The notes: generated by a model from the letters alone, not told the origin. 39,168 nucleotides of DNA from a virus (IMGVR_UViG_3300045988_042241:1-39168), one strand, 5' to 3'; shown: positions 1 through 39,168, numbered from the stretch's first letter. Numbers and translations: made by a program.

Positions 1-84
1 AATCAGGGCCTTTGCGACGGATTTTACCAGCAGGCGCAGCTTGTCAACGGCACCAACATGGCGATGGCAAACGGCTTTGCACAG
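1..84. repeat. Terminal direct repeat copy 1 (identical to 39085..39168); assembly overlap of a circular or terminally redundant molecule
   Basis: Letter-for-letter identity of the first and last 84 nt. An ORF is continuous across the junction. Confidence 0.95.
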
Positions 85-486
85 GCCGAGCTTTCCCGCA
101 GCAACCAGCAGGCGGCTCTCATGCAGCAGTTGACTGCCATGCAGATGCAGGCCGCTGAGTGCTGCTGCAACCAGCGGGCCGACACGGCACAGCTCCGGTA
201 TGACATGGCTACGCAGGGCTGCGACACCCGCAACACCATCCAGACCGCAACGCGGGACATCATCGACAACGCCAACAGCAACAGCCGCGCGATCCTCGAT
301 TTCTTGACCCAGAGCAAGCTGCAAGATCTCCAGAGCGCCAATCAGGAGCTGCGTCTGGCTGCCTCTCAGGCCGCCCAGAACAACTATCTGATCTCCCAGC
401 TTCGGCCCACGCCCATCCCGGCGTACCAGTCCTGCAACCCTTGGGCGGCAGGCACGTACAACGGCTGCGGTGGCTGCGGCTGCTGA
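1..486 (+). CDS. 3' part of a junction-spanning gene (5' part at 38839..39168): membrane-anchored, Q/N/A-rich coiled-coil-like, Cys-rich hypothetical protein
   Basis: Position 1 is in frame with ATG 38839. Contains an AECCCNQ motif and a C-terminal GCGGCGC; stop TGA at 484..486. Confidence 0.8.
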   Translation, partial: NQGLCDGFYQQAQLVNGTNMAMANGFAQAELSRSNQQAALMQQLTAMQMQAAECCCNQRADTAQLRYDMATQGCDTRNTIQTATRDIIDNANSNSRAILDFLTQSKLQDLQSANQELRLAASQAAQNNYLISQLRPTPIPAYQSCNPWAAGTYNGCGGCGC

Positions 487-555
487 CAACTGCACAATGT
501 AGCTTCCCGGCGGCATGACCGGGATGATCGGCCCCATGCCGATACTGACAACAAC

Positions 556-579
556 GCGGCGGGGCAGTAGCCCCGCCGC
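556..579 (+). terminator. GC-rich hairpin (10-bp stem GCGGCGGGGC / GCCCCGCCGC, loop AGTA); possible attenuator or terminator
   Basis: Perfect inverted repeat read directly. Only a weak T-tract follows. Confidence 0.35.
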
Positions 580-602
580 TGTTACATGAAAGGATTGATT
601 TT

Positions 603-1025
603 ATGGCTGAGTATACTAACTCCAATATTGTTGAGGTCGCGGCAGGCCAAAATGTGCCGCTGACTGAGACAGCGGTCAACAGCAAGCCCTGCATCGTGCA
701 CCGTGAGGGCGCGGGCATTGTGACCCTGCGGGGCCTTACCAACCAGTGCAAGGCCCGTTTCCGGGTGACGTTTGGCGGCAACATTGCTATCCCCACCGGC
801 GGCACGGTGGAGGCCATTACCGCCGCGCTGGCTATCAACGGTGAGCCGCTGACCAGCGCCACGGCCACCGTGACCCCGGCTGCCGTGGAAAACTATTTTA
901 ACATTTTTGTCAGCGCCATTGTGGAGGTTCCCCGTGGCTGCTGCCTGACGGTGGCAATGGAAAACACCAGCACGCAGGCAATCAATTTTGCCAACTCCAA
1001 CCTGACGGTTGACCGGGTAAGCTAA
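603..1025 (+). CDS. Hypothetical beta-rich protein, 140 aa (weak resemblance to BclA-CTD / spore-appendage-type jelly-roll proteins)
   Basis: ATG preceded by GAAAGGA. Alternating hydrophobic beta-strand pattern and a CC pair near the C-terminus. Function not established. Confidence 0.6.
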   Translation: MAEYTNSNIVEVAAGQNVPLTETAVNSKPCIVHREGAGIVTLRGLTNQCKARFRVTFGGNIAIPTGGTVEAITAALAINGEPLTSATATVTPAAVENYFNIFVSAIVEVPRGCCLTVAMENTSTQAINFANSNLTVDRVS

Positions 1026-1036
1026 GGAGGTACATT

Positions 1037-1447
1037 ATGGGTATGCAATCTATGTATGAGCTGCGGGAGATGCTGTGCCGTGAGCTGGACGAGCTGACCC
1101 GCAAGGGCGAGCTGGGCGCCGGTGATCTGGACATTGCCCACAAGCTGACGGACACCATCAAAAATATCGACAAGATCGACCGTCTGGAGGACGATGGGTA
1201 CAGCCGGGGTATGGATTACTCCCGGGGCCGCTACTCCCGGGACGGAAACTGGGAGGCGGACATGAGGGGCACCTATGGCCGCGGCAACTCCTATGAGCGG
1301 CAGGGCACGCACTACGTCCGGGGCCACTACAGCCGCGCCGAGGGCAAGTCCGCTATGCGTCGGCAGCTGCAGGAGATGCTGGACGAGGCAGACAACGATA
1401 CTATCCGCAGCGCCATCCAGCGGTGCATGGATGCCGTGGAGGTCTAA
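1037..1447 (+). CDS. Hypothetical protein, 136 aa, helical ends with a central R/G/Y/S-rich low-complexity segment
   Basis: Strong RBS TAAGGAGG 7 nt before the ATG; follows the previous stop by 11 nt. Confidence 0.75.
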   Translation: MGMQSMYELREMLCRELDELTRKGELGAGDLDIAHKLTDTIKNIDKIDRLEDDGYSRGMDYSRGRYSRDGNWEADMRGTYGRGNSYERQGTHYVRGHYSRAEGKSAMRRQLQEMLDEADNDTIRSAIQRCMDAVEV

Positions 1448-1462
1448 GGGGGTGCAGTCCCC

Positions 1463-1960
1463 ATGATCGACGAGCAAGAGCTGGGATTGTGGATCAAGCG
1501 TCTGGAGGCCGAGGACTCCAGCTGGCGCAATTATGAGCGGCTGGCTATCCTGTATGCCATCCGGGACCGGTTGACCGGCGGCACCGCTCCGGCTAAAGCC
1601 TTAACGCAGCGGGACACCGTGCTCCGCTGGAAAATGGATTTTACCCGGGCAGAAGCGGAAAAGTGGGCGGCGGGGCTGGAAAACGCAGACGGGACCACCG
1701 GCCCGCACTGGCCCATTGAGCAGACCGCCGCGCTGGCGGACAGCATGGGCATTACGCAGGAGCAGGTGCCCGCGTGGTGCTGGTGGATCACCGTCAACAT
1801 GATGTACGCCGACTACGGCGAGGTGGCCCTGCACTATGGCATCAAGACGGTGGGCTTTTTTGGCGAGATGGCGCAGGCGTTTTTGCTCGACCGGGATGGA
1901 CCCGGCTACCGCGACAAGCTGGCGGCCTACTATTTTGGCATCGTCAAGGCCGCAAAATAG
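1463..1960 (+). CDS. Hypothetical protein, 165 aa
   Basis: RBS AAGGGGG upstream of the ATG. Last gene before attP; stop TAG at 1958..1960. Confidence 0.7.
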   Translation: MIDEQELGLWIKRLEAEDSSWRNYERLAILYAIRDRLTGGTAPAKALTQRDTVLRWKMDFTRAEAEKWAAGLENADGTTGPHWPIEQTAALADSMGITQEQVPAWCWWITVNMMYADYGEVALHYGIKTVGFFGEMAQAFLLDRDGPGYRDKLAAYYFGIVKAAK

Positions 1961-1982
1961 TGGGCAATAGATGGGCAATAGA
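1961..1982 (+). repeat. attP arm-type site pair (TGGGCAATAGA x2 in tandem)
   Basis: Two perfect 11-bp tandem copies about 80 bp left of the tRNA-like core. The same motif recurs at 2146..2167. Confidence 0.6.
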
Positions 1983-2025
1983 CCGCTTTTTTTGACAATT
2001 TTAGGCCACTTTGCAAAATAAAAAG

Positions 2026-2058
2026 AAAACCTGTAACCGTTGCGGTTACAGGTTTTCT
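2026..2058. terminator. Bidirectional rho-independent terminator
   Basis: 14-bp perfect stem AAAACCTGTAACCG / CGGTTACAGGTTTT with loop TTG, an A-tract before and a T-tract after. Confidence 0.8.
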
Positions 2059-2106
2059 TGGTCCGAGTGGCGAGACTTGAACTCACGACCCCTTGACCCC
2101 CAGTCA
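2059..2106 (-). other. attP core: 3' half of a tRNA (Pro-like, anticodon loop CUGGGGG) from the anticodon stem to CCA
   Basis: The reverse complement reads TGA-CTGGGGG-TCAAG-GGGTC-GTGAG-TTCAAGT-CTCGC-CACTCGG-A-CCA. This gives a canonical T-arm, acceptor 3' strand, discriminator A and CCA. No D-arm or 5' acceptor strand lies upstream. Confidence 0.7.
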
Positions 2107-2130
2107 TAAAAAATGCGTTGATTTGCAACG
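2107..2130 (-). terminator. Weak terminator downstream of the integrase gene
   Basis: Minus strand reads CGTTG-CAAAT-CAACG followed by a TTTTTT run. Confidence 0.4.
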
Positions 2131-2145
2131 GACGCAGCGGTTTTG

Positions 2146-2167
2146 TGGGCAACAAGTGGGCAATAGA
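2146..2167 (+). repeat. attP arm-type site pair (TGGGCAACAAG + TGGGCAATAGA)
   Basis: Tandem copies in the same orientation as 1961..1982, between the core and the integrase stop codon. Confidence 0.6.
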
Positions 2168-2173
2168 ACGCCA

Positions 2174-3328
2174 CTATATCTTGTCCGTGATCTGCCGCAA
2201 ATCGTCCAGATCGACATCCTGATAATAGCGGAGCTGCTCATCGCTGGCGTGGCCAATCAAGGACAATTTGTCTTTATCCGCACCGGGGACACGCTTGAGA
2301 AGTGTGGCAAAGGTATGGCGGCAGCTGTGGGGGGTGTAGGTGTGCTTTTGTTGGCCGTTGACGTCAAAGGTGGGATTTGGTAGGCCGAGGGCGTCCAGCA
2401 GGTCATAAAACATCTGGCGGTATGCCTTAATATCCAGACTGCCGCTCTCCGGAGCGCAAAAGACCTGACCGGCGGTGCGGGTGCCGATCTGCCGGTCTAT
2501 GATAGACTGGATTTTTGGAGAGACCGTGACGGTGCGGTTTTTCCCGGCGGACGTTTTGGCGCCACCAACAAAACATTGTTTGGCGCGGTCGTAATCGGAC
2601 ACATCCAGCGCCAGAAACTCCGAGGGGCGGAAGCCGAGATAGCACTGAGCCAGCACGTAGTCTGCGCCGGGGACTGTCCCGGCAGCCTGACGGATGGCCT
2701 CCAGATACTCCGGCGGAAGGCCCACGCCGCCCACGCCCTCTTTGCCACTAACTGTCAGATAGTCCGCGAGGTTGAGGGCGGCAGAAAAATACCCGCGCGG
2801 AATGCCGTACTTATACATGAGGCCCGCCGTGGTCCGCATATTGCGTCGGGTGGACTTGCCACGGGGACAATCGTCAATGCACTCCTGCAGATCGTCCACA
2901 TCCACATCAGCGCAGCGCTCATTATAGAGCGGGGCAAAATATTTAATGGCGGCCTTGTAGTTGCCCAGCGTGTCTGGCCCCGCCCGGTGGGTGGGGAGCC
3001 ACAGGTCATAGAGCTGCCGCCACGTAGTTTTGGCCTTTTTGTCCTGCCGGACCGCAGCGCGGCGGTTAGGGTCCAGCAGCGGCAGCGCCTCCACGGCGTC
3101 TTTTTTCCGGGCAAACGTTTTGGAGTTAGTCCGCTTATGGCGCACACCGTCGGCGTCCAGATAATACTGGACGCGCCGCGCAATATATTTGCCGTTTGGC
3201 AGACGGTAGACGCTGCCTTGACCGTTGCCCCGGCTTTTGGGACTGCGGGCGGTCTGCGCCTGTTTGGCTCCGCACCGGCAGCAGTACGGTCCGTCTGGCA
3301 CGTCCGCCTTACATTTTTTACAGATCAT
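2174..3328 (-). CDS. int: Tyrosine integrase with an N-terminal zinc ribbon
   Basis: N-terminus MICKKCKADVPDGPYCCRCG. Catalytic boxes LGFRPSE, HSCRHTFAT and LIGHASDEQLRYY. ATG 3328 chosen (2 nt after the upstream stop) instead of the longer ORF start at 3430. Confidence 0.9.
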   Translation of the reverse strand: MICKKCKADVPDGPYCCRCGAKQAQTARSPKSRGNGQGSVYRLPNGKYIARRVQYYLDADGVRHKRTNSKTFARKKDAVEALPLLDPNRRAAVRQDKKAKTTWRQLYDLWLPTHRAGPDTLGNYKAAIKYFAPLYNERCADVDVDDLQECIDDCPRGKSTRRNMRTTAGLMYKYGIPRGYFSAALNLADYLTVSGKEGVGGVGLPPEYLEAIRQAAGTVPGADYVLAQCYLGFRPSEFLALDVSDYDRAKQCFVGGAKTSAGKNRTVTVSPKIQSIIDRQIGTRTAGQVFCAPESGSLDIKAYRQMFYDLLDALGLPNPTFDVNGQQKHTYTPHSCRHTFATLLKRVPGADKDKLSLIGHASDEQLRYYQDVDLDDLRQITDKI

Positions 3329-3330
3329 CC

Positions 3331-3765
3331 CTACCACCGCCAGATGCCGTAGTCGGCGCAGTGGATGTCCTCCCATATGCACCAGACAATTAGCCCCACG
3401 ATCAGCAGGGACAAGCCGAAGATGATCCAACGGTACAGCTTGACGGAGTGGCGGAGGTTGTGGAGCTCTGTTTCCATCAGGCCGATGGTCTGCCGCTTGT
3501 TTTCCAGCCGATGCTCCAGACCATCGGCCCGCTCCCGCAAGGTCTTTTCATCGGCGGTCAGATGGTCACCGATGCTAAAATACCCGTCGAGGGAGACGCC
3601 CAGCACCTTGCAGATGGGGGCCACGGTATAGACGGATGGTGACTTGGAGGCCGCCGAAAAAAATTTTTTGACGGTGCCGACCGGCAAGCCGGCGCTGTCG
3701 GCGATCTCCTGCATGGTAAGATTGAGATTTTCTTTTTTTGTTCTGCACATTTCCCACAAATCCAT
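3331..3765 (-). CDS. XRE-type HTH protein with a coiled coil and a C-terminal transmembrane anchor
   Basis: ATG 3765 with RBS AGAGGGGAAATT. HTH segment LTMQEIADSAGLPVGTVKKF. C-terminal WIIFGLSLLIVGLIVWCIW. Stop lies 2 nt before the int start. Confidence 0.75.
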   Translation of the reverse strand: MDLWEMCRTKKENLNLTMQEIADSAGLPVGTVKKFFSAASKSPSVYTVAPICKVLGVSLDGYFSIGDHLTADEKTLRERADGLEHRLENKRQTIGLMETELHNLRHSVKLYRWIIFGLSLLIVGLIVWCIWEDIHCADYGIWRW

Positions 3766-3989
3766 AATTTCCCCTCTTTTTTTCTCGGTTGCGGCCCTGC
3801 CCCACAGGGTCGACACGAATTTAGGCAAAAATTGTCGAATATGGCAGGCGGATTGCGTATATCCGCACTGCGGTTGCGCTCTGTCGCTTGCACGGACACG
3901 GGCAAGCCTGCTATGCTCAGCTTGCAGACAGGCGATGACCCCCAACACACGCCTCTCACCACGGGCGCTCCAAATCATCGCCGGGACGC

Positions 3990-4040
3990 ACAACGCCCCC
4001 GCCACTGTTGCAGAGGTGACGGGGGCGTTGTTATTTACTT
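3990..4040 (+). terminator. Orphan plus-strand terminator-like hairpin in a gene-free region
   Basis: 12-bp stem ACAACGCCCCCG / CGGGGGCGTTGT, 18-nt loop, followed by TATTTACTTT. No convincing plus-strand gene lies upstream. Confidence 0.4.
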
Positions 4041-4138
4041 TGTGTCATCCTCTGCTCAAATTTTTTTAAATACCACGGTGGCCGGAGGCGGTGGAAAAAG
4101 GGCCGACCTTGTTTAAACTGTTAATCAGCCCCATTGGA

Positions 4139-4588
4139 TTATTGCTCTTTTTCCAGTTTGACGGTCTGCGTCACGCCCATGGCAGAGACCTCGTAGCTCA
4201 AAACACCATCGGCGTAGCTAAACTTTTTCTCATCGTCCCCGCTGGCCAGCAGTGCCGTGCCGGTTTTGTCTTTGTCATTTTGGGACTGCCAAGTGTACGG
4301 CTCGTCCGCCGTGGTGGGGGCAGTGTAAGTACCGGCCCAATACAGCGCTTTCGTCTCACCGTTATCCGACACCCAGTAGACCTCAATGGTATCGCCCGCA
4401 ATTTCGGCGGATTGCCACGCATCCTCGGAGTTGCTGTTTGTCTGCTTCCACTCGCCGGTCAGATCCGGCGGCGTGGGTGGCTCTTGTTTCGCCGCGTTTT
4501 CGGTGCTGCCGCCACAAGCGGCAAGCATGGATACCAGCAAGGTCGCTGACATAATCCCGATGCATTTTTTGACGCTCAATCGATCCAT
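4139..4588 (-). CDS. Secreted lipoprotein (lysogeny-region moron)
   Basis: Signal peptide with lipobox LLVSMLAAC-GGS. ATG 4588 (a GTG at 4597 is also possible). Confidence 0.8.
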   Translation of the reverse strand: MDRLSVKKCIGIMSATLLVSMLAACGGSTENAAKQEPPTPPDLTGEWKQTNSNSEDAWQSAEIAGDTIEVYWVSDNGETKALYWAGTYTAPTTADEPYTWQSQNDKDKTGTALLASGDDEKKFSYADGVLSYEVSAMGVTQTVKLEKEQ

Positions 4589-4661
4589 GCGCTCCACATC
4601 CTATCTGTTAAAATTAGGCCGCAGCTATCGGCCTTTGGGTAACTATGATTGGAGGTACATC

Positions 4662-4799
4662 ATGAGCAGCCAGACCACAAACCGCACCGTGTCCGATTCC
4701 GCCCACGATTACGCGCTGGACCTGTTTGCCACGCTGTCCCCGGCGGCGCAGGCAGAGATCATTGCTCTTGCCGCTGCCGCTTTAGCATCTCCGCAATGA
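4662..4799 (+). CDS. Small protein (45 aa) resembling the C-terminal tail of the adjacent XRE repressor but lacking an HTH
   Basis: GGAGG 6 nt before the ATG. C-terminus LFATLSPAAQAEIIALAAAA compares with repressor IFDQLSPQAQNEIIAEML. The 3' end overlaps the convergent repressor gene by 41 nt. Confidence 0.55.
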   Translation: MSSQTTNRTVSDSAHDYALDLFATLSPAAQAEIIALAAAALASPQ

Positions 4800-5112
4800 T
4801 CTCATTTTGAGCCTGCGGAGATAGTTGGTCAAAAATCCGGGCAAATTCCTGCGTCAGTCCGCCTCCTTCGGGGGGCGGGCTTTTTTCTTCTTTCCCGGTC
4901 AGAATGTATTCCGCCGTGGTTCCCAGCGCTGCCGTAATCTGCGGCAGATACTTGGTGTAGGACTTGGAAGTCCTTTTTTTCCATTGGCTAACTCGCTGTG
5001 GTACAACGCCAATTTCAGCGGCAAAGTCCTTTTGCTCACGGTATTTTTCGTCCACCAGAGCAAAAAGACGGTCTACGGCATCCAATGTAATCACCCCCAG
5101 CAAAGTGTACAA
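4759..5112 (-). CDS. XRE/CI-type HTH repressor candidate
   Basis: HTH segment KDFAAEIGVVPQRVSQWKKR. Divergent from the rightward early genes. Start uncertain (TTG 5112 or a downstream TTG/GTG). Confidence 0.75.
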   Translation of the reverse strand: MYTLLGVITLDAVDRLFALVDEKYREQKDFAAEIGVVPQRVSQWKKRTSKSYTKYLPQITAALGTTAEYILTGKEEKSPPPEGGGLTQEFARIFDQLSPQAQNEIIAEMLKRQRQEQ

Positions 5113-5169
5113 TCACAATTATTGTTATTATGCAATATTTACAAAAATCTAAAATAAAGCAAAATGTTC

Positions 5170-5198
5170 TTGAAATTACAGAAAATGTGATTTATGAT
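5170..5198 (+). promoter_or_regulatory. Sigma-70-type promoter for the island operon
   Basis: TTGAAA, 17 nt, TATGAT. It is followed 5 nt later by CCATCAGGAAT (5203..5213), the same leader as at 7423..7433. Confidence 0.6.
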
Positions 5199-5315
5199 AT
5201 AGCCATCAGGAATAAGCGGAGAGAAAAGAAAGGTTATCGGAATTAACTGTGGTATTGGTGGATTGTGAATGGCAACGTAGATTTTAGGATAATTTGTGGG
5301 ATTTGAGGTGGTTGC

Positions 5316-5816
5316 ATGGCAAATAAAGTTTCTCTTCGCCAGTGGTATATAGAGCATAAAATATGCGTTTCCTGCGGACAGCGTGATGCATTTAACGGGA
5401 GACAGAAGTGCCCAGAATGTTTAGAAAAAGCGACTCTAAATAACATAAAATACAGGAGCCTTGAAAGGGAGCGCAGCTATTACCAGAGAAGAAAAGAAAA
5501 GCGGGATGCCCGGATATCCGCTGGATTATGCCCAATCTGTGGCAAAGCGGCAGTAAAAGGTCAACTGTGCCTTGAGTGCTATATGAAACATCAGAGAGGG
5601 CATGAAAAAGAAAAGCAACAACGCGCATTGCGCGGAGACCCTCGTAGAGAACGTATTAAAAATGGGCTGTGTTGGTTTTGTGATTCTCCGGCTTTAGAGG
5701 GGAAAAAGGTTTGTCAAAAACACTACGACGATATTCAGGCAAGATTTCACAACAGAGGAGGAGATGAACACCCGTGGGCCAAAGACGAAGCGGTGAGGCG
5801 TGCAAAACTCAAATAG
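5316..5816 (+). CDS. Basic protein with three tandem zinc-ribbon modules
   Basis: Modules CVSCG-x12-CPEC, CPICG-x9-CLEC and CWFC-x10-CQKH, each followed by a K/R-rich helix. RBS GAGGTGG. Confidence 0.75.
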   Translation: MANKVSLRQWYIEHKICVSCGQRDAFNGRQKCPECLEKATLNNIKYRSLERERSYYQRRKEKRDARISAGLCPICGKAAVKGQLCLECYMKHQRGHEKEKQQRALRGDPRRERIKNGLCWFCDSPALEGKKVCQKHYDDIQARFHNRGGDEHPWAKDEAVRRAKLK

Positions 5817-6610
5817 AGTCTTTCCGTGAGCATTTAGAGGACAAAGAGCTATCTGATAATACCGTAAGGGCTTACATAACTGCGATGGAACAGTTTTTTT
5901 CATCATTTGTGGAAATATCAAAGAAGAACGGCCTCGATTGGAAACGGGAACTGCAAGAAAAAGGATTGAAAGCGAAATCTATCAACATTAAGCTCAATGC
6001 CTTTAATTCGTTCTGCGGGATGGTTCACGATGATGGAAGCAAAGTCAAGACGATGCGCGTCCATCAGGCTACAGCTGTTAGTAATGTTATATCCGAACAA
6101 GACTACAAAAAGCTGCTGGATGGATTGAAAAATGATGGAAATATGCGCTGGTATTACAATATCAAGTTGCTTGCTTCAACTGGCGCCCGTGTCAGTGAGT
6201 ATGTGCGGCTTAAAAAAACAGATTTTTCAAGAGGATACGCGGAAATGTGGACGAAAGGAAAAATTAGAAGGATTTACATTCCGAAGTCATTTCTGAATGA
6301 AGCTGATGGGTATTATTCGAGTTTTGAGCCGGACGATTTTCTTGCCGTTGGACGAGACGGAGGGCAAATCACGACCAGAGGCGTTTCCCAAATGCTTATG
6401 ACGTTTGCTGCGCGGTATGGAATTGATAAAAAAGTCATGCATCCACACTCTTTTCGGCACATGTTTGCAATTCAGTTCCTGCGGCGGAACAACAACCTAT
6501 CTCTTCTGGCAGATGTTCTTGGGCATTCCAGTGTTTCGACGACAGCAATTTATACGCGGATGACAAAAGAGCAGCAGCAGGACGCAGTTAATAAAACGAT
6601 CAATTGGTAG
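5774..6610 (+). CDS. Second tyrosine recombinase (small Xer-like)
   Basis: Motifs TGARVSE, HPHSFRHMFA and LGHSSVSTTAIYTRM. GTG start overlaps the upstream gene by 43 nt, with no in-frame ATG before M38. Confidence 0.85.
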   Translation: MGQRRSGEACKTQIESFREHLEDKELSDNTVRAYITAMEQFFSSFVEISKKNGLDWKRELQEKGLKAKSINIKLNAFNSFCGMVHDDGSKVKTMRVHQATAVSNVISEQDYKKLLDGLKNDGNMRWYYNIKLLASTGARVSEYVRLKKTDFSRGYAEMWTKGKIRRIYIPKSFLNEADGYYSSFEPDDFLAVGRDGGQITTRGVSQMLMTFAARYGIDKKVMHPHSFRHMFAIQFLRRNNNLSLLADVLGHSSVSTTAIYTRMTKEQQQDAVNKTINW

Positions 6611-6618
6611 GTGTGAAA

Positions 6619-6954
6619 ATGGATATTGAAAGGCTTTACAAGAACTTTATAGCTGCTGGCCAACAGCCGTGTAACAGAGGAGATTCTCAGCTCGGAGCCA
6701 AAATGCATCAGTATAGGACTGCAAAACAGCAGTTGTTTGAAGCTTTAAAAGATGGCTATTTTTCTGGGGAATTATGCTCTGTTCTAGCGGATGAGATTGT
6801 TCAAACAATTTCTGAATCAACGCAGAATCCGGAATGCTTCTGGGGATCTTCCAAAACCGCTAAGAGTAATCAAGCAGTCTTTGTATATGAAAAGAATGAA
6901 CGTCTGTTTGAAGAACTTTTGCGATGCTGGATGGAAAAAGAGACGGTCATTTAG
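6619..6954 (+). CDS. Hypothetical protein, 111 aa (island)
   Basis: ATG 6619 lies just after the recombinase stop, with GGTAGGTG upstream. Confidence 0.6.
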   Translation: MDIERLYKNFIAAGQQPCNRGDSQLGAKMHQYRTAKQQLFEALKDGYFSGELCSVLADEIVQTISESTQNPECFWGSSKTAKSNQAVFVYEKNERLFEELLRCWMEKETVI

Positions 6955-7087
6955 TGGAATCGTCCCATTGGAAATAGACACGCCGACGAACTGCAAGACT
7001 TGGTAATTCGCAAAAATTAGGGTCAAACAGAACTCTGGCAAATTTCTTTGCTGCTCTCCAATATTTCACGATTGATCTTTGGCCCGT

Positions 7088-7330
7088 TCATAAGTGCTCC
7101 TTGCGGTGGCTCTGCGGATCATCCGTGCGGCCCAGCAGGTAGTCTACGGAGCAGTCCAGATAATCGGCAATTTTGGCAAGTGCTTCCAGCCTTGGATAAT
7201 ATCCGCCGGACTGCATACTGGACAGTGTATTAACACTTAGCGAGCAGTCTGACAGCATTTTACCAATGGCAATCTTTTTTGACTTTGCCAACGCCTTTAT
7301 GAGATTCGCAACTTCTTGTGAATTATTCAT
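7088..7330 (-). CDS. Small XRE-family HTH regulator (island)
   Basis: Motifs IGKMLSDCSLSVNTLSSMQSG and YLDCSVDYLLGRTDDP. Divergent from the operator-bearing promoter. Confidence 0.8.
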   Translation of the reverse strand: MNNSQEVANLIKALAKSKKIAIGKMLSDCSLSVNTLSSMQSGGYYPRLEALAKIADYLDCSVDYLLGRTDDPQSHRKEHL

Positions 7331-7371
7331 AAAAACAGCCTCGAAAAATTGTAGCGGTTCATAAAATCATG

Positions 7372-7418
7372 AGAACTTGTGAAAATATATTGATATTCAC
7401 AAGAACTTGTGATATATT
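7372..7418 (+). promoter_or_regulatory. Rightward early promoter with operator repeats
   Basis: TTGATA (7390..7395), 17 nt, TGATATATT (extended -10, 7410..7418). AGAACTTGTGA direct repeats at 7372 and 7402. Dyad TCACAAG-AA-CTTGTGA (7397..7412) fills the spacer. Confidence 0.65.
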
Positions 7419-7452
7419 ATAACCATCAGGAATGAACAACAGGAAAAGATTT

Positions 7453-7478
7453 GAGCGCATTTAATCCGCTCGTTTTTT
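7453..7478 (+). terminator. Weak hairpin plus T-run in the leader between the promoter and the cro-like gene
   Basis: GAGCG-CATTTAATC-CGCTC followed by GTTTTTT. Only 5-6 bp of stem. Confidence 0.35.
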
Positions 7479-7547
7479 CTTCCGCATACCTATTCCTGAC
7501 GCGATTATAACACGCAAAATTTTAAATTGCAAGGAGGGGCGCAAAAT

Positions 7548-7745
7548 TTGAACGCAATACGCGATTTGCGGGAGGCCAAGGGGCTGACCCAAGCGGAGCT
7601 GGCGCGGCGGATCGGCGTCCAGCAGCCGGCCATCGTCAAGTATGAGAGCGGAGATTGTATGCCGCCGCTGGCGCGGGCCTTCCGGCTGGCCCACGCGCTG
7701 GACTGCACGGTGCAGGAGCTGGGTCTGGTGGACACCGGCGCATAA
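7548..7745 (+). CDS. Cro-like small XRE HTH protein
   Basis: AAGGAGGGG upstream of TTG 7548. HTH segment GLTQAELARRIGVQQPAIVKYESG. Confidence 0.75.
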   Translation: MNAIRDLREAKGLTQAELARRIGVQQPAIVKYESGDCMPPLARAFRLAHALDCTVQELGLVDTGA

Positions 7746-7769
7746 CAGGTGAGGAGAGGAGACGGAGAC

Positions 7770-7985
7770 ATGACGTTACAGGACATTGAGCGCATCCCCA
7801 AGGAGTATTTGACTGCGGCGCAGGTGGCCCCGATTTTGGGTGCGGACCCGCAGACCATCCGGATGCAGGCGCGGCAGCGGCCTGACCTGCTGCCATTCCC
7901 GGCGGTGTGCCTCGGGAGCCGGGTCAAGATACCCAAGGAGGCATTTTTGCGGGTCATGCGTGGTCTTGACCTGCGATTAGATTAA
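7770..7985 (+). CDS. Excisionase-family/MerR-like HTH DNA-binding protein
   Basis: RBS GAGGAGAGGAGACGGAG. Motif YLTAAQVAPILGADPQTIRMQARQ followed by GSRVKIPKEAFLRVM. Confidence 0.6.
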   Translation: MTLQDIERIPKEYLTAAQVAPILGADPQTIRMQARQRPDLLPFPAVCLGSRVKIPKEAFLRVMRGLDLRLD

Positions 7986-8006
7986 CACAGAGAGGAGCGC
8001 GAGACA

Positions 8007-8585
8007 ATGGACAAGAGATGCCCTAATTTGTACCAAAGGGCAAGGCTTAGTACCGGTTTGACGCAGGAGCGGGCAGCGGAGCTGCTGGATTTGTCGGTTG
8101 AGAGCCTCAAGCAGTACGAGGGAGACAGGCGGGTGCCGCCGGACGAGACGGTGGCGCGGATGGTGGAGGCGTACCGCTGCCCATGGCTGGCATTGGAGCA
8201 CGCGCAGGCCACGGACCGGCTGGGCGTGCTGCCCAAGGCGGAGCCGAGGCCGCTGCCCATGGCAAGCATCGCCCTCCGCAACCGGCTGCATGACGCCACG
8301 GGGCGGCTGGACGCCCTGCTCCGGATCGCGGAGGATGGCATCATAGACGACAAGGAGCGTCCGGAGTTTGACAGCATTGTGGCGGAGCTGCGGGAGACCA
8401 TGGGAGCCATCTATCAGGTGATCTACTCGGGCGCGGGCACAAAAAGGGACCGCCCTGACGTGGGGACGTCAGAGCGGCCAAAATCGGGAAGTGTGGTAAT
8501 GGATTTTTCGCAAAATCATTATACCACGCAGCCCACGGATTTGGCAAGAGGGAATTTTACCCGGACGGGAGGTGTGCTCCTGTGA
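8007..8585 (+). CDS. XRE-family HTH protein with a C-terminal extension, 192 aa
   Basis: HTH segment GLTQERAAELLDLSVESLKQYEGDRRVP. Confidence 0.75.
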   Translation: MDKRCPNLYQRARLSTGLTQERAAELLDLSVESLKQYEGDRRVPPDETVARMVEAYRCPWLALEHAQATDRLGVLPKAEPRPLPMASIALRNRLHDATGRLDALLRIAEDGIIDDKERPEFDSIVAELRETMGAIYQVIYSGAGTKRDRPDVGTSERPKSGSVVMDFSQNHYTTQPTDLARGNFTRTGGVLL

Positions 8586-8671
8586 CGGGCTGGGCTGTGT
8601 TTTTTACGCTGCTGGGCGCCGCATCTGCGGTGGGTCAGGTCATGCGCGTGGTGGATTTTTTGGAGCGATAA
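8582..8671 (+). CDS. Possible small hydrophobic peptide (29 aa)
   Basis: GTG overlaps the upstream TGA (GTGA). TM-like segment GWAVFFTLLGAASAVGQV. No other support. Confidence 0.25.
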   Translation: MTGWAVFFTLLGAASAVGQVMRVVDFLER

Positions 8672-8685
8672 GGTGAGGGGTATCT

Positions 8686-9525
8686 ATGGCATACGATTTG
8701 ACGCTGGGCGGGCTGTACGCGGTCATCCCGGCCAGAGTGCTGTACGATGAGCGGCTGCGGCCAACGGCCAAGCTGCTGTACGGCGAGATCGTCCGGCTGG
8801 CGCAGAGCAGCGGGTATTGCTACGCAACCAACAAGCAGTTGATGGGCGTGTGCGGCCTCTCGGACAAGTCCGTCTCCGAGCTGGTGGGCCAGCTCCGGGC
8901 GTGCGGGCACATCCGGCTGGAGATGGTGCGGCGGAACGGCGAGAGCGGAGACATTATCCAGAGGCGGATTTTTATCGGGCAGGATTTGGCCAAAAGCGGC
9001 CCGGAAATGGAGGGCGAAACCCCCGAAGGGGGGTATCCCGAAAAATCGGGAGACGTATCCCGAAAAATCGGGAGAGGGTATCCCGAAAAATCGGGAGGTA
9101 TTATAAGTAATAATATAATAAATAATATCCCCCCTATATCCCCCCAAAAGGGGGGAAGCGTGAAAAAGCGGAAACAGAACAAGTCCGTGCCGGAATGGAG
9201 ACCGGAGCGCTTTGAAAAATTTTGGGAATACTACCGGACCCACGGCCGGGACAATGACCGGGCCGGGGCGGTCCGGGAGTGGGACAGGCTCAAGCCGGAG
9301 GATGATCTCATCGACACCATGGCCCGGGCGCTGGCGGCGCAGGCTGCTTCCGACGAGTGGCGGCGGGGCATCGGCATCCCATATGCCTGCCGTTGGCTCC
9401 GCAATGAGCGCTGGAGGGACACCGGCCTGCGGCGGTCCGAATCGGACACCGAGGAGGCCCCGCCCCGGCGGCGCTACATCGGCAAGCGGGTGATCGACGG
9501 GGAGGAGGTAGACGTCTTTGAGTAA
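8686..9525 (+). CDS. Replication initiator / replisome organizer (winged-helix N-terminus)
   Basis: RBS GGTGAGGGG. N-terminal wHTH segment LYGEIVRLAQSSGYCYATNKQLM. C-terminal FEKFWEYY and IPYACRWLRNERW motifs. Iterons lie inside the gene, and it sits directly upstream of dnaB. Confidence 0.7.
   Translation: MAYDLTLGGLYAVIPARVLYDERLRPTAKLLYGEIVRLAQSSGYCYATNKQLMGVCGLSDKSVSELVGQLRACGHIRLEMVRRNGESGDIIQRRIFIGQDLAKSGPEMEGETPEGGYPEKSGDVSRKIGRGYPEKSGGIISNNIINNIPPISPQKGGSVKKRKQNKSVPEWRPERFEKFWEYYRTHGRDNDRAGAVREWDRLKPEDDLIDTMARALAAQAASDEWRRGIGIPYACRWLRNERWRDTGLRRSESDTEEAPPRRRYIGKRVIDGEEVDVFE
9033..9097 (+). repeat. Origin iterons: GTATCCCGAAAAATCGGGAG x3 at 22-23 bp spacing
   Basis: Copies at 9033, 9055 and 9078, each containing the dyad CCCGA-AAAA-TCGGG. 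An AT-rich stretch (9098..9128) and CCCCCC-AAAA-GGGGGG (9140..9155) follow. Confidence 0.75.
9435..9447. repeat. Dispersed palindrome GTCCGAATCGGAC, copy 1 (inside the replication initiator gene)
   Basis: Perfect 13-mer; in frame it encodes RSESDT. Confidence 0.95.
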
Positions 9526-10816
9526 TTTTGCAAGCGTGGAGGCCGAGCAGGCCGTGCTTGGCTCCATGCTTATTGACAGCCGGTGCATCCGGGAGATCGC
9601 GGGGCGGCTGCGGGAGACGGATTTTTCCGTGGGTCTCAATCAGGCGCTGTTTAGCCTGATCTGCGACATGGACCGGGACGGCCAGCCGGTGGACGGGATC
9701 ACCGTCTGCGGCGCGGCAGTCAAGGCGGAGATCGCAGAGGACAAGACGCTGCGGAACTATTTGGCCCAGCTTATGGAGATCACGCCCACGGCGGCCAACG
9801 CGGCAGAGTACGCGGCGCTGGTGGCCCAGACCGCCCGGAGGCGGGAGCTCAAAGAGGGGCTGGAGGACGCACTCAGGGGTCTTGCGGAGCACGAGGCAGA
9901 GGACACGGTGCTCTCCCGGTTGGACGCGGCCATGGCGGCCAGTGCCCAGCGGACGGAGAGCGAGCTGGCGGCCCCCAAGGAGCTGGCGGACAGCTTTTTG
10001 GCGTACCGGGAGCGCATCGACGAGGGTGCCGCGCCTTATGTCCGCACCGGGGTCAAGGCGCTGGACAAGCTGCTGGGCGGCGGCATGGTGCAGGGCGGGC
10101 TCTACATACTGGCCGGACGGCCCGGCATGGGCAAAAGCGCCCTGGGCATCGCCATTGCGGAGCACGTGGCGCAGACCGTGGGCCGTGTTGATTATTTTAG
10201 CCTGGAGATGAGCCGGGCGCAGATCATGGCCCGGCGGCTGGCGTCCATCGGCAAGATGGACAGCAAACGCATTTTGATGGACAGCCTGACGCCGGAGGAG
10301 TACAAGCGGATGATCGACGCCACGCGGCAGGCGGCGTCCACGCCGCTCTACGCCACGGACGGACAGACCCAGAGCGCACAGCGTATTACGGCCATTGCCC
10401 GAGCGGGGCGAGACGTCAAGTTGGCGGTGGTGGACCACTTCGGCCTGATTTTGCGGCCCGGCAAGCGTCAGGACGCGGACGAGTCAAGAGAGATCGCCCA
10501 TGCTCTCAAGCGGCTGGCGCAGTCCCTTAATCAGCCGGTGCTATGCCTTGCACAGCTCAACCGGCAGAATGAGCAGCGCAGCGACAAGCGGCCCACGCTG
10601 GCAGACCTGCGGGCTACGGGCGCCATGGAGGAGGACGCCGACGGTGTGATCTTTATCCACCGACCGGATTACTACAACGCGGACTACAAGCGGGAGCCGG
10701 GCGCACCGGAGCGGACAGAGGTCATTTTAGCCAAAAACCGCCACGGCAGCACCGGCAAGATCAATTTATCTTTCTGGCCGGAGACCAACACGTTTAATCC
10801 GGCCTATGTGGAGTGA
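9518..10816 (+). CDS. dnaB: Replicative DNA helicase, DnaB family
   Basis: N-terminal SVEAEQAVLGSML. Walker A GRPGMGKSALGIAIA. TTG start 9 nt after GGAGGAGG. Confidence 0.9.
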   Translation: MSNFASVEAEQAVLGSMLIDSRCIREIAGRLRETDFSVGLNQALFSLICDMDRDGQPVDGITVCGAAVKAEIAEDKTLRNYLAQLMEITPTAANAAEYAALVAQTARRRELKEGLEDALRGLAEHEAEDTVLSRLDAAMAASAQRTESELAAPKELADSFLAYRERIDEGAAPYVRTGVKALDKLLGGGMVQGGLYILAGRPGMGKSALGIAIAEHVAQTVGRVDYFSLEMSRAQIMARRLASIGKMDSKRILMDSLTPEEYKRMIDATRQAASTPLYATDGQTQSAQRITAIARAGRDVKLAVVDHFGLILRPGKRQDADESREIAHALKRLAQSLNQPVLCLAQLNRQNEQRSDKRPTLADLRATGAMEEDADGVIFIHRPDYYNADYKREPGAPERTEVILAKNRHGSTGKINLSFWPETNTFNPAYVE

Positions 10817-10823
10817 GGACAAT

Positions 10824-11081
10824 ATGCAAGTTGGGGATATTTTGGAGCGCACACCCACCATTGAGGCAATGAGCGGCCTTGGGACGGTGGGGCCGCTGCC
10901 GTGCCGGGTGATCTACATCCACCCGGAGGGGCGGTTTTACACGGTGGAGTTTACCAGCCGTATCACCGGCGAGCAGTGGCGGGAGGCATTCTGGCCTGAC
11001 CGCCCGACGGAGCAAAAGCAGGGCTACGGCAACGAGGGGGCGCGGTTTTTCTGCCCGCCCCGGAGAGGTGAGGGACTATGA
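10824..11081 (+). CDS. Hypothetical protein, 85 aa
   Basis: ATG 10824 after the dnaB stop, with GGAGTGAGGA upstream. Confidence 0.6.
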   Translation: MQVGDILERTPTIEAMSGLGTVGPLPCRVIYIHPEGRFYTVEFTSRITGEQWREAFWPDRPTEQKQGYGNEGARFFCPPRRGEGL

Positions 11082-11842
11082 GGACGATCGCGATCATGAA
11101 TAACAAGGGCGGAGTGGGTAAGACCGTTACCGCCATCAATCTGGGAGATATTTTAGCCGCCGATTTTGGCCAGCGGGTAGTGCTGGCGGACTGCGACGGG
11201 CAGGCCAACCTGACGCGCTTTTTCCTGCCGGAGGATGAGGCGGACACATACACCACGGCGGACATCCTGACCGGCGAGGGGGAGAGCGTGTGGAGCGACA
11301 ATCTTGTGACCATCCGGCCGGGGCTGAGCCTGCTGCCCGGCAGCTCCGGGCTCTATGACCTCGATCTGCGGGCCATCCGGGACGGGCTCAGCGCCCCGGA
11401 GCGGCTGCGGGGATTTGCGGAGTGCGCCCGGGAGGATGGGGACACGGACTGGATGATCTTTGACTGCCCGCCGGGTTACACCGTGGCCAGCGTGGCGGCG
11501 CTGCTGGCGGCGGACACGGTGGTCATCCCGGTTTTGGCGGACAAATTCTCCCTTGACGGGGCGGCGGCTGTGGCTGAGCAGGCCAACCGTCTCGCGGGCG
11601 TGCGGCCCCGGCTGCGGGTGCGGGCGCTGCTGACCCAGACCCGGGGGACGGAGGTGGTGACAGCGGCGGCCACCATGCTGACGCAGATGCGCTTACCGGT
11701 ATACCGTACAGCCATCCGGCGGACGGACAAGGTGCCGGAGAGCACTATGACGCTTTTGCCGCTGCGGCAGTACAGCCCCGGCAGCGCCGCCGCCCGGGAC
11801 TACCGGGCGTGGGCCAAGGAGCTGATGGAGGAGGTGGTCTGA
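11078..11842 (+). CDS. parA: ParA/Soj-family partition ATPase
   Basis: Deviant Walker A NNKGGVGKTVTAINLG. ATGA overlap with the next gene. Confidence 0.85.
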   Translation: MRTIAIMNNKGGVGKTVTAINLGDILAADFGQRVVLADCDGQANLTRFFLPEDEADTYTTADILTGEGESVWSDNLVTIRPGLSLLPGSSGLYDLDLRAIRDGLSAPERLRGFAECAREDGDTDWMIFDCPPGYTVASVAALLAADTVVIPVLADKFSLDGAAAVAEQANRLAGVRPRLRVRALLTQTRGTEVVTAAATMLTQMRLPVYRTAIRRTDKVPESTMTLLPLRQYSPGSAAARDYRAWAKELMEEVV

Positions 11843-12840
11843 TGGCGGGCAAAAATTTTGACATCTCGCGGTTTGCCGAGACCATCACGCCGGTGCGGTC
11901 CGAATCGGACACCATGCGGGAGATCGCCATTGACAAGATACGTGACAATCCCCGCAACTTTTACCCCGCGCCGGGGCCTGCGGCGCTGGCGGCGCTGGAG
12001 GACTCCATCCGGGCCAACGGCCTGCTGGAGCCGCCGACGGTCATTGCCGCCGAGGACGGGACGAGCTACCGCCTGATCTCCGGCCACAGCCGCATGGCGG
12101 CACTCCGGGCGCTCCATGCCAAGACGCCGGAGCAGTGGGAGACGGTGCCCTGCCGGGTGCTACCCACCATGTCGGAGGAGGCAGAGGCGTCGGCGGTCAT
12201 TGAGGCTAACCGGCAGCGGGTCAAGTCTCCGGCGCTTTTGGCGGAGGAGGCGGAGAGGCTGACGGAGCTCTACATCAAGCGCCGGGAGGCAGGAGAGGAC
12301 TTGCCGGGCCGCATCCGGGACCGGGTGGCGGAGGCGCTGCAGGTCAAGTCTACAAAGATCGCCAATGTAACGGCCATTAAAAACGGCATTAAAGTACCGG
12401 GCATTGCTGAGCGGTGGAGACGGGACGAGATACCGGAGGCGGCAGCGCTGATGATCGCCCGGATGGACATAGACGAGCAGTACCGCCTGCTGGACTGGAT
12501 GATCGACAAGGGACGGAGCTGCACCATTAACGAGGTGCGGAAGTTTGACACCTGCTATCACAACGCAAAAAAGGCGGAGCGGCAGCTAACGCCGGAGCCG
12601 GAGCAAGAGGCGGAGCCGCTGCCGGAGGGGCAGATGGTGATCTGCGGCTGGATGCCGGGAGGCACCACACCGGCGGAGCCGGGAGAGTTTGCCGTGGTTG
12701 TGGACTTTGGCGGCGGCAAGCGGCTCAAGCGATTTTTTGAGTGGGACGGACATCGCTGGATGATGACAGGCGGCATTGAGACGAGCATCGCACCGGCATG
12801 GTGGATGCGGCTGCCGCCTGTGCCGGACAAGGAGGGCTGA
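11842..12840 (+). CDS. parB: ParB N-terminal-domain (ParB/Srx) protein
   Basis: Motifs IAIDKIRDNPRNFY and LLEPPTVIAAEDGTSYRLISGHSRMAALRAL. Translationally coupled to parA. Confidence 0.75.
   Translation: MAGKNFDISRFAETITPVRSESDTMREIAIDKIRDNPRNFYPAPGPAALAALEDSIRANGLLEPPTVIAAEDGTSYRLISGHSRMAALRALHAKTPEQWETVPCRVLPTMSEEAEASAVIEANRQRVKSPALLAEEAERLTELYIKRREAGEDLPGRIRDRVAEALQVKSTKIANVTAIKNGIKVPGIAERWRRDEIPEAAALMIARMDIDEQYRLLDWMIDKGRSCTINEVRKFDTCYHNAKKAERQLTPEPEQEAEPLPEGQMVICGWMPGGTTPAEPGEFAVVVDFGGGKRLKRFFEWDGHRWMMTGGIETSIAPAWWMRLPPVPDKEG
11898..11910. repeat. Dispersed palindrome, copy 2 (inside parB)
   Basis: Perfect 13-mer; the same 19-nt context as copy 1. Confidence 0.95.
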
Positions 12841-12841
12841 T

Positions 12842-12973
12842 ATGAGCAGGCGATACAGAGGCAAGCGGCCCCACGAGCCGTTGACAGGCTGGGTGCTCTG
12901 GCCGCTGTTTTTGGCGGCGCTGTGCGGAGCACTGCTGGCGCTGACCACCACAGCAGGCGGAGGTGGGCTATGA
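12842..12973 (+). CDS. Small membrane protein, 43 aa
   Basis: ATG 1 nt after the parB stop. TM segment GWVLWPLFLAALCGALLALT. Confidence 0.5.
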   Translation: MSRRYRGKRPHEPLTGWVLWPLFLAALCGALLALTTTAGGGGL

Positions 12974-13167
12974 TGCAGTGCCCCTGCTATGGCTGCGAGC
13001 TGCGCGGCCTCGGCTGTCACAATCCGGAGCGCTGCGCCCGCTGGGCGGAGTATCTGGCAGCCACGGAGACCGCTCGCGCCAAGGCGGCGCAGAGCAAGCG
13101 GAGCACCGTTATCATGCAAGACTACGTTAAGGACAAAAGCAAAAATTTGCGGAAGCGGAAACGGTAA
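12970..13167 (+). CDS. Small Cys-rich basic protein, 65 aa
   Basis: ATGA overlap with the upstream gene. Begins MMQCPCYGCELRGLGCHNPERC. Confidence 0.55.
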   Translation: MMQCPCYGCELRGLGCHNPERCARWAEYLAATETARAKAAQSKRSTVIMQDYVKDKSKNLRKRKR

Positions 13168-13301
13168 GGAAGCGGAGAAAGCAGCAGAAACTACTACACG
13201 CCGGAAATGGACGGACTAAAGCGGGACTGGACAGGCGTGTGTTGGCGCAACCGTGGTGATGCTGCTGCCCGCAAGAACGGATACCAAGAGGAGGGAAGAT
13301 A

Positions 13302-13649
13302 ATGGATGCTGTGGAGTTTGTGAAAACGTTGGACAGAATGTGCAACTGCGAGTGTTACAAATGCGAGATTTGGAAAAGACTTAGTGGGCTTGAAAGCTGC
13401 ACAGTCTGGATAGAGACCCACCCGGAGGAGGCCGTTACTATCGTGGAACAGTGGGCCGCAGAGCATCCCGTCAAAACCAGACAGAGCGAGTTCTTGAAGC
13501 ATTACCCCGACGCACGAATTTCGGTACACGGGTGCCTCAATACTTGCCCGATGGATGTGTTCTCAGATACAGGCATTAACTGCAATGCGCAACCTTGCTT
13601 TGAGTGCAAAAAGGCGTTCTGGCTTGCGGAGGTGGAGGGAAATGGATGA
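13302..13649 (+). CDS. Cys-rich hypothetical protein, 115 aa
   Basis: RBS GAGGAGGG. Motifs CNCECYKCE and CFECKK. Confidence 0.65.
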   Translation: MDAVEFVKTLDRMCNCECYKCEIWKRLSGLESCTVWIETHPEEAVTIVEQWAAEHPVKTRQSEFLKHYPDARISVHGCLNTCPMDVFSDTGINCNAQPCFECKKAFWLAEVEGNG

Positions 13650-14305
13650 AGGTGCTTGAGCTATTTGCCGGGACGCGCTCTATAGGGAAGGCGTTCGAGG
13701 CCCGGGGCCACAAGGTGTACTCCGTAGAGTGGGACAAGCGATTTGACCACATCGACCTATATGCTGACATCCTGCATCTGACTGCGGAGGATGTGCTGCG
13801 GGAGTTTGGGCGGCCTGATGTGATCTGGGCAAGCCCGGACTGCGCCACATTTTCTATCGCGGCCATCAGCCACCACAGGCGGAAAAACCACGAGACAGGA
13901 AATTTGGACCCGGTGAGCGAGTATGCCAAGTTTTGCGATGCAGTGGACCAGCACGTGCTGCGGCTGATCTTAGCATTGAGCCCGACTTACTGGTTCATCG
14001 AAAATCCGCGTGGAGGGATGCGCAAAATGACGTGGATGGAGGGGCTGCCCCGGTACACCGTCACATACTGTCAGTACGGGGACGCCCGAATGAAGCCCAC
14101 GGACATCTGGACAAATCATCCGCTTCCCAGATTTAAACCGCCTTGTCATAACGGCGACCCGTGCCATATCTCTGCCCCGCGCGGGGCCAAAACGGGAACG
14201 CAAGGGCTGGCTGGCAGCGTGGAGCGGTCTGTCATCCCGGCTGCATTGTGCGACCATATCGTAGATATTTGTGAGGAGGCGGAGTGGAATGTCACAGTCT
14301 GTTAA
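13646..14305 (+). CDS. Small orphan DNA methyltransferase, C5-cytosine-like
   Basis: Motif I LELFAGTRSIG, motif IV-like WASPDCATFS, motif VI-like FIENPRG. No adjacent restriction endonuclease. Confidence 0.6.
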   Translation: MKVLELFAGTRSIGKAFEARGHKVYSVEWDKRFDHIDLYADILHLTAEDVLREFGRPDVIWASPDCATFSIAAISHHRRKNHETGNLDPVSEYAKFCDAVDQHVLRLILALSPTYWFIENPRGGMRKMTWMEGLPRYTVTYCQYGDARMKPTDIWTNHPLPRFKPPCHNGDPCHISAPRGAKTGTQGLAGSVERSVIPAALCDHIVDICEEAEWNVTVC

Positions 14306-14389
14306 AGCGCCATTTAAGTTTTCGCATAGATGGCGCCAAAAAGTGGCGCTTTGAGCCGAGGCAACTGCCGAAGCCGACGGAGGTGGAAA

Positions 14390-14722
14390 ATGCTGAAACC
14401 AAATGATCTGACGAAGGTGGAACTGCTGCAAGTGGTAGAAATGCTGGCGGAAACGGCTAACGAATATTATTTGAATCGTGCGCTGGGACGCATCGAAATG
14501 CAGCGGAACGATGCCCATTACGCAAGATGCCGAAAGCTGATTGACGAAGAACAAAAGCACTATGCAGCCTATTTCGATCTTCTTCGGCCATACGAGGGCA
14601 AGTCCATTGTGGATGTACCGCAGGATGTTTTGGAACAAGCGCAGGCAGAGTTTGACAAGGCGAGGGCAGCTGGACAAGAGTGGAACAGGCGGAATGGAAT
14701 CAAACTGAAAGGGAGGAAATGA
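14390..14722 (+). CDS. Hypothetical helical protein, 110 aa
   Basis: RBS GGAGGTGG before ATG 14390. Confidence 0.6.
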   Translation: MLKPNDLTKVELLQVVEMLAETANEYYLNRALGRIEMQRNDAHYARCRKLIDEEQKHYAAYFDLLRPYEGKSIVDVPQDVLEQAQAEFDKARAAGQEWNRRNGIKLKGRK

Positions 14723-14724
14723 GG

Positions 14725-15219
14725 ATGGCTAATGTTAATTGCCTGCGTTGCCACTTTAGGCATGAGGATAACGGGAACTGTACTGCGGTCGGCGGGTTCT
14801 GCACGGCGGTCCAGGCGGCGCACTGCCCGCTGCTGCGTCAGTATTTAGACACGGGCATGACGCCAGAAGCGTTTCAATCTTTTGTGGTGTTTTTTCAGGA
14901 TTTAATTGGAAACCAAAAAGCCAGTGAGGCACTGGACAGGTTCCGCCAGTTGGCCAAAGCAGACAAGGACGGTCGGCTGGTGGTGCTGCCGTGCAAAGTG
15001 GGCGATACGGTGTATGAGGTTACAAGTCGAAAGACCATAAGCGAATACCGAGTAAAGGCAATTCGCGTGGAATTGTTTTGTACATTCATCGAATGGGATA
15101 TCGTAGCCGGGTTTGTTGATAAATCCATTTTCGGCGTACCGGTTGATGAAATCGGCAAGACCGTATTCCTGACCCGCGAGGAGGCGAAGAAAGCATTGGA
15201 GGCGATGAAGGATGGCTGA
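14725..15219 (+). CDS. Hypothetical protein with an N-terminal Cys-rich segment, 164 aa
   Basis: GGGAGG 8 nt before ATG 14725. Motif CLRCHFRHEDNGNCTAVGGFC. Confidence 0.6.
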   Translation: MANVNCLRCHFRHEDNGNCTAVGGFCTAVQAAHCPLLRQYLDTGMTPEAFQSFVVFFQDLIGNQKASEALDRFRQLAKADKDGRLVVLPCKVGDTVYEVTSRKTISEYRVKAIRVELFCTFIEWDIVAGFVDKSIFGVPVDEIGKTVFLTREEAKKALEAMKDG

Positions 15220-15406
15220 ATTGAAACCGTGCCCGTTTTGCGGCGGCGAAGCGGTCATAAGCGTCGACCCGGATGCAGTGGAGGACACGCAAGGTCGACG
15301 TTGGGCGTATAATGCCGTGTGCATTAGGTGCTGTGCAACGTCAGGACTTACGTATACGCCCCAAAATGCTAAAGAGGCATGGGACAGGAGGGATGACAAT
15401 GGATGA
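15212..15406 (+). CDS. lar: Lar-family restriction alleviation protein
   Basis: Begins MAELKPCPFCGGEAV, then CIRCCATSG, then AKEAWDRR, matching the Lar family pattern (LKPCPFCGG ... AWNRR). Confidence 0.75.
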   Translation: MAELKPCPFCGGEAVISVDPDAVEDTQGRRWAYNAVCIRCCATSGLTYTPQNAKEAWDRRDDNG

Positions 15407-15863
15407 CTACATTAAACGGGAAGCGGCAATCGCTTATATCCGTGAGCAATCGGAAGAATGGCAAAAAGCGTTTGAGGAGCTTGGCGGAGAGAGCGAAATC
15501 TATGCAGACGCCTATAACGATTTGGCAGAGAATTTCTACGGCATTCCTGCTGCTAAGGTAGTATCACTTCATGACATTTACAGAGTTATTGCAGGACATA
15601 GTTATTATCATGGCGACCGTATCCTTGCGGCATTGACCTGTATTGCAGAAGGGAAAAAAGTGAACCCTGTGCGTCCTTCCGACGTGGCCCCGGTGGTGTA
15701 TGGGCGGTGGGAGCAAGTTAAAGAATGGGCAACAAAGGCAAAATACCGTTGCTCGGTTTGTGGCAGAGAAATCATGCCTGCTGTGAAAGTAAACATCGAG
15801 AAATACCCGTACTGCCACTGCGGGGCCAAGATGGACGGAGGTGCTGGACATGAGGCTGGTTGA
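15399..15863 (+). CDS. Hypothetical protein with a C-terminal zinc ribbon, 154 aa
   Basis: AGGAGG 7 nt before ATG 15399. Motif CSVCGREI-x14-CHCGAKM. Confidence 0.6.
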   Translation: MDDYIKREAAIAYIREQSEEWQKAFEELGGESEIYADAYNDLAENFYGIPAAKVVSLHDIYRVIAGHSYYHGDRILAALTCIAEGKKVNPVRPSDVAPVVYGRWEQVKEWATKAKYRCSVCGREIMPAVKVNIEKYPYCHCGAKMDGGAGHEAG

Positions 15864-16146
15864 TGTTGATGATTTGGGCGTGGGCCGGTGCAGCAAAGAT
15901 GTTCTCCCTGCGGCGTATTGTGCTGGTTGGAACGGCTTACTTGGCTTGATTGAAAAAGCCCCCACCGTGGATGCCGTGGTCGTGACGCGGTGCAAAGACT
16001 GTAAGCATTTGTGCGTGTGGAATCGAAAAGATATATACGCATTTTGCTCCAAAACAAACATCGCGTTTTTGCCGTTTGAGCTGGACACAAGGACATTCTT
16101 TTGCAGTTACGGCGAGAGAAAGGACGGAGGTGCTGACGATAGCTAA
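15850..16146 (+). CDS. Hypothetical Cys-containing protein, 98 aa
   Basis: GGAGG 8 nt before ATG 15850. Confidence 0.55.
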   Translation: MRLVDVDDLGVGRCSKDVLPAAYCAGWNGLLGLIEKAPTVDAVVVTRCKDCKHLCVWNRKDIYAFCSKTNIAFLPFELDTRTFFCSYGERKDGGADDS

Positions 16147-16156
16147 AACATCAGGG

Positions 16157-16477
16157 ATGCAGGCGTATGCGGAGCGGTACGCCGAGGTCAAGGCGCAGGC
16201 GGCACAAATGCTCGTCTGTCAATATATGCAGGACACACTCCAACTGGCACTGCACCAGACGGAGGGCTGGGGCTATGATCGCATTGCGCGGCTATGCGAA
16301 GCGTGGCAGCACATCCGGAACGAGTACAGACCGGCTATCAACCCCAGCAACCCGGCAGCGGATGTCATGCAGGAGCACATGGACCGAGTAATGGCACAGA
16401 TCATCAGCGGCAAGCAAGAGCTGATACCGTTTGCAGAGCGTTATCCGGAGCTAAAAAAAGTGAGATATGGGAGGTAA
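16157..16477 (+). CDS. Hypothetical protein (start uncertain; ORF open from 16076)
   Basis: First ATG after the upstream stop. A GTG at 16130 is also possible. Confidence 0.5.
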   Translation: MQAYAERYAEVKAQAAQMLVCQYMQDTLQLALHQTEGWGYDRIARLCEAWQHIRNEYRPAINPSNPAADVMQEHMDRVMAQIISGKQELIPFAERYPELKKVRYGR

Positions 16478-16480
16478 GGC

Positions 16481-17212
16481 ATGGTGCCTGATAAGATGCA
16501 TGCCGATGGTGAGCCGTATGTATGCGCCCGGCAGCGGGCGGGTCCGTTGGTGAAGGCGCTGGTGACGGACAACTACGGATATCTCCGTCGCTACGGGCCG
16601 GGGGCGGTGCGGGGCCGGTGCGGACCGGCTCTTAGCCGCACCAGCCTTGACAAGCTGGAGCTGCGGCTGGCGCTGTTTGGCTACGACGGCATTTTTTACT
16701 CGCTGACCTTTGACGATGACCATCTTCCGGCTGACCGTGCCGGGACGGAGCGCGTGTGGGACGCTTTTCTCAAGCGGCTCCGACGGTGGAAGCGAGGGCC
16801 GGTGGACTACTACGTGTACCGGGTGGAGGGCCTTCACGGCGACCACCGGCTCCACATCCACGTGTTTCTCCGGGATCAGGACTTCCCGCCGGCCGTGGTG
16901 CAGTACCTCTGGCGGACGTGGGGCAGCGCCTACGATGTGCGCTGGGACCGGGCGCGGGTGCTGTCAGAGGGCGGCTACCGTGGGCTGGCAATCTATTTCA
17001 CAAAGGAAGTGCCGGAGGTGGGCCGTCACCCGTGGGGCTGCTCCCGGGCGCTGAGTAAGTACATCCCGCCTCCGGAGGTGACCACCTGCAAGAGCGGCAT
17101 GGTGCGGCTGCCCAAGGGCGCCACACCGCTGCCCATGCAGGGCCGGGACCGTCCTCAGCTGGGCGGGTGGGGGCTGTACGGATACAGCCGGTATCTGCTG
17201 CCTGAGAAATAG
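16481..17212 (+). CDS. HUH-superfamily rolling-circle Rep-like protein
   Basis: Motif 1 FYSLTFD, motif 2 RLHIHVFL, motif 3 AIYFTKE, spaced about 50 aa apart. RBS GGGAGG. Confidence 0.65.
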   Translation: MVPDKMHADGEPYVCARQRAGPLVKALVTDNYGYLRRYGPGAVRGRCGPALSRTSLDKLELRLALFGYDGIFYSLTFDDDHLPADRAGTERVWDAFLKRLRRWKRGPVDYYVYRVEGLHGDHRLHIHVFLRDQDFPPAVVQYLWRTWGSAYDVRWDRARVLSEGGYRGLAIYFTKEVPEVGRHPWGCSRALSKYIPPPEVTTCKSGMVRLPKGATPLPMQGRDRPQLGGWGLYGYSRYLLPEK

Positions 17213-17245
17213 CGCTTTTATTTTAATAACAAAGTTTAGTATTAT

Positions 17246-17259
17246 CTATCTATAGATAG
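17246..17259. repeat. Perfect 14-bp palindrome CTATCTATAGATAG in an AT-rich spacer after the Rep-like gene
   Basis: Read directly. CTACGGA direct repeats at 17276 and 17287 (11-bp spacing) follow. Confidence 0.7.
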
Positions 17260-17321
17260 CGTATCCTCTTGAAACCTACGGAATATCTACGGACAACCAG
17301 CAAGAAAGTGAGGGAAAAGCC

Positions 17322-17522
17322 TTGCAAACGATGAGAAAAGGTGATAAACTTGCCATAAAGGATGGATATGCAGTTTGCCCGGTCTGCCGACACAAGACCA
17401 GTCAGGCAATCAGACCGGACACCGTGGCGGATAATCTCCAGCTCTGGTGCCGAAACTGCAAAGCGATCCATCTTGTGAAAATTGACCGTGGCCAGTGCTC
17501 GATGATTAGCCGGTGCCGATGA
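17322..17522 (+). CDS. Cysteine-rich KTR-family small protein
   Basis: Motifs CPVCRHKTSQAIRPDTV and LWCRNCKAIHLV. Start is TTG 17322 or ATG 17331. Confidence 0.6.
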   Translation: MQTMRKGDKLAIKDGYAVCPVCRHKTSQAIRPDTVADNLQLWCRNCKAIHLVKIDRGQCSMISRCR

Positions 17523-17664
17523 GCTCCTGTGTGTTGGGGGTACATCGGCGCCGGTTTTTGTTTTGCATTGTTTTTTGGCCTGTGCTCTTGTAGCCGGTGC
17601 TAATGCTCCGCCGTTGTGGCGGGTGTTGGCATCGGCTTTTGTTTTTGCCCGGAGGTGATAGCCC

Positions 17665-18036
17665 GTGGAACAGATGGCCGGTGCCGGTATCTCCGGCGCA
17701 AGGCTTCGGGAGTTGGTCTCGCTGCTGGCAGCGGGACAGGAGTACAAGTTTTACTCGTGGCCGGAGTGGCGCGATCTGCGGGCGGAGGTGCTGCGGCTGG
17801 ACCACTACGAGTGCCAGCACTGCAAAGCGGCGGGGCGGTACAGCCGGGGGTACATCGTGCATCACGTTAAGCACTTGCGGGAGCGGCCTGACTTGGCTTT
17901 GAGCGTAGTTGACCCGGACACCGGGGCGCGCCAGCTTGAGACGCTGTGCAAACACTGCCACGAGCTGGAGCACCCGGAGAGCCAGCGGCAATTTCAGCCG
18001 CAAGCGCCGCCGATTACGGCGGAACGGTGGGATTAG
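17665..18036 (+). CDS. HNH endonuclease (terminase-associated)
   Basis: Motifs CQHCKAAGR, HHVKH and LCKHCHELEH. GTG lies 7-8 nt after GGAGGTG. Located upstream of terS and terL. Confidence 0.85.
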   Translation: MEQMAGAGISGARLRELVSLLAAGQEYKFYSWPEWRDLRAEVLRLDHYECQHCKAAGRYSRGYIVHHVKHLRERPDLALSVVDPDTGARQLETLCKHCHELEHPESQRQFQPQAPPITAERWD

Positions 18037-18235
18037 CCCCCCCTTCGGAAAAACGGCTCTGTTTTCTTTGACGCTAATCGGGTGGGTCCAAGACAAAAGG
18101 GCGAAAGTTGGGCGTGCGCGCTGCCGCAATGCGCGGGCGGCGCGTGCGCGGCAAGGATTTTGACCAAGCCGACAGCACAGAGTGACAGAAAACGCTGATA
18201 CGTGTCAAAACCGCAAAAAGGCAAACGCAAAAAAT

Positions 18236-18324
18236 CCGGGGCATCACCCGGCCTCCGGGCCGGCTCCATTTTCCTTTCCTCACCGCCCGAGCCCCCGCGT
18301 GTCGGGGGCCGGGTGATGCCCCGG
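18236..18324. repeat. 18-bp perfect inverted repeat (CCGGGGCATCACCCGGCC / GGCCGGGTGATGCCCCGG) in the HNH-terS noncoding region; cos-region candidate
   Basis: Arms at 18236..18253 and 18307..18324. Inner hairpin GCCCCCG-CGTGT-CGGGGGC. Confidence 0.5.
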
Positions 18325-18403
18325 AAATCACCGCCATACTTGCGTACCATGTTTGGCTCGGGGAGAGCCAGACACGCAAGATGGCGATGCCCACAACGTG
18401 GAG

Positions 18404-18416
18404 GTCCGAATCGGAC
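18404..18416. repeat. Dispersed palindrome, copy 3 (HNH-terS noncoding region)
   Basis: The dyad extends to GGTCCGAATCGGACC. Confidence 0.95.
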
Positions 18417-18553
18417 CACGGATAATAAGCCGGTGTGCACGGCGGCGCTTGCGCCGCGGCGGGCTTGATTCTCCTGCGGCGGCTCTTGAGGCGGGGCAGC
18501 TGCGAGAGCCGCCGTGTGCGCCGGACGGAAAAAAGCGGGAAAGGAGGAGCCTT

Positions 18554-18889
18554 ATGGAGCAGGCAAAGGACTGGAGAAAAACCAAACAGTACCGGGAACT
18601 GAAAAAGTCCATGCTGGATAATCTGGAAGCCAGAGGCCTTTTGGAAAAAGCGTACACCGACAAAGTGGAGGAATATTTGGATTTTTGGTGCAGGCGCCAA
18701 GAACTGCAAGCGGACGTTGCCGAAAGAGGGCTAACCGTGGAGGACGATCGAGGTCGGATCACGGAAAACCGCAGCGTGTCCCTGGAAGTGCAGGTGGCCA
18801 GGCAGATGTTAGCCGTGTGGACAGCATTGGGCTTTAAGGACGCAGCAACCAAATCCGACACGCCGGGAGGCGGAGACGATGAGCTGTGA
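18554..18889 (+). CDS. terS: Terminase small subunit (P27-like)
   Basis: AAGGAGGAG before ATG 18554. 111 aa, overlaps the terL start, position-typical. Confidence 0.65.
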   Translation: MEQAKDWRKTKQYRELKKSMLDNLEARGLLEKAYTDKVEEYLDFWCRRQELQADVAERGLTVEDDRGRITENRSVSLEVQVARQMLAVWTALGFKDAATKSDTPGGGDDEL

Positions 18890-20549
18890 ACTGCCCCGGG
18901 CAGTGCTGAACTACTTGGAAGCTGTGGAAGCGGATACGCCCAGGGCCTGCCCAGAACAACACGCCCTGGCGGCACACATCCGAAAATGTTTCGCAGACGA
19001 AGACATTCATGTGGACACGGAACAGCTGCGGCGCTATTTGAGCCTGCCCCGGTATTTCCCGTATAAGCAACTTTTTCCCTGGCAGGAATTTTCAATTGCG
19101 CTTTGGGACTGCACTTACACAACAGAAGGCCGACCCAGGTGGAAAACCTTTTTTGCCATGGTTGGGCGCGGCGCCGGGAAAGACGGCCTGATCGCTTTTG
19201 ACTCTATGTGCTCCGTGTCTCCTTACAACCCGGTCAAGCACTACAACGTGGACATTTGCGCCAACAACGAGGAGCAGGCCATGACGCCGGTGCTGGATCT
19301 GGTAGAGACACTGGAAAGCCCAGACCATGAGAAAAAGCTGAAGCGCTTTTTTTACCACACCAAGGAGCTGGTACAGGGCCGGGAAAACAAAGGCGTTATC
19401 AAGGGGCGGACAAACAACCCCAAAGGCCGGGACGGCATGCGCTCCGGCAAAATAATCTTTAACGAAGTCCACCAGTTTGAAAATTACAACAACATTAAGG
19501 TGTTTGTCACAGGCCAAGGCAAAGTGGCCCAGCCCAGGGTGGGTATCTTTACATCTAACGGTGAGGTCAATGACGGGCCGCTGGACGATTATCTGGCCCG
19601 GGGGCGGCGCATCCTCTTTGAGAACGAGCCGGATAACGGATTTTTGCCGTTTATCTGCTGCTTGGAAACGAGGGAGCAGGTGCATGACCCGGACAACTGG
19701 TACATGGCCAACCCGTCTCTCTATTTTCTGCCGGACTTAAAGCAGGAGACTGCGGACGAGTACCGGGACTGGGTGGAGCACCCGGAGCAAAACGGCGATT
19801 TTTTGACAAAGCGCATGGGCCTCCGGGCAGGCTATCAGGAGATCAGCGTGACGGATTACGAAAAAATATTGAAAACAAACCGGCCGCTGCCGGATATGCA
19901 GGGCTGGACCTGTACGGTGGGGCTGGACTACGCAGAGCTGAGCGATTGGGCGGGCGTCAACCTCCATTTCCGGCGGGGGGCCGACCGGTATGATATCAAC
20001 CACGCATGGCTGTGCCGACAGTCCAAGACGCTGCCGAGGGTCAAGGCTCCATGGCAGACATGGGCGGAGGAAGGGCACTTGACAGTGGTGGACGATGTGA
20101 GCATCAGCCCGGACCTGATCGCGGCCTATATCCAGAGCGCCGCCCAAAAGTACAACATCAAGGCGCTGGCTATGGACCATTACCGCTGGACGCTGGTTGC
20201 GGAAAGTATGCGGGCTATCGGCTTTGACGCGGCGGATAAAAGCCGGGTAAAGCTGGTGCGGCCCTCGGACATTATGCAGGTGGAGCCGGTCATACAGGAG
20301 TGCTTTGACCGGGAGCTATTTTGCTGGGGCAACAACCCGTGCCTCAGGTGGGCGGTCAACAACACCAAGCGGGTGCGGAGCTCGCGAAAGCTGGGCGTGG
20401 ACACCGGCAATTTTATCTACGCAAAGATCGAGGCAAAAAGCCGAAAGACAGACCCCTTTATGGCGCTGGCGGCCAGCATGACCATTGAGCCGCTGCTGGG
20501 CACCGGCACGCCGCTGGCGGCGCCGATGATGGGGGCCATCAGACTATGA
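18879..20549 (+). CDS. terL: Terminase large subunit
   Basis: 556 aa. Walker A-like MVGRGAGKDG. Sits between terS and the portal gene. Confidence 0.85.
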   Translation: MSCELPRAVLNYLEAVEADTPRACPEQHALAAHIRKCFADEDIHVDTEQLRRYLSLPRYFPYKQLFPWQEFSIALWDCTYTTEGRPRWKTFFAMVGRGAGKDGLIAFDSMCSVSPYNPVKHYNVDICANNEEQAMTPVLDLVETLESPDHEKKLKRFFYHTKELVQGRENKGVIKGRTNNPKGRDGMRSGKIIFNEVHQFENYNNIKVFVTGQGKVAQPRVGIFTSNGEVNDGPLDDYLARGRRILFENEPDNGFLPFICCLETREQVHDPDNWYMANPSLYFLPDLKQETADEYRDWVEHPEQNGDFLTKRMGLRAGYQEISVTDYEKILKTNRPLPDMQGWTCTVGLDYAELSDWAGVNLHFRRGADRYDINHAWLCRQSKTLPRVKAPWQTWAEEGHLTVVDDVSISPDLIAAYIQSAAQKYNIKALAMDHYRWTLVAESMRAIGFDAADKSRVKLVRPSDIMQVEPVIQECFDRELFCWGNNPCLRWAVNNTKRVRSSRKLGVDTGNFIYAKIEAKSRKTDPFMALAASMTIEPLLGTGTPLAAPMMGAIRL

Positions 20550-20551
20550 CG

Positions 20552-20564
20552 GTCCGAATCGGAC
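20552..20564. repeat. Dispersed palindrome, copy 4 (terL-portal gap)
   Basis: 17-bp dyad CGGTCCGAATCGGACCG starting right after the terL stop; an RBS follows. Confidence 0.95.
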
Positions 20565-20580
20565 CGGAGAAAGGCTGACT

Positions 20581-21783
20581 ATGGGATTGAGATTTTTTGA
20601 ATGGCTGGCGGGAAAGGGCGGACGAACCGCCACGGCAGAGGTCACGTGCCAAGAGCTTTTTGACGCGGCGGCGGACCTGCAGATACGGCAGCTATGCTTT
20701 TGGACCTGCGCCAACATGGTGGCTAACGCCATCGGACGGTGCGAGGTGCGAGTATTCCGGGGCGGCGAAGAAACGCAGGACCGCGAGTACTACATGTGGA
20801 ACTACGAGCCGAACCTAAACGAAAACAGCACGATGTTCTGGCACAAGGCTGTTGGCAAACTCTACACGGACAATGAGGCTCTGATCGTATCGAGCAGGCG
20901 GCGGGACACCGGGACGGATGCCGTGCTTGTGGCGGACAGCTGGCAGCAAAACACCCACTGGGCCGTGCGGATGAACGAGTACACCGGAGTAACGGTGGGG
21001 GACACCGCCTACGATAAGACGTTCCGCGAAAACGAGGTGCTGCACCTAAAGCTCCACCACAACGCCATGCGGCCGGTGATCGACGGGCTGTATGCCTCCT
21101 ATTACAGGCTGGCAAGAGCGGCCATGCGCGCTTACCAATGGGATCGTGGGCAGCACTGGAAAGTCCATGTCAACCAGATCGCAGCGGGCACGCAGGACTT
21201 TGAGGCAAAATTTGCAAAGATGATCGCCGAGCAGATCAAGCCCTTTTTTGACAGCGACGCGGCGGTGCTGCCGGAATTTGACGGATACAGCTACGAGCGC
21301 TCCGATGGCGGCAGCTCCGGCAGCAGCAAAAGCGGAGACAGCCGGGACATCCGAAATCTTATTGAGGACATTTTTGATTTTACGGCAAGGGGCTTTCTCA
21401 TCCCGGCGGTGCTGGTCAACGGCACCGTGCAGGGGACCGCGGACGCCAACAGCCGCTTTTTGACCCAGTGCATCGACCCCATCTGCGACCAGTTACAGGA
21501 GGAGATCACCCGCAAGCGCTACGGCTATGACGGGTGGAAGCAGGGCAATTTTGTCCGGGTGGATTCCTCCGCCATCCTCCACTTTGACATTTTTGCCAAC
21601 GCGGCCAATGTGGAAAAGCTGGTAGGCAGCGGCGCCTTTAGCGTCAACGATGTGCTGCGGGCCACCAATCAGGCGGCCATCGGCGAGGATTGGGCCAACG
21701 AGCATTTTTTGACCCTTAACATCGCAAAAATACAAGAGGCCGCCCAGCAGCTTGGCGGCGAGAAAGGAGCGGGCAATGAGTAA
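20581..21783 (+). CDS. Portal protein (HK97-type)
   Basis: 400 aa, immediately after terL and before the ClpP-type protease. Confidence 0.8.
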   Translation: MGLRFFEWLAGKGGRTATAEVTCQELFDAAADLQIRQLCFWTCANMVANAIGRCEVRVFRGGEETQDREYYMWNYEPNLNENSTMFWHKAVGKLYTDNEALIVSSRRRDTGTDAVLVADSWQQNTHWAVRMNEYTGVTVGDTAYDKTFRENEVLHLKLHHNAMRPVIDGLYASYYRLARAAMRAYQWDRGQHWKVHVNQIAAGTQDFEAKFAKMIAEQIKPFFDSDAAVLPEFDGYSYERSDGGSSGSSKSGDSRDIRNLIEDIFDFTARGFLIPAVLVNGTVQGTADANSRFLTQCIDPICDQLQEEITRKRYGYDGWKQGNFVRVDSSAILHFDIFANAANVEKLVGSGAFSVNDVLRATNQAAIGEDWANEHFLTLNIAKIQEAAQQLGGEKGAGNE

Positions 21784-22555
21784 TCAGCCGGACAGAAGGA
21801 TGTGGGAGCTGAAGCAGCGGGCGGAGGACGCCGGAACGCTGGAGCTCTACATCTACGGCGACGTGGAGGGCGACAGCCAGAATTTTTGGACGGGCGAGGT
21901 CATCCGCAGCGAGACCAGCGCCAAGGCGCTGCGGGACGCGCTGGCGGAGTACCCGGACGCCAAGGAAATTGCCATCTATATCAACAGCGCAGGCGGCAGC
22001 GTGACAGAGGGTACAGCCATCTATAACCAGCTCAAGCGGCACAGCGCCCACAAGACGGTGTATGTGGACGGATTTGCGTGCTCTATTGCATCGGTCATCG
22101 CCATGGCGGGAGACACGGTGATCATGCCCCGGAACACCATGATGATGATCCACAACATGAGCATGGGCATTTACGGCAATGCGGCGGAGCTGCGAAAAGC
22201 GGCGGACGATCTGGACGCCATCAATGAGGCGGGCATGGCGGCGTACCTCCAAAAAGCCGGGGACAAGCTGGACGCCGGGAAGCTAAAGGAAATGTATGAC
22301 GCCGAGACGTGGCTGACCGCTGCGCAGTGCATGGAGCTGGGATTGGCCGACCAGTACGCGGACAAGGACGCGGACATGAGTCAGGCGGCGGACATTATGC
22401 AAAAGGCAAATTTGGCGCTGGAGCAGCGCATCCGTGTGCAGAAAAGCCTTGCCGCCCAGCTGCGGCAGCTGACCGCCGCGCCGGAAACGCCGCCTGCTCC
22501 CCCAACCCAGAAAACGCCGGAGCAGAAAAACCGTATTATGAGCCTGTTTGGCTGA
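21776..22555 (+). CDS. Prohead maturation protease, ClpP (S14) family
   Basis: Motifs IYINSAGGSVTEG, VDGFACSIASVIAMAGD and MMMIHNMS. Confidence 0.85.
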   Translation: MSNQPDRRMWELKQRAEDAGTLELYIYGDVEGDSQNFWTGEVIRSETSAKALRDALAEYPDAKEIAIYINSAGGSVTEGTAIYNQLKRHSAHKTVYVDGFACSIASVIAMAGDTVIMPRNTMMMIHNMSMGIYGNAAELRKAADDLDAINEAGMAAYLQKAGDKLDAGKLKEMYDAETWLTAAQCMELGLADQYADKDADMSQAADIMQKANLALEQRIRVQKSLAAQLRQLTAAPETPPAPPTQKTPEQKNRIMSLFG

Positions 22556-22574
22556 AAATTGAAAGGAGACGAAC

Positions 22575-24053
22575 ATGACAAACAACAACGATATCCGGAG
22601 CCGCGAGGTGCTGCGGGGCCTCATCCAGAAGGCCGTTAAGGACAACGACGCCGAGGCATTTCAGGCGGCCTTTGACGAAATGCTCCAGCGGGTGGGCCTT
22701 GACGTTAAGCAGGAGTACGAGCAGCAGATGAGCGACCTGCGGCAAGAGATGGACAGCCGCATCCTGACGGCCCGGGGCGTGCACCAGCTCACCGCCGAGG
22801 AGAAAACCTATTACCAGAAACTGGACGAAGCCATGAAGGCGCTGGACCCCCGGCAGGCCGTGACCGGCATGGACGCCGTGATGCCCAAGACGGTGATCGA
22901 CTCCGTTTTTGAGGATCTGCAGACCAACCACCCCCTGCTGAGCCGCATCAATTTTCGGGCCACCGGCGGCGCCGTGGAGATCATGGTCAACACCAACGGC
23001 TATGAGGAGGCGGCATGGGGTGACCTGTGCGACGACATTGTTAAGGAGCTGACCAGCGGCTTTAAGAAGATCAACACCCAGCTCCTCAAGCTCAGCGCAT
23101 TTTTGCCGGTGTGCAAGGCCATGCTGGACCTTGGCCCGGAGTGGCTGGACCGCTATGTGCGTGAGATTTTGTACGAGGCATTTGCCAACGGCATGGAGGC
23201 GGGCCTTGTGGCGGGTGACGGCGACAAAAAGCCCATTGGCATGACCCGTCAGGTGGGCGACAACGTGACCCGCTCCGGCAATGCTTACCCGGAAAAGGCC
23301 GCCGTAAAGGTCAGCGACCTGAGCCCCGTGACGGTGGGCAATCTGATCTCCATTCTGGCGGCGGACCCCAACGGCAAGGCCCGCCGGGTGCAGAACGTCA
23401 TTCTGCTGGTCAACCCGCAGGACTACTACCAGCGGGTCATGCCCGCCACCACGCTGATGGCGCCGGACGGTACCTACCGCAATGACGTGATGCCCTATCC
23501 CATGACCATTATCCAGACCCCTGCACTGAGCCGGGGCAAGGCGGTGATCGGTCTTGCGGACCGGTATCTGGCGCTGGCTGGCACCGCCACTAATGGCCGC
23601 ATTGAGTACAGCGACCACTACCATTTCCTGGAAGACGAGCGGGTCTACCTCATCAAGGGTTACGCCAACGGTATGCCTCTGGACAACAACGCCTTCCTGC
23701 TGCTGGATATTTCCGGCCTGAAGCCCGCCACGTGGAAAGTGACGCAGGTGACGGAGACCACGGCCTCCGATGACGCCACGCTGAGCGCCCTCTCTATCGG
23801 GTCTCTGGCGCTGTCGCCCACCTTTGCGGCGGGCACCGTGAGCTACACGGCCGCGACCACCAACGCAACCAACACCATCACTGCCGTGCCTGCTGACGCC
23901 GGGGCCGAGATCGAGGTGCTGGTGAACAACGCCAAGATCGACAACGGCAGCGCCGCCACGTGGCAGACCGGCAGCAACACCGTTAAGGTCAATGTGACCG
24001 CCGCTGACGGTACCTCCAAAAAGACCTACACCGTCACCGTGACCAAGTCCTGA
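22575..24053 (+). CDS. Major capsid protein (HK97 fold) with a C-terminal cadherin-like beta-sandwich domain
   Basis: Position after the protease; 492 aa. The last ~97 aa read ATLSALSIGSLALSPTFAAGTVSYTA...GSNTVKVNVTAADGTSKKTYTVTVTK. Confidence 0.8.
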   Translation: MTNNNDIRSREVLRGLIQKAVKDNDAEAFQAAFDEMLQRVGLDVKQEYEQQMSDLRQEMDSRILTARGVHQLTAEEKTYYQKLDEAMKALDPRQAVTGMDAVMPKTVIDSVFEDLQTNHPLLSRINFRATGGAVEIMVNTNGYEEAAWGDLCDDIVKELTSGFKKINTQLLKLSAFLPVCKAMLDLGPEWLDRYVREILYEAFANGMEAGLVAGDGDKKPIGMTRQVGDNVTRSGNAYPEKAAVKVSDLSPVTVGNLISILAADPNGKARRVQNVILLVNPQDYYQRVMPATTLMAPDGTYRNDVMPYPMTIIQTPALSRGKAVIGLADRYLALAGTATNGRIEYSDHYHFLEDERVYLIKGYANGMPLDNNAFLLLDISGLKPATWKVTQVTETTASDDATLSALSIGSLALSPTFAAGTVSYTAATTNATNTITAVPADAGAEIEVLVNNAKIDNGSAATWQTGSNTVKVNVTAADGTSKKTYTVTVTKS

Positions 24054-24379
24054 TGGCGGAGCGCGGCAGCCTGCCGGACGGGCTGCTGGCAGACGTCAAA
24101 AATTATCTGAGCATCACATGGAGCGATGAGGCAACGGACGCCAAGGTGTCCGGCCTCATTGCCTCCGGCATGGTGTACTTGGATGACAAGGCGGGGAGCC
24201 GGCAGGACTACACGGCGGACGGAAAGCCCCGGACGCTCTTGATGGAGTATGTGCGGTACGCCAGAGACAGCGCCATGGAGGTATTTGAGACCAATTATCA
24301 GGCACTGATTTTGGGGATGCAGACGGAGAGGCGGGTGAGCGCGTATGCCGTGGACGAGTCCGTACCGACCCCGCAGTGA
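24053..24379 (+). CDS. Head-tail connector (gp6-like)
   Basis: ATGA overlap with the capsid stop. Motif LADVKNYLSITWSDEATDAKV. Confidence 0.65.
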   Translation: MAERGSLPDGLLADVKNYLSITWSDEATDAKVSGLIASGMVYLDDKAGSRQDYTADGKPRTLLMEYVRYARDSAMEVFETNYQALILGMQTERRVSAYAVDESVPTPQ

Positions 24380-24740
24380 CGGGCGGGTGACGCAGGGCTT
24401 TGAGGATGGGATCGTGACCATCTGCACCGTGGAGGACGCGGCGGAGCCGGGCTACCAGCCAAAGCAGCAGCTTGCCGCCAAAATCAAGCTCCGGTACGAG
24501 GAGCGGCGGCTTGGCATCCAGCGCTATTACGAGGGGCGGCAAAATCAAGCCCAAATCGAGCGGGTGCTCCGGGTACCCAAGGCGCCAAACGTCAGCAGTC
24601 AGGACATTGCGGTGACAGAAGACGGTAAACAGTACCGCATTGACCTTGTGCAGACCAACACGGAAAGCTACCCGCCCAGCATGGACTTGACGCTCCTTAA
24701 AATTGAGCAGAGATACGAGGTGGGCCATGACATGGTATGA
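24345..24740 (+). CDS. Head closure / head-tail adaptor protein (start uncertain, ATG 24345 or GTG 24387)
   Basis: Position and size in the neck module. Confidence 0.55.
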   Translation: MPWTSPYRPRSDGRVTQGFEDGIVTICTVEDAAEPGYQPKQQLAAKIKLRYEERRLGIQRYYEGRQNQAQIERVLRVPKAPNVSSQDIAVTEDGKQYRIDLVQTNTESYPPSMDLTLLKIEQRYEVGHDMV

Positions 24741-25041
24741 GCGCATTATCGCCGCCCACCGGGCGGTGACGGAGGCGGTGAGCCACGCGGCCCGCGTCAA
24801 GTCCGAGCGCTACTTTGTGTGGCAGGAGGACGGGTCTAATGACCTTGCCGGGGACAACGGCCACGGCGAGCGGGCCGTGACCGGCACCACGGACCTCTAC
24901 ACCAAACAGGAGCTGGACCCGTGGGCGGACGCGCTGGGGGAGAGCTTTGACGCCCACGGCATTGCGTGGGCGCTGAACTCCGTACAGTATGAGGCGGACA
25001 CCGGATTTTATCACTATGAGTGGGTGTGGGAGGCGCTTTGA
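24727..25041 (+). CDS. Neck/tail-completion protein, 104 aa
   Basis: GAGGTGGG before ATG 24727. Overlaps both neighbours. Confidence 0.55.
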   Translation: MTWYERIIAAHRAVTEAVSHAARVKSERYFVWQEDGSNDLAGDNGHGERAVTGTTDLYTKQELDPWADALGESFDAHGIAWALNSVQYEADTGFYHYEWVWEAL

Positions 25042-25529
25042 TGGCGACTATCAGCTTTAAGGACGGGGAGGAGTACATTTTGAGGCTCAGCCGCCTTGAA
25101 AAAGAGGCTGTGGAAAAAGTTGTCGGCCCGGCCATCCACGATGGAGCAAAAATCGTGGCGGACGCCATCCGGACGGAGCTGCAGGCCGTGCCCACAGACG
25201 AGGGGTGGGGCACGCAGGAGCAGCCGGTGCGCGGCCCGAAAAAAACGCAAAAGGCCGCGCTTTTGGGCGTCCTTGGTATTACCACCATGCAAAAGGACAG
25301 CGAGGGCGTCTACAACGTTAAAATCGGCTTTGACGGGTACAACAACATCCGCTCCAAGCGCTGGCCGCAGGGACAGCCAAACCAGATGATTGCCCGGGCC
25401 ATTGAGAGCGGCACCACATGGATGAGCAAAAACCGCTTTGTAGCCAGAGCGGTGAGCAAAAGCAAAAAGCAGGCCCTTGCCGCCATGAAAAAGCGGGCGG
25501 AGGGCGAAATCGAAAAAATTATGAAATGA
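25041..25529 (+). CDS. HK97 gp10-like tail-completion protein
   Basis: ATGA overlap. 162 aa, positioned before the major tail protein. Confidence 0.6.
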   Translation: MATISFKDGEEYILRLSRLEKEAVEKVVGPAIHDGAKIVADAIRTELQAVPTDEGWGTQEQPVRGPKKTQKAALLGVLGITTMQKDSEGVYNVKIGFDGYNNIRSKRWPQGQPNQMIARAIESGTTWMSKNRFVARAVSKSKKQALAAMKKRAEGEIEKIMK

Positions 25530-25535
25530 GCGCGT

Positions 25536-25548
25536 GTCCGAATCGGAC
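25536..25548. repeat. Dispersed palindrome, copy 5 (before the major tail gene)
   Basis: Lies 7 nt after the stop at 25529; RBS AGAAAGGAG follows. Confidence 0.95.
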
Positions 25549-25568
25549 CGCGAGAAAGGAGCGCTGAC

Positions 25569-26171
25569 ATGGCAACAATAGGACTGAGCAAGCCGTATTA
25601 CGCGATTTATTCCGCCACCGGCAGCACTGTGAGCTACAAGGATGGCGGCGTCATGGGCAAAGCAACGGAGGCCAATGTGGAGATCGAGACCACGGAGGAC
25701 AACAATCTTTACGGTGACAACGCACTGGCAGAGACCGACCGCCGCTTTGCCAGCGGTACGCTGACCCTCTCCACCACGGACCTGAGCCAGACGGTAAGCG
25801 CCGCCATCCTTGGACTCAAAGAGGAGGCCATTACCGGCATCGAGGGCGTGACGGACACCAGCGTCAAAGAGATGATCTATGACGATAGGCAGGTAACGCC
25901 GTACCTTGGTGTGGGCTTTATCATCAAAAAACGGGTCAACGGCGTGGATATGTGGCGTGGAATGATCTTGACCAAGGTCATGTTTTCCGTTCCGGCGGAC
26001 GCGGCCACCACGCAGGGCGAGAGCATCGAGTGGCAGACGCCGGAGCTGAGCGCCGCCATTATGCGGGATGAAAGCGAAAACCACACATGGAAAAAAGAGG
26101 CCACGTTTACAACGGAGACACAGGCAGAGGCTTACATCAAGGCCCGGCTTGGTATTACGGAGGCAGCATGA
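25569..26171 (+). CDS. Major tail protein (phi13-like)
   Basis: 200 aa, RBS AGAAAGGAG, directly upstream of the G/GT chaperone pair. Confidence 0.7.
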   Translation: MATIGLSKPYYAIYSATGSTVSYKDGGVMGKATEANVEIETTEDNNLYGDNALAETDRRFASGTLTLSTTDLSQTVSAAILGLKEEAITGIEGVTDTSVKEMIYDDRQVTPYLGVGFIIKKRVNGVDMWRGMILTKVMFSVPADAATTQGESIEWQTPELSAAIMRDESENHTWKKEATFTTETQAEAYIKARLGITEAA

Positions 26172-26545
26172 GGACAGCGACCATTGACATCTGCGGCCGA
26201 GAGCACCTGCTGTGCTTCTCCGCCCGGGTAGTCCGGGCGGTGACGGAGCGCTACGGCGGCATGGAGCACATTGACGAGGCGCTGACCGCCGAGGACCCGG
26301 TCAAGGCGCTGGACGAAGCGGTTTGGCTGCTGTCGGCCATGATGGACGGTGGGGCACGATACGCCAAAGTCAATGACATTGAGACCGCGCCGCCCCTGAC
26401 AGCAGACGAGCTGCTGGACGTACTGGACATCGGCGATTTTGCAGAGCTGCGGGAAAAGATCGCGGAGACCGTGACCAACGGCATGAGCCGGCACGTGGAG
26501 GCGGACCCCGGAAAAAACGCGGAAACCACTCCGGCAGCCCCTTAG
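26168..26545 (+). CDS. Tail assembly chaperone (gpG-like)
   Basis: ATGA overlap. Acidic 125-aa protein ending just after the slippery site. Confidence 0.75.
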   Translation: MRTATIDICGREHLLCFSARVVRAVTERYGGMEHIDEALTAEDPVKALDEAVWLLSAMMDGGARYAKVNDIETAPPLTADELLDVLDIGDFAELREKIAETVTNGMSRHVEADPGKNAETTPAAP

Positions 26546-26718
26546 CGCCGGAGTGGTTTTTGTGGTACGGGATGGCGGTGGGCCTTACGTACAGCGAGGC
26601 ACTGACCATCCCATTTGGGGAGCTGCTGGACTACATTGCCATTGAGCAGATCAAGCGGGAGGGCTGCAAGCTCCGCCAAGTCCTGACCGATGAAGAAATC
26701 ATACCGGATGTGAGGTGA
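26168..26718 (+). CDS. Tail assembly chaperone -1 frameshift product (gpGT-like)
   Basis: The -1 frame is open from the slippery A_AAA_AAC (26512..26518) to TGA 26716..26718, 4 nt before the tape-measure ATG. Confidence 0.7.
26512..26558 (+). promoter_or_regulatory. Programmed -1 ribosomal frameshift signal (slippery heptamer plus stimulatory hairpin)
   Basis: A_AAA_AAC in the zero frame (gga aaa aac), a 5-nt spacer, then a perfect 12-bp stem AACCACTCCGGC / GCCGGAGTGGTT (26524..26535 and 26547..26558). Confidence 0.75.
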
Positions 26719-26722
26719 GACT

Positions 26723-28711
26723 ATGGCGGCTGATATTGGCCCCAAAATCGGCATAGACGGGGAAAAAGAATTTAGAGACGCGCTGAACTCCATGGGACAG
26801 CAGCTTAAGACCCTTGGAACGGAAATGAAGGCAGTGACCTCTGCCTTTGACGTTGATAACAACAGCCAGAAAAAATTAGCATCGCAGTCCGACATACTGA
26901 GCCGACAGTTAGAGGTCCAGCAGCAGCGCATCACGGAGATTCAAAAGGCGCTGGATTATGCTAAATCCAATTACGCGGAGAACAGCAACGAGGTGCAGCG
27001 GTGGCAGCAGGCGCTGAACAATGCCACGGCGGACATGAACAAGACAAAAGCCGCTATCAAGAACCTTGGAGACGAAAGCGGGAAAAGCGGGGAAAAGGTC
27101 AGCACATTCGGCGAGGTGCTGAAGGCCAATCTGCTGAGCACCGCAATTGTCGAAGGCGTCAAGACGATTACCGACGCCATCAAAAATATGGCCGGTGAGT
27201 TTATCGACTCTGCGGCCACAGTCAAGGCGGAAACGGCAGCATTTGAGCAGACCTTCGGGGACTTTGCCGGAACAGCAACAGCGGCCATTGGCCGAGTTGC
27301 TGACAGCTCCGGCATCCTGCAAACGCGGCTCAACACCATAGGCAGCAAAATCTATGCGTTTGCCAGATCGTCCGGCGGCGACGTTGAGCAGAGCATGTCC
27401 CTGATGGAGCGTGCTCTCCAGGCGGCAGCGGACAGCGCGGCATACTACGATACCAGCGTGGAGCAGGCAACGGAATCCCTCCAATCGTTTTTAAAGGGCA
27501 ACTATGCCAACGATGCAGCGCTGGGCCTGTCTGCCACGGAGGCCACCCGAAATGCGGCGGCTATGAAACTGTTCGGTGACGCGTTTAATAATTTGTCGGA
27601 GATCCAGAAGCAGGAAACACTGCTCCAAATGGTGCTGGATGCTCAGAAGCTTTCCGGCGCTATGGGGCAGGCGGCCCGTGAGGCTGACGGCTGGGAAAAC
27701 GTGATGGGCAACCTGTCGGAGACATGGAGACAGTTTCAGGCAAATGTGGGAGCGCCGGTGCTTGAAAACCTTGTCCCCATTATCCAGAACATCACAACGG
27801 CGCTGCAAGGCTGGATCGACGGCGTGGACTGGGACGCTTTTACGGCGGACGTCAACAACTTTGTGGACACCATTTTAAACAACGGTGACTTGATTCTCTC
27901 TATTATTGCGGGAATCGGCGCGGCCTTTGTGACTTGGAATGTGGCATCCTTAATCAACGGTGCGGTCAATGCAATCAAGGCATTTCAGGCGGCGAATGAA
28001 GGCGCTACCGTTGCGCAGGCCGCGCTGAATCTGGTTATGTCGGCGAATCCAATCGGGATTGTTGTTACGGCGATTGCAGCACTTGTCACCGGCCTTATTG
28101 CGTTTTACAAAACGAATGACGAATTCCGGGAAAAGGTCAATGCGGCATGGGCAGCGGTGAAAACGGCGGTGCTTAACGCTTGCACAGCTTTTGAAAACGC
28201 TGTTGACAAGTTTTTTGACAAGGTCGTGGAAATTGGAAACGCTGTGGTCAGCTTTTTCAAATCGGTCCCTAAACAGATGGTTGAAATCGGCAAAAATATT
28301 GTCATGGGGCTATGGGATGGCATCAAGGCTATGGCCAGTTGGATCGGAGACAAGGTATCCGGCTTTTTTGGCGGTATTGTGGACAGCGTCAAGGGTATGC
28401 TGGGGATCCACTCGCCGAGCCGGGTATTTGCGGGTATCGGCAAAAATATGGCGCTGGGACTGGGCGAGGGTTTTGACAAGCAGATGCAGGGCGTGTCCGC
28501 CAGCATCCAGAGCGCCATCCCCACGCCGACGGTGGATACCGTGTACAACGCGGCGGCCGGGATGGTCAACGGCCTTGCGGCGGCCAACGCCGGCAACGGA
28601 GGCAGCTACACGATCAATCTGGTGCTGCAAAACGGCGCACAGATCGCAAGCTGGCTGCTGCCGGACATCCGCACAGCGTCCAAAAACAACCCGGAGGTGG
28701 CAACGGCATGA
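26723..28711 (+). CDS. Tail tape measure protein
   Basis: 662 aa, helical and A/Q-rich, with a GIHSPSRVF motif. Follows the G/GT pair. Confidence 0.9.
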   Translation: MAADIGPKIGIDGEKEFRDALNSMGQQLKTLGTEMKAVTSAFDVDNNSQKKLASQSDILSRQLEVQQQRITEIQKALDYAKSNYAENSNEVQRWQQALNNATADMNKTKAAIKNLGDESGKSGEKVSTFGEVLKANLLSTAIVEGVKTITDAIKNMAGEFIDSAATVKAETAAFEQTFGDFAGTATAAIGRVADSSGILQTRLNTIGSKIYAFARSSGGDVEQSMSLMERALQAAADSAAYYDTSVEQATESLQSFLKGNYANDAALGLSATEATRNAAAMKLFGDAFNNLSEIQKQETLLQMVLDAQKLSGAMGQAAREADGWENVMGNLSETWRQFQANVGAPVLENLVPIIQNITTALQGWIDGVDWDAFTADVNNFVDTILNNGDLILSIIAGIGAAFVTWNVASLINGAVNAIKAFQAANEGATVAQAALNLVMSANPIGIVVTAIAALVTGLIAFYKTNDEFREKVNAAWAAVKTAVLNACTAFENAVDKFFDKVVEIGNAVVSFFKSVPKQMVEIGKNIVMGLWDGIKAMASWIGDKVSGFFGGIVDSVKGMLGIHSPSRVFAGIGKNMALGLGEGFDKQMQGVSASIQSAIPTPTVDTVYNAAAGMVNGLAAANAGNGGSYTINLVLQNGAQIASWLLPDIRTASKNNPEVATA

Positions 28712-29082
28712 CACAGCTTATCGTAGGCGGCGTGTATCTGCCGCAGACCAGCGGGGACAAGTACCAATGCTATCCCGGCGAGCTTAACGTGACGGTGGAG
28801 ATGATCTCCGGTCGGACGGTGATTGAGCAGCGGGGACACGTGCAGATGATCTCTTACAGCTACGATTATCTGGGCAACGATCTCTGGCGGCGGCTGGCGG
28901 CGGTGCTGCGGAGCGGCAAATCCTTTCCTGTGGTGTATCTCCCGGACGATGGAGACACCATGCGGAGCGGCACGTTTCTTTTAGACAGCCTGACCCAGCC
29001 GTTTTACGCCTTCGACCGCAACGGCGTTGGGCTGTGGCACAACATCGCCTTCACCCTGCGGGAGGAGGCACCTCATGATTAA
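28708..29082 (+). CDS. Small distal tail component, 124 aa
   Basis: ATGA overlap with the tape-measure stop. Position-based call. Confidence 0.5.
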   Translation: MTQLIVGGVYLPQTSGDKYQCYPGELNVTVEMISGRTVIEQRGHVQMISYSYDYLGNDLWRRLAAVLRSGKSFPVVYLPDDGDTMRSGTFLLDSLTQPFYAFDRNGVGLWHNIAFTLREEAPHD

Positions 29083-31183
29083 GACGTCTGAGACGTTCCG
29101 AGCGGCCATCGTGGGCAGTCCCCGGCGCATCGAGATCTTGGCGGTGGTGGACATCTCTGACCCGGATACGGTATTCGGCACGGTGTCCGGGTCGACTCTG
29201 GCACCGTGGAGCAAAAAAGAGGATCTACATGACCACAACTTTGACCCGCCTGCACGGTACGCCACGTTAGAGCGGGACCGGTGGGCGCTGGATGGCTCCT
29301 TTGACGTGTTCCCGAACGATTTCAAGGTGACGGCGCACATGGGGACCGCCACGGACGCCCTCTCCGGGGAAGACGGCACGTTTTCCCCGGCGGTGTGGAC
29401 GCAGCTCAATTTTTCCGGCGTGGATATTCTTCAGGCGGCCAGCGTGTTTTTCTCCACTGACCCGTTGGACGGGTACCCGGTGGATTTCACGGTGGAGGTG
29501 CTGCAGGGCGGCACGGCGTATTTTACCAAAAAAATCACCGGGAACAAGGCGAAGTCCGTGGCGGTGGACGGGTTTTCCGTCTACAACCCGGACGCCATCC
29601 GGGTGACGTGCACCAAATGGTCACGGCCCGGGCGGCGGATGCGGCTGGTGGAGATCCTGCCGGGGATCTATGAGCAGTGGGACGGCAATATGCTGGCGGA
29701 GTTTAGCGTCAAGCAGCAGGGCAACGTAGGCTGTACGGCGCTGCCGTACGGCACGTGCACCATCAAAATGGACAATGCTAACCGGCGGTTTGAGCCGCGG
29801 AAGAAAAACGGACTGTTTCAATCCATCGAGGACCGGCAGGGCATTGAAATTTTCATCGGCGTGCGGAACGCCAACGGCGCCGTGGAGCGGTGCAAGCTGG
29901 GAACGTACTACCAGTACGGCGACGGCTGGAAGACCGGCGACAACAACATTACCATGCAGTGGTACCTCGTGGACATCATCGGCCTTTTAGCGGATCGGGA
30001 ATTTATTCCGCCGTCGACGCTCCCCACCACCCTTGGGGGGTGGCTGAGCGCCCTGACGGGGCAGCTGGGCGTCAACTTTAAGGACTGCTGGCACGCGGAC
30101 AGCAATTACACGGCGCTGCCGGTAACGGTAAGCAACCGCGAGGACGTGCAGGGCAAAAAATGCGGGGACATTATCCGCTGGGTGTGTATGGCTACGGGGA
30201 CATGGCCCCGGGCGGACGCGGCCACGGGAGACCTGACAGCGGAGCCGCTTTGGAGCGAGGGCAACAAGCTGACCTTGGACAACCTGACCGCGTACCCCAC
30301 CATGAGCGCCAACGAGAGCATTGCGGCTATCATTTTTACCCTTAACGATGGGAGCAACACGCAGTACATTGTCTCCGGCAACTCCACCAGCAGCTCCAGC
30401 ACGGTGAGCGTGCAAAACCCGTTTATCAAGACGCAGGCGCAGGCGCTGGCGGCGGCCAAAAATATTTTGGCAACCTACGGCGGCAACGTGCTGGACCTGA
30501 CGGGCCGGGGCGACCCGTCCAGCGAGATCGGGGACGTGGACACGGTGTGGCTGGACGAGAGCCAAGCCACTACGGCACGGCGGATCATGCAGACGTTTTC
30601 CATCTCGTCCGGGGTGCTGCAGGGCTGCCAGAGCCAGCTATTGCAGGCAGACGGCGCGTTTTTATTCACCGGCCGGGAGGTCATCACCACACCCGGCACG
30701 TGGAAGGCCCCGGCGGGCAAGAAGTCTCTGCGGGTCATTCTTGTGGGCAAGGGCGGCAACGGCACGGGAGGAACTGACGGCACGTGGGAATACGCAGGCA
30801 ATGACGGTACAGACGGTTTAGGCGGTCTGGTTTGGACGGGGACCATCAATATTAACGATCATCAGGCATTTGAGGTGAGCCTTGGCGAACATACTGTTTT
30901 TGGCGCGTATAGCTCCGCCAACGGGAAACAGTACGAGAACGGCTATACGGATGTAGCCAGCGGCGATAGCTTTGCCCGTACGGGCGTGAAATATCCAAGG
31001 CCGGGAACCGGAGACGGCGGGGCAAAAGGACTTGGCGGCGTGAAAGGCGAACGCGAAAAAATCAAGTGGAAGGACGAATCGGGCGCATCACACAGCTATT
31101 GGAAGGTCTACCAAGAGCCAGGGCCAGGACAAGCCGGGACACCCGGCGCATTGGGCTGCGTGGTGATCTACTATGACAAGTGA
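29075..31183 (+). CDS. Tail tip / tail-associated protein with a C-terminal glycine-rich domain
   Basis: 702 aa, RBS GGGAGGAGG. C-terminal motif TPGTWKAPAGKKSLRVILVGKGGNGTGGTDG. Confidence 0.7.
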   Translation: MIKTSETFRAAIVGSPRRIEILAVVDISDPDTVFGTVSGSTLAPWSKKEDLHDHNFDPPARYATLERDRWALDGSFDVFPNDFKVTAHMGTATDALSGEDGTFSPAVWTQLNFSGVDILQAASVFFSTDPLDGYPVDFTVEVLQGGTAYFTKKITGNKAKSVAVDGFSVYNPDAIRVTCTKWSRPGRRMRLVEILPGIYEQWDGNMLAEFSVKQQGNVGCTALPYGTCTIKMDNANRRFEPRKKNGLFQSIEDRQGIEIFIGVRNANGAVERCKLGTYYQYGDGWKTGDNNITMQWYLVDIIGLLADREFIPPSTLPTTLGGWLSALTGQLGVNFKDCWHADSNYTALPVTVSNREDVQGKKCGDIIRWVCMATGTWPRADAATGDLTAEPLWSEGNKLTLDNLTAYPTMSANESIAAIIFTLNDGSNTQYIVSGNSTSSSSTVSVQNPFIKTQAQALAAAKNILATYGGNVLDLTGRGDPSSEIGDVDTVWLDESQATTARRIMQTFSISSGVLQGCQSQLLQADGAFLFTGREVITTPGTWKAPAGKKSLRVILVGKGGNGTGGTDGTWEYAGNDGTDGLGGLVWTGTININDHQAFEVSLGEHTVFGAYSSANGKQYENGYTDVASGDSFARTGVKYPRPGTGDGGAKGLGGVKGEREKIKWKDESGASHSYWKVYQEPGPGQAGTPGALGCVVIYYDK

Positions 31184-31186
31184 GCG

Positions 31187-31199
31187 GTCCGATTCGGAC
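31187..31199. repeat. Dispersed palindrome GTCCGATTCGGAC, copy 6 (after the 702-aa tail gene)
   Basis: Lies 4 nt after the stop at 31183; RBS GGGAGGG follows. Confidence 0.95.
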
Positions 31200-31211
31200 A
31201 CGGGAGGGCGT

Positions 31212-31604
31212 ATGGCGTTTGATTTTTCCACACTCATTACTGACCGAGGGCCGGGAACGTTTTACAACGTTTCTGATCTCAACCGGGTTGGCGAGGCGGT
31301 GCGGTATCTGGCGGAGCGGTTTACCGGCTATGGCTACGCCGTAACGGTCAACCCCAAGACGGACTGGACGGAGGACAATGTGCCAACGCGGAAGCAACTG
31401 GAAACGTACCGGCGGAATATCGCGGAGCTGCGGCGGCAGCTTACAGTGATGGCGGCCACGCCGGAGACGCCAGAGACCATGCGGGCGCTAAATTACGTCA
31501 AGGCCAACAACATTGAGCGTATTTTGCAGGACCTCGACACCCTTATCACCAACATGGAGCAGGCGTGGTTTTTCTCCGGCGATCTGTACGCCGGAGAGAC
31601 CTGA
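31212..31604 (+). CDS. Tail-fibre-associated hypothetical protein, 130 aa
   Basis: RBS GGGAGGG. Sits between the two glycine-rich tail genes. Confidence 0.6.
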   Translation: MAFDFSTLITDRGPGTFYNVSDLNRVGEAVRYLAERFTGYGYAVTVNPKTDWTEDNVPTRKQLETYRRNIAELRRQLTVMAATPETPETMRALNYVKANNIERILQDLDTLITNMEQAWFFSGDLYAGET

Positions 31605-31615
31605 AAGGAGACAAT

Positions 31616-32779
31616 ATGCAGGACAGAGTACCACTTTATCCGGGGCGGGTGACGCTGACCCCGGTGGCCGGACAGGAAAACACCTTTGATATGGCCCGGG
31701 CCGACCAGCCCACGCAGGAGGGGACGCCGATCAATAAGGCCACATTGCTCAAAGATGTGACTGCCTCTATTTTAGGCTTGCCCAATACTGCGGTCCCAGA
31801 TGATGCTTTTTTAGCGCTGACTATCGGCATTGGCACCTATGGCTACCGGGTCAAAATCCAGCTTGCGGACGGGACGCCTGTGGAGGGGGCAACGGTCAGC
31901 GGCATTACGTCCCTGACCGGCTCCACGCTGGTAAGTGGGGCAGACGGCATTGTTTTGGGTAAATCCACCAGCCAGACTGTGACTATTAGCTGCACCAGCC
32001 CCTATATCGACCAAGCGGCCCCGGCCAGCCAGAGCGTCACCGCCACGGGGACGATTACCGATGTGACGCTGACGCTGACCTCTATCACGGATATGATTAC
32101 CGTAACAAGCAGCAAGACCACAAAAGTTTCTCCCATGGCAAAGACCATGGACGTCACCGCTGTCGGAGGTGGCGGAGGTGGCGGCGGATACAACCAAAAC
32201 TCAAGATATGATGGTGCCGGTGCTGGTGGTGGTGGTGGATATGTCTCGACAAAGATTGGTGTAGAGTGTGTTGATAAATTGCTCAAAATTACAATTGGCG
32301 GAAGGGGCTGGGGGTCAAATTATGCGGATGGTAATGTTTCAGCTGGCGGGAACGGTGGAGATACATCGTTGCAAATTGATGGGGTATCAGCCCTTACCGC
32401 AAATGGCGGTAAGGGTGGTGCAGGCGGCTCATCAGGCCCAACAGCGGGCGGAAGCGGAAATGGAAGCGGTGGCAATGGCGGAAGATATAGTGATGTTGCA
32501 CAACCGGGTGGTTCCGGTTCTGGTTATATTTTTAACGATTCCAACCTTGGACGCGCCGGTGGTGGAGGCGGTGGGGGAGGATTTTCCGGCAATAATGCTA
32601 CTGATGCAACAGCCAAAAGTGGCGGCTTACCGTATGGGGGAAAAGGAGGGACACAAGAAGGAACGTATTCCGGGACTTCCGGCATTGGCCCGGGTGGAGG
32701 TGGCGGCGGCGCTGGTGGTAGTAATGGCAACGGCGGCGCTGGCGGCTCTGGCCAAATGTATCTCCGCTTCCATTTTTAA
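31616..32779 (+). CDS. Tail fibre / receptor-binding protein with a glycine-rich C-terminal domain
   Basis: Begins MQDRVPLYPGRVTLTPV. Poly-G blocks in the C-terminal half. GC drops from 70% (31861..31920) to 43% (32221..32280). Confidence 0.7.
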   Translation: MQDRVPLYPGRVTLTPVAGQENTFDMARADQPTQEGTPINKATLLKDVTASILGLPNTAVPDDAFLALTIGIGTYGYRVKIQLADGTPVEGATVSGITSLTGSTLVSGADGIVLGKSTSQTVTISCTSPYIDQAAPASQSVTATGTITDVTLTLTSITDMITVTSSKTTKVSPMAKTMDVTAVGGGGGGGGYNQNSRYDGAGAGGGGGYVSTKIGVECVDKLLKITIGGRGWGSNYADGNVSAGGNGGDTSLQIDGVSALTANGGKGGAGGSSGPTAGGSGNGSGGNGGRYSDVAQPGGSGSGYIFNDSNLGRAGGGGGGGGFSGNNATDATAKSGGLPYGGKGGTQEGTYSGTSGIGPGGGGGGAGGSNGNGGAGGSGQMYLRFHF

Positions 32780-32791
32780 GGGGGTGTGATT

Positions 32792-33007
32792 ATGGATTAC
32801 TGCATTGTCAACAGTGAGGGCATCATCGTCAATATCATCGTGTGCGAGGACGCCGCCACGGCGGCAGAGTTCGGGGCCGTGGAGAGCTACGAGGGAGCGC
32901 ATATCGGGGGACAATATGACCCGCCTATCCCCGTGACCCAGCTTGACCGCATCGAGGCGCAGAGCGTTTACACCGCCATGATGACCGACACGCTGATGGA
33001 GGGCTGA
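32792..33007 (+). CDS. Hypothetical protein, 71 aa
   Basis: AAGGGGG 7 nt before ATG 32792. Confidence 0.55.
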   Translation: MDYCIVNSEGIIVNIIVCEDAATAAEFGAVESYEGAHIGGQYDPPIPVTQLDRIEAQSVYTAMMTDTLMEG

Positions 33008-33008
33008 G

Positions 33009-33146
33009 ATGAAAGAGAAAATCGCAAGATGGTACGCGCAGGGGCTTTGGAGCCGGGACATGGTGCTGAACGCCGTAAAAAAAGGCGTTCTGACCGATGG
33101 GGAGGCGGGGGAGATTCTCAGCGGCGGGGCAACTGCACGAGAGTAA
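33009..33146 (+). CDS. XkdX-family small protein, 45 aa
   Basis: Sequence MKEKIARWYAQGLWSRDMVLNAVKKGVLTDGEAGEIL. Below the ORF-track size cutoff. Confidence 0.6.
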   Translation: MKEKIARWYAQGLWSRDMVLNAVKKGVLTDGEAGEILSGGATARE

Positions 33147-33190
33147 GTCGGATTTTTAATCCTTAAGCTGCAAATTAAGGAGCGTGACGC

Positions 33191-33535
33191 ATGGAAAATG
33201 CATGGTCTGTATTTTTATCCGCCGCATTAGGCGGGAGCGGCCTCGTGGGGCTGGTGGTGTGGGGTATCAAGCGGCGGGTAGAGCAGCGGGCAGCCGTGCA
33301 AGCGGCGGAGCTGGCAAAAAAAGAGGACACCCGGCAAAAAATCGCCGCCGTGTTGGAGCACAATCAGCGGGTAGACAAGACGTTAGAGGGCATGGCAAAG
33401 GAAAACACCCTGCAATGCTACTGCCTGCTGGCGGCTCTGCGAGGATTGGAGGAGCAAGGCTGTGACGGTCCGGTTAAGGACGGTATCAACCGGCTGGAAA
33501 AGCACTTAAACAAAAAAGCACATGAGGTGGCGTAA
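33191..33535 (+). CDS. N-terminally membrane-anchored protein (holin-associated?)
   Basis: RBS AAGGAG. TM segment VFLSAALGGSGLVGLVVWGI followed by a helical soluble part. Confidence 0.55.
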   Translation: MENAWSVFLSAALGGSGLVGLVVWGIKRRVEQRAAVQAAELAKKEDTRQKIAAVLEHNQRVDKTLEGMAKENTLQCYCLLAALRGLEEQGCDGPVKDGINRLEKHLNKKAHEVA

Positions 33536-33556
33536 CCACCGGAAAGGAGCGCACAT

Positions 33557-33748
33557 ATGCTGGAATTGCTGAGGAAACGGGCGGCAAACCTGCTGTCTGT
33601 CAAGAGTCTCGTGACCCTGACGCTGACCGCTGTATTTGCGGTGCTGGCGCTGCGGGGTACGGTCAGCGGGACGGAGTTTCTGACCATCTTTACAACGGTC
33701 ATTGCGTTTTATTTTGGCACGCAGAGAGTGGCAGAGGACAAGTCCTGA
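33557..33748 (+). CDS. Holin candidate, 2 TM, 63 aa
   Basis: RBS GGAAAGGAG. Two hydrophobic segments and a charged C-terminus. Lies upstream of the lysin genes. Confidence 0.55.
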   Translation: MLELLRKRAANLLSVKSLVTLTLTAVFAVLALRGTVSGTEFLTIFTTVIAFYFGTQRVAEDKS

Positions 33749-33891
33749 CTGCTCCCGCAGGGGGGCAGGCCCCTGCCACGGGCAAGGGGTAGGTATCTTT
33801 GGCGCAAAGATGCCTCCCCCTTAGACCCCCACCAGAAACATGGGGGACGCCACCGTCCCCCATACCCCCTCTTGGCACAAAGGGACGAGGA

Positions 33892-33995
33892 CTGCGGCCC
33901 TCTCCCCTTTGGAAACCCCTCTCCCGGAGACGGGGGACGAGGGCCGGGGCTGCGGCCCCCGCCTTTGGAAACCAGACCCCGGAGACGGGGGACGA
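33892..33995 (+). repeat. Imperfect tandem repeat (about 46-49 bp x2) in a GC-rich hairpin-dense spacer
   Basis: Units at 33892..33940 and 33950..33995 share CTGCGGCCC...CCTTTGGAAACC...CCCGGAGACGGGGGACGA. Confidence 0.7.
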
Positions 33996-34044
33996 AGAAC
34001 GGAAAAACGGCTGAAAAGCCGCGAAATTTGAAAGGAGCACAAAT

Positions 34045-34251
34045 ATGGAAAAGTACATCAAGGCATCTGACGGTAAGGACATCCGCATTTCCACCCGGCC
34101 CGAACCCTACGGCGGCGCGGACTACGGCGCACCCATCCCCATGATGGACCCTGACCCTTCCCGGGCGGACACCACCATCACGGCAGGCGGCTTTGAGCTG
34201 TCCTACGATAGCAAGGGCTACTGCTACAAGCGGGTGCGGGTCCATGGTTGA
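34045..34251 (+). CDS. Hypothetical protein, 68 aa
   Basis: Strong RBS GAAAGGAG before the ATG. Confidence 0.6.
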   Translation: MEKYIKASDGKDIRISTRPEPYGGADYGAPIPMMDPDPSRADTTITAGGFELSYDSKGYCYKRVRVHG

Positions 34252-34927
34252 TACGTTTGCCTGCGCCAAAGCGCAGGTGTACCACAACACGGCCAAAAAG
34301 TCCCCGGCGCAGATCAAGGCGGAAACCGGGTGCAGCCACATTATCAACGGGTATCTCTTTAACGGCAAATTTCAGCCGGTTGGGTGGACGGTGATCGACG
34401 GCAAGATCATCAGCCGGGACGCATACCGGGATTGGGGCCTCTCCATCGGCAATGACAACAAGCCCCGTATGCTGACGGACCGGGGCGGGAGCTTTCTTTC
34501 CGGCGTGCCGATCCTCAAGGGCGGGGCCAAGCTGTACCGGGATCTGACGCCGGACGTGGCCCGGTCCGCTGCCCGGACCGCTATCGGCTGGCTTGCCAAC
34601 GGCAAGGTGGTGCTGTGGTGCGACAAGACCGCCATGACGCGGGAGACGCTGCAAAATAAGCTCTTGGGGCTGGGCGTGGAGGATGCGCTGATGCTGGACG
34701 GGGGCGGCTCTACACAAGGCATTTTCCCGGGGGGCAAGGTGATCAGCAGTCGCAAGGTGCCGACGCTGATGCTCTTTTGGGAGGAGACCCCGGCCAAGGC
34801 GGAGGACCCGGCCATTGCGTGGGGCAAGGCTCGCGGCCTGCTGACGGACGCCAACGCCGGGGAGACCGTGACCCGCGCCGACATGGTCCGGGCGCTGTAT
34901 CAGATCTGGTGGGATAACCATGGTTGA
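34244..34927 (+). CDS. Phosphodiester glycosidase (NAGPA/DUF2233-like) cell-wall enzyme candidate
   Basis: Motif DALMLDGGGSTQG. 227 aa, overlaps both neighbours in the lysis cassette. Confidence 0.5.
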   Translation: MVDTFACAKAQVYHNTAKKSPAQIKAETGCSHIINGYLFNGKFQPVGWTVIDGKIISRDAYRDWGLSIGNDNKPRMLTDRGGSFLSGVPILKGGAKLYRDLTPDVARSAARTAIGWLANGKVVLWCDKTAMTRETLQNKLLGLGVEDALMLDGGGSTQGIFPGGKVISSRKVPTLMLFWEETPAKAEDPAIAWGKARGLLTDANAGETVTRADMVRALYQIWWDNHG

Positions 34928-35315
34928 GATCAACGCCTACAGCAAGGCCAGCGACGGGGCCAAGCAGCTTTCCGCTCATTTTAAGGTGCGGGAGTTTGCG
35001 TGCCGCAGCGGGGCGGACGCCGTGCTGATCGCACCGCGTCTTGTCATGGTGCTTGAGTCCATCCGCGCCCACTTTGGGGCGGCAGTCACCATCAACAGCG
35101 GCTACCGGACGCCGGAGTACAACGCCAAGGTGGGCGGCGCGGCTCACAGCCAGCACTGCTATGGCATGGCGGCGGACATCGTGGTCAAGGGGCAGACGCC
35201 GGAGGCCGTGGCGGCGTTTGCAAGGACGCTTATGCCCGATTGGGGCGGGGTGGGCGTCTACAAGAGTTTTACCCACATCGACGTCCGGGAGGCCCGCGCC
35301 GACTGGACGGGCTAA
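34920..35315 (+). CDS. Peptidase M15 family endolysin (zinc D-Ala-D-Ala/L-Ala-D-Glu peptidase type)
   Basis: Motifs SGYRTPEYNAKVGGAAHSQHCYGMAADI and FTHIDV (H-x6-D ... H). Confidence 0.8.
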   Translation: MVEINAYSKASDGAKQLSAHFKVREFACRSGADAVLIAPRLVMVLESIRAHFGAAVTINSGYRTPEYNAKVGGAAHSQHCYGMAADIVVKGQTPEAVAAFARTLMPDWGGVGVYKSFTHIDVREARADWTG

Positions 35316-35383
35316 GCTAAGAGAGGAGGCCGGAGGATGACAACATCCACGCGGTACGCCGCGCTCTGCAAGTCCGGGGCAGT

Positions 35384-35620
35384 ATGGACCGAGCACATCG
35401 AGACATCCGGGCGCTGTTGTCATCTATGGCGCCCCGGCGGGCCGAGGAGGCTGTGCGGCGGGTAGGTCTGCCCGCAGACGAGGAGGCGGCGGTGCTGGCG
35501 GTGGACGTCCACGGCCAGAGCTGCCTGCAGACCGCACAGCGGCTCCATGTCAGCGTGGATGGGCTTGCCAAGATCCGGCGGCGGGCCTATGCCAAGCTGG
35601 CGGACGATATCAAAGGATAG
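35384..35620 (+). CDS. Small sigma-70 region-4-like / LuxR-type HTH regulator, 78 aa
   Basis: Segment EEAAVLAVDVHGQSCLQTAQRLHVSVDGLAKIRRRAYAKL. Weak RBS; a competing 42-codon ORF at 35337 has the better RBS. Confidence 0.5.
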   Translation: MDRAHRDIRALLSSMAPRRAEEAVRRVGLPADEEAAVLAVDVHGQSCLQTAQRLHVSVDGLAKIRRRAYAKLADDIKG

Positions 35621-35656
35621 CAAGAGGGCGTGTCCGATTCGGACACGCCCCTCTTG
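35621..35656. terminator. Terminator hairpin between convergent genes, built around one copy of the dispersed palindrome
   Basis: CAAGAGGGCGTGTCCGA-T-TCGGACACGCCCCTCTTG (one bulged C), followed by CTTATTTGG. Confidence 0.6.
35632..35644. repeat. Dispersed palindrome, copy 7 (core of the terminator hairpin)
   Basis: Embedded in the 36-bp dyad at 35621..35656. Confidence 0.95.
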
Positions 35657-35666
35657 CTTATTTGGC

Positions 35667-35987
35667 TTACCAGATCAGGTCAAACTGCTCATCAATGGGA
35701 TTGCTGGTCTCAACATTGTAATAGTCTCCGTCATTATAACGGGCTTCGAGGAGCTCCTCGCCAGCGAGGCCTTCGGCGTCATCGGAGACGTCAAAGACAA
35801 CAGGGATGCCAAGCTCTTTGGCGGCTGCCAGAGTATGATGCTTATCGTTTTGCATTGCGTATTCCACGCCATCAATAACGCCAACGTAAGTGCAAGGGAT
35901 AACAACCTCAGACACGCCTACAAGCTCCGCTTTTTTGGCCTCAACGATTTCCGGGTCAATGTAATGCTGGCTGCTAATGTACGTCAT
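35667..35987 (-). CDS. Highly acidic small protein, 106 aa (function unknown)
   Basis: 22 Asp/Glu against 5 Lys/Arg by count. RBS GGGAGG. Driven by promoter cassette copy 1. KHHTLAAAKELGIPV is faintly ParB/Srx-like. Confidence 0.7.
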   Translation of the reverse strand: MTYISSQHYIDPEIVEAKKAELVGVSEVVIPCTYVGVIDGVEYAMQNDKHHTLAAAKELGIPVVFDVSDDAEGLAGEELLEARYNDGDYYNVETSNPIDEQFDLIW

Positions 35988-36012
35988 GATTTTTACCTCC
36001 CGGGCTGTGCCA

Positions 36013-36085
36013 CTCTTGATGATATAAATATACCATAAATGGTCTATTTAGTCAAGAGGTTTAGTCGAAATTTTTGGAAAAATTT
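36013..36085 (-). promoter_or_regulatory. Leftward promoter cassette copy 1
   Basis: Minus strand reads TTGACT (36055..36050), 17 nt, TATATT (36032..36027), bracketed by CTCTTGA/TCAAGAG. Near-identical to 37469..37540. Confidence 0.7.
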
Positions 36086-36097
36086 AAGAAAAACGCG

Positions 36098-36110
36098 GTC
36101 CGATTCGGAC
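36098..36110. repeat. Dispersed palindrome, copy 8 (between promoter cassette 1 and the 3' end of the leftward operon)
   Basis: Perfect 13-mer, 11 nt from the stop of 36121..36612. Confidence 0.95.
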
Positions 36111-36120
36111 ACGGCTCCCC

Positions 36121-36612
36121 TTATTTTTCTTCCCAAGCTACCAGCGTCCACCCCTTATACGTGGACACCGTGCATGGCTTCCCGTTTGCTCTGCGGAAAC
36201 GCCCCTCCATAGAGCGTTTGATCTGGCGGAAGCCGGAGGAAATAGCGGCGGCGCTTTGCTCCGTCGGCTCCATGCCAAAGTCGGAGGTGTGCTGCCTGGC
36301 CCAGTCCGTCAGATTGGTCACAACAACCGGCTCACCGTCCGGCGTGCGCAGGTGCCAGATCTTGGCGTTTCGATTCTGCGGCCCACGCTGGCCTCCCGGC
36401 AATTTTTGTGCAGCTAACGTGCCGTTTTTAAGATTTCCGGTTTTTTCGGCGGCCAGTCTTGCGGATACGTGCTTATCTTGGCTCCATTTGTTCTGCTTGC
36501 CTTTATGCGACCTGGATTTTTGGACGCTGGAGCACGCTTTGGAGCAGGTAATTTTTTTGCTTGATGGCGCGGCGTTAAATTCCGCCCCGCATATGGCGCA
36601 TTTGCGGATCAT
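36121..36612 (-). CDS. Zinc-ribbon protein with a basic linker and C-terminal domain, 163 aa
   Basis: ATG 36612 lies 4 nt after the upstream stop. Begins MIRKCAICGAEF...KKITCSKACS. Confidence 0.65.
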   Translation of the reverse strand: MIRKCAICGAEFNAAPSSKKITCSKACSSVQKSRSHKGKQNKWSQDKHVSARLAAEKTGNLKNGTLAAQKLPGGQRGPQNRNAKIWHLRTPDGEPVVVTNLTDWARQHTSDFGMEPTEQSAAAISSGFRQIKRSMEGRFRRANGKPCTVSTYKGWTLVAWEEK

Positions 36613-36616
36613 CCCC

Positions 36617-37069
36617 TTACGCCTCCGGGTGCCGGCGGCCAAAGGACACGCCATCATCATAGGCGGTTTTGAGCATGGCCATAACCTCGCCAATGTCCTC
36701 CGCCGTGTGGGTGTCCCACCAGTGGGGGGGGATGCGCTCCATGAGCTTAGACATGGTGGTGGGATAACGCCGCCAGCCGCTATACTCGCAGGCCTGCTCC
36801 TTTTTCAGCTCGCGCCGCCGCTCGTCTGCGGTCAGGGCCTCGTAAGCGTCGGGGCTAAAGATGTCCTTAGCCTTGAGCTTGCGGCCGGTGGGGGCAATGT
36901 CATCCATGCGGCAGCCAAAAATACCGGCCAGCTTGCGGAGGGTGTCCACATCGGGGCGGATAGCCCCGCGCTCCCAGCGGGAGACGTTGGTTTGCTGGAC
37001 GCCCATGGCGGCGGCCAGCTCCGCCTGCGTCATGCCGCGCTCCAAGCGATACTGTTTAATGGTCATCAT
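36617..37069 (-). CDS. XRE-family HTH protein with a C-terminal extension, 150 aa
   Basis: HTH segment GMTQAELAAAMGVQQTNVSRWERG. Confidence 0.8.
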   Translation of the reverse strand: MMTIKQYRLERGMTQAELAAAMGVQQTNVSRWERGAIRPDVDTLRKLAGIFGCRMDDIAPTGRKLKAKDIFSPDAYEALTADERRRELKKEQACEYSGWRRYPTTMSKLMERIPPHWWDTHTAEDIGEVMAMLKTAYDDGVSFGRRHPEA

Positions 37070-37093
37070 AATGGTTTGTCCTCCTATCTTATC

Positions 37094-37441
37094 TTAGCAA
37101 AAGCTCTCGGCGACCTTGCGGTCGGTGGTGTACCAGTACTTGTTCTGAGCGTCCCAGCTAAAGCCGGCGCGCTTGATCTCCTTGCGGGCGGCGTAAGTGT
37201 TGCCGATGACAACCCAGCCCCGAAGCCCGTTGAGGGCCATGGCGGCCTTGACAGTCAGCTCTACGCCGTTGATGGTGCGGGTGTAGCTGCTGGCCAGCTT
37301 GCTGACGTTGACGATGGCCTTCTTGGCAGCCTCCCAAGCGCGGTGAAGGCAGACGGAGAAGCTGAGGGACACGGTCCACTTTTTGGACTGGTTGAACAGG
37401 TTCCATGCGGCCTTCATGATCTCACTCTTGCTGTACTTCAT
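37094..37441 (-). CDS. Hypothetical protein, 115 aa (first gene of the leftward operon)
   Basis: RBS AGGAGG 8 nt before the ATG. C-terminal RKEIKRAGFSWDAQNKYWY motif. Confidence 0.7.
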   Translation of the reverse strand: MKYSKSEIMKAAWNLFNQSKKWTVSLSFSVCLHRAWEAAKKAIVNVSKLASSYTRTINGVELTVKAAMALNGLRGWVVIGNTYAARKEIKRAGFSWDAQNKYWYTTDRKVAESFC

Positions 37442-37468
37442 TTTCGTTTCCTCCTAAGCTTTTAGCTC

Positions 37469-37540
37469 CTCTTGATGATATAAATATACCACAGATGGTC
37501 TATTTAGTCAAGAGCTTTTGCGAAAGTTTTTAAAAAATTT
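37469..37540 (-). promoter_or_regulatory. Leftward promoter cassette copy 2
   Basis: TTGACT (37511..37506), 17 nt, TATATT (37488..37483), with the same CTCTTGA/TCAAGAG bracket. Confidence 0.7.
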
Positions 37541-37543
37541 TAT

Positions 37544-37584
37544 GGCAGTTTGAGGGCAGAATACAGGCAGTTTCCGGGCAGTTT
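37544..37584 (+). repeat. Four direct repeats GGCAG(T/A)(T/A)T at exact 11-bp phasing
   Basis: Copies start at 37544, 37555, 37566 and 37577, in the divergent intergenic region. Confidence 0.75.
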
Positions 37585-37632
37585 GGCTACCCGGATTTTT
37601 GCTACCATAAGGGCAAGACAAGGAGGTGCGCG

Positions 37633-37755
37633 ATGTACGACCGACTGCTTGCCATCGGCTACACGGAGCAGATGGCAATGGATATTTTAAGGCTGTTCCC
37701 GGACCCGGAGGAACTGCGGACCTACGTGTATTTTGCGGAGCTGTTCCATGTTTAG
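37633..37755 (+). CDS. Small hypothetical protein, 40 aa
   Basis: AGGAGGTG 5 nt before the ATG. Stop overlaps the next ATG. Confidence 0.55.
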   Translation: MYDRLLAIGYTEQMAMDILRLFPDPEELRTYVYFAELFHV

Positions 37756-38128
37756 CTATTTTAACCAAAACCCCTGCGGGAAAAATGTGGGGGACTGCAC
37801 CGTGCGGGCTATCTCCAAGGCCACCGGCAAGGACTGGGGCGAGACGTATCTGCGATTGTGCATCCAAGGGTATCTTGACGGTGATATGCCCTCCGCCAAC
37901 GCTTGCTGGGGGCGGTATCTCCACAGCATCGGGTACAAGCGGTATATCGTGCCGGACACCTGCCCGGATTGCTACACGGTGGGACAATTTGCGGAGCAGC
38001 ACCCGACAGGGACGTATATTTTAGCGTTGTCCGGCCACGTAGTCTGCGTACAGGACGGGGTAATCTGGGATAGCTGGGACAGCAGCAACGAGACAATCTT
38101 ATATTACTGGGTCAAGGAGGATGATTGA
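37748..38128 (+). CDS. Papain-like cysteine peptidase fold candidate, 126 aa
   Basis: GDCTVRAI (Cys) ... LSGHVVCVQDG (His) ... DSWD arrangement. Function not established. Confidence 0.45.
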   Translation: MFSYFNQNPCGKNVGDCTVRAISKATGKDWGETYLRLCIQGYLDGDMPSANACWGRYLHSIGYKRYIVPDTCPDCYTVGQFAEQHPTGTYILALSGHVVCVQDGVIWDSWDSSNETILYYWVKEDD

Positions 38129-38129
38129 C

Positions 38130-38576
38130 ATGGCATACACACCTTACGGCTGGCAAAATCCCTATTACGCGCCGCCTATGCCGGATAACCTCATGCAGAT
38201 GCGCCAGCAGCAGATGCAGTCCATGACGCCTCAGATGCCGCAGGCTCCGCAAAACCCGGTGGCGCAGAGCGGCGTCCAGTGGGTGGCCGGGGAGCAGGAG
38301 GCCCGCAACTGGATGATCGCGCCTAACGCCGCCGTGGCGCTGTGGGACAGCACGGCTCCCACCGTGTATCTCAAGCAGGCGGACGCCAGCGGCAAACCGT
38401 CCCTTAAAATTTATGACCTCGTAGAGCGCTCTCAGACGCCGCCTGCCGCACCGCAGGCTAAGGCCGTGGATTTTGTCACGCGGGAGGAATTTGACCGTCT
38501 GGCGGCGCTTGTGGGCGAAATTCGAGGGAAAGAAAGGCCCGCGAAGAAAGTAAAGGAGGCGGAGGCTGATGGCTAA
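38130..38576 (+). CDS. Q/P/M-rich N-terminus protein, 148 aa
   Basis: AAGGAGG 9 nt before ATG 38130. Low-complexity MQMRQQQMQSMTPQMPQAPQ followed by a globular part. Confidence 0.65.
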   Translation: MAYTPYGWQNPYYAPPMPDNLMQMRQQQMQSMTPQMPQAPQNPVAQSGVQWVAGEQEARNWMIAPNAAVALWDSTAPTVYLKQADASGKPSLKIYDLVERSQTPPAAPQAKAVDFVTREEFDRLAALVGEIRGKERPAKKVKEAEADG

Positions 38577-38787
38577 TCCATTTTTTAAGGCCATGGGCGG
38601 CGGTCAGATGCCGGGGCCAATGGGCCAATTTCAGCGGCTCATGCAGCAATTTAACCAGTTCCGCGCCACGTTTCAGGGTGATCCAAAAGCGGAGGTGGAA
38701 AAGCTGCTGCAATCCGGCAAAATGAGCCAGCAGCAGCTGAACCAGCTGCAGGCAATGGCAAAGCAATTTGAGAGCTTTTTGAAGTAA
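38569..38787 (+). CDS. Q-rich small helical protein, 72 aa
   Basis: Overlaps the upstream stop; GGAGG upstream. Confidence 0.6.
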   Translation: MANPFFKAMGGGQMPGPMGQFQRLMQQFNQFRATFQGDPKAEVEKLLQSGKMSQQQLNQLQAMAKQFESFLK

Positions 38788-38812
38788 TCAAAATCGTGGC
38801 CACGATTTGATT
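38786..38812 (+). terminator. Hairpin after the 38569..38787 gene (possible terminator or attenuator)
   Basis: AATCAAAATCGT-GGCC-ACGATTTGATT with one bulge. Weak T-run downstream. Confidence 0.35.
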
Positions 38813-38838
38813 GATAAAATTTTGAAAGGAGAGATATC

Positions 38839-39168
38839 ATGTCTCTATCTGATGGTATGCCGACGATGACCATGCCTGTGGCTCCCGCCAACACCTCCGG
38901 CAGCGGAAACGGCTTTGGCTGGGGCGGTGACGGTGCATGGTGGATCATTATCCTGTTTTTGTTTGTTTTTTGCGGCTGGGGCGGCAACGGCTGGGGCAAC
39001 AACGGCGGCAATGGCGGCGGCGTGGTCGACGGCTATGTGCTGACCTCTGACTTTGCCAATGTTGAGCGCAAGATCGACAGTGTAAATCAGGGCCTTTGCG
39101 ACGGATTTTACCAGCAGGCGCAGCTTGTCAACGGCACCAACATGGCGATGGCAAACGGCTTTGCACAG
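38839..39168 (+). CDS. 5' part of the junction-spanning gene (continues at 85..486 in circular coordinates)
   Basis: RBS GAAAGGAGAG. Gly-rich N-terminus with TM WWIIILFLFVFCGW. Open to the window end. Confidence 0.8.
   Translation, partial: MSLSDGMPTMTMPVAPANTSGSGNGFGWGGDGAWWIIILFLFVFCGWGGNGWGNNGGNGGGVVDGYVLTSDFANVERKIDSVNQGLCDGFYQQAQLVNGTNMAMANGFAQ
39085..39168. repeat. Terminal direct repeat copy 2 (identical to 1..84)
   Basis: Same as copy 1. Confidence 0.95.

Follow-up and report, generated by a model that had tools for sequence, protein, structure and literature searches.

Modules probably acquired separately, among them a predicted three-gene recombinase cassette, form a low-GC mosaic between the repressor and cro genes of a gut phage

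Introduction

Morons, or accessory cassettes, are a concept drawn from comparisons of lambdoid and HK97-type phages, and free-standing homing-endonuclease genes are known to occupy conserved junctions between phage genes. The Cre-loxP system of phage P1 provides a phage-plasmid with a recombinase that circularises and resolves its replicon, and phages of the P2/186 type possess switches built from promoters that face each other. Here we describe a low-GC block located between the repressor and cro genes of a gut phage, which is marked as foreign by its composition and by comparison with relatives. Its mobile part is a cassette of three genes, hereafter the trio, for which a literature search returned no description of such a three-gene module. 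As in the case of accessory cassettes, the trio is present in some collinear relatives and absent from others, and its composition is unlike that of the phage that carries it. We propose that the interval from the PR-equivalent early promoter to cro is a cargo hotspot that was filled in at least two steps and that the trio is a moron-type cassette, a reading to which we assign a probability of about two in three.

Results

The sequence analyzed, referred to as the window, is the whole 39,168-nucleotide stretch IMGVR_UViG_3300045988_042241. The genome is circular (39,084 bp) and belongs to a temperate phage with a plasmid-like replicon, encoding a replication initiator with three 22-nt iterons inside its gene, DnaB, ParA and ParB; the host of the phage is probably a member of the Oscillospiraceae. 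The following two genes delimit the region of interest.

4759..5085, minus strand: cI-like repressor, 108 aa from TTG 5085 (the maximal open reading frame reaches 5112)
7548..7745, plus strand: cro-like HTH protein, 65 aa from TTG 7548 (Pfam HTH_3, E = 4.5e-16)

The repressor, which is part of the phage backbone and lies outside the island, matches Pfam Phage_CI_repr (weakly) and PHROG 8 and 4 (repressor/regulator), and shows 77-80% protein identity to its counterparts in L005, L017, L019 and L021. The cro-like gene is preceded by the ribosome-binding site AAGGAGGGG at 7531-7539. The spacing between cI and cro is 2,462 nt in the window versus approximately 190 nt in the related contigs L017 and L019, where a single promoter and leader separate the two genes and the island is absent. 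GC content is 0.27 at 5113-5248, 0.43 at 5249-6954, 0.45 at 6955-7038 and 0.42 at 7039-7500, compared to 0.589 in the remaining window. The original prediction, made from this sequence alone, described a foreign block of low GC inserted into the normally short cI-cro gap. All the features it named are present at the coordinates it gave, the GC drop is confirmed (0.42-0.45 across 5249-7500), and the gap of some 190 nt in the two relatives agrees with the siting; the comparison with relatives lacking the block, which had been suggested as a check, indicates an insertion and not a sequence ancestral in all of them. The prediction holds for low GC and for absence from L017 and L019, but not for a single unit, as the parts occur separately. 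We conclude that the island is real and foreign, a mosaic apparently made of at least three separately acquired modules and not one self-inserting element. The GenBank phage collection contained no match to the island, even in distant mode (the only match, of 230 nt, lies outside it), and an Rfam scan of 4600-8100 returned nothing meaningful.

The first of these modules is the trio.

5217..6954, plus strand: three-gene cassette (trio), GC 0.43, the mobile part of the island
5316..5816, plus strand: triple zinc-ribbon protein, 166 aa, six CxxC/CxxH knuckles
5774..6610, plus strand: XerA/XerC/XerD-like tyrosine recombinase (Rec278), 278 aa, GTG start
6619..6954, plus strand: 111-aa helical protein, third gene of the trio; AF2 helical bundle, pLDDT 93

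The knuckles of the zinc-ribbon protein are found at residues 17, 32, 72, 85, 119 and 133, and across 26 homologs H136 and every cysteine but C88 are invariant. Its Pfam DZR matches are weak and fall below the cut-off, and its AF2 model (pLDDT 87) has no significant neighbor in PDB or BFVD according to Foldseek. The recombinase gene overlaps the zinc-ribbon gene by 43 nt, and a recombinase is found directly downstream in only 10 of the 79 IMG/VR loci that have a zinc-ribbon homolog. That the region encodes a second tyrosine recombinase with a full catalytic set, as had been predicted, is borne out by the match to Pfam PF00589 (E = 6e-24, 85.1 bits against a cut-off of 27.1) and by residues R139, K163, H225, R228, H251 and Y260, aligned to Pyrococcus abyssi XerA (PDB 4a8e, E = 1e-22). 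The NCBIfam model XerA_Arch matches with E = 1e-41, its 143 bits being below the equivalog cut-off of 220, and the scores for XerC (111.1 versus 335 bits) and XerD (107.4 versus 330) are also below theirs. The integron integrase models were not matched at their subfamily cut-offs, which reflect the insertion specific to IntI, either (TIGR02249, 61.8 versus 265 bits; NF011946, 38.5 versus 435 bits). We classify the protein as a predicted member of the tyrosine site-specific recombinase superfamily.

The 111-aa protein belongs to no family in Pfam, PHROGs or NCBIfam, and its model has no Foldseek fold match in PDB or BFVD; it accompanies the recombinase in L081, L083, L345 and L051 at 41-53% amino acid identity. 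In the window it retains its native C-terminus, CWMEKETVI (compare P0167 and P0168); in trio copies located before a replication gene the protein ends early, at a stop codon supplied by the target. None of the trio proteins matched a PADLOC defence model. A weak candidate for a promoter of the trio's own (TTGTGA, 19-nt spacer, GATAAT at about 5263-5293) was read by eye and was not flagged by the scan described below, and no terminator was found past 6954.

The mobility predicted for the recombinase-bearing part of the island is supported by its distribution. The trio shows 93-97% nucleotide identity in approximately 15 related contigs (close copies: L001-L005, L029, L041-L047, L050, L077, L080), where the flanks are only 75-82% identical and where the trio occupies another locus, between a small membrane ORF and a replication gene, the latter being of two unrelated types. 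Empty sites for this position are present in L018, L019, L020 and L021; for the window's own insertion position none was recovered, as queries with cro and with the neighboring gene Y (see below) gave no close relatives in IMG/VR. Diverged trios, with 41-67% amino acid identity, lie in unrelated phages between the TerL and portal genes (L083) and among early genes (L081, L345). Of 14 contexts in which GC was measured, 13 had a cassette with a lower value than the host phage (for example, 0.43 versus 0.59 and 0.46 versus 0.61), and all close copies gave 0.43 against 0.59.

The ends of the cassette are not constant. Homology on the left extends to 5217 in comparison with L050, to 5230-5232 with L003 and L047, and to 5249 with L001; the junctions of L050, L003 and L001 differ from each other, that of L043 is at a ribosome-binding site, and that of the window is different again. 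The copies in L083 and L043 consist of three ORFs only, both lacking the 5' leader 5217-5315. Of 25 contigs whose TerL is at least 94% identical to that of L083, eight have an empty TerL-portal junction of 33 nt, and the other 17 carry a methyltransferase-like cargo or one of two further cargos. Every cargo at this junction joins after GGCTGGTATGA and before GG(A/C/T)GGTGATGCCACTTG. Since non-trio cargos share these join points and no non-coding DNA moves with the trio, insertion of the trio looks like ordinary boundary (microhomology) recombination.

To the right of the trio lie a gene remnant and a regulatory module.

6947..7054, minus strand: remnant of the 3' end of gene Y, homologous to L339 and L091 as far as 7054
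7023..7091, minus strand: truncated small gene, 22 codons, translationally coupled to XRE-80
7023..7472, no strand assigned: XRE-80 switch module (XRE-80, operators and promoter P2)
7088..7330, minus strand: XRE-80, Cro/C1-type HTH regulator (Pfam HTH_26, 30.2 bits against a cut-off of 22; PHROG 8)
7367..7382, no strand assigned: putative operator, imperfect, TCATGAGAACTTGTGA
7397..7412, no strand assigned: putative operator, perfect 16-bp palindrome TCACAAGAACTTGTGA, between the -35 and -10 of P2

Gene Y is a minus-strand gene of 122 aa that is intact in the sister strains L339, L341-L344 and L091, all of which carry the trio without XRE-80 or P2. The intact version of the small gene, in L003, encodes 58 aa with a C-terminal membrane segment, and homology to L003 begins at 7039. 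Both genes that meet at the junction of gene Y and the XRE module are truncated in the window. The converse arrangement, in which XRE-80 and P2 occur with a duplicated 43-nt leader and no trio lies between the repeats, is found in L001, L042, L005 and L003; in L001 and L042, XRE-80 is located beside cI and is 97% identical, and L001 has the same putative operators at 1070-1112. The 30.2-bit HTH_26 match and the 16-bp palindrome inside P2 support the predicted divergent XRE regulator with operators of its own, and are consistent with a Cro/C1-type XRE protein that has palindromic predicted operators at a divergent promoter. No family was found in PHROGs, Pfam or NCBIfam for gene Y or for a 106-aa protein of L001.

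The promoters and leader elements of the region are as follows.

5170..5198, plus strand: P1, PR-equivalent early promoter divergent from cI, TTGAAA-17-TATGAT, 10/12 matches
5203..5213, plus strand: CCATCAGGAAT, copy 1, exact; predicted P1 transcript start
7390..7418, plus strand: P2, predicted cro promoter, TTGATA-17-TATATT with upstream TG, 10/12 matches
7423..7433, plus strand: CCATCAGGAAT, copy 2, exact; predicted P2 transcript start
7426..7499, plus strand: structured leader, or palindromic region, between convergent P2 and P3 (RNA fold)
7504..7532, minus strand: P3, facing P2, TTGCAA-17-TATAAT with TG, 10/12 matches

Our scan of this AT-rich stretch found 11 promoter-like sites against 4.1 expected, so that P1, P2 and P3 count as consensus matches only, and promoters, operators and transcript starts are given here as consensus predictions. 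P1 is homologous to the sole cI/cro promoter of L017 and L019 and would now drive the trio. P2, which is missing in the gene-Y strains, appears to have arrived together with the XRE-80 module, and P3, which is kept upstream of gene Y in L091 and L339, is presumed to be the gene Y promoter in the sister strains.

The two direct promoter-leader segments that had been noticed at the island's edges are present, with exact copies of CCATCAGGAAT that each begin 4 nt past a -10 hexamer, as is the inverted copy, which matches the core TCAGGAAT at 7492-7499 (read 7499-7492 behind P3). With up to one mismatch allowed, CCATCAGGAAT has three matches in the window against 0.55 expected, and TCAGGAAT has four copies against 0.89 expected, three of them in the island region. 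Because the core follows the -10 of three promoters, at 7 nt for P1 and P2 and at 4 nt for the convergent P3, CCATCAGGAAT is best interpreted as a promoter-linked motif at the start of the region transcribed from P1 and P2, and not as an att site. Its suggested role as a cassette edge does not hold, as homology of the cassette spans approximately 5217-6954 and the second repeat is located past another module, 470 nt beyond the right end of the cassette. Phages with a different cro type have a different duplicated leader, of 43 nt, in the same place. It may be that TCAGGAAT, followed by an GGAAAAGA-like element, is either an operator or a motif common to the initially transcribed regions, and belongs to this immunity type.

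The leader at 7426..7499 folds with a 9-bp closing stem formed by TCAGGAAUG and UAUUCCUGA and an inner hairpin followed by U6 (-23.3 kcal/mol, z = -5.0; none of 200 shuffles was as good), and matches nothing in Rfam. We considered and rejected the P2 leader as an uninterrupted ancestral leader: its right half, beginning at 7473, consists of sequence native to the cro upstream region and the 5' part of gene Y.

With these data the alternative explanations can be weighed. The trio could be a minimal self-integrating element, in which the Xer-like recombinase inserts a 1.7-kb circle at purine-rich stop/RBS sites resembling GGAAAGATAAGG and the zinc-ribbon and helical proteins help it. The catalytic set is complete, the three genes stay together over 41-67% amino acid divergence and at least four insertion contexts, and GC is consistently below that of the host phages. 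The L050 copy, the best preserved of those before a replication gene, moreover lies between direct repeats of 14 nt, TGGAAAGATAAGGG, which is how the att core of a tyrosine recombinase would look as well, and the corresponding empty site occurs in L018 and L019; purine-rich sequences resembling this repeat are found at both ends of the window copy (left flank GAGAAAAGAAAGG, right end GGAAAAAGAGACGG). However, L001, L003, L043 and the window have different junctions, the one at a ribosome-binding site lacking the cassette leader, and the right-hand member of the repeat before the replication gene can be explained by microhomology, the 3' end of the cassette, CTGGATGGAAAAAGA, having already resembled the target. 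Neither conserved non-coding DNA nor an inverted-repeat site moves with the cassette: an attP-like non-coding site travelling with the integrase gene was not found (L083 and L043 being ORFs only), the core-site architecture of the Xer family is missing, and a search in and beside the cassettes of the window, L083, L081 and L006 yielded three dif-like candidates against 1.7 expected, none of them conserved, and no conserved inverted repeat of lox type. As non-trio cargos use identical TerL-portal join points, we regard self-integration as unlikely. The assemblies, which show majority forms and in which rare products of excision or inversion would not be visible, contain no excised circle or empty-site variant.

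The original prediction offered three models for the island as a whole, none of which is upheld. An integrative or excisable unit spanning 5203-7433 would account for the direct repeats, exact over 11 nt and set in one register downstream of two promoters. If such a unit formed a circle by joining at the repeat, P2 would come to lie before the trio and divergent from XRE-80, and a comparable repeat, of 43 nt, surrounds the XRE module in relatives. What lies between the repeats is nevertheless composite, with parts found separately and an inner junction that truncates two genes. The repeats of L001 and L005 enclose a module without a recombinase, a third core copy lies inverted behind P3, outside the unit, and the right half of the P2 leader, from 7473 on, is native cro-upstream sequence shared with strains lacking P2. 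The gene-Y strains, holding the trio without XRE-80 and P2, largely refute such a cassette bounded by CCATCAGGAAT, which we consider very improbable. Inversion of a promoter-bearing immunity segment by the recombinase fits the proximity of the recombinase to the promoters and the inverted TCAGGAAT copies at 7426-7433 and 7492-7499, but these arms measure just 8-9 nt and enclose 58 nt without a promoter, no longer inverted repeats exist in the region or in the 39-kb genome, which also yielded no invertible segment, and the same trio occurs in unrelated contexts without nearby immunity promoters. Approximately 27 contigs from different samples, as assemblies of majority forms, have only the arrangement of the window or that with gene Y, with no orientation or excision variant, and such a switch is highly implausible. 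Predicted transcription from a phage early promoter, foreign composition and the presence of a recombinase would suit a hijacker, or an element of satellite type, that parasitises this promoter. Such a reading is hardly credible for an island without replication, packaging-redirection or capsid-remodelling genes, whose 1.7-kb cassette is always embedded in phage operons in one orientation; satellite-type families of PADLOC or PHROG gave no match, and none of the three cassette genes falls into the families that define PICI or P4-like satellites.

Discussion

The arrangement favored here, a PR-to-cro hotspot filled stepwise, would have originated as follows. A low-GC block, comprising the rightward trio operon and the leftward gene Y, would have been placed just behind P1, a state that survives in the sister strains. 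Recombination at short microhomologies would then have exchanged the 5' part of gene Y for the module of XRE-80, operators and P2, whereby cro would regain a promoter of its own and a second promoter-proximal leader motif would arise. The trio itself probably arrives at stop-codon/RBS boundaries via illegitimate or short-homology recombination, could later spread between related phages through homologous flanks, and would be transcribed from a resident phage promoter; its own recombinase would not be the agent of its insertion.

The recombinase and its two partners may act in trans on a target site, the likeliest function being Cre/Xer-like resolution or circularisation of the replicon. We put this forward tentatively, and with more doubt than belief, since the trio is sporadic among close relatives with the same Rep and ParAB and sits between terminase and portal genes elsewhere. 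We think it improbable that the trio is a new kind of phage-specific element, a recombinase counterpart of homing-endonuclease genes that hops between positions and between unrelated phages of gut Clostridia.

These results give a base-pair view of how a phage lineage common in the human gut has its immunity region rebuilt by accessory modules stacked in the PR-cro leader, and indicate that a repeat resembling an att site can be a promoter-linked motif. They also define an uncharacterized three-gene recombinase module that is widespread among Clostridia phages and whose recombinase gene should not be taken by annotators for the integrase of the phage. Should the module be self-mobile or act on host DNA, it would represent a novel recombinase system with potential use as a tool; a role as replicon resolvase would add to the evidence for a plasmid-like prophage life of these phages.

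With XerA, XerC and XerD resolvases the trio recombinase shares a two-domain size (278 aa), the lack of an arm-binding domain and a full catalytic set. It differs from them in being phage-borne, in scoring far below the equivalog cut-offs, in its translational coupling to a triple zinc-ribbon protein and in the lack of a dif-like site at the cassette. As with Cre of phage P1, a tyrosine recombinase is found on a phage with Rep, iterons and ParA/ParB, and the cassette adjoins the rep gene in relatives (the terminase gene in other phages); unlike the Cre system, the cassettes yielded no lox-like site and are dispensable among close relatives, and the relation to Cre is at superfamily level only. 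The convergent promoters recall the switches of P2/186-type phages, as the predicted P2 (plus strand) and P3 (minus strand) are approximately 85 nt apart and their transcripts would overlap across the palindromic leader, but in the window this arrangement is the product of a recent recombination, given that the sister strains lack P2. Similar to homing-endonuclease genes, the trio is a sporadic, compositionally distinct insertion between conserved genes (terminase and portal), although its enzyme is a recombinase and not a nuclease, and other types of cargo share the junctions. With morons it has in common presence/absence polymorphism, a GC content below that of the host, insertion at gene boundaries and alternative cargos at a hotspot. 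It departs from them in being a conserved recombinase module and not a lysogenic-conversion gene, in using P1 or the operon into which it lands in place of an obvious promoter/terminator pair of its own, and in keeping its three genes together across very different phages.

The island between repressor and cro is composite

Relatives of the phage were gathered by scans of IMG/VR, GTDB and metagenomes. Two related contigs, L017 and L019, encode cI-like repressors with 80% amino acid identity to that of the window, followed by a single promoter, a single leader and cro within ~190 nt. In the window the start codons of cI and cro are 2,462 nt apart, indicating that the low-GC block at 5113-7500 (the island) has been inserted relative to these genomes. 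Its GC content is 0.27-0.45, compared with 0.589 in the remaining window. The features listed in the original prediction are all present at the positions it assigned to them, and its proposal of a foreign inserted block agrees with the short interval of L017 and L019. Its further proposal, that the block is a single unit, does not hold, as a three-gene cassette (the trio, 5217-6954), the module formed by the regulator XRE-80 and promoter P2, and gene Y (a minus-strand gene of sister strains) have separate histories. Identification of the island as an inverton or as a satellite was also considered, and both were rejected.

Features of the island and of the replication region
5170-5198: promoter P1, sigma-70-like (consensus match), TTGAAA-17-TATGAT
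5316-5816: zinc-ribbon protein (166 aa), three zinc ribbons with six CxxC/CxxH knuckles
5774-6610: tyrosine recombinase (278 aa), PF00589 E = 6e-24
6619-6954: 111-aa orphan protein
7088-7330, minus strand, divergent: XRE-80, Cro/C1-type HTH regulator (80 aa)
7390-7418, plus strand: promoter P2, sigma-70-like (consensus match), TTGATA-17-TATATT with TG
7532-7504, minus strand: P3, strong predicted promoter facing P2, TTGCAA-17-TATAAT with TG
9031-9097: 22-nt iteron repeated three times in tandem, GGGTATCCCGAAAAATCGGGAG, within the gene of the replication initiator (8686-9525)

The XRE-80/P2 module and gene Y

XRE-80 and its operator-bearing promoter adjoin a repressor gene in L001 and L042 (XRE 97% identical in both), L005 and L003, none of which has a recombinase between the leader repeats. 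The cI type is that of the window in the first three and different in L003. The predicted operators of XRE-80 are a 16-bp perfect palindrome within P2, TCACAAGAACTTGTGA, and an imperfect version of it located 30 nt further upstream. Two copies of a 43-nt leader, CCACAAAGGACATAGCCCCAAGGACAATATACCACACCGGGGC, flank the module there; the duplication is perfect in L001 and shows 1-3 mismatches in L003 and L005. Since this repeat accompanies recombinase-free modules, a duplicated leader goes with the XRE/P2 module among these phages, and the sequence of the leader tracks cro type and not the recombinase. In L001 the two copies (362-404 and 1122-1164) lie behind two promoters and enclose a 26-aa ORF, a 106-aa minus-strand gene, XRE and P2; the duplication is also seen in L005, L003 and L042. 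The leader folds as two short hairpins, GCCCCG...CGGGGC and CGCC...GGCG.

In sister strains with a backbone 94-99.8% identical to the window (L339, L341-L344 and L091), the trio occupies the same place without XRE-80 and P2, and is followed by an intact gene Y (122 aa, minus strand, GC 0.41) and then directly by cro. Homology of the window to these strains reaches 7054 and restarts at 7473, leaving only a 3' remnant of gene Y (6947-7054), and a small membrane-protein gene coupled to XRE-80, 58 aa long in L003, is reduced to 22 codons. The form found in the window is therefore the derived one, as both genes are truncated in it and gene Y is intact in the sisters. Both junctions of the module fall in short imperfect microhomologies, and the XRE-80/P2 module took the place of the 5' part of gene Y.

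Promoters and leader

The repeat CCATCAGGAAT occurs exactly at 5203-5213 and 7423-7433, in each case 4 nt after P1 or P2, and with up to one mismatch this 11-mer has three matches in the window versus 0.55 expected. Its 8-mer core, TCAGGAAT, is found four times in 39 kb versus 0.89 expected, three of the four lying in the island region, including the inverted copy at 7492-7499. When the three window promoters are aligned with promoters from L001 and L017, TCAGGAAT falls 7 nt downstream of the -10 box of P1 and P2 and 4 nt downstream of that of P3, with a GGAAAAGA-like element another 6-9 nt further on behind all three. Phages with the other cro type have AAGGACA...AAGGACA in the equivalent place. 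The presence of TCAGGAAT behind every one of these promoters, and of a different motif with the other cro type, ties the motif to promoters and immunity type; we infer that TCAGGAAT...GGAAAAGA is either an operator or an element common to the initially transcribed regions.

Pairing of the two inverted TCAGGAAT copies closes a hairpin of 74 nt (7426-7499; fold -23.3 kcal/mol, z = -5.0), in which an inner stem-loop is followed by U6 and could, according to the predicted fold, act as an attenuator at ~7477, ahead of cro. An Rfam search of this leader returned no match. P3 is presumably the gene-Y promoter in the sister strains. P2 and P3 converge within 7390-7532, ~85 nt apart, so that their predicted transcripts overlap across the palindromic terminator-like leader. 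The layout resembles the convergent promoters of the P2/186 phage switch, those of the window being predicted ones.

Distribution of the trio

The segment 5217/5249-6954 is 93-97% identical in L001-L005, L029, L041-L047, L050, L077 and L080, whereas the flanking genes of these contigs are just 75-82% identical to the window. They carry the trio elsewhere, after a small membrane ORF downstream of a 192-aa regulator and directly before the replication initiator, which corresponds to ~8680 in the window. The replication genes beside these copies fall into two unrelated types (with 66% and 30% amino acid identity to that of the window), and empty versions of the site are present in L018, L019, L020 and L021. 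Diverged full trios, with 63-67%, 62-65% and 41-53% amino acid identity for genes 1, 2 and 3, are located in the TerL-portal interval (L083, L084) or among small early genes (L081, L082, L345), and L006, L007 and L012 have genes 1 and 2 without gene 3 between a methyltransferase gene and portal. Of 14 contexts in which GC content was measured, 13 had a lower value in the cassette than in the host phage.

Insertion of the trio at gene boundaries

One model of the original prediction had the element duplicate or recombine at CCATCAGGAAT, but this repeat is not placed as an att site would be: the left copy misses the cassette homology by 4-36 nt, according to the relative compared, and the right copy is 470 nt past the cassette, beyond another module. 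That the trio is a selfish element that inserts itself, with GGAAAGATAAGG as candidate target, is in our estimation unlikely. Such an element would agree with the before-replication-gene site of L050, where a 14-nt direct repeat, TGGAAAGATAAGGG, stands at both cassette ends and a matching empty site exists. The right-hand "repeat", however, can be explained by the native 3' end of the cassette (CTGGATGGAAAAAGA..., encoding CWMEKETVI), which is already similar to the target GGATGGAAAGATAA. The native C-terminus is kept in the window and in three comparison copies of the 111-aa protein (P0160, P0167, P0168), while before-replication-gene copies stop early on the stop codon of the target. The left junctions also differ between copies: an 18-mer at the left junction is in another order in L003, L045, L046 and L047 and absent from L001, and in L043 the junction falls at the RBS and the cassette 5' leader is entirely lost. 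Diverged cassettes share no non-coding DNA, L083 having the ORFs only, and no conserved lox- or dif-like inverted repeat was found in the cassettes.

The most telling result on insertion of the trio is a comparison of the TerL-portal hotspot in 25 contigs whose TerL is at least 94% identical to that of L083 (L093-L115 and L160 being the L083 relatives). Of the 25 junctions, 8 are empty (33 nt), 7 hold a methyltransferase-like gene (cargo of ~640-650 nt), 5 an unidentified cargo of ~805-880 nt and 5 another of ~1,545 nt; only L083 and L084 have the trio there. All of these cargos, the trio included, share two join points, after GGCTGGTATGA and before GG(A/C/T)GGTGATGCCACTTG, which are the stop and RBS of the junction. 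Identical join points for different cargos indicate that the junction type is set by the hotspot and by selection for intact flanking genes, and is not made by the enzyme of the cargo. We propose that the trio would arrive at gene boundaries through illegitimate or short-homology recombination and afterwards spread via homologous flanks.

Possible function of the trio and the phage replicon

The six knuckles of the zinc-ribbon protein are conserved in 26 homologs, the sole variable cysteine being C88. The recombinase, whose gene overlaps the zinc-ribbon gene by 43 nt, belongs to the tyrosine-recombinase superfamily, has the catalytic residues R139, K163, H225, R228, H251 and Y260, and lacks an arm-binding domain. 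Its nearest matches are archaeal XerA and bacterial XerC/XerD, with scores far below the equivalog cut-offs, and it scored as neither a Xer equivalog nor an integron integrase. No structural neighbours were found for models of the zinc-ribbon (pLDDT 87) and helical 111-aa (pLDDT 93) proteins, and the three proteins had no matches among defence models. The zinc-ribbon family extends beyond the trio, with the recombinase directly downstream in only 10 of 79 IMG/VR loci, and there are hints of a link to recombination modules in general. In two of seven inspected loci, a distant zinc-ribbon homolog directly precedes a small HTH gene of sigma/LuxR-like type and a large integrase (tyrosine in L262, serine in L302).

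The window represents an entire phage genome (39,084 bp), circular or terminally redundant, as its 84-nt ends (1-84 and 39085-39168) are identical and L088 is a 100% identical, permuted copy. It encodes an initiator whose gene contains the three 22-nt iterons, a probable replication origin, and also DnaB, ParA and ParB; these features suggest a plasmid-like prophage. The 13-nt palindrome GTCCGA(A/T)TCGGAC (GTCCGAATCGGAC) is dispersed over at least eight sites (9435, 11898, 18404, 20552, 25536, 31187, 35632 and 36098), some within genes and coding for R-S-E-S-D (replication-initiator C-terminus, ParB N-terminus), and may be a parS-like or other protein-binding site. In L085 (90,510 bp) the phage is collinear through the integrase-proximal region and a host junction is absent at the expected attP, compatible with a phage that is extrachromosomal or concatemeric, or with misassembly. 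An HTH protein between the integrase and the cI-like gene (3331-4005, minus strand) ends in a hydrophobic, membrane-like segment, and could be a lysogeny-module regulator anchored in the membrane. An AT-rich 74-nt direct repeat (36013-36086 and 37469-37542, 85% identical) has the look of a promoter or other regulatory region that was duplicated.

Our best guess for the trio, made with low confidence, is a role in Cre/Xer-like resolution or circularisation; against it, the cassette is sporadic among close relatives, is located between terminase and portal in other phages and has no identifiable site. The trio, previously uncharacterised, is the single feature that merits experiment. The cassette does not fit the definition of an att-bounded integrative element: no conserved attP travels with it, and the direct repeat of L050 can be read either way. 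Illegitimate arrival followed by spread through homologous flanks is the classical behaviour of morons and mosaic modules, and we read the island as a stack of moron-type cargo at a hotspot within a mosaic immunity region.
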